Source: a virus
Lineage: Duplodnaviria; Caudoviricetes
DNA: 38,308 nucleotides
Strand: one strand, 5' to 3'
Virus record (IMG/VR): IMGVR_UViG_3300016478_000127
Location: 1-38,308 of that record
This document shows, in pieces, positions 1-38,308 of this stretch. A program made the position numbers and the translations under genes. Below the pieces are notes generated by a model. The model saw only the letters and a list, made by a program, of their open reading frames with translations. It ran no database searches and was not told where the DNA came from. Position 1 is the stretch's first letter, and each line of letters opens with the position of its first letter.

Positions 1-254
1 TTCAGTAGAGAGGGGCTGCTTCTTACCAGAGGGGAGTAGGACAGCTCGAACTTGTTCTTGGGACAGACATGCAAAATGCCAATCTGAAATCCCAACTCCA
101 CAGAGCTGAACTCAACAACATCCCCAACCTCACCGGTTTGGAGAGCCAGAGCTACAGCTCTGGGCATAGCTGTATCCATCCACGCATAGTAGCGTGTCCA
201 GACTTTCTCTTTTTTCTTGCCTCGGAACAGCGAGGCCATGATCTTCCTAGTCAT
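1..254 (-). CDS. Hypothetical phage protein, runs off the window's left edge (MTRKIMASLFRGKKKEKVWTRYYAW...)
   Basis: Translated by hand; ATG at 254 preceded by GAGGT; frame stays open to position 1. Not in the ORF track because it has no stop in the window. Confidence 0.7.
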   Translation of the reverse strand, partial: MTRKIMASLFRGKKKEKVWTRYYAWMDTAMPRAVALALQTGEVGDVVEFSSVELGFQIGILHVCPKNKFELSYSPLVRSSPSLL

Positions 255-355
255 CGGTAATACCTCGTTAGCCCCTCGGCTTTATATAGCCGAATAGGGT
301 CATTTTTGGATTTTTAGTTTATCGGTCAGAACTTTGAGAGAACTTCTCAGGACTT

Positions 356-598
356 CTATTTCTGGAGCAGAAGAAGAGCACGTAGATGAACTGTTTCTTT
401 GTTTGGCATAGAAAGCCAACCCCAAGAATTACCCTCAAATAACACCAAGCGGTACGAAGTCCAGTAGTACTGATTAGGGGTCGAGGATTCGTGCATGGCT
501 AGCATGCGGTCATCCTTTTTGGACACTTCATCGAATGTCCTTATGGAAGTGCCGGTGTCGATCAGCACATCGTCCCGAAACAGGTACCGGCTGATCAT
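356..598 (-). CDS. Small hypothetical protein, member of the ~80-aa paralogue family
   Basis: ATGA overlap with the upstream gene; N-terminal YLFR, C-terminal LRALLLL. Confidence 0.75.
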   Translation of the reverse strand: MISRYLFRDDVLIDTGTSIRTFDEVSKKDDRMLAMHESSTPNQYYWTSYRLVLFEGNSWGWLSMPNKETVHLRALLLLQK

Positions 599-849
599 GT
601 TTGAAGCAGCAGGGCTGCCCTCAGCTGTGGCATCAAGTCGGGGTACTTGCGCTTGTCCACCTTGCGCCAGCAGTGTTTCTTAGTACCACACCAGAAGTAG
701 GCCCGGTACTTGCCCATGTAGCTCAGAGTGACCAACACATCGTCTGGCTGACCTTTGGAATGGAGGGTCATCGACAGGTTTAGGTTGGAATCCTCCGAGG
801 CTACGACCTCCAGGTTACGTAGGAGGTACTGCTTGTAGCGATAGTTCAT
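595..849 (-). CDS. Small hypothetical protein, member of the ~80-aa paralogue family
   Basis: GGAG RBS; YLLR...GQPDDVLV...PQLRAALLL. Confidence 0.75.
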   Translation of the reverse strand: MNYRYKQYLLRNLEVVASEDSNLNLSMTLHSKGQPDDVLVTLSYMGKYRAYFWCGTKKHCWRKVDKRKYPDLMPQLRAALLLQT

Positions 850-860
850 GACTGTCTCCG

Positions 861-1109
861 TCAGGTGTAGAGCAGAATTAAAACTTTGTACTCTTTGACC
901 TGCTGTTCAGTGAGAGTGATGCTCTGCCATGCAGTAGGGTCTTTAGGGCGGCTGTTCACCCAGTTGTAGGCCGTCAGCCATGCAGGGCCATCGTGTACCA
1001 GCACGTCACCGGGCTGGCCGAGATCATGTAGATGCCCTGCTCCCAAACCATTTGGATCGCAGTACTTATCTACAAGTACCTGATTTCTAAAGAGAAAATA
1101 TCCAGACAT
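861..1109 (-). CDS. Small hypothetical protein, member of the ~80-aa paralogue family
   Basis: GGGGGA RBS-like sequence; YFLFR...GQPGDVLV...EYKVLILL. Confidence 0.75.
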   Translation of the reverse strand: MSGYFLFRNQVLVDKYCDPNGLGAGHLHDLGQPGDVLVHDGPAWLTAYNWVNSRPKDPTAWQSITLTEQQVKEYKVLILLYT

Positions 1110-1190
1110 GACTGTCTACATCCCCCGGGCCTCCGGCCCGCTGACGAATGGTTGTGCCTCAACTGGAGGCTCCATGGTTAAAATCATCAG

Positions 1191-1205
1191 GCGCCCGGAG
1201 GGCGC
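1191..1205 (-). promoter_or_regulatory. Variant GGA-loop hairpin (GCGCCC-GGA-GGGCGC), possible vRNAP promoter
   Basis: Perfect 6-bp stem with a GGA loop on the template strand, just downstream of a terminator like the early promoters; lacks their CC...CCA flank. Confidence 0.4.
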
Positions 1206-1219
1206 ATCAGCCTACTGAG

Positions 1220-1252
1220 AAAAAATGAGACCACCCCCGAAGGGGTGGCTCA
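1220..1252 (-). terminator. Rho-independent terminator with cUUCGg loop
   Basis: Minus strand TGAGCCACCCC-TTCG-GGGGTGGTCTCA followed by a T run. Confidence 0.85.
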
Positions 1253-1272
1253 CACACTGCCCGGAGGGCAGC

Positions 1273-1431
1273 TCAATTCTTTCTCAAAGACTCAACTGCC
1301 TTCTGTAGTTCATCCCGAGTAAGCAGTGGAAAACGCCTCTTGAGGTAGACCTTCAAAGAAGATTTGTCCTTGCCTGAAGGTAAGCGAATCCACTCTCGGA
1401 TGGCTTTGTCTACCTGCTTAACTGAGTGCAT
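1273..1431 (-). CDS. Small basic hypothetical protein, 52 aa (MHSVKQVDKAIREWIRLPSGKDKSSLKVYLKRRFPLLTRDELQKAVESLRKN)
   Basis: Hand-translated; GGGGA RBS; start overlaps the end of RNAP2 exon 2; fills the gap up to the terminator. Confidence 0.55.
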   Translation of the reverse strand: MHSVKQVDKAIREWIRLPSGKDKSSLKVYLKRRFPLLTRDELQKAVESLRKN

Positions 1432-1602
1432 AGTTGCTTCCCCGGATGTACTTCGACAGGTCGGAACTCAGCTTCTCGTACTTGCCCGGAGACTGGTGCA
1501 GCTGGCTCATGATGTCGGTGAGAATCTCCGAATCAGCCAACTCAGCCAGAATCTCCTTGTACCAGTAGCGAACGGTGTTGCAGTTGTTCGGGTGAGATGC
1601 AA
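1418..1602 (-). CDS. RNA polymerase II subunit 2 (N4 gp16-like), exon 2
   Basis: After splicing reads FASHPNNCNTVRYWYKEILAELADS...YIRGSNYALS*, resembling the C-terminus of N4-like RNAP2; in frame with exon 1 (1051+185 nt = 411 aa + stop). Confidence 0.9.
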
Positions 1603-2581
1603 CATGATCTTAATACTGGCGTTACCCAGTACCTGCTACTTTCCATGGTTCTCATGAAAAGCGTAATACGCATCAGCAGTTTTCCTGGCTTTCATTGCTT
1701 CCTCTACGGTATCGAATACACCTAGGTGTTTCTGAGTTCCGTTGATCGTAATGTAAGCCCTGAATTTGCCTGTAGATTTGATCTGGTTGACTCCATTGAC
1801 CCTACTCACGCTGTTCTTAGATAGTGAGCAATTTTTGATATTTTCCTGATTGGAAACTTCTCTAAGATTGTCCCATCTGTTGTTCAGCTTGTTATGGTCT
1901 TTGTGGTCTATGTACGTAGGGAACCTCCCCGTCATGTACATCCAGATCAGCCTATGGACTAGGTAAGTCGTGCCGAACACGCTTGCCTCTCTGTATCCAT
2001 GTGACGAGCCTACGCTACCAATTTCATCCCCAACCTTTCGTTGGTGCTGCGGTAGCCTGACGGACATGCTTCCCGTCTCGGGATCGTATATGAACAGCTT
2101 TTGTAGAATTTCCTGGGTTAATTCCCGTGGTTCGGCGCTTTTACACGCTTTACACAGATGCCCCAATCTGGATTTTTTAGCATCGTAGTAGTCCGTTGAG
2201 TACTCGGAGCTACACTCTGCACACCTACAAATTGCTTTTCTGCGGCCATCTCTGCGAATTACATCAAGCATGTACATACCTTTCATGGGTTTGGAACATC
2301 CCCCAATTATATACATGTTTGGAGCAGTCTCCAACTTTCGTTGAAGGATGGGACTATATCTTCACCCTCAGAAATCTGGTGGGGTGTAGGGCATTTCGGT
2401 GGGGACTTCCCTCACCTACGGACTTCATCTCCCGGTCTGGGAGGTATGTCCTAGTCTCTGAACCTTCCAAGGGATTCCTCCCGAGGCTTGGCTGCTGATT
2501 GGCATAGGCTTTCGCCCTTAGCTTTCCAGCAATTAACCCTATTGTCCTCTACCCATTACGGGGTAGCGTCGCAAGCTATTT
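1603..2581 (-). mobile_element. Group I self-splicing intron (IA-like), 979 nt, with endonuclease ORF in the P9 region
   Basis: P AAUUGCUGGAAA (2523-2534), Q AAUCAGCAG (2492-2500), R GUUCAGAGACUAG (2451-2463), S AAGAUAUAGUCC (2351-2362); P1 UCGU|A pairs with UGCGA giving U.G at the splice site; terminal G at 1603; GNRA loops in P2, P5 and P9. Confidence 0.93.
1636..2316 (-). CDS. Intron-encoded HNH homing endonuclease with N-terminal Cys cluster and C-terminal AP2-like DNA-binding domain (start may be 2316 or 2286)
   Basis: VHRLIW...IDHKDHNKLNNRWDNLREVSNQEN HNH motif; GVNQIKSTGKFRAYITINGTQKHLGVFDTVEEA AP2-like; CRCAEC...CKAC. Confidence 0.9.
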   Translation of the reverse strand: MYIIGGCSKPMKGMYMLDVIRRDGRRKAICRCAECSSEYSTDYYDAKKSRLGHLCKACKSAEPRELTQEILQKLFIYDPETGSMSVRLPQHQRKVGDEIGSVGSSHGYREASVFGTTYLVHRLIWMYMTGRFPTYIDHKDHNKLNNRWDNLREVSNQENIKNCSLSKNSVSRVNGVNQIKSTGKFRAYITINGTQKHLGVFDTVEEAMKARKTADAYYAFHENHGK

Positions 2582-3632
2582 ACGAGTCATGGATGGTGAC
2601 GACCGGGAATGCCTTGTAGGTACTCATGGTCACGACCATACGCTTCAGAGCAGCTAGCAGATCGTCTGGCAGGGAAGCTACGGTCTCAGCATTCAACCAT
2701 GGCAGGATCGCTGCGGTTGGTTGTTTGCTACGTTCCCACTGCTCAACGAAGTAGTTCACTTCATCGCTGGTGGGTACGGGCTGCTTGGCGTTGAACTTAC
2801 GTTCCATCAGCTCACCAGTCAGCCAGTCCTCGATACCTGCAAGGTTCAAACCCTTGTGGTTACAGCGACGAACCATCTCCCGAAGGATGAAGGCGTCAAT
2901 GCTGTGCACCACGTTGGCCACATTGGACAAGCCCTTCTTGCTGCCTTGGTTCACGTAGTACTCATAGGTGAAGCTGGCATGATCCAGCTCATCTACTTCG
3001 ATACGTGTCTCCTCCCTCTGCATAACCTTGACGCGAGCGTCGAAGCCATCAGGTAGCTTCCAAGCATGAACCAGGGCATAGGGTTGCCATGTATCCAGCA
3101 GCTCTTGCAGCAGCTCATAGGCACCTGGAGCCATCTCCATGCACGCCCGATAGAACGCAGCCAGCTCTTGGGTATCCTCACCGAAGATGATCTTCGGTTG
3201 CTCTTTCGAGCCGTAGTACGAGGTCATCAGGGCTGCCTTAGCATCCTTACGGGTTACGTTGAAATCGTTGCCGAGGATCACCTGCATACGCTGGGTTTGC
3301 TCGGTGTAGGCGTCAGCACGGCGGTTAGGATCGACTAAGCCAGTGGCACGAGCACCGCTCAAACAGCCGGTGATTGCACTCATGATTTGCATGCCTGAGC
3401 ACACAGCATCTAGAGCAACCAGATGGCCAGTCGGAATACCTTTCTGAGCCTTACGGATAGCAGCCACGGACTTCATGTACAGGTAGGCACTTTCTGCCTT
3501 GTCAGTCAGGGATTCCAACTGATCAAGGTTGGTACGGCCCCAACCAATGCGTGCTTCAAATGTCAGCTTGTCCAAACCGAAATGGTTTGCGGCATCAATG
3601 AGGAGGTACTCAAATCCAGTAAAAGTCAGCAT
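2582..3632 (-). CDS. RNA polymerase II subunit 2 (N4 gp16-like), exon 1
   Basis: T7-type motifs: A LDAVCSGMQ, B RKDAKAALMTSYYGS, ANVVHSIDA, ends at motif C TIHDS; ATG 3632 follows AGGAAG. Confidence 0.92.
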
Positions 3633-3657
3633 GTGATTCTTCCTATAAATCAATGGG

Positions 3658-3882
3658 TTAGTCAGGGTATGCAGCCACAAGCAAAAGCACTTGGGCACGG
3701 TAGATTTCAGGGACACCCTCAGCCATGTAGTTGATCCAGTTGCCCGACTTAGGGTCGAGCACCGCCCACACATCGGTCTTGGAGTTGTACATATAGCTGA
3801 GGGGTTCAATAGCACGGCCTTGGTTCATCCATGCGTCACCGATCTCAACTTCTTTTTCAGGTTGGAAGAGAAAGAAGGTCAT
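3658..3882 (-). CDS. Small hypothetical protein, member of the ~80-aa paralogue family
   Basis: ATGA overlap; FFLFQ...W...VPEIYRAQVLLL. Confidence 0.75.
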   Translation of the reverse strand: MTFFLFQPEKEVEIGDAWMNQGRAIEPLSYMYNSKTDVWAVLDPKSGNWINYMAEGVPEIYRAQVLLLVAAYPD

Positions 3883-4250
3883 GGCTGTACATGCTCCACT
3901 GCTTGGAAGACTTCAGCACGAGCCTGAGAGTCTTCTTCTGGTTCCGCTTCAGGAGAACTCCAGAGCGGGTTTTGCATGACACCACGCAGCCACAGAGCTG
4001 TGCTGTGATTCAGGTTGATGCTGACTGGTGGTCTGGCCACACTCAGGGTCTCGCCCTTGGTGATGTACAGCAGCAGTTCACGCAGGCCGAAGCCTTGTTT
4101 CTGGCTGCCTCGGCAAATCCACTTGCCAGTGGTAGGCCACACATCGACATAGCCTACTGGGCCTTCGACGATAAGGTGCATGCCCTCATTCTTCACGGTG
4201 AAACCAATGAGGTGATTGATTAGTGCATCTTGGTACTGTTGGGTATTCAT
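3879..4250 (-). CDS. Hypothetical phage protein
   Basis: AAGGA RBS; operon position between the RNAP subunit genes. Confidence 0.75.
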   Translation of the reverse strand: MNTQQYQDALINHLIGFTVKNEGMHLIVEGPVGYVDVWPTTGKWICRGSQKQGFGLRELLLYITKGETLSVARPPVSINLNHSTALWLRGVMQNPLWSSPEAEPEEDSQARAEVFQAVEHVQP

Positions 4251-4261
4251 GGTGTATTTCC

Positions 4262-4492
4262 TTATAGGTCGTCAATGTTCATCAAGAGCTGGAAAGCCTT
4301 GATTTCGTTGGGAATATCACTGTCGTTGAGGGGTATAAGACTTCCCCATGCGCTGTAGTACCAGACCTTGCTGTTGGTCAGGTACACATAGGCATTGAAG
4401 AGGTCTTCAGGCATCAACTTTCGCCACTGAGGACGGGTGTATTTGCCCTTGAGTACCCCTCCTTGAAACAGAACATAGTGGGGTTCTTGCAT
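4262..4492 (-). CDS. Small hypothetical protein, member of the ~80-aa paralogue family
   Basis: TGATG coupling; YVLFQ...W...IPNEIKAFQLL. Confidence 0.75.
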   Translation of the reverse strand: MQEPHYVLFQGGVLKGKYTRPQWRKLMPEDLFNAYVYLTNSKVWYYSAWGSLIPLNDSDIPNEIKAFQLLMNIDDL

Positions 4493-4752
4493 CAGACACC
4501 TTGATAGAGCAGTAGGTGAAGGGATCGGATGTCAGCAGGTACTTCGATTTCACCAATGATGCTGGTAACTCCTGCGTTCTTGTCATAGCCAATCCATGGT
4601 GAGGTGAACTGGTAACTCGGGGCATAGCACCAATGTTTCTCTGCTCCGGATGTCATGCAGGCATGGATCATGCCGCGATAATCGTCGATCCTGTGCCTAA
4701 GTTTCCCGTTCTCGTCATACCAGTAGAGGTATTCCAGACTGGTGAACATCAC
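4492..4752 (-). CDS. Small hypothetical protein, member of the ~80-aa paralogue family
   Basis: Overlaps the RNAP1 stop; C-terminal VPADIRSLHLLL. Confidence 0.7.
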   Translation of the reverse strand: MMFTSLEYLYWYDENGKLRHRIDDYRGMIHACMTSGAEKHWCYAPSYQFTSPWIGYDKNAGVTSIIGEIEVPADIRSLHLLLYQGV

Positions 4753-5645
4753 ACGCCCTCCACGATCTCCTCGTCAGCCAGTTCCACCATTGCTTTTTGA
4801 TAGGCGATTCCCTGTGTTTGGATGTGATAGCCGACTGAGTACAGACGGCCACGCTTGTCCACCTTGTTGGTGAGGTAGAACTTGTTGCCCTGATTGATCA
4901 TCAGCAGCCAGACGCGATGACTCGCGTACTTGAAGGCTTCCCACTGCTCTCGTTGCTCAGGGGTGACGATCTCGAAGTTGGGTAGCATCTCTTGCTCACG
5001 TAGGAAGTCCACGTTGAGCTTGAGCGGGATGCTGTTCTGAAGGTTGATCACATCAAGGCAGATGTCACCTTCATGGTGGTTGCCATTACCCAGAATCAGG
5101 CTGTCGTTATAGGTCAGGTACCCACACTTGCGGTTGTGATCCACATACTCCGGTGGACACACCATGGGCAGCTGAAACGTGGTGTTGTCGATAAACTCCA
5201 GCAGTTTCTGGCTCAGTGGAATCCGGCTGACGATCATCAGGGATGCCTGACGGCTCTCCTTGGTGATGTCGAACAGATCGGTCTCGCATAGCACGGCCAG
5301 TATTTCAGCCATGGTGGCAATAGCCTCCGGCTTGTCACTGAACTGGACTCTGCCAGCCAGCTGAGCACTCACTGAGGTGAACAGCTCAGGCTTCTGTACA
5401 TAGGCAATGCCCTGCATGATCTTGGTGACAAGTTCATACAGATCAAGATCATCCAGTTGATCGACACGCTTCTGTTTCGAGGCGTAGAACTCTTGATTCC
5501 GCCATTCTTCCAGTAGAGACACTCCATGAGAGATGGCTTTCTGCATTTCATTTGTCTGAAGCGCATCGAGGATATATCCATCAATGTGCTTGCGACTGAA
5601 GCTGTGCTCATTGGCCAACTGTATGTCTCTGGGGAGCATTTTCAT
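4749..5645 (-). CDS. RNA polymerase II subunit 1 (N4 gp15-like)
   Basis: PMVCPP and DKRGRLY (DxRGRxY) motifs, ~300 aa, upstream of subunit 2. Confidence 0.9.
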   Translation of the reverse strand: MKMLPRDIQLANEHSFSRKHIDGYILDALQTNEMQKAISHGVSLLEEWRNQEFYASKQKRVDQLDDLDLYELVTKIMQGIAYVQKPELFTSVSAQLAGRVQFSDKPEAIATMAEILAVLCETDLFDITKESRQASLMIVSRIPLSQKLLEFIDNTTFQLPMVCPPEYVDHNRKCGYLTYNDSLILGNGNHHEGDICLDVINLQNSIPLKLNVDFLREQEMLPNFEIVTPEQREQWEAFKYASHRVWLLMINQGNKFYLTNKVDKRGRLYSVGYHIQTQGIAYQKAMVELADEEIVEGV

Positions 5646-5705
5646 GGTAAGGGCTTCCTATGGTGGTGGTTTGAGAGGGCTGTGAACCCTCTCTAAGTGC
5701 GGGAT

Positions 5706-6203
5706 TTACTCGATTGGCTTAGCTAAGAAGTCCCTGAAACGAGCAATGGACTCCTTGGCTTCTACCAGTGCCTGTCCGTAGCTGATTTGGACTGGTTCGT
5801 CTTCAGCTTCATCATGGAACGGTACCACCTCACCAGTGGTGATGTAGTGGCGCCATCCCTTGGGCAGACGGACATTGGACAAACCCAGTGCACCACGGAA
5901 TAGCGGTGCAATCTCTTCGTCCTTGAAGCCTGCCAATCCGCATCCCACACGAGTGACACGGAATGTCAGATCAGGACGGCTTTGGGCGAAGCTGATGAAC
6001 TCATCCACATGCTTGCCAATGTCTTTCAAGGGCATGAAGCTGATGTTCACCCCCTTGGTTGGCAGAGCATAGCTGGAGCCTTGCAAGCCAATGCCTTGGC
6101 CCATGATTGCTCCGTGATGCAACCGGGCATAGCGAGCTGCCCCTGCACCATGCCGTCCACTCAAATTGCTCCCGAAGACGAATATCTCTTTGTTCTGGTT
6201 CAT
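5706..6203 (-). CDS. Macrodomain-like phage protein (IFVFGSN..GxHGxGAA family)
   Basis: IFVFGSNLSGRHGAGAA, SYALPTK and TRVGCGLAG resemble macrodomain ADP-ribose-binding loops. Confidence 0.7.
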   Translation of the reverse strand: MNQNKEIFVFGSNLSGRHGAGAARYARLHHGAIMGQGIGLQGSSYALPTKGVNISFMPLKDIGKHVDEFISFAQSRPDLTFRVTRVGCGLAGFKDEEIAPLFRGALGLSNVRLPKGWRHYITTGEVVPFHDEAEDEPVQISYGQALVEAKESIARFRDFLAKPIE

Positions 6204-6206
6204 GGT

Positions 6207-6524
6207 TCAGTCCTCTTGATGAATTTGGGGTTGAAGAACGATTTCAACGATTTCCATGTCCTCGCGTTTGCGATTGGGCACGGGAACAACGGTGTAGCCG
6301 ACGCAGTACTTGTACATGTCATCCCATTCCCATTCACCCTCGTGTTTGCCTTTCAGCCAACTGGTGAGTGCGGCTTTCGCTGCACGTTCAGAGGGAAACA
6401 GTCGTGGGTGAGTTTCTTTCGGATCAACAGGATCAACGAACGATCCTCCCCGCCCTGAGTGCCCTTTCGGGCTGGGCAGGTAGTGATTGGTGGGTTTATG
6501 CCGTATGGCCCACATGGATTTCAT
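6207..6524 (-). CDS. Hypothetical phage protein (MKSMWAIRHKPTNHYLP...)
   Basis: GAGGA RBS and TGATG coupling favour a start at 6524 rather than 6578. Confidence 0.75.
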   Translation of the reverse strand: MKSMWAIRHKPTNHYLPSPKGHSGRGGSFVDPVDPKETHPRLFPSERAAKAALTSWLKGKHEGEWEWDDMYKYCVGYTVVPVPNRKREDMEIVEIVLQPQIHQED

Positions 6525-7075
6525 CAGATATTCCTCAGTGAGAAGTGGATACGTTCGGCATGGGAAGCCATGTCCCATGTGATTTTGGTGCCACCGTCTG
6601 CGGGTACATCCCCTCGACCGAAGGTGAAGGCCATCAAGTGATCACACTCAGCAGCCACCAGCATGTTGCGCTCGAACATGGCGGCGTAGCCTCGTGCCAC
6701 TGGCTGAATGGTGTAGGACACACCGCGTTCGATGCAGTCTGCTACCTGTGCCAGTGTATCGAAGGCCCGACCACCCATAGCTAGGCTGAATTTCTCGTGG
6801 TAGTAGTTGGCTGCACCACCACTGGTTCCGAAGTCACCTAGGTATTTGCCATACCACATGGGTGCTGGCAGATGCAGGCTCAAGCTGTGCACCAGTCCCA
6901 TACGGAATGCCCACACTGCTACGTGGTCAGCCCATGCTGCACCACCTGAGATCAGGTGATCATCTGGCTCAAGCTCAGCCTTGACTATGTTGCACATGAA
7001 GTCCCAATGCTTGGCACTGAGCGGAAAGTTCTTGTCGCGTCCAGCTGTACCGATAATGGCAATCTTGCGTCCCAT
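6524..7075 (-). CDS. SLOG-superfamily (YspA/DprA-like) nucleotide-binding protein
   Basis: IAIIGTAGR, LISGGAAWAD, ERNMLVA..CDHLMAF and GGTKIT motifs; GAGGA RBS. Confidence 0.75.
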   Translation of the reverse strand: MGRKIAIIGTAGRDKNFPLSAKHWDFMCNIVKAELEPDDHLISGGAAWADHVAVWAFRMGLVHSLSLHLPAPMWYGKYLGDFGTSGGAANYYHEKFSLAMGGRAFDTLAQVADCIERGVSYTIQPVARGYAAMFERNMLVAAECDHLMAFTFGRGDVPADGGTKITWDMASHAERIHFSLRNI

Positions 7076-7116
7076 AGCTGCTTCCTCTGTTTGTATGTTT
7101 GGCTCGGATCAAGCCA

Positions 7117-7136
7117 CCCAACCAAACGCGGAGCGT
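7117..7136 (-). promoter_or_regulatory. Virion RNAP hairpin promoter
   Basis: Template-strand CCCAACCAA-ACGC-GGA-GCGT; GC-GGA-GC core as in N4 early promoters. Confidence 0.8.
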
Positions 7137-7202
7137 CTGATACTGAAGGTTACTGTTTCGGGGCTTTTGCTTTGTGTAATTGGGAACCGACAAGCAGCAC
7201 AG

Positions 7203-7235
7203 AAAAAAAGCACACCACCCCGAAGGGTGGTATGC
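7203..7235 (-). terminator. Rho-independent terminator, cUUCGg loop
   Basis: GCATACCACCC-TTCG-GGGTGGTGTGC-T7 on the minus strand. Confidence 0.85.
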
Positions 7236-7241
7236 ACGGTC

Positions 7242-7514
7242 TTACCAGCCGAGGTCGCTGGCTTTGACCTCTTTGTCGGTCAGCTCGAAGGTGAAGCTGA
7301 CGTTCTCTGCGAAGGCATCGAGGCCGCCTTCTTGTTGCAGGCGCTCGATGAGCATGCGCTCAAACGCTTTGCTTTCCTTCAGAGGAATGCCGATCAGCTT
7401 GCGACGATTGCCTTCACCCGTAGCAACGTAAACGTTGATAAAGGCTTGAGCCTTCCAGTTTTCGTTCTGCTCGGACTGTTGGTTACGAGCGTTGGATTGA
7501 TTCTTGAAAGCCAT
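7242..7514 (-). CDS. Probable N4 gp2-like ssDNA-binding activator of middle transcription
   Basis: WKAQAFINVYV...RRKLIGIPL segment, acidic tail ending in W, own vRNAP promoter, AGGAGA RBS; family call is from memory and synteny. Confidence 0.55.
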   Translation of the reverse strand: MAFKNQSNARNQQSEQNENWKAQAFINVYVATGEGNRRKLIGIPLKESKAFERMLIERLQQEGGLDAFAENVSFTFELTDKEVKASDLGW

Positions 7515-7544
7515 GGTGAATCTCCTATGGTGGTGGCTTGATTG

Positions 7545-7564
7545 CCATCCCAAGCGCGGAGCGC
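7545..7564 (-). promoter_or_regulatory. Virion RNAP hairpin promoter
   Basis: CCATCCCAA-GCGC-GGA-GCGC. Confidence 0.85.
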
Positions 7565-7577
7565 GCTTTTGATCTTG

Positions 7578-7607
7578 AAAAAACAATAAGCCCCGAAGGG
7601 CTTATTG
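7578..7607 (-). terminator. Rho-independent terminator, cUUCGg loop
   Basis: CAATAAGCCC-TTCG-GGGCTTATTG-T6. Confidence 0.85.
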
Positions 7608-7784
7608 TGGTGCATCCAATGATTCAGTGAAGGTACCGAAGCCGAGTGCTACCGCACAGGCTTCAGCTTCACAGGCTTGCATGGTATCCAGCAGCTCGAT
7701 GGATACCACCTCTTCACCATCAAAGACGGTGAGCATGACCACACCATCGGTGGTCACGATCTCTGCTTCTTTCCAATTAGCCAC
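7602..7784 (-). CDS. Small acidic early hypothetical protein
   Basis: AAGGAG RBS before GTG; overlaps the upstream gene. Confidence 0.65.
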   Translation of the reverse strand: MANWKEAEIVTTDGVVMLTVFDGEEVVSIELLDTMQACEAEACAVALGFGTFTESLDAPQ

Positions 7785-8013
7785 GGCGCATCTCCTTCAT
7801 GACACGACGGAACTCATCGTCTGCATAAGAGACCATGAGGTTATGGGATTTACGCTCCCAATCAGCACGCTGCTTCTTGTTAGGAAACAGAATGCTGATC
7901 AGGTGCATGGTCTGTGCGTAGTACTCCATGCTGCGGAACATTCTCTTTCCAATGATGGAATGAAAGAGATACATGGCACAGATGAACAGCTGACGAGCGA
8001 TGAACAGTTGCAT
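7777..8013 (-). CDS. Early hypothetical protein
   Basis: TAAGGAG RBS. Confidence 0.7.
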   Translation of the reverse strand: MQLFIARQLFICAMYLFHSIIGKRMFRSMEYYAQTMHLISILFPNKKQRADWERKSHNLMVSYADDEFRRVMKEMRRG

Positions 8014-8023
8014 GGTGAACTCC

Positions 8024-8197
8024 TTACTTATTACGAATGGTGATGGTGGCTACCTTGGGATAAGGCGCAGCCTTATACCCAAGCTGTGCCAGCTTCTCGA
8101 TGTGATCAGGATTGTTGGTATCCAACACGATCTGAACTGGCTTGATAGCCAACGGAGCAGGCATGGTTTTATCCACAATGGTGATGCGTACTTGCAT
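8024..8197 (-). CDS. Early hypothetical protein (MQVRITIVDK...)
   Basis: AGGAG RBS before ATG 8197; the longer ORF-track start lies inside the promoter. Confidence 0.7.
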   Translation of the reverse strand: MQVRITIVDKTMPAPLAIKPVQIVLDTNNPDHIEKLAQLGYKAAPYPKVATITIRNK

Positions 8198-8242
8198 GGC
8201 TTCTACTCCTGAGAAGTGTTGAGAGGACTGTATGTCCTCATT

Positions 8243-8262
8243 CCACTCCAAGTGCGGAGCAC
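8243..8262 (-). promoter_or_regulatory. Virion RNAP hairpin promoter
   Basis: CCACTCCAA-GTGC-GGA-GCAC. Confidence 0.85.
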
Positions 8263-8268
8263 GCTCTT

Positions 8269-8298
8269 AAAAAACAATGACTCCCGAAGGAGTCATTG
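8269..8298 (-). terminator. Rho-independent terminator, cUUCGg loop
   Basis: CAATGACTCC-TTCG-GGAGTCATTG-T6. Confidence 0.85.
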
Positions 8299-8508
8299 CT
8301 TGCAGTACCACTCATCGAAGGCGAAGGTGAACTCGTAGACCTGACCATCTTTGATGATCTGGAAAGACACGTAGTCTTCCCGTTCCTCGTAGTCGAGGAT
8401 GTCACGAGTTGAGATTAAGTGATTCATGAACTCTTTCAGAGTCATCTCACTTTTCTCGAAGGCACGATTCATGGCTGCTGCCATGGCATCAGTTTCACGA
8501 GTACGCAT
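8293..8508 (-). CDS. Early hypothetical protein (MRTRETDAM...)
   Basis: AAGGAG RBS before ATG 8508. Confidence 0.7.
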   Translation of the reverse strand: MRTRETDAMAAAMNRAFEKSEMTLKEFMNHLISTRDILDYEEREDYVSFQIIKDGQVYEFTFAFDEWYCKQ

Positions 8509-8554
8509 AAGTTTCTCCTTGGAGAAGTATTGAGAAGTCCGAAGGACTTCTATT

Positions 8555-8576
8555 CCAATCCAAATGCGGAGCATTT
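8555..8576 (-). promoter_or_regulatory. Virion RNAP hairpin promoter
   Basis: CCAATCC-AAATGC-GGA-GCATTT. Confidence 0.85.
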
Positions 8577-8725
8577 ACTGAGGAGAGTTAGGGTATCGGG
8601 TGTATATCGGAATGAGGAATGAGGTAGATAGAGTATCGGGAGATGGGAAGATGATTGTTGAAATTAGTAAACTGAGACTTCCCTCTCTTCACTTTCTGTC
8701 TATGAGGTGTTGTGTTGTGTAATTA

Positions 8726-8751
8726 AAGAGCCTACCCCGAAGGGTAGGCTC
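8726..8751 (-). terminator. Rho-independent terminator, cUUCGg loop
   Basis: AGAGCCTACCC-TTCG-GGGTAGGCTCT followed by TTAATT. Confidence 0.75.
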
Positions 8752-8756
8752 TGCTC

Positions 8757-9002
8757 TTACGCTTGTGCTTTTGCTTTGGCCTTTGCTTTTGGCTGAGGCT
8801 TAGGCAGCTCGGTGATGGTGCTGAGGCCCAGCTGACGCAGCTTGGCTTGCACGGCTTCGATATCCTCTACGGCTTCGAGGCGCTCCTCGATCAGCTCGAT
8901 GCTATGCACGTTAGCCACTGCGCTGTAGTTGGCCAGCGTGTTGGCGTTAACGCGGATGACATTGAGGATGTCGGAGATGGTGGCGAAGAACATACGGAAC
9001 AT
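8757..9002 (-). CDS. First early gene, hypothetical; Lys/Ala-rich tail
   Basis: AGGAG RBS; flanked by a promoter and a terminator; C-terminal PKPQPKAKAKAKAQA. Confidence 0.75.
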   Translation of the reverse strand: MFRMFFATISDILNVIRVNANTLANYSAVANVHSIELIEERLEAVEDIEAVQAKLRQLGLSTITELPKPQPKAKAKAKAQA

Positions 9003-9035
9003 GGTGGTACTCCTAGCTAGAGAGCGGCGACATTG

Positions 9036-9055
9036 CCATACCAGACGCGGAGCGT
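9036..9055 (-). promoter_or_regulatory. Virion RNAP hairpin promoter (end-proximal)
   Basis: CCATACCAG-ACGC-GGA-GCGT. Confidence 0.85.
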
Positions 9056-9059
9056 GCTT

Positions 9060-9255
9060 GTGCTCTTACGGAGCAATGGGGGGGGGTGGTTTGGATTTGG
9101 TGCTCCAAACTGTAAGTACAACACCCATACCCAAATTATAAAAAATCCCCCAACCTGCGAACCCCAAATTTTCCACAACTGTTTCAAGCTGCCACTGACC
9201 CAACTTGTCTTTTCTCCTGGTTCAGCTGACTATATAAAGCCTATACCCTAACTAG
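9060..9255. other. Probable genome-end / terminal-repeat junction
   Basis: Non-coding divergence point between early genes and the gp69/terminase genes, which lie at opposite ends of N4-type genomes; G9 run at 9078-9086. Confidence 0.55.
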
Positions 9256-9270
9256 ATGGAGGTTGGCTTT

Positions 9271-9954
9271 ATGTCAGCCCTGACGATTGAACAGTTTCAG
9301 GAAGCTCTTCCTGAGAAGATTAAGAAGTCGGTGAACAAAGAGATCATCGACTCAATCAACAAGACCCTAAGTGACCCGGAAATATATGAGCAGTACCGGG
9401 ATAACCTGCTGAGCTACACCAAGGTGATGCAGGAAGGGAAGTTCAAGATCAGTCAGTACATTGATGCTGTGCGTTATGTGAGCTTCAAGCACATGGGCAT
9501 GACCAATGCTGATGCTTATGCCAAGACATTCCCTGACAAGATGCTGAGGTTCTCTTCTCAGGGTGTGTCGGCCAAGGACATTGCGTCCTACAGCACGGCC
9601 TACAACAAGTCGAAGTTGGTGACTCTGCTGTTCGAGCAGACACTGATCCCGACCCACATTCTGAACCAAGACCTGTTTCAGAAGGCGCTCAATGTGCAGG
9701 CGGAACTGATGATCTCGGCTAATAGTGAGAAGGTGCGTAGTGATGCGGCGAATAGCCTGATCAACGCACTGAAGCCGCCAGAGACCAAGAAGGTGCAGTT
9801 GGATGTGGGTGTGCGTGAAGACCACAGTATTGCGGCCCTGCGGGAAGCCACACTGGCCCTGGCAGCTCAACAGACCCAGATGCTTCAAGCGGGGGCAACC
9901 AATGCTCAGCAGATTGCTGAAGCCAAGATCATTCAAGGGGAGCGTATAGCATGA
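9271..9954 (+). CDS. N4 gp69-like conserved protein
   Basis: GGAGG RBS before ATG 9271; ~230 aa; SEKVRSDAANSL segment; lies upstream of terminase. Confidence 0.75.
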   Translation: MSALTIEQFQEALPEKIKKSVNKEIIDSINKTLSDPEIYEQYRDNLLSYTKVMQEGKFKISQYIDAVRYVSFKHMGMTNADAYAKTFPDKMLRFSSQGVSAKDIASYSTAYNKSKLVTLLFEQTLIPTHILNQDLFQKALNVQAELMISANSEKVRSDAANSLINALKPPETKKVQLDVGVREDHSIAALREATLALAAQQTQMLQAGATNAQQIAEAKIIQGERIA

Positions 9955-10094
9955 GTCTGATTCAACTGGTTCTCGGATTTTTGGTGCTCGGCTCGGCCTG
10001 CGGCCTCGCTATGGATGATCACCCACCGATCTTCCGCTGGGGTTATGAGCTGGCCAGCTTCAAGGGCTACGGCAAGCCGGGGAGGGCCTATTGA
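9951..10094 (+). CDS. Small protein with hydrophobic N-terminus, 47 aa (MSLIQLVLGFLVLGSACGLAMDD...)
   Basis: Hand-translated; GGGGAG RBS, ATGA overlap. Confidence 0.5.
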   Translation: MSLIQLVLGFLVLGSACGLAMDDHPPIFRWGYELASFKGYGKPGRAY

Positions 10095-10255
10095 TGAAAG
10101 GGTTCTGGCTATGGCACCCGGACTCTCCGGGGCAAAAGGTATATGTGGTGCGCGGTTGGCTTGCCCGTATGCTGTATCCACAAGACTTTGCTACTGTGCG
10201 GGAGTGCATAACGTATTCGGTATTCTTGAAGGGGCTTTTCCATGAGCAGTATTGA
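10094..10255 (+). CDS. Small hypothetical protein, 53 aa (MKGFWLWHPDSPGQKVYVVRGW...)
   Basis: Hand-translated; GGAGG RBS, TGATG coupling, end overlaps the terminase start. Confidence 0.5.
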   Translation: MKGFWLWHPDSPGQKVYVVRGWLARMLYPQDFATVRECITYSVFLKGLFHEQY

Positions 10256-11840
10256 AGAAGCCCTACCGTGGAAGGTGGAGGACTACCTGCGTGCAACTGA
10301 CTATCGGGTAGACCCTTCCTATGTGCCTTCCCAATTTGCTTTGATGTTCGTGAGCTTCATCAAGCTGGTGAACGGCGAAGAAGGGGAGGAGAACAAGACC
10401 CCTATTGTCCACTACTACATGCTGGACAAGATCACCAACCGAGGTTCGCGTATCCTCAACTTGTGTCACCGTGGTATTGCCAAGACCACAGTGATGGGTG
10501 AATACCTGTTCCTGTTCATTGCAGTGTATGGGGAACTGCCTGAGTTGGGGCAAGTGGACTTGGCTCTGTATGTGTCGGACTCAATCGAGAACGGCGTGAA
10601 GAACATGCGGAAGAACTTGGAGCACCGCTGGGACAAGTCCGACTTCCTGAAGATGTTCGTGCCTACGATCCACTTCACCGATATTCGATGGGAGTTCAAC
10701 AACATCGACGGGAAGAAGTTCATCGTCAAAGGCTACGGTGCCAAGACCGGCGTGCGGGGTGCTAAGGAGATGGGTAAGCGACCTCAGCTGGCGGTACTCG
10801 ATGACCTGATTTCGGACGAAGATGCCCGCTCGGCCACGGTGATCGCGGCGGTGGAGGACACCGTGTACAAGGCGGTGAACTACGCCCTGCACCCGACCAA
10901 GAACATGATTATCTGGTCAGGCACCCCCTTCAACGCGAAAGACCCGCTGTACAAAGCGGTGGAGTCCGGGGCTTGGGTAGTCAACGTGTTCCCGGTGTGT
11001 GAGCAGTTCCCCTGTGCTCGGGAAGATTTCCGGGGCAGCTGGCCCGACCGTTTCACCTACGACTACGTGAAGAAGCAGTACGATGACGCGGTGAAGCTGG
11101 GCAAGATCGACACTTTCAACCAGGAGCTGATGTTACGAATCATGTCCGATGAGGATCGTCTGATCCAAGATCATGACATCGCCTGGTACAAGATAGACGC
11201 TGTGCTTCGTAACAAGCAACGGTTCAACTTCTACATCACCACCGACTTCGCCACCAGCGAGAAGCAAAAGGCGGACTACTCTGTAATCTCAGTCTGGGCC
11301 TACAACAATGCAGGCGACTGGCTTTGGGTAGATGGCATCTGTAAGCGTCAGACGATGGACAAGAACATTGATGATCTGTTCCGTCTGGCTCAGACGTATC
11401 GACCCCAGCAAGTAGGTATTGAGGTCACCGGACAGCAGCAAGGATTTGTGAATTGGATTCAGGGTGAGATGCTGAACCGTAATATCTACTTCCCTCTGGC
11501 CAGTGATAGCAACAGTGGGGCACCAGGGATTCGTCCGAACACCAACAAATTGGTACGCTTCAACACCATGGTTCCCTTCTTCAAGGCTAGGAAGGTTTTC
11601 TTCCCAGTGGAGAAGAAGAACAGTGAACCAGTGGCAGAAGCAATGAACGAACTGGAGTTGGCCACCCCGGGTGGATTCAAATCCAAGCATGATGACTTCA
11701 TCGACACCATCTCCATGCTAGCTTCACTTACCCCATGGAAACCTTCTGAAGAGGCTCCGCTTCGTTCAGTAGAAGGTGGAATGTGGGAAGCTGACATTGA
11801 AGAAGATGACAATGATCGTCTAGCATCTTACATAGTGTGA
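10242..11840 (+). CDS. terL: Terminase large subunit (N4 gp68-like)
   Basis: Walker A-like HRGIAKTT, Walker B AVLDD, GTP coupling motif, RNase H-like TTDFA...DYS and KHDDFID. Confidence 0.95.
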   Translation: MSSIEEALPWKVEDYLRATDYRVDPSYVPSQFALMFVSFIKLVNGEEGEENKTPIVHYYMLDKITNRGSRILNLCHRGIAKTTVMGEYLFLFIAVYGELPELGQVDLALYVSDSIENGVKNMRKNLEHRWDKSDFLKMFVPTIHFTDIRWEFNNIDGKKFIVKGYGAKTGVRGAKEMGKRPQLAVLDDLISDEDARSATVIAAVEDTVYKAVNYALHPTKNMIIWSGTPFNAKDPLYKAVESGAWVVNVFPVCEQFPCAREDFRGSWPDRFTYDYVKKQYDDAVKLGKIDTFNQELMLRIMSDEDRLIQDHDIAWYKIDAVLRNKQRFNFYITTDFATSEKQKADYSVISVWAYNNAGDWLWVDGICKRQTMDKNIDDLFRLAQTYRPQQVGIEVTGQQQGFVNWIQGEMLNRNIYFPLASDSNSGAPGIRPNTNKLVRFNTMVPFFKARKVFFPVEKKNSEPVAEAMNELELATPGGFKSKHDDFIDTISMLASLTPWKPSEEAPLRSVEGGMWEADIEEDDNDRLASYIV

Positions 11841-11844
11841 GGTA

Positions 11845-12576
11845 TTGATGACACTCAAACAGATTTTCGACCTGCTGTCTCAGGGTGAGCTTTCCCAGAT
11901 TCATCTGGGGGGGACTCAAGGTATTGATGAAAGTAACTGGGAGAGGGTGCTTGGTGCAGTCAATCTAGGTTTGACTGAACTCCACAAGCGTTTCCCGCTG
12001 CGTCGTGAGCAAGTTGTCTTGCAAATGCAAGAAGGACAGCTCCGTTACACGCTGGATGTGAAGCATGCAGTGAGTAACCGGGAGAATCCCACAGTCACCA
12101 AGTACCTGATCGACTCAGCAGCCAACCCGTTCATTGGTCGAGTGCTGAAGATTTACAAAGTCTTCGATGCCAGCGGCTGTGAACTGAAGTTGAATCGCGT
12201 GGGTGATGCCTTTGATCAGGCACACAGCACCGTGCGTACCCCAAGCTACAACACCCTGATTCTGCCAACTATGCTGCCAGTGCAAGCACTGACTGTTGAA
12301 TATCTGGGGAATCACCCGCTGCTGGTCAAGGAGCAGGGCTACTTCAATCTGGAAGATGTGGCAGTCGAATTGCCGGATACGCACCTGACAGCTTTGCTGT
12401 ACTTTGTGGCCAGCCGGCTGTTCAACCCCACGGGGCTGAGTGGTAATACGGCATTCCATGAAGGAAACAACTACGAGGCGAAATTCGAGGCTGAGTGCAT
12501 GCGTCTGGAAAACGATGGCTACGAGAACTCTGAGCAGGAAGAAAACAGTCGTCTGCGGCGTAACGGTTGGGTGTAA
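11845..12576 (+). CDS. N4 gp67-like virion (adaptor) protein
   Basis: NLGLTELHKRF, ALLYFVASR, C-terminal RNGWV; directly after terminase. Confidence 0.75.
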   Translation: MMTLKQIFDLLSQGELSQIHLGGTQGIDESNWERVLGAVNLGLTELHKRFPLRREQVVLQMQEGQLRYTLDVKHAVSNRENPTVTKYLIDSAANPFIGRVLKIYKVFDASGCELKLNRVGDAFDQAHSTVRTPSYNTLILPTMLPVQALTVEYLGNHPLLVKEQGYFNLEDVAVELPDTHLTALLYFVASRLFNPTGLSGNTAFHEGNNYEAKFEAECMRLENDGYENSEQEENSRLRRNGWV

Positions 12577-12610
12577 AAAAGCCCCCGGCGTTTCACAACG
12601 TATGGGGGCT
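12575..12610 (-). terminator. Terminator for the dUTPase transcript (possibly bidirectional)
   Basis: AGCCCCC...GGGGGCT stem followed by a T run on the minus strand. Confidence 0.7.
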
Positions 12611-12681
12611 GTTGTTCAGGTTACCGTAGCCTGACCCGGAGACAGGGATCACCTCACTTCAGTGGAGCTGATCCCTTTGTC

Positions 12682-13113
12682 TCATTTCTGGTTCGTGCTG
12701 CCAAATCCACCTTCACCCCGATTAGTGGTACCCAGTTCTTCAACCAGATTCAGCTCGGTAGTTCCAACTGGAACCAGAATGAACTGGAGCAGTCTTTCGC
12801 CAGCTTCCCAACGATGAGGGACACCATTTTTCACACGAAGGCAGGCCATCCACTCACCACGGTAGTCAGCGTCGATCACACCCACAGTGTTGTTCAGGGA
12901 AACACCATGCTTGGCTCCTGCACCAGAGCGGGGAAGCAGCAGGGCCACGAAGCCTACTGGGATTTCAGCAGCAAAACCCAATGGAACCATCTGGCCATAG
13001 GTAGCCCCAGGCATCAACACGCCAGCTTCAGGCATGTAGAGGTCGTAACCACCTGCATGCTCAGTACCACGAGTAGGCATCTTGAAGTTCGGGTGCAGTT
13101 TCTTGATGTTCAA
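12682..13113 (-). CDS. dut: Trimeric dUTPase
   Basis: Motifs AGGYDL, PRSG, GVIDADYRGE, LQF and RGEGGFGST; TTG start after GGAG. Confidence 0.96.
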   Translation of the reverse strand: MNIKKLHPNFKMPTRGTEHAGGYDLYMPEAGVLMPGATYGQMVPLGFAAEIPVGFVALLLPRSGAGAKHGVSLNNTVGVIDADYRGEWMACLRVKNGVPHRWEAGERLLQFILVPVGTTELNLVEELGTTNRGEGGFGSTNQK

Positions 13114-13179
13114 TTAGAAGTTCTCCTTCAGGTTTGTTTAAGATGACCCCTATTCAACCGGGGGCCGAGGCCACAGAGT

Positions 13180-15297
13180 ATGTCCGAAAACACACAAATG
13201 GTGGATGTCCAGTCGAAAAAACTTACGGACTGGAAGAATGAACCCACTGTTGCTGACCTGAAACAAGACTTTGAGGACTCTCGAAGCCATCATTCAGCAC
13301 AGGTGAGTAAGATCGAAGAATGGTTGGATAACCTGAATGGCACTGGCAAAGCCAGGGTCAATACAGGCAAAAACAACTCTTCGGTGGTACCTAAGCTCAT
13401 TCGTAAACAAGCAGAGTGGCGATACCCTGCTTTGAGTGAGCCATTCCTCAGTACCAGTAAGCTCTTCAATGTGAAACCGGTCACTTGGGAAGACAAGAAG
13501 GCTGCCCTTCAGAATGGACTGGTTCTCAACAACCAGTTCAATACTCAAATCGACAAGGTGAGTTTCATTGATGAGTTCGTCCGCACTGCTGTGGACGAGG
13601 GTACCGTCATCCTGCGAACTGGATGGGATTATCAGGAAGAAGAGTACGAGGTCGAAGTACCTGACGTTGAATACTTCTTCAATGATGACATGGCCCCTAC
13701 CCATCAACACCTGGCTCAGTTAAAAGCACAAGACCCTGATGCTTATGCCTCCAGTATTTCCCCGGAAATGCAGCAAGCACATGAGATGGCTATGGAGCAC
13801 GGTCGCCCTGTAGAGGCTATGATTAAGGGGGTAAAGAAAGAGAAGCGTGTCCGGGTACTTGTAAACAAGCCCACCGTGGAAATCTGTGATTTCCGAAATG
13901 TGGTTATCGACCCTACCTGTAAGGGTGATATTGATAAGGCTGGGTTTGTGATTTACAGCTTCGAGTCCTCTCTGTCGGAACTGAAGCGTGACGGTAAATA
14001 TCACAACTTGGAGAATATCAATCTTGAAACGAACTCGATCCTTGGTGAGCCAGACCACAGCACAGATACCGGCACCAAAAACTTCAACTTTGCTGACAAG
14101 GCGCGCAAAAAGTTTGTTGTTTATGAGTATTGGGGATTTCGTGATATTGATGGTTCTGGTCTGGTTCAGCCTATCGTCGCCGCATGGGTAGGTAACACTC
14201 TCATCCGTATGGAAGAGAACCCCTATCCGGACAAGAAGCTCCCATTCATTGTCGTACCCTACCTCCCTGTCCGTAAGTCCACCCATGGTGAACCTGACGG
14301 TGCCCTGCTGGAAGACAACCAGAAGATCGTGGGTGCATTGACCCGTGGCATGATTGACATCATGGGCAAGTCGGCCAACGGCCAGACAGGTATGCGTAAA
14401 GACATGCTCGATGTCGCCAACAAGCGGAAGTTCGAGAAAGGTCTGGACTACGAGTTCAATGCCAACGTCGATCCGTCGATGGGCGTTTACATGCACAAGT
14501 ACCCTGAGATTCCTCAGTCAGCGCAGTTCATGTTGCAGATGTCCAACATGGAAGCGGAATCGCTGACGGGTGTTCGAGCCTTCAACCAAGGGATCAACTC
14601 TAGTTCGCTGGGTGAAGTGGCTGCTGGTATCCGTAGTGCTATGGATGCTGCTTCCAAGCGTGAGATGGCCATCCTCCGTCGAATCAGCAACGGCATCATC
14701 AAACTCGGTCGCAAGATCATTGCCATGAACCAAGCATGGCTCAGTGAAGAGGAAGTTATCCGCATCACTGAAGAGCAGTTTGTGCCGGTACGTCGAGATG
14801 ATCTGGCCGGCAACATCGACTTGGAGTTGTCTATTTCTACTGCTGAAGAGGACAACAGCAAGGCTCAGGAACTGGCCTTCATGCTTCAGACCATGGGTAA
14901 CAACATGGCACCGGAGATGAGTCGTCTGATCCTTGCTGACATTGCTCGCCTACGGAAGATGCCTGATCTGGCCAAGCAAATTGAGGAATACCAGCCTCAG
15001 CCTGACCCGATTGCTCAAAAGCAAGCTGAACTTCAAGTGGCTCTCATGGAAGCAGAGCTGGCTGAGAAGCAGAGCATCATTGCTCTCAATCAGGCGAAAC
15101 TTGAAACTGAAGCTGCTAAGGCAAATCACCTGAACAGTCAGGCTGATCTTGCTGATCTGGATTTCGTTGAACAAGAGTCTGGCGTGAAACAAGAACGTGA
15201 CTTGCAGAAGCAAGGTGCCCAGGCTCAAGCACAAGCTGCAACGAAAGTTCTGGAACATGAACTTCGTAAACGTGAACCCAAACCGAAGGCTAAGTAA
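13180..15297 (+). CDS. Portal protein (N4 gp59-like)
   Basis: KLTDWKNEPT, PKLIRKQAEWRY.ALSEPFL; 705 aa; head-module position. Confidence 0.92.
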   Translation: MSENTQMVDVQSKKLTDWKNEPTVADLKQDFEDSRSHHSAQVSKIEEWLDNLNGTGKARVNTGKNNSSVVPKLIRKQAEWRYPALSEPFLSTSKLFNVKPVTWEDKKAALQNGLVLNNQFNTQIDKVSFIDEFVRTAVDEGTVILRTGWDYQEEEYEVEVPDVEYFFNDDMAPTHQHLAQLKAQDPDAYASSISPEMQQAHEMAMEHGRPVEAMIKGVKKEKRVRVLVNKPTVEICDFRNVVIDPTCKGDIDKAGFVIYSFESSLSELKRDGKYHNLENINLETNSILGEPDHSTDTGTKNFNFADKARKKFVVYEYWGFRDIDGSGLVQPIVAAWVGNTLIRMEENPYPDKKLPFIVVPYLPVRKSTHGEPDGALLEDNQKIVGALTRGMIDIMGKSANGQTGMRKDMLDVANKRKFEKGLDYEFNANVDPSMGVYMHKYPEIPQSAQFMLQMSNMEAESLTGVRAFNQGINSSSLGEVAAGIRSAMDAASKREMAILRRISNGIIKLGRKIIAMNQAWLSEEEVIRITEEQFVPVRRDDLAGNIDLELSISTAEEDNSKAQELAFMLQTMGNNMAPEMSRLILADIARLRKMPDLAKQIEEYQPQPDPIAQKQAELQVALMEAELAEKQSIIALNQAKLETEAAKANHLNSQADLADLDFVEQESGVKQERDLQKQGAQAQAQAATKVLEHELRKREPKPKAK

Positions 15298-15385
15298 TTG
15301 AAATAGTAGGCAGTACGGGTAGTTTTGTATTACCGTGCTGCCTGCTACACAACTCCTATCATCTTCAATAGCACTGGTAGATCCA

Positions 15386-15730
15386 ATGACTTCTGAAATT
15401 CAACAGCTCGAACAGAACATCCAGCAATCCAAGAAGGCCGTGGAACTGGGTAATGCTCTGGAACGTCTGCTCAACAACCGCGACTTCAAGAACATCATCC
15501 TGAAAGGCTACATGGAGCAAGAGGCTGTACGCCTCGTACACCTGAAAGCCTCCCCTGCCATGGACTCTCCGGCCAAGCAAACTGCCATCATGCGTGACAT
15601 TGATGCCATTGGTTCGTTTGCCGGTTTCCTCAAAGAGATTCAACGTCAGGCTGAATTGGGCCGTAAAGACATTGCTTTCTCTGAAGAAACCATTGAAGCC
15701 ATCCGTGCAGAGGAACTGAACGATGAGTGA
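15386..15730 (+). CDS. N4 gp58-like conserved hypothetical protein
   Basis: Helical; ALERL..NRDFK..I..GY segment; between portal and gp57-like gene. Confidence 0.75.
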   Translation: MTSEIQQLEQNIQQSKKAVELGNALERLLNNRDFKNIILKGYMEQEAVRLVHLKASPAMDSPAKQTAIMRDIDAIGSFAGFLKEIQRQAELGRKDIAFSEETIEAIRAEELNDE

Positions 15731-16865
15731 TCGTGAACACGAGCTGGACGACGATCTGGTGGAAGAAAACTCCCTGTTGGAAATGTCGGATGAAGAGATT
15801 ATGAATCTCGATCCGGCAACTTTCGCCGTTGCTCCTCAAGAAGAAGAGCAAGAGGAAGATCAGGAAGAAGAAGAGCCGGCTGGTGAATCCGAACCTGAAG
15901 GCGACGACGAGCCGGCAGGCGAGGAAGTCACGCCGGAAGGTGAGGATGAGCCTGCCAAGGAAGAGGGTAAGGATAAGGATTCCCCAGCTTCTGAAGACAA
16001 AGCTAAGGAAGAAGCTGAACCAGCCCCGAAAGAAGAAACGGATTATAAAGCTGAGTATGAAAAGATACTGGCTCCGTTCTCTGCCAACGGCAAACAGATG
16101 CAGGTTCAGTCGGCTGAAGAAGCCATCACCCTGATGCAGATGGGTGCGAACTACAACAAGAAGATGGCTGCACTGAAGCCAAATTTGAAACTTCTCAAGC
16201 TGTTGGAGAACAATGGTCTCCTCAGCGAAGAAAAGTTGAGCTTCTTGATTGATTTGGATAAAAAGAATCCGGATGCAATCACGAAGTTGGTGAAAGACAG
16301 TGGACTCGATCCACTGGAAATGGATGTAAGCAAAAGCGACTACAAGCCAAATACTTACACTGTACATGACCGTGAAGTAGAGCTGGACTCGGTACTGAGT
16401 GATATTCAGGACACTCCGACTTACAGCAAAACGATCTCGATTGTGGGCAATAAGTGGGATGGCGAGAGTAAGAAGATCATTGTTGAGAACCCGCAACTGA
16501 TCAAAGTGATCAATGACCACATGGCTAGTGGGGTCTTCGATCTGATCAGCAATGAAGTGGATCGTCAACGTGCTCTGAATCGCTTGAATGGTGTTTCGGA
16601 CATCGAGGCTTACCGCTTAGTAGGTGACGAAATGCACAACCGTGGTGCTCTGAGACCGGCAAGCCAGCCTGCTCAGAAAGTCCCCGGCACTGTGCGTGAA
16701 CCGGTACCTACCAAACCGGCAGCTCAAAACCAAGACACTCGTTCCAAGAAGCTCGCTGCAAGTACGCCGAAGGCAGCAGCCCCGGTCAAGAACGACCCGG
16801 ACTTCAACCCCTTGGCTATGTCCGATGAGGACTTCGCCAAGATCGGCAACCCACGACTCATGTAA
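15723..16865 (+). CDS. N4 gp57-like protein (scaffold-like; often labelled tape measure)
   Basis: Very acidic N-terminal third, PFSANGK...LMQMGANY..KM, C-terminal NPLAMSDEDF; directly upstream of the capsid gene. Confidence 0.8.
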   Translation: MSDREHELDDDLVEENSLLEMSDEEIMNLDPATFAVAPQEEEQEEDQEEEEPAGESEPEGDDEPAGEEVTPEGEDEPAKEEGKDKDSPASEDKAKEEAEPAPKEETDYKAEYEKILAPFSANGKQMQVQSAEEAITLMQMGANYNKKMAALKPNLKLLKLLENNGLLSEEKLSFLIDLDKKNPDAITKLVKDSGLDPLEMDVSKSDYKPNTYTVHDREVELDSVLSDIQDTPTYSKTISIVGNKWDGESKKIIVENPQLIKVINDHMASGVFDLISNEVDRQRALNRLNGVSDIEAYRLVGDEMHNRGALRPASQPAQKVPGTVREPVPTKPAAQNQDTRSKKLAASTPKAAAPVKNDPDFNPLAMSDEDFAKIGNPRLM

Positions 16866-16881
16866 GTAAGAGGAAAGCACT

Positions 16882-18051
16882 ATGTCGCGTCAGTTTAAAG
16901 ACCCCGTTGGCGGCACGCCGTCCAGCATCGGTACTCAGTTCAGCAACTTCTACTACCAGAAGCAGGCGCTGATCGAGGCCCGTAAGGAACAGTACTTCAG
17001 CCAGTTGGCTGATGTGACTTCCATGCCCAAGAACATGGGCAAGACCATCAAGCGTTACCACTACATCCCGCTGCTCGATGATGCCAACATCAACGATCAG
17101 GGTATCGACGCATCCGGTGCCACCATCGCCAACGGTAACCTGTACGGTTCCAGCAAGGACATCGGTACCATTCCGGGCAAGCTGCCGGTTCTGTCTGAGA
17201 CCGGTGGTCGTGTGAACCGTGTTGGCTTCAAGCGTAAGGAACTGGAAGGTACCTTCGAGAAGTTCGGCTTCTTCGATGAGTACACCCAAGAGTCGATTGA
17301 CTTCGATTCTGATGCCGAGCTGATGCAGCACATCAACCGCGAAATGATCAACGGTGCCAACGAGATCACCGAAGATGCCCTGCAAATCGACCTGATCAAT
17401 GCCGCTGGTGTGATTCGTTACGCTGGTAATGCCACTTCCAACGCCACCATCGGTGCCGACGATGTGGTCAGCTACGGCGACATCATGCGTCTGAGCATTG
17501 ACCTGGACAACAACCGCACTCCGAAAAAGACCACCGTGATCACCGGTACCCGCATGATCGACACCAAAGTCGTTCCGGCCTGCCGTGTGATGTACATCGG
17601 TTCCGAGCTGCTGCCGACTCTGCGTGGCCTGAAAGACCTGCACAACGAGCCGGCTTTCATCTCGGTCGAGAAGTACGCTGCCGGTGGTACCGTCCTCAAC
17701 GGCGAAGCCGGTTCCATCGACGCCTTCCGTGTGATCGTGGTTCCGGAAATGCTGAAGTGGGCTGGTGCTGGTGCTGATGCTTCGGCATCCTCGACTCATT
17801 ACGAGACTGGCAACAAGTTCGACGTGTTCCCGATGCTGGTTGTGGGTGACCAGAGCTTCACTACCATTGGCTTCCAAACCGATGGCAAGACCGTGAAGTT
17901 CAAAATCTTCCACAAGAAGCCTGGCGAAGCCACTGCGGATCGCAACGACCCGTATGGCGAAACCGGTTTCATGTCGATCAAGTGGTACTACGGCTTCATG
18001 GTACTGCGTCCGGAGCGTATCGCTCTGATCAAGACCGCTGCCACCCTCTAA
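16882..18051 (+). CDS. Major capsid protein (N4 gp56-like)
   Basis: [53 protein letters not shown]; strongly biased codon usage. Confidence 0.95.
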
Positions 18052-18062
18052 GTGACAGCACT

Positions 18063-18086
18063 GGGAACCCGGGTAACCGGGTTCCC
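18063..18086 (+). terminator. Stem-loop after the major capsid gene
   Basis: GGGAACCCGG-GTAA-CCGGGTTCCC, weak U tail. Confidence 0.65.
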
Positions 18087-18114
18087 TTCCATTCTCCAAT
18101 AGGAAAAGATTCCC

Positions 18115-18717
18115 ATGAGTGATGACAACCTGAACCTCGATACCGAACAAGAGCAGGATGAAGCTGCTCTGCTGGCCGCTACCGAGCTGGAAAACCTGAA
18201 GTCCCGTGCTGAAAAGCTGGGCGTGAAATTCCATCCCTCGATCAGTGCCGAGAAACTGCGCGAGAAAATCAAAGCTGCCCAGACCGAAGGTGAAGGCAGC
18301 GTGGGTGAGCAACCCGAAGTGAAATCGGCTACTGGTGCCAACGAAGAATCGCCGGCTGCGAAGAAGCTGCGTCTGAAGCGTGAAGCCCTGAAGTTGGTGC
18401 GTGTTCGCATCACCTGCATGAACCCGGCCAAAAAGGAATGGGAAGGTGAGATCATCACCGTGGCCAACAACGCTGTGGGTACTGTGAAGCGTTATGTTCC
18501 GTTCAACATCGAAGACGGCTGGCATGTCGAACACATCCTGCTGGAACAGCTGCGTGAACGTCAGTGCCAAATCTTCGTTAGCGAGAAAGACTCTCGTGGC
18601 AACAAGGTTCGCAAAGGCAAGCTGATTCGTGAGTTCGCCATTGAGGTGCTCGAACCTCTGACCGAAGAAGAGCTGCGTGATCTGGCTCAGCGTCAAGCTA
18701 TGGCCAAAGGCCAGTAA
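18115..18717 (+). CDS. N4 gp55-like protein
   Basis: LVRVRITCMNPAKKEWEGEI, FAIEVLEPLT; synteny. Confidence 0.8.
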   Translation: MSDDNLNLDTEQEQDEAALLAATELENLKSRAEKLGVKFHPSISAEKLREKIKAAQTEGEGSVGEQPEVKSATGANEESPAAKKLRLKREALKLVRVRITCMNPAKKEWEGEIITVANNAVGTVKRYVPFNIEDGWHVEHILLEQLRERQCQIFVSEKDSRGNKVRKGKLIREFAIEVLEPLTEEELRDLAQRQAMAKGQ

Positions 18718-18743
18718 ACCCGTAAGCAACCCAGGTAGACCCG

Positions 18744-19934
18744 ATGAGTATGATCCCTGTAAGTGACCTCACCTCCGGCAGTGTCGGGGGTACTGGCCTG
18801 TTCGATGTTCTGATGAAGACCATGAAAGGTCACATCGAACAAGAGTGGGCACAGAACCGCATTCGTGGGCCGGAATACTCTCAGGTCTATCTGGGTTCGC
18901 TTACCCAAATTCTTCAGACTTCTGCTTCGTTCCTACTGGAACAGCGGAAAGCTGAACAAGAAGAAGCTCTGTTGGCTGCTCAGATTGCTGAGACCAATGC
19001 CCGTGTCCTGCTGGTTGAAGCTCAGGTAGAGCTTGCCAAGCAAGAAAAGCTGAATGCTGAGAACCAGTGGAAACTGCTGGATGAACAGCGTGCCAAGATG
19101 GTGGCCGAGACTGCTTTGATCAATGAGCAGGTTCTCAATGCTCAGGCTGATCGTGACATCCTTGAACAGCAGAAGCTCAAGATCACTGCCGAAGTAGCTG
19201 TGATGCAGGAGAAGGTGCTGACTGCACCGGTCGAGCGTGAGCTGATGGAAGCCCAACGTGACAAGGCTCTGATCGAAGTCGAGATGGCTGGCGTCCAGAA
19301 GACCAAGCTCAGCTCCGAAAACCTGCTGATCATCGAACAGCGTTTCAAGGTTGTGGCTGAAACCGCCATGATCAATCAGCAGAAAGCCAACGCTGTGAAG
19401 GAAGGTGTAATCCTCGATGGCCAAGCCCTCAAGGTTACTGCTGAGACTGGCCTGATCAATCAGAACAAGCTGAATGCTGTGACTGAAGGTCTGATCATGC
19501 TGGAGCAGAAAGAGAAGGTCACTGCTGAAACCAAACTGCTGGGCCAGAACTACCTGAACGAAGTCACCCAGAACTCTGTACTGGTGGCTCAGGAATGTAA
19601 GCTCCGTGCTGAGTTCGATTTGCTGAGTGAACAGCGTCTGAAGGTGGTACAGGAAACCACTCTGTTGGGTCAGAAAGTACAGACTGAGAAGGCTCAAACC
19701 GTGGGTCTGGGTGTAGATGAAGACTCGGTGATTGGCCGTCAGAAACTGCTGTACAAGGCACAGACTGATGGCTTCAAGCGGGATGCTGAGCAGAAGGCAG
19801 CCAAACTCATGGTGGATAGCTGGAACGTCCGCCGCACCACGGATGAAGGTACGGTGGCTGATTCGACCAACATGCTCAACGATGCGACGATTGGTCGAGC
19901 TGTGAAGAAGTTGCTGGCGGGCGTAGACGCTTAA
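18744..19934 (+). CDS. N4 gp54-like virion structural protein with 28-aa coiled-coil repeats
   Basis: GTGLFDVLM...[14 protein letters not shown]-terminus; [25 protein letters not shown]-terminus. Confidence 0.8.
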
Positions 19935-19952
19935 CCTGCAATGCTGTAACAC

Positions 19953-19972
19953 AGGGGAGCTACGGCTCCCCT
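19953..19972 (+). terminator. Stem-loop/terminator after the gp54-like gene
   Basis: AGGGGAGC-TACG-GCTCCCCT followed by TGTTCT. Confidence 0.6.
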
Positions 19973-19991
19973 TGTTCTATCTGGAGGGTGT

Positions 19992-22190
19992 ATGGGGCTG
20001 TTCAGTAACAAGAAGAAGGTCGAGGTCACTGTCGATCTAAAGCGTGCCGTTGAGGACAACCTGATCCCAGATACCACGATCACCAGTACCACCAAGGCCA
20101 TTTTAGAAAATGGTGTTGTTGCAGAGTTTCTGGCTGATGGTTGGATGAATAGCATTGGTACCCGCTCCAATCGGATGTACCAGTACGCTAAAAAATGGCA
20201 CCCCTACGGTATGCCTGTCAGCACCCTACACTCCTCGATGGATGGACAGGCCATCGTCAAGAAGGTGATGGAATCTGAACTGGGCAGAACAGTGACCATG
20301 GGCTACTACAAAGCCGCCCCATTCAATGCGGTGCATCATGCTTGGGAAACCTTGGTTAAGCAGTATGGCTACGACAGCAACACGAACCAGGTCGCTGTAC
20401 TCAGCCAACGCCATGATGCCGTCGTTTACCTGAAAGACATCGTACCCATCTACAGCTTGGAAGGGTTGGAAGAATCTCCTGCGGGTGGTCAGGAAATCTG
20501 GGGTATTCCCGCCAACAGTCTGCCGTTCCCCGGACGTTTGGAGACACCTATTTCATTGGCTATTGCTACTCCATTTGAGGTGGATGTTGCTGCTGAAAAG
20601 AGCATCGTGCGGGTGATCTATACCTTCCAGGTGGTCATCACCCAAAAAGTAGGAAATATGGAAGTAGATATTCCGGAATGGCGTGAAGGTACGCTGGATA
20701 TTGACCTAACTGGTTTCCAGTTAGACGCGGAGTATTATCAGGTCTGGTTCAAAGAAACTGACAATAACAAGTGGGGATTCTGGAGCCACCCAGTCAATAG
20801 TGAAACCTACCCAGAGCTGACTGCTATTCACGAAGCGGTATTTACCGATCTAGGTACTTACTACCCCTTTGTTTATTTCCGGTACAACTTCCAGGCAGAA
20901 ACAACTGCACGTTACGAATACTCTGATCCTTATGAAGATCAGAAGAAAATGCTCAAGTATCTGAATATGGACTACGACCAAATTGGTGATGCCATCAATG
21001 GGAGTAGTAGTGAAGACACTGTGCATGGCATGTTGATCTTCGGAGTAAATCCTGGGAGCGATGACCCCACTGACCATAAATACCTGTACGAATACTTTAA
21101 CGCACTGTGGTACGCCACGGGTGGTAAGAACCCTGTCTATGATCCGAAAGCCCCTGCTTTATCTGATAAGAGGTTTTCCATTGCAGACAAGCGTTTCACC
21201 ATGTCTTTTGGCTTTAAGTCCATCACCAAAACCACTGTTGGTGGTGAAATTGCCAAGGTTGGTCAATGCACCGGTAGTTACTCAAACAGGGTGTATACCT
21301 ACCGGTATCAACGCACTGCCGCTATATACGATGAGATCACGGTACATGGGTTGCTTTGTAACTACAAAGTGTTCAACGGCTACTCGTATACCGGAGGTGC
21401 TGGGTCTAAGACTCTCATAATTCCGCTGGATAAAGCCTTGGTGAACAAGTTCAGCGTGAAAGAACGTGAGGTACTTGTTGCTCGTGCCATGCACTACATG
21501 ACCTGCACTTATGTAGAAATTGAGGAAAAGTGGTACAACAAAAGCTGGGTCAAGATTGTCGTCGTAATTGTTGCCATTGTGCTGACCGTATTTACCGGAA
21601 ATGGTTGGCAGCTGCTCACCGCAGTTATTGCTGGTGAGATTGCTTTGACAGCCTTGCTCATCTACATGGTTACAAAATTGGTAATGGGGATGGTCGTTTC
21701 CTACGTCTTCTCGCTGGTAGCTAAGACTATTGGAGCTGAGTTGGCCATGCTCATCGGTGCAGTAGTCATGTTGTACGGTGGCTACAAGTACATGACCAAC
21801 ACTGTTGGGCCTATGAGTGTCCGTGCTGAAACCTTGCTAGGTGTAGGCACCAATCTTATGGATGCTGGTTCGGCTCAAATTCAAACAGAAATCCGACAAA
21901 TTCAGGGGGAAATGACCGAGTTCTCTTTAATGGCAGAACAGAAATGGGCTGAACTGGAGGAGGTTAAGAACCTGATGGGTAAGGAAAACCTGCTCGACCC
22001 ATTCGAGTTCATTGGTAAAGAACCTGCCATTGTATTTGGTGAACACCCAGACCAGTTCTACGAACGTACCATTCACACAGGAAACATCGGCGTATTGGCC
22101 CTTGATGCCAATTCGTCCTTCATTGAGATTTCCCTTACTCTACCCAAACTACCTCAGACATTTGGAGAATCTGATTATGAGCTTGTTTGA
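19992..22190 (+). CDS. N4 gp53-like virion protein with C-terminal hydrophobic segments
   Basis: MGLFS start, KWY followed by several hydrophobic stretches; GGAGG RBS; synteny. Confidence 0.75.
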   Translation: MGLFSNKKKVEVTVDLKRAVEDNLIPDTTITSTTKAILENGVVAEFLADGWMNSIGTRSNRMYQYAKKWHPYGMPVSTLHSSMDGQAIVKKVMESELGRTVTMGYYKAAPFNAVHHAWETLVKQYGYDSNTNQVAVLSQRHDAVVYLKDIVPIYSLEGLEESPAGGQEIWGIPANSLPFPGRLETPISLAIATPFEVDVAAEKSIVRVIYTFQVVITQKVGNMEVDIPEWREGTLDIDLTGFQLDAEYYQVWFKETDNNKWGFWSHPVNSETYPELTAIHEAVFTDLGTYYPFVYFRYNFQAETTARYEYSDPYEDQKKMLKYLNMDYDQIGDAINGSSSEDTVHGMLIFGVNPGSDDPTDHKYLYEYFNALWYATGGKNPVYDPKAPALSDKRFSIADKRFTMSFGFKSITKTTVGGEIAKVGQCTGSYSNRVYTYRYQRTAAIYDEITVHGLLCNYKVFNGYSYTGGAGSKTLIIPLDKALVNKFSVKEREVLVARAMHYMTCTYVEIEEKWYNKSWVKIVVVIVAIVLTVFTGNGWQLLTAVIAGEIALTALLIYMVTKLVMGMVVSYVFSLVAKTIGAELAMLIGAVVMLYGGYKYMTNTVGPMSVRAETLLGVGTNLMDAGSAQIQTEIRQIQGEMTEFSLMAEQKWAELEEVKNLMGKENLLDPFEFIGKEPAIVFGEHPDQFYERTIHTGNIGVLALDANSSFIEISLTLPKLPQTFGESDYELV

Positions 22191-22650
22191 TAGCCTTTCT
22201 AGCTGGGTGCGTAGCAAACCATCCACGGTGAATCTTCCCAGTGGCAATATGATGACCCCCGCTCCTGTGGAGTGGCTTGAACAAGTGCAAACCCAACCGG
22301 GGTATGTAGCACTACCTACTGACCCTACCTTGACTAAAGGTCAAGGAATGTTTGGTGGTTTGTTTGATAACTTCTTTGACACCACCAATGCCGACGGCAT
22401 CAAGACTCAAGGCTGGGGTGGTTTGGCCCTGTCCGGTCTGCAAGGTCTGGGCAACAGCTACATGGGTATGAAGCAATACGGGCTGGCAGAAGATGCTCTG
22501 AAAGAGCAGAAACGTCAGTTCAACATCAACTACGAAGCTCAACGCAAGATGACCAATGCCCAGCTTTCGGATCGTCAACGTGCCCGTGTTGCATCCAACC
22601 CTGGCGCGTATGCCAGTGAAGCTGAGTACATGAAACAGTGGGGTATCTAA
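22177..22650 (+). CDS. N4 gp52-like small virion/ejection protein
   Basis: GGAG RBS before ATG 22177; Gly-rich segment then QFNINYEAQRKMTNAQLSDRQRARVA. Confidence 0.75.
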   Translation: MSLFDSLSSWVRSKPSTVNLPSGNMMTPAPVEWLEQVQTQPGYVALPTDPTLTKGQGMFGGLFDNFFDTTNADGIKTQGWGGLALSGLQGLGNSYMGMKQYGLAEDALKEQKRQFNINYEAQRKMTNAQLSDRQRARVASNPGAYASEAEYMKQWGI

Positions 22651-22653
22651 GTC

Positions 22654-24210
22654 ATGCCTATCACTTGGCGTAACATCGAAAGTGACCATACTCGGGGTGC
22701 TGCCAGTCTCTTCGAGACCGCTCGCAGTGCCCTCAATGATGGTATGGGGAACTTCAAGAGCATCATTGACTCTCGTAATGAGCTGAACCAGCAGAACTGG
22801 GACACTCAGAAAGCAGTCAACACCGACCTGTTTCTTGATCGTCTGGCTCAGTACAAAACGCCTGAAGAGTTGGCTGCTGCTCAAGAGGCTGGCCAGCTGC
22901 AAGCCCTCAAGGCTCAGTTCGGTGGTCAGATTGATCGTGATGCTGTGCGTGGTGCAGAGGCTGCTGCTGCTGAGCAGCTGATGAAACGTATCACCGCCCA
23001 GAACCTCTACCAAGACGATACCCGTCGTCGTGGTGAGCGTGATCAAATGGATGTTGGCCGTCAGCTTTTGCTGGGTAAAAAATACGATGAGTTTGATAAG
23101 TGGGCAGCAGAAAACAACCTGTTGGATGAGCCAGAACTTCACGAATTGAAGCGCACCTACCAACGCCAAGACGGTCAGGACAGTCGTGCTGAACGTCAGC
23201 TTGGTATCAGCCTGAATCGTGCCAACCAAGAGAACATTCGCTTCAAACAGGAACAGGATGCCCTGAGTCGAAAGCAGTTTATTGGTCAGCAAGCAGCTCA
23301 AATAACTCAAGAATTTCAGCAGTATGAGAAAGCAACTCATAATGAAATGGTCTCAGCTGCAAAAGACTTGGGGCTTTCTGTAGATGACGATGGGCTTCCT
23401 GTGTTTTCTGAAGACCCAAAAGGACAGATACAGCAACGTGAATACGCTTATGAACTGAAACGTCGTGGCATTAACCCGATGTCTCCTACTGAGCGTACCA
23501 ATGGAGCCTTGGCTCGAATTATGAGTGCCCCAGAAATGAAGGGGGCAGGTATTGATGAGCTTCTTGTAATTAGCAAGGCACTGAATCAAGGGATCAATGC
23601 TGTAAATCAGCTTGATCCTACAATTCAAGCAAAGTTGGATGCAGCTAAAGCAGCAGAAGATGAAAAGCTCAAGGTAATGCTGGCTGCTCGAAAAGAGGGT
23701 CAGCAAGCCGAAGCAGCAACAAACCCGTTCTACAACCCGACAAAGGACGTAGAAAAATCTACGGCCAACATCATGTCGAAGCTGCCCAAGAACTTCGACT
23801 TTGATGGTATTGATTCTAAACAACGTGGGCTGTTGGAAAACGAAGTTCGTAAATACCTGAATGAAGGGATGTCTGAGGATTTCGTACAGAACGTCTTCAA
23901 TGCAGTGGCTACTGAAGGGACAGTAACTGATGACGCAGATGAGAACTTCCAAGAGTACATGGATGAGTACTTTCCTGTAACTAAGCTGGCTGAATTGAAG
24001 CAGCTTGCAAACGGGGTAGTCGATGAAAATGGGCGAGTCATTGCTCCGGGCCTACGCACCAAACACGCAGAAGAAATACGCGCTTTGCAGATTGAAGCTC
24101 TGGAAAATCAGAAGAAGCTGGAGCGTGCCTTTCGTAAAAGCCAAGGGCTGACCCCAGAGGCGTCTGCTGAAACGCTACGTCGTTTGAGTAGCTTGTTGAA
24201 GGCTAAGTAA
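22654..24210 (+). CDS. N4 gp51-position virion/ejection protein
   Basis: MPITWRNI start, helical, immediately upstream of vRNAP. Confidence 0.7.
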   Translation: MPITWRNIESDHTRGAASLFETARSALNDGMGNFKSIIDSRNELNQQNWDTQKAVNTDLFLDRLAQYKTPEELAAAQEAGQLQALKAQFGGQIDRDAVRGAEAAAAEQLMKRITAQNLYQDDTRRRGERDQMDVGRQLLLGKKYDEFDKWAAENNLLDEPELHELKRTYQRQDGQDSRAERQLGISLNRANQENIRFKQEQDALSRKQFIGQQAAQITQEFQQYEKATHNEMVSAAKDLGLSVDDDGLPVFSEDPKGQIQQREYAYELKRRGINPMSPTERTNGALARIMSAPEMKGAGIDELLVISKALNQGINAVNQLDPTIQAKLDAAKAAEDEKLKVMLAARKEGQQAEAATNPFYNPTKDVEKSTANIMSKLPKNFDFDGIDSKQRGLLENEVRKYLNEGMSEDFVQNVFNAVATEGTVTDDADENFQEYMDEYFPVTKLAELKQLANGVVDENGRVIAPGLRTKHAEEIRALQIEALENQKKLERAFRKSQGLTPEASAETLRRLSSLLKAK

Positions 24211-24247
24211 ATACACTACCTGCCATGCCTTTTTGCTGGAGATACAC

Positions 24248-27200
24248 ATGAGTTTTGACGCTAAAGAGTTCTATGCAAGTTTCAACAACTTTGGTAGTCC
24301 GAAACCCGATGTGACCTCCAGCAAAAAGGAGTCTCTCGCCCTTCGAGCTGATGAAAAGAAAAGCTCCATTCTGGAGAAAGCAGCTCGAATCGAACGCAAC
24401 AAAGACTCGGTTGTGTCTCAACTGGGCCTTGATCCCGATGGTTTCGTTGGTGACATGGTGAACCGTGTTGCAGCTACTGCTGACACGGTACGTGATGTCG
24501 TTAGTGGTATCTCCAAGCTGGAACAAGCAGCTTACAAGGCGGCCACAGGTAAGGAGTTGTCCCAAGAAATTAAGGACAAAATGGCCATACCTGACTTCGA
24601 TAAGTATGTCGCTGAGATGGAGAACGGGGTTAAACCTGCCAGCCATCCCCGAGCAGTAGCTGATGTTGGTATCACTGCACTGAAAGGGGCCATTGGTGTT
24701 CCTGAAAGCGCAGTAGGTGTTGCTGATCTGTTCACTTTTGGTATGGCAGGTAAGAAAGCAGAGGAAGCAGGTTTCCGTTCTCGTGATGCCAAGCAGTTTT
24801 TGGACTCTTTGAAATCTGATGAATTGCGTGCCAGTGAAGCAGAAGTACACGCTGCTGATGGGTTTATGAATACCCTAGAGGCTGCTATAGAAAGGCCCCT
24901 AATGGTGGGTCATGCTATCGGAGAATCTATCCCCGCTATGCTTGCAGGGGGTGTGGTAGGTAAAGGTCTGCAAAAGCTGGGTATGGCCTCCAAACTCGCC
25001 TCTGCTGCGGGTGAAGGTGTAATGATGTCTGGTATGGCTGCCGAGAACATTCGTCAGCAAACCAAAGACGGCGAGATGTCTTTAAAGCAGGTAGGTGATG
25101 CTGCTCTGACAGGTCTGCTGGGGGCCGGTATTGCCCGTGTGGGTAACAAGATTGCTGGCAAAGCCCGTGTTAGTGACATCGAAGAAGCGGCTATGAATGA
25201 GGTATTGCCACCTGCCCAATTAGCAGGGCTGCCTCGTGTAACTGCTGTTGCTGGTATCGAAGGTGCAGAAGAACTAGCACAGTCTGGTGAAGAGCAGATT
25301 CTTCAGAATCACGCTCTGGACAAAGATTTGCTGGAAGGTGTTGGTGATGCTATGGCCATGGGCCTTGTCACCGGTTCGGCTATGGGTGCCGGCTTTGGTA
25401 TGGCCCAACCCTCGGACGAAAATGCCTCAAATAGTGAGGTAATCAAAGACCTCGTTGGTGCTGTGAAAGGTAAGGTTAGTCAGGCTGCTGACGCCCTGAA
25501 CTTGAACCAAAAGGGTAAGGATATTGAGGCTGCGTTTGAGCACGCCAAGACCACTGGTGAAGTAGATCGTCTGGTTGACAGTAAAGACCCTGCCTATGAC
25601 CCGACTGGGGCTATCCGTGCCATGCACGAGTACTCTCAGCGTGATGACGCTGATGCTGAGGGTCTGATTGAGTACGGTGAAGAGTTGGTATCCGGTATGG
25701 AACTCCAGCTGAAACAGCGTATTCAGAATCTGGAAAATTCCCGTGATCTGACTACCCCAGAACACATCAAGGAGCAGGAAGATCAGATTGCCAAGACCAG
25801 GGAAGAAGTCGCCAAAATGAAGATCGCCTTGCAGGACTGGCGAGGCACCAACACGGACATCGAAACACTCGATAGCAGCGTAGAGTTGGCCAACACCCCG
25901 GTAAACGAAATCACCGAGGAAATCGCTCAACCTGTACAAGCTGCTGTGCGAAAGTCACTGACCTTGGCCATGCGTGATTCGTCCAAGATGACTCCAGAGC
26001 AAATGGAAGCCCTGGCCAATAACACTGAGAACTCTCTGGATGATTCTCAGCGTACTTTCCTGTCTCGCTCTGCTGCTGCCCGTCGTGCTGCAACTGAGGC
26101 CAAGACCGTAGAAGGGGTATCCGAAGAAGTCTTCAAAGGTGGTAACGGTAATCTCGGTTTGGAGAACTACCAAGCTGCCTTCAACGATGCATATGCCAAT
26201 GGTGACAACGCTGGCATGCGTACTGCCCTTGCTGGTCTTCAGAAGTTCGCCACTGTTCACCAGAACAAGTTCAACGTGTTCTCTCGGGCGTTCGATGCCA
26301 GTGAACAGGCTGGTGGTACCAAGGTCTACTCGTACCTGCCGAAAGGTAATGGTAGCTGGGTAGCTGCGCCTCGTGGCATGAGCTGGGCTGAGGTGAACAG
26401 CAAAGGTGGGGTGAACATCTCTGCTCAGAACTCAGGCAAGTTGATGGATGCTGTGCGGGCTGAAGTAAAAGCTCTGGAGGCTGGCCTTGAAGCTCTGAAA
26501 GCCAAAGCTGTTGTTCGTACCCCCAAAGCTACTGGCCCAGCCAAAGCCCCTAAAGCTCTTGATCAGGAAGCCCCACAAGCAGCCCCGAAGGTTGCACGTC
26601 CGCAGGCCGAGATTGAGCAGGAGGCTGATGTCCTGCTGGATAACATCAACAGCAAGCTCGACCCGGCAGTGGCTGAAAAGCTCAATCTGAGTCTGGAAGG
26701 CACTTTCAGTCAGCAGCAAGTCAAGGCCATCAAAGCAGCCCTAGAGCCGGCAGACTTCGATGCACTACGTAGTCTCCGTAATGAATACCGTGGCATCGCC
26801 CCCGCGCAGGCGCGGGCTGCGAGTGCCCCGAAGTCTGAGCCGAAGGCGAAGACTGAGGTAGGCACGGAGCAGGCAAGCCAAGCAGCAGAATCACCGAATG
26901 AAGTGTCCCCCAACTTTGATGAAGAAGTGGGGATTGTTGAGGCTGAGATCGAGCAGAAGAAGCGCGAAGAAGCCGAAGCTCGTGAAGCAGAAGAACAGGC
27001 CCGTCGTAGTCAGTCCTTCCTTGAATCCCGTGGGCAAGTACAAAAGCCAACCAAATCGGACTACCTTGGGCAAGCTGCTGGCAAGTTGAAGGCACTGGCT
27101 CACAAAGTTCCGGCTGTGCTGAACCAGAAGAACTACACGTTCGTGAATCTGGTTTCGGCCTACTTCAAGCAAGTGGGTGAACGTCAGGACAGCAATGTGC

Positions 27201-30200
27201 CCCGTCCTTTGGTGGCAGTGAAGAACTTCATGCAGCACCTGAAGGCTCAAGACCTTTCAGTCAACGACTTCATGCCTTACGAAATCACCGAGGCCCAAGC
27301 CCCGTTGGTATCTTTCCTCATGGCTCAGCATGATCGTCTGGCTGAGGTGATCAGCAGTGTGATTCGAGCTGAAGATCGCCAGGAGTGGAAGCACAAGAAC
27401 CCCATCGAGTTCTTCCGTCAGGCAGATGGGTCGTTTGAACAGAACTTTATGACAGCCATGGTAGCTGGTGCTCTGGCTGTGCTGGCAGAAGACGTACACG
27501 CTCCTCGTCTTCAGACTGAAGAATCTGTGGCCAAAATGTTGGGTGCCTCTGCCGATGCCACTGTTCCGCAAGCTACCTTGAAAGCCCTGCGTCCTATGCT
27601 GACTCGACGTACCACCATGGAAAACAAGCTGGGCAAATTCGTAATGGAAGCCTTGGGTCTGAAGGCCAAAAACAAGGATGTACCGGTGGATGAGCAGCAA
27701 CGTCTGCAAGCCCACCTTGGTGCTCACTTGTTTAACGCTTTGGCTCGTACTGGTGTGATCAAGGTTGAGCAGATTGATCTGGGCGATTACTTAGCTATGC
27801 AGGCTCGTAAGGATGCTGAAAGTGACCGCAGCAATGAAGCCTCTAAGGATGCAGAAGATTCTTTGGATGCTTTCCGTAAGGACTACTTTGTACGCATCAA
27901 TCATGAAAGCCCATTCATGGAACACCTGAAGAGCGTATCGAAAGGCTCTGGCGGTGTACTGGCTACCTTGTTTGGTATGGACTCTGGTGAGCAGTTGCCC
28001 CTACTGGAGGCCCCGAAGATTACCCAGAAAGACACCAATGGTGGTAAGCAGACCATCACCAAATCGGTGCGTAAAGCCATGGAGAAAATGGCTTCCCGTC
28101 AGATGACTTTCCGTCCTTCGATGAAGGTGCTGAGTCAGGCCAGCCGTGGTTTCCTCGAAGACATTGCCGGTATCGAGAATGTGGACAATCTGGTCATGCA
28201 CTCCGAGCTGCGTGATGGTGCTCAGGCTGCTAATGACAATCTGCGCCGTGAACTCGATCAGCTCATTGAGCTGTGGGATTTCTTGGGTGCTCTGGGTAAT
28301 CCCTTCCGTAACTTCTATGCCCGTCCGGATCAGTGGAAGAACAGTCGTATTGGCTACGTGGGTTCATGGGCCAACATGCAGACCAGTAAAATCGCACGCT
28401 TCCTTGTGGCTCCTGCTGGCTGGGAGACCACCGTGGTGCCCAGTGGCAAAGTAGGCAAAGTAGGCAAAGGCCAGACCTCGCTGAAAAACTTCAAGCTGCG
28501 TGTGCTGGAAGGCTTGGGAGCCAAGACCGACAGTAAGAGTGACTACGACACCCTGAAATCCTTCGATGAAATCGTATCTGCTGACCACATCAAAGCTGCT
28601 GTGAAAGTGCTGCAACGAGTGGTTGATACTGATCTCAAGATGACCACTGAAGAAGAAAACATTGTGGCCAACGCCACCAAGAAAGTGGGCAACAAGCTGC
28701 ATGGGTTCGAGGCGTTGTGGGCACTGGCTCAGTACGAGAATGCCAAAATGTATGACCCAATTTCGGGTCAGCACCTTCTGAAGCCATTCACTACCATGGT
28801 ATCTGCCGAGATCGACGGTAAGACCAACGGCCCAATGCTGAGTATGTGGTTGCTGGGTGTGATCGACTCCACTTTTGCTGCCATGGGGGGCTTCTTCACG
28901 CATGCAAGTCAGGTACGTGGTTTTGGTCAATGGAAGCCTGGTAACTATGACTTGTATGAGCGTACCTCGGATACCCTGCTCAAGCGCCTGAAGCAGATGG
29001 ATATTCGTCCAGAAGTTGTGGACTCCCTCTGGCGTCTGATCGGTTCCCCACTGGATAAGCATGGCCGTATCGTAAAAGCAGGACGTGATCTGGTTAAGAA
29101 CCCGCTGACCACTCTCATCTACGGTTCCGGTCTGGATAACACCGTGGACAAGATGACTGATGTGTTCATGGAAAACATCTACGCCCAAGTCGCCAAGATT
29201 GCTCAGGGTAAGAAGTATGTTGAAGGTGACTTCACCATTGAACAGCAGTTCGAAATGTTCCAAAAAGACCTGCAACAGTTCACTGGCCGTAAGGCTATGC
29301 CTTTCCCAACCGATATTCAGGAAGCCCTAAATACCCCGTTGTCAGAAGATTATGTGACCGATCTGCGTACACAGTTTGCTGAAACCATTGGTGAAGCCGT
29401 TAAGTCCACCATCAATACCGACTTTGAAGGGTACATGACGGCCCGTAAAAAGATGGTGCGCCAGTCCAATGCCACTTGGCTGATGTACAACGAGGTTCGT
29501 GAGAAACTGCTGTGGGACTATTCCCAGTTCCTTATGGATGAAGGTGTACTGCCTTTCCAAGTAGTTACCGGACTCACCAATGAGGTGGAGAAGTACGACC
29601 GTTACAATATGCCGGTGTACAAGAAAGGAAAGATTCGTCAGCCTCTCCGTGCTCTGACTGAGAAAGAGCAGGAAGAAGCTCTGGCTTTGATCAAGCACAT
29701 GGAGCCTCGAATCAACACTGCCCTGTCTCGTCGTGATGGTGATCTGGAATCGGGCATCTATGTGGGCAAGAACAAGCTCAAGTCTTCTTCCAAACCTGAG
29801 CTGAGTACGGATGTTAAGAGCAATGGGTTCGGTGCCTTGAACAGTAAAGGGGAACCGCTGAAACCTAGCCGTGAATCCCGACCCATTGTGCGTCAGGAGA
29901 GTCCACCCGGCGTATCGGTTATGGCCAACGGTGTGCAATCCACTGACGGTAACACCATCGTTGAAGTGCTGGCTCACCTGAATGCTATTGGTGTGCATGA
30001 CGCCATCCTGACGGCTCTGCATGATGCTGCTGAAGCAGGTCAGATGATGAACCAGCAAGTGATGGAATTGATCCTGAATCACTCGTTGCCTCGTGAAAGC
30101 TATGAAGCCCTGGCTCGTACCATGATCGGTTACGCCGAGTACATGCGTCAGAACCCGAATAGCATGAGCAAAGAGTCTCTCCGTAACCTGCTGAACTCTC

Positions 30201-33200
30201 AAAAGCAGGGGCGTAATCGGATGCCCTCTTTCGCTGAACTGGTATCTCAAGCCGCCCGTTTTGCCTATGAATCAGACTTCAACCGTCTGGATCAGTTGAG
30301 CAAGATGGCTGTGGTGGATCAGTACACCCTTGAATCGGGCATCTTCGATGTACCCAACAGCTTCAACAATCTGGCAGCCAAGATGCGGGATGAACTCAAG
30401 CTGACCATCGACCCGGCCTTGATGGCTGCGGCTATGGAAATGGACAAAGCCCTGTTTGGTGACAAGGTTACTGGGGCTAAAACTACTGCCCCGAAAGCCC
30501 AACGCACCAGCCAGAAGGCTGAGTTTGATCTGGATGCTGTTCTGCAAACCCCGGGTCTGACTGCCGAAGTGGTGATCGACAAGCTGCTCAACAATATCGG
30601 TAACCCTCAAGAGGGTGACGTTTTTGGTCAGCTGTACCGTGAAATCCTGAAGCGTGGTCTGCGTCAGCTGAAAGGTCTGCCGGTGAACTACGTTACTGAC
30701 GAGTCGCAGATTCCAAAAGAAGCACAAGGAGCCTACGGCTGGTATCACGTTGACGAAGATGGCAACGCCAGCATTGGTATTCGTGGCTCCAACCTTGCTG
30801 GTTCAGGTATTACCACTGAGCTGATGGTGCATGAAATCCTGCACGCTCTGGTAGCTACCATTATCGAACAGGCTGAAAAAGGCATCGGAACTCCTGAAGT
30901 ACTCAAGGCTGTGGCTGAACTGGAAGAAATGCGGGAGTTCTTGAAACCCCGTATGCCTCAGTTCGGTGAAGCTCTGAAGAATGTGCAGGAGTTTGTGGCT
31001 TGGGGTATGACTAACCCAGCTTTCCAGAAAGCTCTGGTGGCCATTCCGCACACTGATAAGCGTGCTCCCAACTTGCTGAACAAGGCCCAGCAGTTCTTCT
31101 CGACTATTGCCAAGATCGTGTTTGGCAAGAAAGCCGAGTCGATGAACACCATGTTTACCACCTTCATGTCCCGGGTGGCTGTAATCATGGGGGATGCTGA
31201 GACCAACCCTCAGCAACCCCTCCCGGGTACTCAGACTATGGCAGCCCAGCAATGGAATGCGGTGGCCTTGTTTGAAGGTCTTGGTTCGCTGGGTAATGGT
31301 TACACCTCTTCAGCCATGCAAGAGCGTGTAGCCGGTCTGATGTCCTCTGTGGTTGATGCCGTGGGTGGCCCGTTCCAGTCCTTCTACCAACAGGCTGTAG
31401 CTGGTGCTCAATCACCTATTGCTGTCATGGCCACTGCACAGGCCAATGGCCTGCTGCCGAATAGCGGTGATTTGCGTGCTAGTGGCTTTGCTCTGGGTGA
31501 TCAGCAAGCCTTCGCCATTGAGATGCTGACCGAATCCATTCACGAAGTTCAACGTGACACCACACATGAGGCTGAAAAGCAGCTGCTCAAGCTGTTCAAG
31601 GAGACCTCTCAGAAGGTGACTCCGGCTGATCTGGGTGGTCAGACTCAATGGGATGCCCTGTTTGGCGCCAACGCCATCCAACCTGATGGTAAGCACCTGG
31701 CTCGCTTTGCTGCTATGGCCCTTGCTTACCCCCCTCTGGCCAGCAAGATGGGCTTCACTACTCAAGAAGTAGTGCAAGAAGATACGACCCTGTATGGCCG
31801 TATGCTGGCACTCTTTGAGAAGCTGATGAATCTGCTAGCCAAGGCCACTCATAAAGCATATGCCGGCCAGCGTGCTGATCTGAAGCTGAATACCATCACA
31901 GAACGGCTGGTAGCACTGGAGGCCAAGTATCAGGCACGCCTACAACCTAACCGGTTCGATGATGTGATGGAGCTGCTGGAAGACAAGAGTGAACAGCTCG
32001 AAGAGGGTGTGCGTAACCTGCTGAAGTCGGGTTTTGATAAAATGATCTCCTCCAATGTGAAGGGCATCAAACAGCTGGGCACCATCGGTAACGTGGTGGC
32101 CGAGCAGCGTGTTGGAGAAGTCCTAAACAGCGTAGAGAAAACCTACAACCGTATGTCCTCTGGGCAGATGGGTCTGATGGGTTCTTTGTTCGATGAACTA
32201 CGTGGTACCCGTGCTAGCAATGTGATGGCCCGTGCTCTGCTGGTAGCTACCAAAGTCCGTGAGAAGCTGCGTCAAGACATCCAACGCGATTTCACTCGCG
32301 TCATGTCTGAGAGCTTTGCTGTAGAGCTGACTCAGAACGAAGAAAAGTTCATCACCACGATCCTGCTGCGTAACGACGTACAGTCTTTGTTGGGGCCGAT
32401 GACTCTGGCTGAAATCCAGTCCTTGCTGGCTAACCCAAGCCGACTGACTGCTGAGTTCAATCGTCGGGCAGCCAACCTGCCTCCCCAGCTGAGCCAGTAT
32501 TTCCTGAACCAGATCGACTACATGGGCTTCATGTTGGCCACTGGTTCGGATAAAGGCCCGAACACGGTGCGAAACATTGAGAACCTTGCTCGCCTGAGTG
32601 GTACTGCCCAAGCCGATACCTTGAGCGAATCTGAAGTGGCTGCATTGATTCCGGAGCTGGATGTACTGGTAACCCTGAAAGCTCTGGAGTACTCGAACGA
32701 AGGTGATCGCCGTTCGATGGCCCGACTACTGGCTAATGAGACTGCCCGGACTGATGGGGGTAATGGCATCAAGGCTGTGCTGCTGATGCACCGTGAGCTG
32801 CTGAAGCAGGCCAAGGAGCGCGCCTTTGCTGGGACTGAGCGTCTGATGGTGAAAGGCTACGTGCCTGAAATCCACAACCCGAACATTGAATTGGTGGCTG
32901 TTGATCGTGCTGATGTAGCTACCAGGATTGCTGCTGGGTACAAGAAACTGTATGACCTGCCTATGGATGATTCGGATGTTTACGGTCGTCCAAAGACTCT
33001 AATGGTCGTTGAGAAGATGGCTGTACGTCGCCTGTCCGGCACCCTGTCCCTGACCAGCATGAAGCATCAAGGTAGTACCATTCATTCCGGCATTGAGCTG
33101 TTCGACTTCAGTGGTGAGAACGGCTACAGCATCCACGCCAACAAGAAAACGGCCAAAAAGCGTCAGCAGGAGATTGCTGCCCTGTTCACCCGTCCACATG

Positions 33201-34642
33201 GCAAGAATCTGGTTGAGGACAAGACCACTCGGATGACCCCGGTAATGAATGCCAAGGGGGAAGTGGTGAACTACCGCTACATGATGGATCACCAAGGACG
33301 TGACGATCATCTGGAGCGTAACAACCACTTTGGCCAAGTGCTCGGGACTATGGCAAGCCAGACCTTCGATAAGGCTACCTCTGCTGATCACAATAGCCGA
33401 GTAATTGATGCCCTGCATCAGCAGTGGACTCTGGAGCAAAGCACCAATCCAGAGGCATTTATCATGGTTGGCCCGGACAGTGCTGATGCCAGCCTGCGTG
33501 AGCGTTACGTGGAAATCCCTTACGAGACTCGCAAACTGATCGAGTCGGTATGGGGTGGCCCGAACATGATGGTGCGTCGTGATCTGGTAGACCTGCACTT
33601 TGGTTACCACAAAGCCTCACTCACTGATCTGCTGACTGACAATGGCCGGTACAACGGCGTACTGAAAAACTTCTTCTTATGGCTGGCCAAGGACGTGTTC
33701 AACATCGGTGACCGGGGGCTGCGTCGAATCCTGAAGGCTGAAAACATTTTTCAGGCGGTGAACCAGGAGATCAAAGACTTCTTCGTTGTGAAGTCCGGTG
33801 TAACGACCTTCTGGAACATCGTGAGTAACATGAGCTTGTTAAAGCTACATGGGGTATCGCTGAAGGAGATTGTGCGCTATCACCGTGTCGCCCTGAAGGG
33901 TGCTCGTGATTGGCAGAGAGATGACTCGGAGCTGCGTCGCCTAACGGCTATGCGTGACTCAGGGTACATCGTAGGCAGCCTTCAGGATTTGGATCAGCAG
34001 ATCGCAATTCTGGAAGACCAGTTGGCACGGAACCCAGTCCGTGAAGTGATGGCGTTGGGCATGATGCCCACCATTGCAGAAGACATGGACAGCATGGAAG
34101 ACCCTTACTCTTACAAGAGCTATGCTGCTAAAAAGACGGAAAAATACACTCAGTATGTGCCCAAGTTTGTAAAACAAGGGGCCAAGTGGGTGTACATGAC
34201 TCATGACACCCAGCTGTATCAGATCATGCAGCAAGGCACTCAGTTAAGTGACTTCGTAGCTCGATACACTCTGTTCCAGCACTTGCAAACTCGTCGTAAG
34301 AATCCGTTGAGTATGGCTGAAGCAGCTGTTGAAGCGATTGATTCGTTCATCAACTACGACTTGCCATCGAATCGCTGGTTGCAATACGCCAACGACATGG
34401 GGATCGTGCGATTCACCAAGTACTATCTGCGGATTCAATCTGTACTGATGAAGCTATACCAGCAGAATCCGGCCCGGGCCATGTTCCTTGCCACTATCGA
34501 GAACCTGTTTGATGGGATGCAAACAGTGATGGACTCTACTCTGTGGAACCGGATTGGTTCCCCACTAGAAGGTGGGCCATTCGACGCCATCGAAGCTCTG
34601 GAAAGTGGGCTGATGGCCCGGGCACTCGGCAAGGTGTTCTAA
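24248..34642 (+). CDS. Virion-encapsidated RNA polymerase (N4 gp50-like), ~3460 aa
   Basis: Giant ORF; motif A EIDGKTNGP, motif B RDLVKNPLTTLIYGSG, motif C GVHDA; GGAG RBS before ATG 24248. Confidence 0.95.
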   Translation: MSFDAKEFYASFNNFGSPKPDVTSSKKESLALRADEKKSSILEKAARIERNKDSVVSQLGLDPDGFVGDMVNRVAATADTVRDVVSGISKLEQAAYKAATGKELSQEIKDKMAIPDFDKYVAEMENGVKPASHPRAVADVGITALKGAIGVPESAVGVADLFTFGMAGKKAEEAGFRSRDAKQFLDSLKSDELRASEAEVHAADGFMNTLEAAIERPLMVGHAIGESIPAMLAGGVVGKGLQKLGMASKLASAAGEGVMMSGMAAENIRQQTKDGEMSLKQVGDAALTGLLGAGIARVGNKIAGKARVSDIEEAAMNEVLPPAQLAGLPRVTAVAGIEGAEELAQSGEEQILQNHALDKDLLEGVGDAMAMGLVTGSAMGAGFGMAQPSDENASNSEVIKDLVGAVKGKVSQAADALNLNQKGKDIEAAFEHAKTTGEVDRLVDSKDPAYDPTGAIRAMHEYSQRDDADAEGLIEYGEELVSGMELQLKQRIQNLENSRDLTTPEHIKEQEDQIAKTREEVAKMKIALQDWRGTNTDIETLDSSVELANTPVNEITEEIAQPVQAAVRKSLTLAMRDSSKMTPEQMEALANNTENSLDDSQRTFLSRSAAARRAATEAKTVEGVSEEVFKGGNGNLGLENYQAAFNDAYANGDNAGMRTALAGLQKFATVHQNKFNVFSRAFDASEQAGGTKVYSYLPKGNGSWVAAPRGMSWAEVNSKGGVNISAQNSGKLMDAVRAEVKALEAGLEALKAKAVVRTPKATGPAKAPKALDQEAPQAAPKVARPQAEIEQEADVLLDNINSKLDPAVAEKLNLSLEGTFSQQQVKAIKAALEPADFDALRSLRNEYRGIAPAQARAASAPKSEPKAKTEVGTEQASQAAESPNEVSPNFDEEVGIVEAEIEQKKREEAEAREAEEQARRSQSFLESRGQVQKPTKSDYLGQAAGKLKALAHKVPAVLNQKNYTFVNLVSAYFKQVGERQDSNVPRPLVAVKNFMQHLKAQDLSVNDFMPYEITEAQAPLVSFLMAQHDRLAEVISSVIRAEDRQEWKHKNPIEFFRQADGSFEQNFMTAMVAGALAVLAEDVHAPRLQTEESVAKMLGASADATVPQATLKALRPMLTRRTTMENKLGKFVMEALGLKAKNKDVPVDEQQRLQAHLGAHLFNALARTGVIKVEQIDLGDYLAMQARKDAESDRSNEASKDAEDSLDAFRKDYFVRINHESPFMEHLKSVSKGSGGVLATLFGMDSGEQLPLLEAPKITQKDTNGGKQTITKSVRKAMEKMASRQMTFRPSMKVLSQASRGFLEDIAGIENVDNLVMHSELRDGAQAANDNLRRELDQLIELWDFLGALGNPFRNFYARPDQWKNSRIGYVGSWANMQTSKIARFLVAPAGWETTVVPSGKVGKVGKGQTSLKNFKLRVLEGLGAKTDSKSDYDTLKSFDEIVSADHIKAAVKVLQRVVDTDLKMTTEEENIVANATKKVGNKLHGFEALWALAQYENAKMYDPISGQHLLKPFTTMVSAEIDGKTNGPMLSMWLLGVIDSTFAAMGGFFTHASQVRGFGQWKPGNYDLYERTSDTLLKRLKQMDIRPEVVDSLWRLIGSPLDKHGRIVKAGRDLVKNPLTTLIYGSGLDNTVDKMTDVFMENIYAQVAKIAQGKKYVEGDFTIEQQFEMFQKDLQQFTGRKAMPFPTDIQEALNTPLSEDYVTDLRTQFAETIGEAVKSTINTDFEGYMTARKKMVRQSNATWLMYNEVREKLLWDYSQFLMDEGVLPFQVVTGLTNEVEKYDRYNMPVYKKGKIRQPLRALTEKEQEEALALIKHMEPRINTALSRRDGDLESGIYVGKNKLKSSSKPELSTDVKSNGFGALNSKGEPLKPSRESRPIVRQESPPGVSVMANGVQSTDGNTIVEVLAHLNAIGVHDAILTALHDAAEAGQMMNQQVMELILNHSLPRESYEALARTMIGYAEYMRQNPNSMSKESLRNLLNSQKQGRNRMPSFAELVSQAARFAYESDFNRLDQLSKMAVVDQYTLESGIFDVPNSFNNLAAKMRDELKLTIDPALMAAAMEMDKALFGDKVTGAKTTAPKAQRTSQKAEFDLDAVLQTPGLTAEVVIDKLLNNIGNPQEGDVFGQLYREILKRGLRQLKGLPVNYVTDESQIPKEAQGAYGWYHVDEDGNASIGIRGSNLAGSGITTELMVHEILHALVATIIEQAEKGIGTPEVLKAVAELEEMREFLKPRMPQFGEALKNVQEFVAWGMTNPAFQKALVAIPHTDKRAPNLLNKAQQFFSTIAKIVFGKKAESMNTMFTTFMSRVAVIMGDAETNPQQPLPGTQTMAAQQWNAVALFEGLGSLGNGYTSSAMQERVAGLMSSVVDAVGGPFQSFYQQAVAGAQSPIAVMATAQANGLLPNSGDLRASGFALGDQQAFAIEMLTESIHEVQRDTTHEAEKQLLKLFKETSQKVTPADLGGQTQWDALFGANAIQPDGKHLARFAAMALAYPPLASKMGFTTQEVVQEDTTLYGRMLALFEKLMNLLAKATHKAYAGQRADLKLNTITERLVALEAKYQARLQPNRFDDVMELLEDKSEQLEEGVRNLLKSGFDKMISSNVKGIKQLGTIGNVVAEQRVGEVLNSVEKTYNRMSSGQMGLMGSLFDELRGTRASNVMARALLVATKVREKLRQDIQRDFTRVMSESFAVELTQNEEKFITTILLRNDVQSLLGPMTLAEIQSLLANPSRLTAEFNRRAANLPPQLSQYFLNQIDYMGFMLATGSDKGPNTVRNIENLARLSGTAQADTLSESEVAALIPELDVLVTLKALEYSNEGDRRSMARLLANETARTDGGNGIKAVLLMHRELLKQAKERAFAGTERLMVKGYVPEIHNPNIELVAVDRADVATRIAAGYKKLYDLPMDDSDVYGRPKTLMVVEKMAVRRLSGTLSLTSMKHQGSTIHSGIELFDFSGENGYSIHANKKTAKKRQQEIAALFTRPHGKNLVEDKTTRMTPVMNAKGEVVNYRYMMDHQGRDDHLERNNHFGQVLGTMASQTFDKATSADHNSRVIDALHQQWTLEQSTNPEAFIMVGPDSADASLRERYVEIPYETRKLIESVWGGPNMMVRRDLVDLHFGYHKASLTDLLTDNGRYNGVLKNFFLWLAKDVFNIGDRGLRRILKAENIFQAVNQEIKDFFVVKSGVTTFWNIVSNMSLLKLHGVSLKEIVRYHRVALKGARDWQRDDSELRRLTAMRDSGYIVGSLQDLDQQIAILEDQLARNPVREVMALGMMPTIAEDMDSMEDPYSYKSYAAKKTEKYTQYVPKFVKQGAKWVYMTHDTQLYQIMQQGTQLSDFVARYTLFQHLQTRRKNPLSMAEAAVEAIDSFINYDLPSNRWLQYANDMGIVRFTKYYLRIQSVLMKLYQQNPARAMFLATIENLFDGMQTVMDSTLWNRIGSPLEGGPFDAIEALESGLMARALGKVF

Positions 34643-34646
34643 ACGA

Positions 34647-34671
34647 CAAAGGCCCACGGATGGGCCTTTTT
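34647..34671 (+). terminator. Bidirectional terminator between convergent units
   Basis: AAAGGCCCA-CGGA-TGGGCCTTT followed by TT. Confidence 0.85.
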
Positions 34672-34777
34672 AGACTGCATTGGGGAGAACCCCACTCGCT
34701 AACCACCATAGTTCGCAAGGTTTCCGCCTTATTTGAGCGGGGTTCTCTCCAATACAGCCTACTCTCGTAGGGTATTG
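34671..34777 (-). ncRNA. Candidate structured RNA (27-bp stem with branched loop; alternative GNRA hairpin)
   Basis: Arms 34735-34761 and 34671-34697 pair with 3 G.U and 1 mismatch on the minus strand. Confidence 0.5.
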
Positions 34778-34788
34778 GGGTGATGCTA

Positions 34789-35016
34789 TCACCTGTTCTC
34801 GCCGTCTTCATCAGCCTCTTTTTGAAGCTGCCGGTATTCCAAGTATTCCTTGATGCCTACAAAGGTAAGCCCGATTACACAGGCCATTCCACCAAGAACC
34901 ATCAGAATAAAGGCGAGGATGCCGGTTAGCCATCCCAGCACCATGCCAGCAGCGTAACACGCGAACGTGACTATCGCTGCTGCCATGATCATCAGAATCC
35001 CTTTTAGGGATTCCAT
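34789..35016 (-). CDS. Small membrane protein with two predicted TM helices
   Basis: Long hydrophobic stretch and charged C-terminal tail. Confidence 0.7.
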   Translation of the reverse strand: MESLKGILMIMAAAIVTFACYAAGMVLGWLTGILAFILMVLGGMACVIGLTFVGIKEYLEYRQLQKEADEDGENR

Positions 35017-35352
35017 TTAGGAGAACAGGCTGGAGGCCGGTGACACTTCCTTGGCTGGAGCTTCTTCGGCCTGGGCCTCGGGAGCCTGCTCTTCTTGAGC
35101 GGGGGCTTCTTCAGCCGGAGCTGCCGGCTGTTCAGCCACCTGAGCTTCGGTCTTCACCGCACGCGGGACAGCCTGAGCAGGTTTGGCGCTGTCAGTGGCA
35201 TTGGTGATGTCCACGTCGGCGGTCAGACCATCGGCACTGCGGCTGGCAGTAAAGCCGATTTCGACGACCTTGCCGGTCAGGTTGATGCCTTGATTGGCGA
35301 TGTACTGTTGCAGTGCTTCTTCGATCTCGGTTTGACGCAGTTGGATACGCAT
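35017..35352 (-). CDS. Conserved N4-like hypothetical protein with Ala/Glu/Pro-rich tail
   Basis: MRIQLRQTEIEEALQQYI; GAGGA RBS; ends SLFS. Confidence 0.8.
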   Translation of the reverse strand: MRIQLRQTEIEEALQQYIANQGINLTGKVVEIGFTASRSADGLTADVDITNATDSAKPAQAVPRAVKTEAQVAEQPAAPAEEAPAQEEQAPEAQAEEAPAKEVSPASSLFS

Positions 35353-35372
35353 TGTTGCTTCCTCGCGTTGGG

Positions 35373-35942
35373 TTACGCCTTCAGTAGCGGTAACGTCTGT
35401 AGAAAAGGGTTGGAGTGGATACCAGCTTGGATGGCTCCGATGGCATCAGCCATATGTTCAGCCTTCGCTTCGCTGATGATTTGCACGCCTTTCTGCTTGT
35501 AGTAAGGCCACGAAGCAGCAGGATGCTGACTTGTAGCCCACTGGATCATCTCCAGCTTGGTGGCAGTCTTCCTGCCTACCGTGGCCATCTTCACTTCGGT
35601 CGGAGTGACCTCGAAGAATGGAATGCCACATGCTCTCAATGACCCGAGAACGCCAACACAGATTCCATAACTGGCCATGGCTCGTGCTGATTGGCTCCCT
35701 ACTGGAACTTCAGCAAAGATCACCTGGGCCTGTTTCGCAATCTCCATGGCGCTTTTGCACAACTGGAAGGCGGACTCTAGGTCAGTACTGTTTTGCCTGA
35801 CCTGTTTACCAGTGGGCAGCACCGGCTGGATGACATCCACCGTTTTCACGGTGAGCTTCATCGTATCGGTGTCTAGGGTGCCACAAGCGACACCCCAGTT
35901 CCGGAGAGATGGGTCAAAGCCCACTACTCTTAGCAGCATCAA
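35373..35942 (-). CDS. RuvC-like Holliday junction resolvase
   Basis: VVGFDPSLRNWG, FAEVP, TPTEVK, ATKLEM and EHMADAIG motifs. Confidence 0.85.
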   Translation of the reverse strand: MMLLRVVGFDPSLRNWGVACGTLDTDTMKLTVKTVDVIQPVLPTGKQVRQNSTDLESAFQLCKSAMEIAKQAQVIFAEVPVGSQSARAMASYGICVGVLGSLRACGIPFFEVTPTEVKMATVGRKTATKLEMIQWATSQHPAASWPYYKQKGVQIISEAKAEHMADAIGAIQAGIHSNPFLQTLPLLKA

Positions 35943-36529
35943 ACTGCCTGTGCGCGATCAAGGCGCTCTTTCAGCTTGTTGCGGTACTTCGCCATGAGGA
36001 TGCCTTGTTGCAACAAATCAGTACGCTCCAACTCTGGCAGAGCCTGGAAAGCCTCACTGTTGGTAAAAGCATCCAATTTCAACAGGCGCTCAACCACTTC
36101 GGCATGTTCAGCCTCCATACGCTCAATATGGTTTTTCGGCTGGGCTGCCAAACGGCATTTCAGCTCGTAACCCATCAACGGCCAGATTTTGTTCTCGGCG
36201 TTGCGACGGGCAGCGATGCGGCCAGCCTCAGCGTCGAAGTTCTCCGGCGATGCACAGGCCGACTCACCGGTTACGGTGAAACCGTTTTGCAGAACCAGCA
36301 CGCAGAAGGTGAGCAGGCCCAAGGTCGGGTCCAGTGCCGTGGTGCTGACCAGGCTCGGGTTTAAGGTGTCCACCGATTCGTCGAGGACGGCCATGCGGGC
36401 ACCCTGCAAGCCGGTGAAGTAGAACACCGACTTGATGTTGGCCTGCACCAGATCGGGGGTGATGCGAGGTGCATTCAGTCCCTTCTCTTGCAGCATCTGT
36501 TCAAACTCGCGGTCAGTTGGAGAGGTCAT
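35939..36529 (-). CDS. N4 Gp49/Sf6 gp66-family domain fused to a C-terminal helical hairpin domain; candidate anti-defence sponge
   Basis: LTFCVLVLQNGFTVTGESACASPENFDAEAGRIAARRNAENKIWPLMGY plus HIERMEAEHAEVVERLLKLDAF...LKERL; GAGGA RBS before ATG 36529. Confidence 0.8.
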   Translation of the reverse strand: MTSPTDREFEQMLQEKGLNAPRITPDLVQANIKSVFYFTGLQGARMAVLDESVDTLNPSLVSTTALDPTLGLLTFCVLVLQNGFTVTGESACASPENFDAEAGRIAARRNAENKIWPLMGYELKCRLAAQPKNHIERMEAEHAEVVERLLKLDAFTNSEAFQALPELERTDLLQQGILMAKYRNKLKERLDRAQAV

Positions 36530-36860
36530 GGCCTTCCTCCTCACCTTCAGCTGCTGGCTCATCAGCTGGGATCATCTGGATCGGGAACTGCTGGAAGATG
36601 CTGACAGCAATCGACAGACCGGCACGGAAGCCCACCATCTGTTCCTGGTTCAGCTCGAAGGTTTCACCGGTCTTGTGATCAGTGACCTCGACCGGGATTT
36701 CCGGAGGGCAGTTCATGGCGTGCATCAACTGGCCCATGCGGTTGTTGTGCCAGCTGGCCATGTGGTAAACCACCTGATCAGCAGTTTCCAACGGAATGGG
36801 CTGCTGCTCTTCAGCAGGTTGCGATTGACCAGCACCATTCATTTCTTGGGTATCGGACAT
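36513..36860 (-). CDS. Conserved N4-like hypothetical protein
   Basis: AAGGA RBS; GFRAGLSIA..IFQQFP segment. Confidence 0.75.
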   Translation of the reverse strand: MSDTQEMNGAGQSQPAEEQQPIPLETADQVVYHMASWHNNRMGQLMHAMNCPPEIPVEVTDHKTGETFELNQEQMVGFRAGLSIAVSIFQQFPIQMIPADEPAAEGEEEGHDLSN

Positions 36861-36885
36861 TGTGGTTTCCTTGGTGGTGTGATGG

Positions 36886-36914
36886 AGAAAAAGCCCCGAA
36901 ATGGGGGCTTTCTC
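36886..36914 (-). terminator. Terminator after SSB
   Basis: AAAGCCCC...GGGGCTTTTT on the minus strand. Confidence 0.75.
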
Positions 36915-36932
36915 AAGGCAGACCGTCAGTGA

Positions 36933-37670
36933 TTAGCTGAACAGGCTGTTTTGCGGCTTGGAAGTGCCACCAGCCGAAGCTGCACCGGCTTTCGGAGCAC
37001 CGGCAGTGCCAGCCTGCTTGGTGGTACGATCACGCACTTGACCGACCCACTTCTTCTTCCAGGTCTCGATGAACACTGCTTCGGGTGCTTGAGCCAGGAT
37101 TTCAGCAGTGGTCTTGCTGTCGCGTTCGCGGAAGAGCTTGTCCAGCTCGTTCTCTTCGCGGGTTTCGCCGCTCGGTACGTAGTTGCCAGCAGCGTCCTTA
37201 ATGTTCTTGTCCACGACTTGCTTGATCAGGCCACCCAGAACCTGCTTGCCGAGCAGCTCGGTCAGCATTTCCACGTTGGTCGGCACTTCAGCTTTGGCTT
37301 CGGACGAATAGACGTTGACCACCTTGGTCTCGGTTTCCATCTGGCTGATTTCCTTGCCTACGGTCAGCAGGCACAGGCTGTTGGCCATGTTGAAGCCCGG
37401 CAGGTACTGCTTGTCGCCTTTCTTGTCCACGTAGTAGTTCTTGCAGCCTTTTTCTTTACCGGAGGTCATCCAGAACTGCTGACGCACTTCCTTGTTGTCC
37501 TCGGTGGTCAGGTGTACCACCAGGGACAGGGCATCGCTGCTAGCCTTCTGAAGATAGGCCAGCTTGACGGTGAAGTTGTAGACATTGGAGTCCAGAAGGG
37601 AGCCACCGCCTACGCTGTCTTTTTCAGCGGCGATGTCGTTGGAGGTAGCGAGTCCAGAGAGCAGGGACAT
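36933..37670 (-). CDS. ssb: Single-stranded DNA-binding protein (N4 gp45-like)
   Basis: EKDSVGG, YLPGFNMANSLCLLTVGKEI, TREENELDK, flexible tail ending SLFS; follows the gp44-like gene. Confidence 0.85.
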   Translation of the reverse strand: MSLLSGLATSNDIAAEKDSVGGGSLLDSNVYNFTVKLAYLQKASSDALSLVVHLTTEDNKEVRQQFWMTSGKEKGCKNYYVDKKGDKQYLPGFNMANSLCLLTVGKEISQMETETKVVNVYSSEAKAEVPTNVEMLTELLGKQVLGGLIKQVVDKNIKDAAGNYVPSGETREENELDKLFRERDSKTTAEILAQAPEAVFIETWKKKWVGQVRDRTTKQAGTAGAPKAGAASAGGTSKPQNSLFS

Positions 37671-37702
37671 GGTGTTTTCCTTGTATTAGGAGGGTGGGTG
37701 GG

Positions 37703-38308
37703 TCAGTTGTAATACTGGTGCAGACGGTCAAGAACCATCTGCATGTTGTTGTCCATGTAGGTCTCTTTGTTCTCGAAGAGACCCATGGGGCCACGCAGAC
37801 GTTCGGAGACAGTATCCTTGGTCAGCTTGGTTTGGAAGACATACTTGAAGCCCAGTGCCTCGTCTTCCGGGGTGATATTCAGCATCGGGTTGCTGTAGTC
37901 CTTCAAGGTCTTCAGCGGCACTTTTTTGCTGGCAATCACAATGGAGAAGAAGGATTCCAGACCGACACCCTTCAGAGCACCTTTGATCGGCACGTAGGTC
38001 TCCATGACCATTTCGGACTCATTGATGTCCGATTTGGTGTGAGCAATGAAGATCACGTTCTTGGTTGAACGTGCCACGTACTGCTGCATCAGGTTCTTGC
38101 AGAACTGGGCATAGTTGCCCCATGCCTGCATGGTGTTGGTTGATGGAATGACGTAGACCGACTCGTACATTTCCATGAGGAATGTCAGCGAATCGACGAC
38201 GATGGTGTGGATTTCCGGCTTGGTCTCGGCATGATCGAATGCCTCGTAGACCTGCAACGGGTCGGTGATGGTGAACTCCTTGAACTTGGAGCGGAACGGC
38301 AGTTTCTT
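37703..38308 (-). CDS. AAA/Sak4-like ATPase (N4 gp44-like), start lies beyond the window edge
   Basis: Walker B IVVDSLT, VIFIAH, ERLRGPMGLF; frame is open to 38308 (KKLPFRSKF...). Confidence 0.85.
   Translation of the reverse strand, partial: KKLPFRSKFKEFTITDPLQVYEAFDHAETKPEIHTIVVDSLTFLMEMYESVYVIPSTNTMQAWGNYAQFCKNLMQQYVARSTKNVIFIAHTKSDINESEMVMETYVPIKGALKGVGLESFFSIVIASKKVPLKTLKDYSNPMLNITPEDEALGFKYVFQTKLTKDTVSERLRGPMGLFENKETYMDNNMQMVLDRLHQYYN

Follow-up and report, generated by a model that had tools for sequence, protein, structure and literature searches.

In a phage assigned to Schitoviridae, catalytic motif C of the RNAP2 gene holds a group I intron that encodes an HNH endonuclease

Analysis of a 38,308-nt stretch of phage DNA (here called the window; estimated completeness, 52%) revealed that its gene for the N4-type RNA polymerase subunit RNAP2 is interrupted in motif C by a 979-nt group I intron, which likely splices itself from the early transcript to leave the message for a 411-aa subunit and likely homes into intron-less alleles. 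We put the probability of this reading at about 0.9. The intron boundaries, the core helices, and an endonuclease gene in the loop closed by P9.1 are read directly in the sequence. Because the window encodes a 3469-aa virion RNA polymerase (24233-34642), N4-type terminase, portal, capsid, and SSB proteins, and a separate RNAP1, its gene content places the source phage in the Schitoviridae (N4-like). Cultured phages were all distant from it, with a top identity of 69% for the capsid and about 50% for RNAP2. The features considered are as follows.

5645-4749, minus strand: RNAP1 gene, partner subunit (N4 gp15-like; PHROG 2166, E 1.7e-96)
3632-2582, minus strand: RNAP2 exon 1, codons 1-350 and the first base of Phe351, carrying motif A, motif B, and H-D-S from motif C
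2581-1603, minus strand: group I intron, 979 nt, with the 5' site after U and a final base G
2581-2329, minus strand: ribozyme core P1-P9 (guide strand 2574-2569; P3 2541-2536/2392-2387; P4 2531-2526/2498-2493; P7 2458-2452 with 2356-2351; P9 2346-2329)
2451-2398, minus strand: helices P7.1 and P7.2 between P7 and P3, a subgroup IA-type feature
2317-2269, minus strand: predicted hairpin burying the endonuclease start codon, with a 10-bp stem (2317-2308 with 2278-2269)
2311-2306, minus strand: consensus -10 hexamer lying in the hairpin's 5' arm, 34 nt ahead of the endonuclease start and marking a candidate late promoter (host sigma-70; consensus match only)
2271-1636, minus strand: HNH endonuclease gene, 211 aa, with N-terminal CxxC..CxxC, HNH_3, and an AP2-like C-terminus
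1637-1603, minus strand: 3' structured tail, with the P9.1 3' strand over the endonuclease stop, hairpin P9.2 (1632-1613), and the terminal G at 1603
1602-1418, minus strand: RNAP2 exon 2, the remainder of Phe351 through Ser411 and the stop, its first start codon being codon 22
1230-1249, minus strand: terminator-like hairpin downstream of the RNAP2 gene (consensus match only)

Motifs A, B, and C are placed at the residues that we take to form them in RNAP2. An early gene at 7586-7242 (minus strand) bears the PHROG 6271 label "toxin" and is weakly similar to LIT1 ORF12; presumably it resembles the N4 gp2/Drc-type cofactor of RNAPII, and "toxin" would then mean toxicity to the bacterial host. 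The motif names follow the T7 family scheme given in PMC4496689. RNAP1 and RNAP2 are set apart by four small genes (window 3632-4749), a spaced layout of the kind described in PMC5418858.

The reading frame opening at 3632 terminates at TIHDS-TAA, exon 1 ending in CAT GAC TCG T, and excision of 2581-1603 yields a 411-aa frame containing IHDSFASHPNN...SNYALS. This reconstruction, proposed in a preliminary description of the DNA, was confirmed by an intron-less 411-aa protein (P0006, whose DNA is locus L114), with which the spliced product shares 93.9% identity and zero gaps. P0006 in turn matches N4 RNAPII gp16 (6DT7 chain B) along its length (E 1.9e-52), so that the host gene had been correctly named as N4-type RNAP2; full-length gp16 homology, motifs A, B, and C, a separate RNAP1 gene, and the giant virion RNAP were all found. 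On PHROG 2051, exon 1 aligns to positions 1-340 and exon 2 to 343-401; exon 2 used as a query returned 75 longer proteins. Close relatives read IHDSFASH or IHDSFAAH across the junction. When 32 frame-keeping candidates were scored with a profile built from intact RNAP2 proteins, the junction at 2582/1602, which is that of the preliminary description, ranked highest. Two alternative 3' sites, 1609 and 1600, keep the frame but alter the length and lose the Phe, and were rejected. The earlier placement of the intron in motif C stands with a refinement, as the cut falls inside the Phe codon of H-D-S-F and the catalytic aspartate remains in exon 1. Read unspliced, the protein terminates at residue 350, and its final 61 residues are absent.

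The class of the intron, also suggested earlier, was upheld by a covariance-model search in which Rfam RF00028 matched 2591-2329 with 83.9 bits (E 4.2e-20; gathering score, 50), the sole Rfam match in the 38-kb window. In the predicted P1 (6 bp), the guide at 2574-2569 pairs with four bases at the end of the exon and two of the intron, and the expected U.G pair stands at the splice site; the register of P1 is the same in four of the five same-site introns folded and shifted in that of locus L014. Also present are the core P3-P9 with its P3/P7 pseudoknot, the G-binding site in P7, the terminal G, and, between P7 and P3, the IA-like helices; P10 is weak (about two pairs). When the P2-P9 structure with P7.1/P7.2 was drawn on the window sequence and counted on 15 RNAP2-intron cores, 91.7% of 985 cells were paired, and 54 of 70 pairs showed two-sided changes. 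None of 500 shuffles reached these values, and slid partners paired in 32-43%, although the rows are related and a structure taken from one aligned sequence is favored over slid controls. P4, P6, and P7 were paired in 100%, P7 being nearly invariant and hence contributing little covariation. Extra helices P7.1/P7.2 and a short P5 without P5abc define subgroup IA2, and both features were found. In PMC3984707, P7.1 and P7.2 are named merely as classifying features, and the subgroup is described as heterogeneous in PMC11878797. Judged by sequence and predicted fold, the element is a group I intron interrupting RNAP2, and it is probably a mobile, active one that belongs to the phage IA2 type and encodes a nuclease resembling I-HmuI.

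The endonuclease gene, which the preliminary description had omitted, makes up about two thirds of the intron. Its product matches HNH_3 (Pfam PF13392) with E 1.4e-16, its core aligns to I-HmuI (1U3E; E 2.8e-5) with the D-H..N..N residues intact, its N-terminus holds two CxxC pairs, and its AP2 match is weak and below the cut-off. Translation most likely starts at 2271, since this is where homologues begin and since, of nine amino-acid changes in the related locus L118, three lie in the five codons upstream; a start at 2286 is possible. Between the window and L118, 18 synonymous and 6 nonsynonymous codon changes occur in 211 codons, and this synonymous excess indicates that the gene is under purifying selection. 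The product is likely a homing nuclease, and such a gene would explain the presence of the intron.

Moreover, the distribution of the intron points to mobility. L118 carries the same 979-nt intron with 36 differences (96% identical), five of them core changes that mostly preserve pairing, inside an RNAP2 that is 60% identical at the protein level. In a tree of 22 RNAP2 rows, in which several branches are long and the deep order is unresolved, the window groups with intron-less L114, L115, and L116, and L118 groups with intron-less L005, L006, and L127, with support of 100/100 for both groups; each of ZC08, Moonfish, pYD6-A, and L014 has an intron-less sister allele. Because a near-identical intron sits in a diverged RNAP2 of another well-supported clade, the comparison suggests lateral homing, and the patchy distribution with lateral transfer at a fixed site is that of a homing endonuclease. 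The survey of intron-plus and intron-minus alleles called for earlier thus found both, each intron-plus allele grouping with intron-less ones. Near-identical intron contigs alongside more diverged exons were also present in public runs X3, X4, X5, and X8, and intron-less junction contigs in the best-matching run, X1, as well as in X4 and X5. A long co-conversion tract in L118, suspected from BLAST extension, was rejected, as L118 exon 2 is 96-97% identical to its own clade and about 70% to the window.

Two further observations concern exchange between alleles. The His three codons into exon 2 is CAC in both intron-plus alleles and CAT in eight of nine intron-less ones (window 1602-1588 compared with L114-L116, L005-L007, L009, L121, and L127), which may reflect a short co-converted tract or resistance to the nuclease. 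The ZC08 intron occupies a site three bases upstream. Identity between the two introns is 90-94% over P3-P7.1 (92% for window 2543-2415 against L027:3001-3130) and 34% over P1-P2 and P8, with nucleases 37.5% identical; ribozymes at neighboring sites therefore appear, from these alignments, to have swapped parts as a mosaic.

Three other explanations of the interrupted gene were weighed. As the record comes from a metagenome and its run contains a mixture of related strains, the fragment could owe its RNAP2 gene to a false join in assembly with an unrelated intron-bearing gene. However, a contig of X1 matches 1471-2886 without any difference, and single contigs of X3 and X5 cross both boundaries; since these contigs span the interruption, it is no assembly artefact. 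The independent contig L118 and the cultured phages MIF8 and pYD6-A, with an intron at the identical site, likewise stand against a chimera, which the independent contigs refute. It might also be argued that a free-standing endonuclease split RNAP2 and that the halves are translated apart and assemble as a complex, as for Aeh1 nrdA/mobE. Public records do list the pieces as separate polymerase genes, N4 RNAPII is itself already a split T7-type enzyme (PMC4496689), and a similar argument appears in the ZC08 paper (PMC5418858). Yet a complete, covarying ribozyme lies between the halves, whereas the Aeh1 arrangement has an independent downstream start and no ribozyme; three codons ahead of exon 2 the frame holds a stop, and exon 2 itself offers no start before codon 22; the cut lies within a codon whose conserved Phe is restored only by an excision after U and after G. 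We consider two separately translated halves extremely improbable.

The intron or its endonuclease could also be dead, the gene being a pseudogene or the element merely inherited. Loss of the endonuclease does occur, as shown by introns lacking an ORF, one of 299 nt at this very site in L014 and others elsewhere (L123 and the first intron of pYD6-A). In the window, however, the ribozyme core is intact in its residues, the nuclease gene has an open frame and a synonymous excess, near-identical copies reside in diverged exons, and no second RNAP2 gene was found among the large ORFs of a contig representing about half a genome. A dead element is accordingly very improbable, and a spliced, mobile intron is the reading that we retain.

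From its class, the intron would be removed by a guanosine bound at P7 attacking the U.G-marked 5' site, after which the terminal G would direct exon joining and restore H-D-S-F. N4 RNAPII is an early product required for middle transcription (PMC4496689), so middle genes would depend on this splicing. In eight public runs, all consisting of assembled contigs, no exon-joined product at 2582/1602 with the letters of the window was found; the junction-spanning contigs carry other letters and are thus intron-less DNA alleles. The sole run recorded as RNA (X20; share, 0.06) covered the ribozyme core with one contig of 200 nt and left the exons uncovered, too little to bear on splicing. In a mixed infection, the I-HmuI-like nuclease would quite probably nick the motif C region of an intron-less RNAP2, and repair would copy the intron over.

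By analogy with T4 I-TevI, the hairpin and the -10-like hexamer suggest delayed expression of the endonuclease. On the early transcript, the hairpin would hide the start codon, so that ribosomes stay clear of the ribozyme as it folds; a promoter in the hairpin 5' arm would, late in infection, give a shorter, translatable RNA. We favor these two steps somewhat. For I-TevI, a start-burying hairpin is combined with an internal late promoter, and loss of the hairpin lowers splicing (PMC2988022), while N4 late genes are transcribed by the sigma-70 RNAP of the host, together with N4SSB (PMC4496689). Two L118 changes in the hairpin arm retain pairing. Among eight motif C introns with the same nuclease family, the leaders have diverged (mostly 6-26 of 56 bases alike) and the start region is folded over in each. 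When the RNA was trimmed so that 27 nt preceded the AUG, the opening cost fell in all eight, from 6.9-10.2 to 1.9-7.0 kcal/mol; the shortening would by itself be expected to give some drop. In six of seven lineages, a -10-like hexamer has its end 32-34 nt upstream of the AUG (L118 was omitted as near-identical, and L096 is the lineage without the hexamer); the shuffle probability of 5e-6 overstates the case because the distance window was picked after viewing the data. By itself, the window hairpin is not unusual (z -1.23; 22 of 200 shuffles were equally good), and a promoter scan found three sites against 4.3 by chance, with poor -35 matches. A search for an I-TevI-like operator near the nuclease start gave a best match of 12/20, the commonest value in 100 shuffles.

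Split RNAP2 genes occur beyond the window. Among 21 viral loci found with exon 1, four have a split RNAP2 (two being near-duplicates), and among 43 metagenome loci, which overlap the viral set in part, 32 have a whole gene and 3 a split one, the other 8 being truncated where the contig ends. A pattern scan of viral contigs for same-site introns returned one locus, L036, a group I intron outside RNAP2. As 69 of 77 viral loci with the P4-P5 pattern of the window ribozyme lack an RNAP2 match (8 have one), the ribozyme family, as sampled by this pattern, resides mostly in genes other than RNAP2. For 20 of 22 junctions in split RNAP2 genes, the cut after U and after G scored best or within 0.4 score units of the best; L004 scored poorly (locus cut) but equals L003. 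The 21 resolved junctions, from which L066 was excluded, fall into nine sites, all in conserved catalytic motifs:

Motif C, three sites: between H and D; within the residue after HD (ZC08, ZQ2, Moonfish); within Phe (window, L118, MIF8, pYD6-A, L014)
A-N-V-x-H-S, two sites
Motif B, three sites (JWAlpha, HN05, Vibrio 1.261.O, L096, L154)
Directly after motif A, one site (VL1)

The junctions of ZC08, Moonfish, and VL1 align with intron-less ZC03, ECBP1, and LIT1, respectively, at equal length, with zero gaps and 90-99% identity, so that cultured intron-plus/intron-minus pairs exist. Rfam scores exceed the cut-off in MIF8, ZQ2, Moonfish, pYD6-A (twice), ZC08, and VL1; in JWAlpha, HN05, 1.261.O, and XC38, the ORF lies within the core and the Rfam match is only partial. 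Two RNAP2 introns apiece were found in pYD6-A (L001:1894-2185 and 2478-3448) and L096 (915-1889 and 2508-3383). The ORFs of the JWAlpha and HN05 motif B introns (L029:1713-2273 and L030:1728-2291) and of the VL1 motif A intron (L028:1750-2418) had no Pfam match above the cut-off, and by these searches other sites in RNAP2 hold nucleases of different kinds. VBP32, JSF3, Kpn16-P2, and 1.026.O, suspected of split genes from short BLAST cover, have intact RNAP2 genes without an intron. In Pseudomonas phage PJNP053 (OR941788.1; L161:301-2262), GFP follows RNAP2 residue 186 in frame (Pfam GFP, E 8.7e-9); this insert indicates an engineered phage or assembly contamination, not an intein or intron.

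Single-subunit-family RNA polymerases thus join the host genes of phage group I introns, with a self-splicing step that would stand upstream of the entire transcription cascade. Phages credited with two or three RNAP2 genes would have one spliced gene, a recurring annotation error that leaves related introns unrecognized in many public genomes; as the preliminary description foresaw, an intron feature was absent from all 10 records examined of cultured relatives with a split gene. Its statement that no such intron had been described in a Schitoviridae RNAP went uncontradicted, as our search of openly available papers found none naming an intron in N4-type RNAP2, although genome-wide tables in supplements or databases may already list them. 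The interruption as such has nevertheless been published, and this arrangement is a common one. In the relevant passages, PMC5418858 reports an HNH gene inserted in ZC08 RNAP2 and calls no intron, PMC3915230 reports an interrupted RNAP2 in JWAlpha/JWDelta and asks whether it is functional, PMC4837373 and PMC9729221 count RNAP2 pieces as separate genes, and PMC4496689 notes gp16 split in two in two genomes, while in PMC5746245 and PMC3670811 group I introns are reported or suspected for Schitoviridae genes other than RNAP2. RNAP2 therefore appears to be unreported as an intron host gene, the element type and mechanism being well known, and one spliced gene would answer the question raised in PMC3915230. 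A broader and rather unlikely proposal is that the catalytic motifs of Schitoviridae RNAP2 are an unrecognized intron hotspot (at least nine sites) and also that the motif C introns serve as weapons against intron-less co-infecting relatives. If so, a late-released HNH nuclease would nick the RNAP2 of rivals and break the transcription relay at the early-to-middle step, and interference competition of the PhiPA3 type would extend to small phages without a nucleus. To our knowledge, N4-like phages do not form phage nuclei.

Several known systems resemble this arrangement. The I-HmuI and I-BasI introns, in DNA polymerase genes of the Bacillus phages SPO1 and Bastille, likewise combine an HNH_3 nuclease with a conserved polymerase motif, whereas the target in the window is an RNA polymerase and the nuclease has a zinc-binding N-terminus and an AP2-like C-terminus. 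PhiI/W31 introns sit in T7-like DNA polymerase genes. The T4 td, nrdB, and nrdD (sunY) introns, which are of subgroup IA2, carry I-TevI, I-TevII, as well as I-TevIII, and, like the window, have the endonuclease ORF in a peripheral loop with its 3' end reaching into the intron structure; their hosts serve nucleotide metabolism, in contrast to a transcription enzyme. The start-burying hairpin and internal late promoter are shared as well (PMC2988022), the promoter of the window being a candidate that the sigma-70 RNAP of the host would read together with N4SSB (PMC4496689), and an autorepressor-like operator was not found near its nuclease start. PhiPA3 gp210 is likewise an HNH protein in a group I intron just past conserved aspartates of a phage RNAP gene (PMC11620839), but that gene encodes a multisubunit RNAP beta subunit of a nucleus-forming jumbo phage, and its killing effect is tied there to separate phage nuclei (PMC11620839). 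Within the Schitoviridae, the N4-like Vibrio phage pVa5 has a group I intron with an HNH gene in td (PMC5746245), its host gene being thymidylate synthase. Closest are five phages of other lineages whose records, like the account of ZC08 in PMC5418858, note an inserted HNH gene rather than an intron: MIF8 (Erwinia) and pYD6-A (Pseudoalteromonas), with an RNAP2 intron at the site of the window, and ZC08 (Pseudomonas), ZQ2 (Escherichia), and Moonfish (Shigella), with one 3 nt upstream. All share with the window the Rfam match (74-94 bits), the endonuclease family (37.5-54% identity), the position of the ORF, and the start hairpin.
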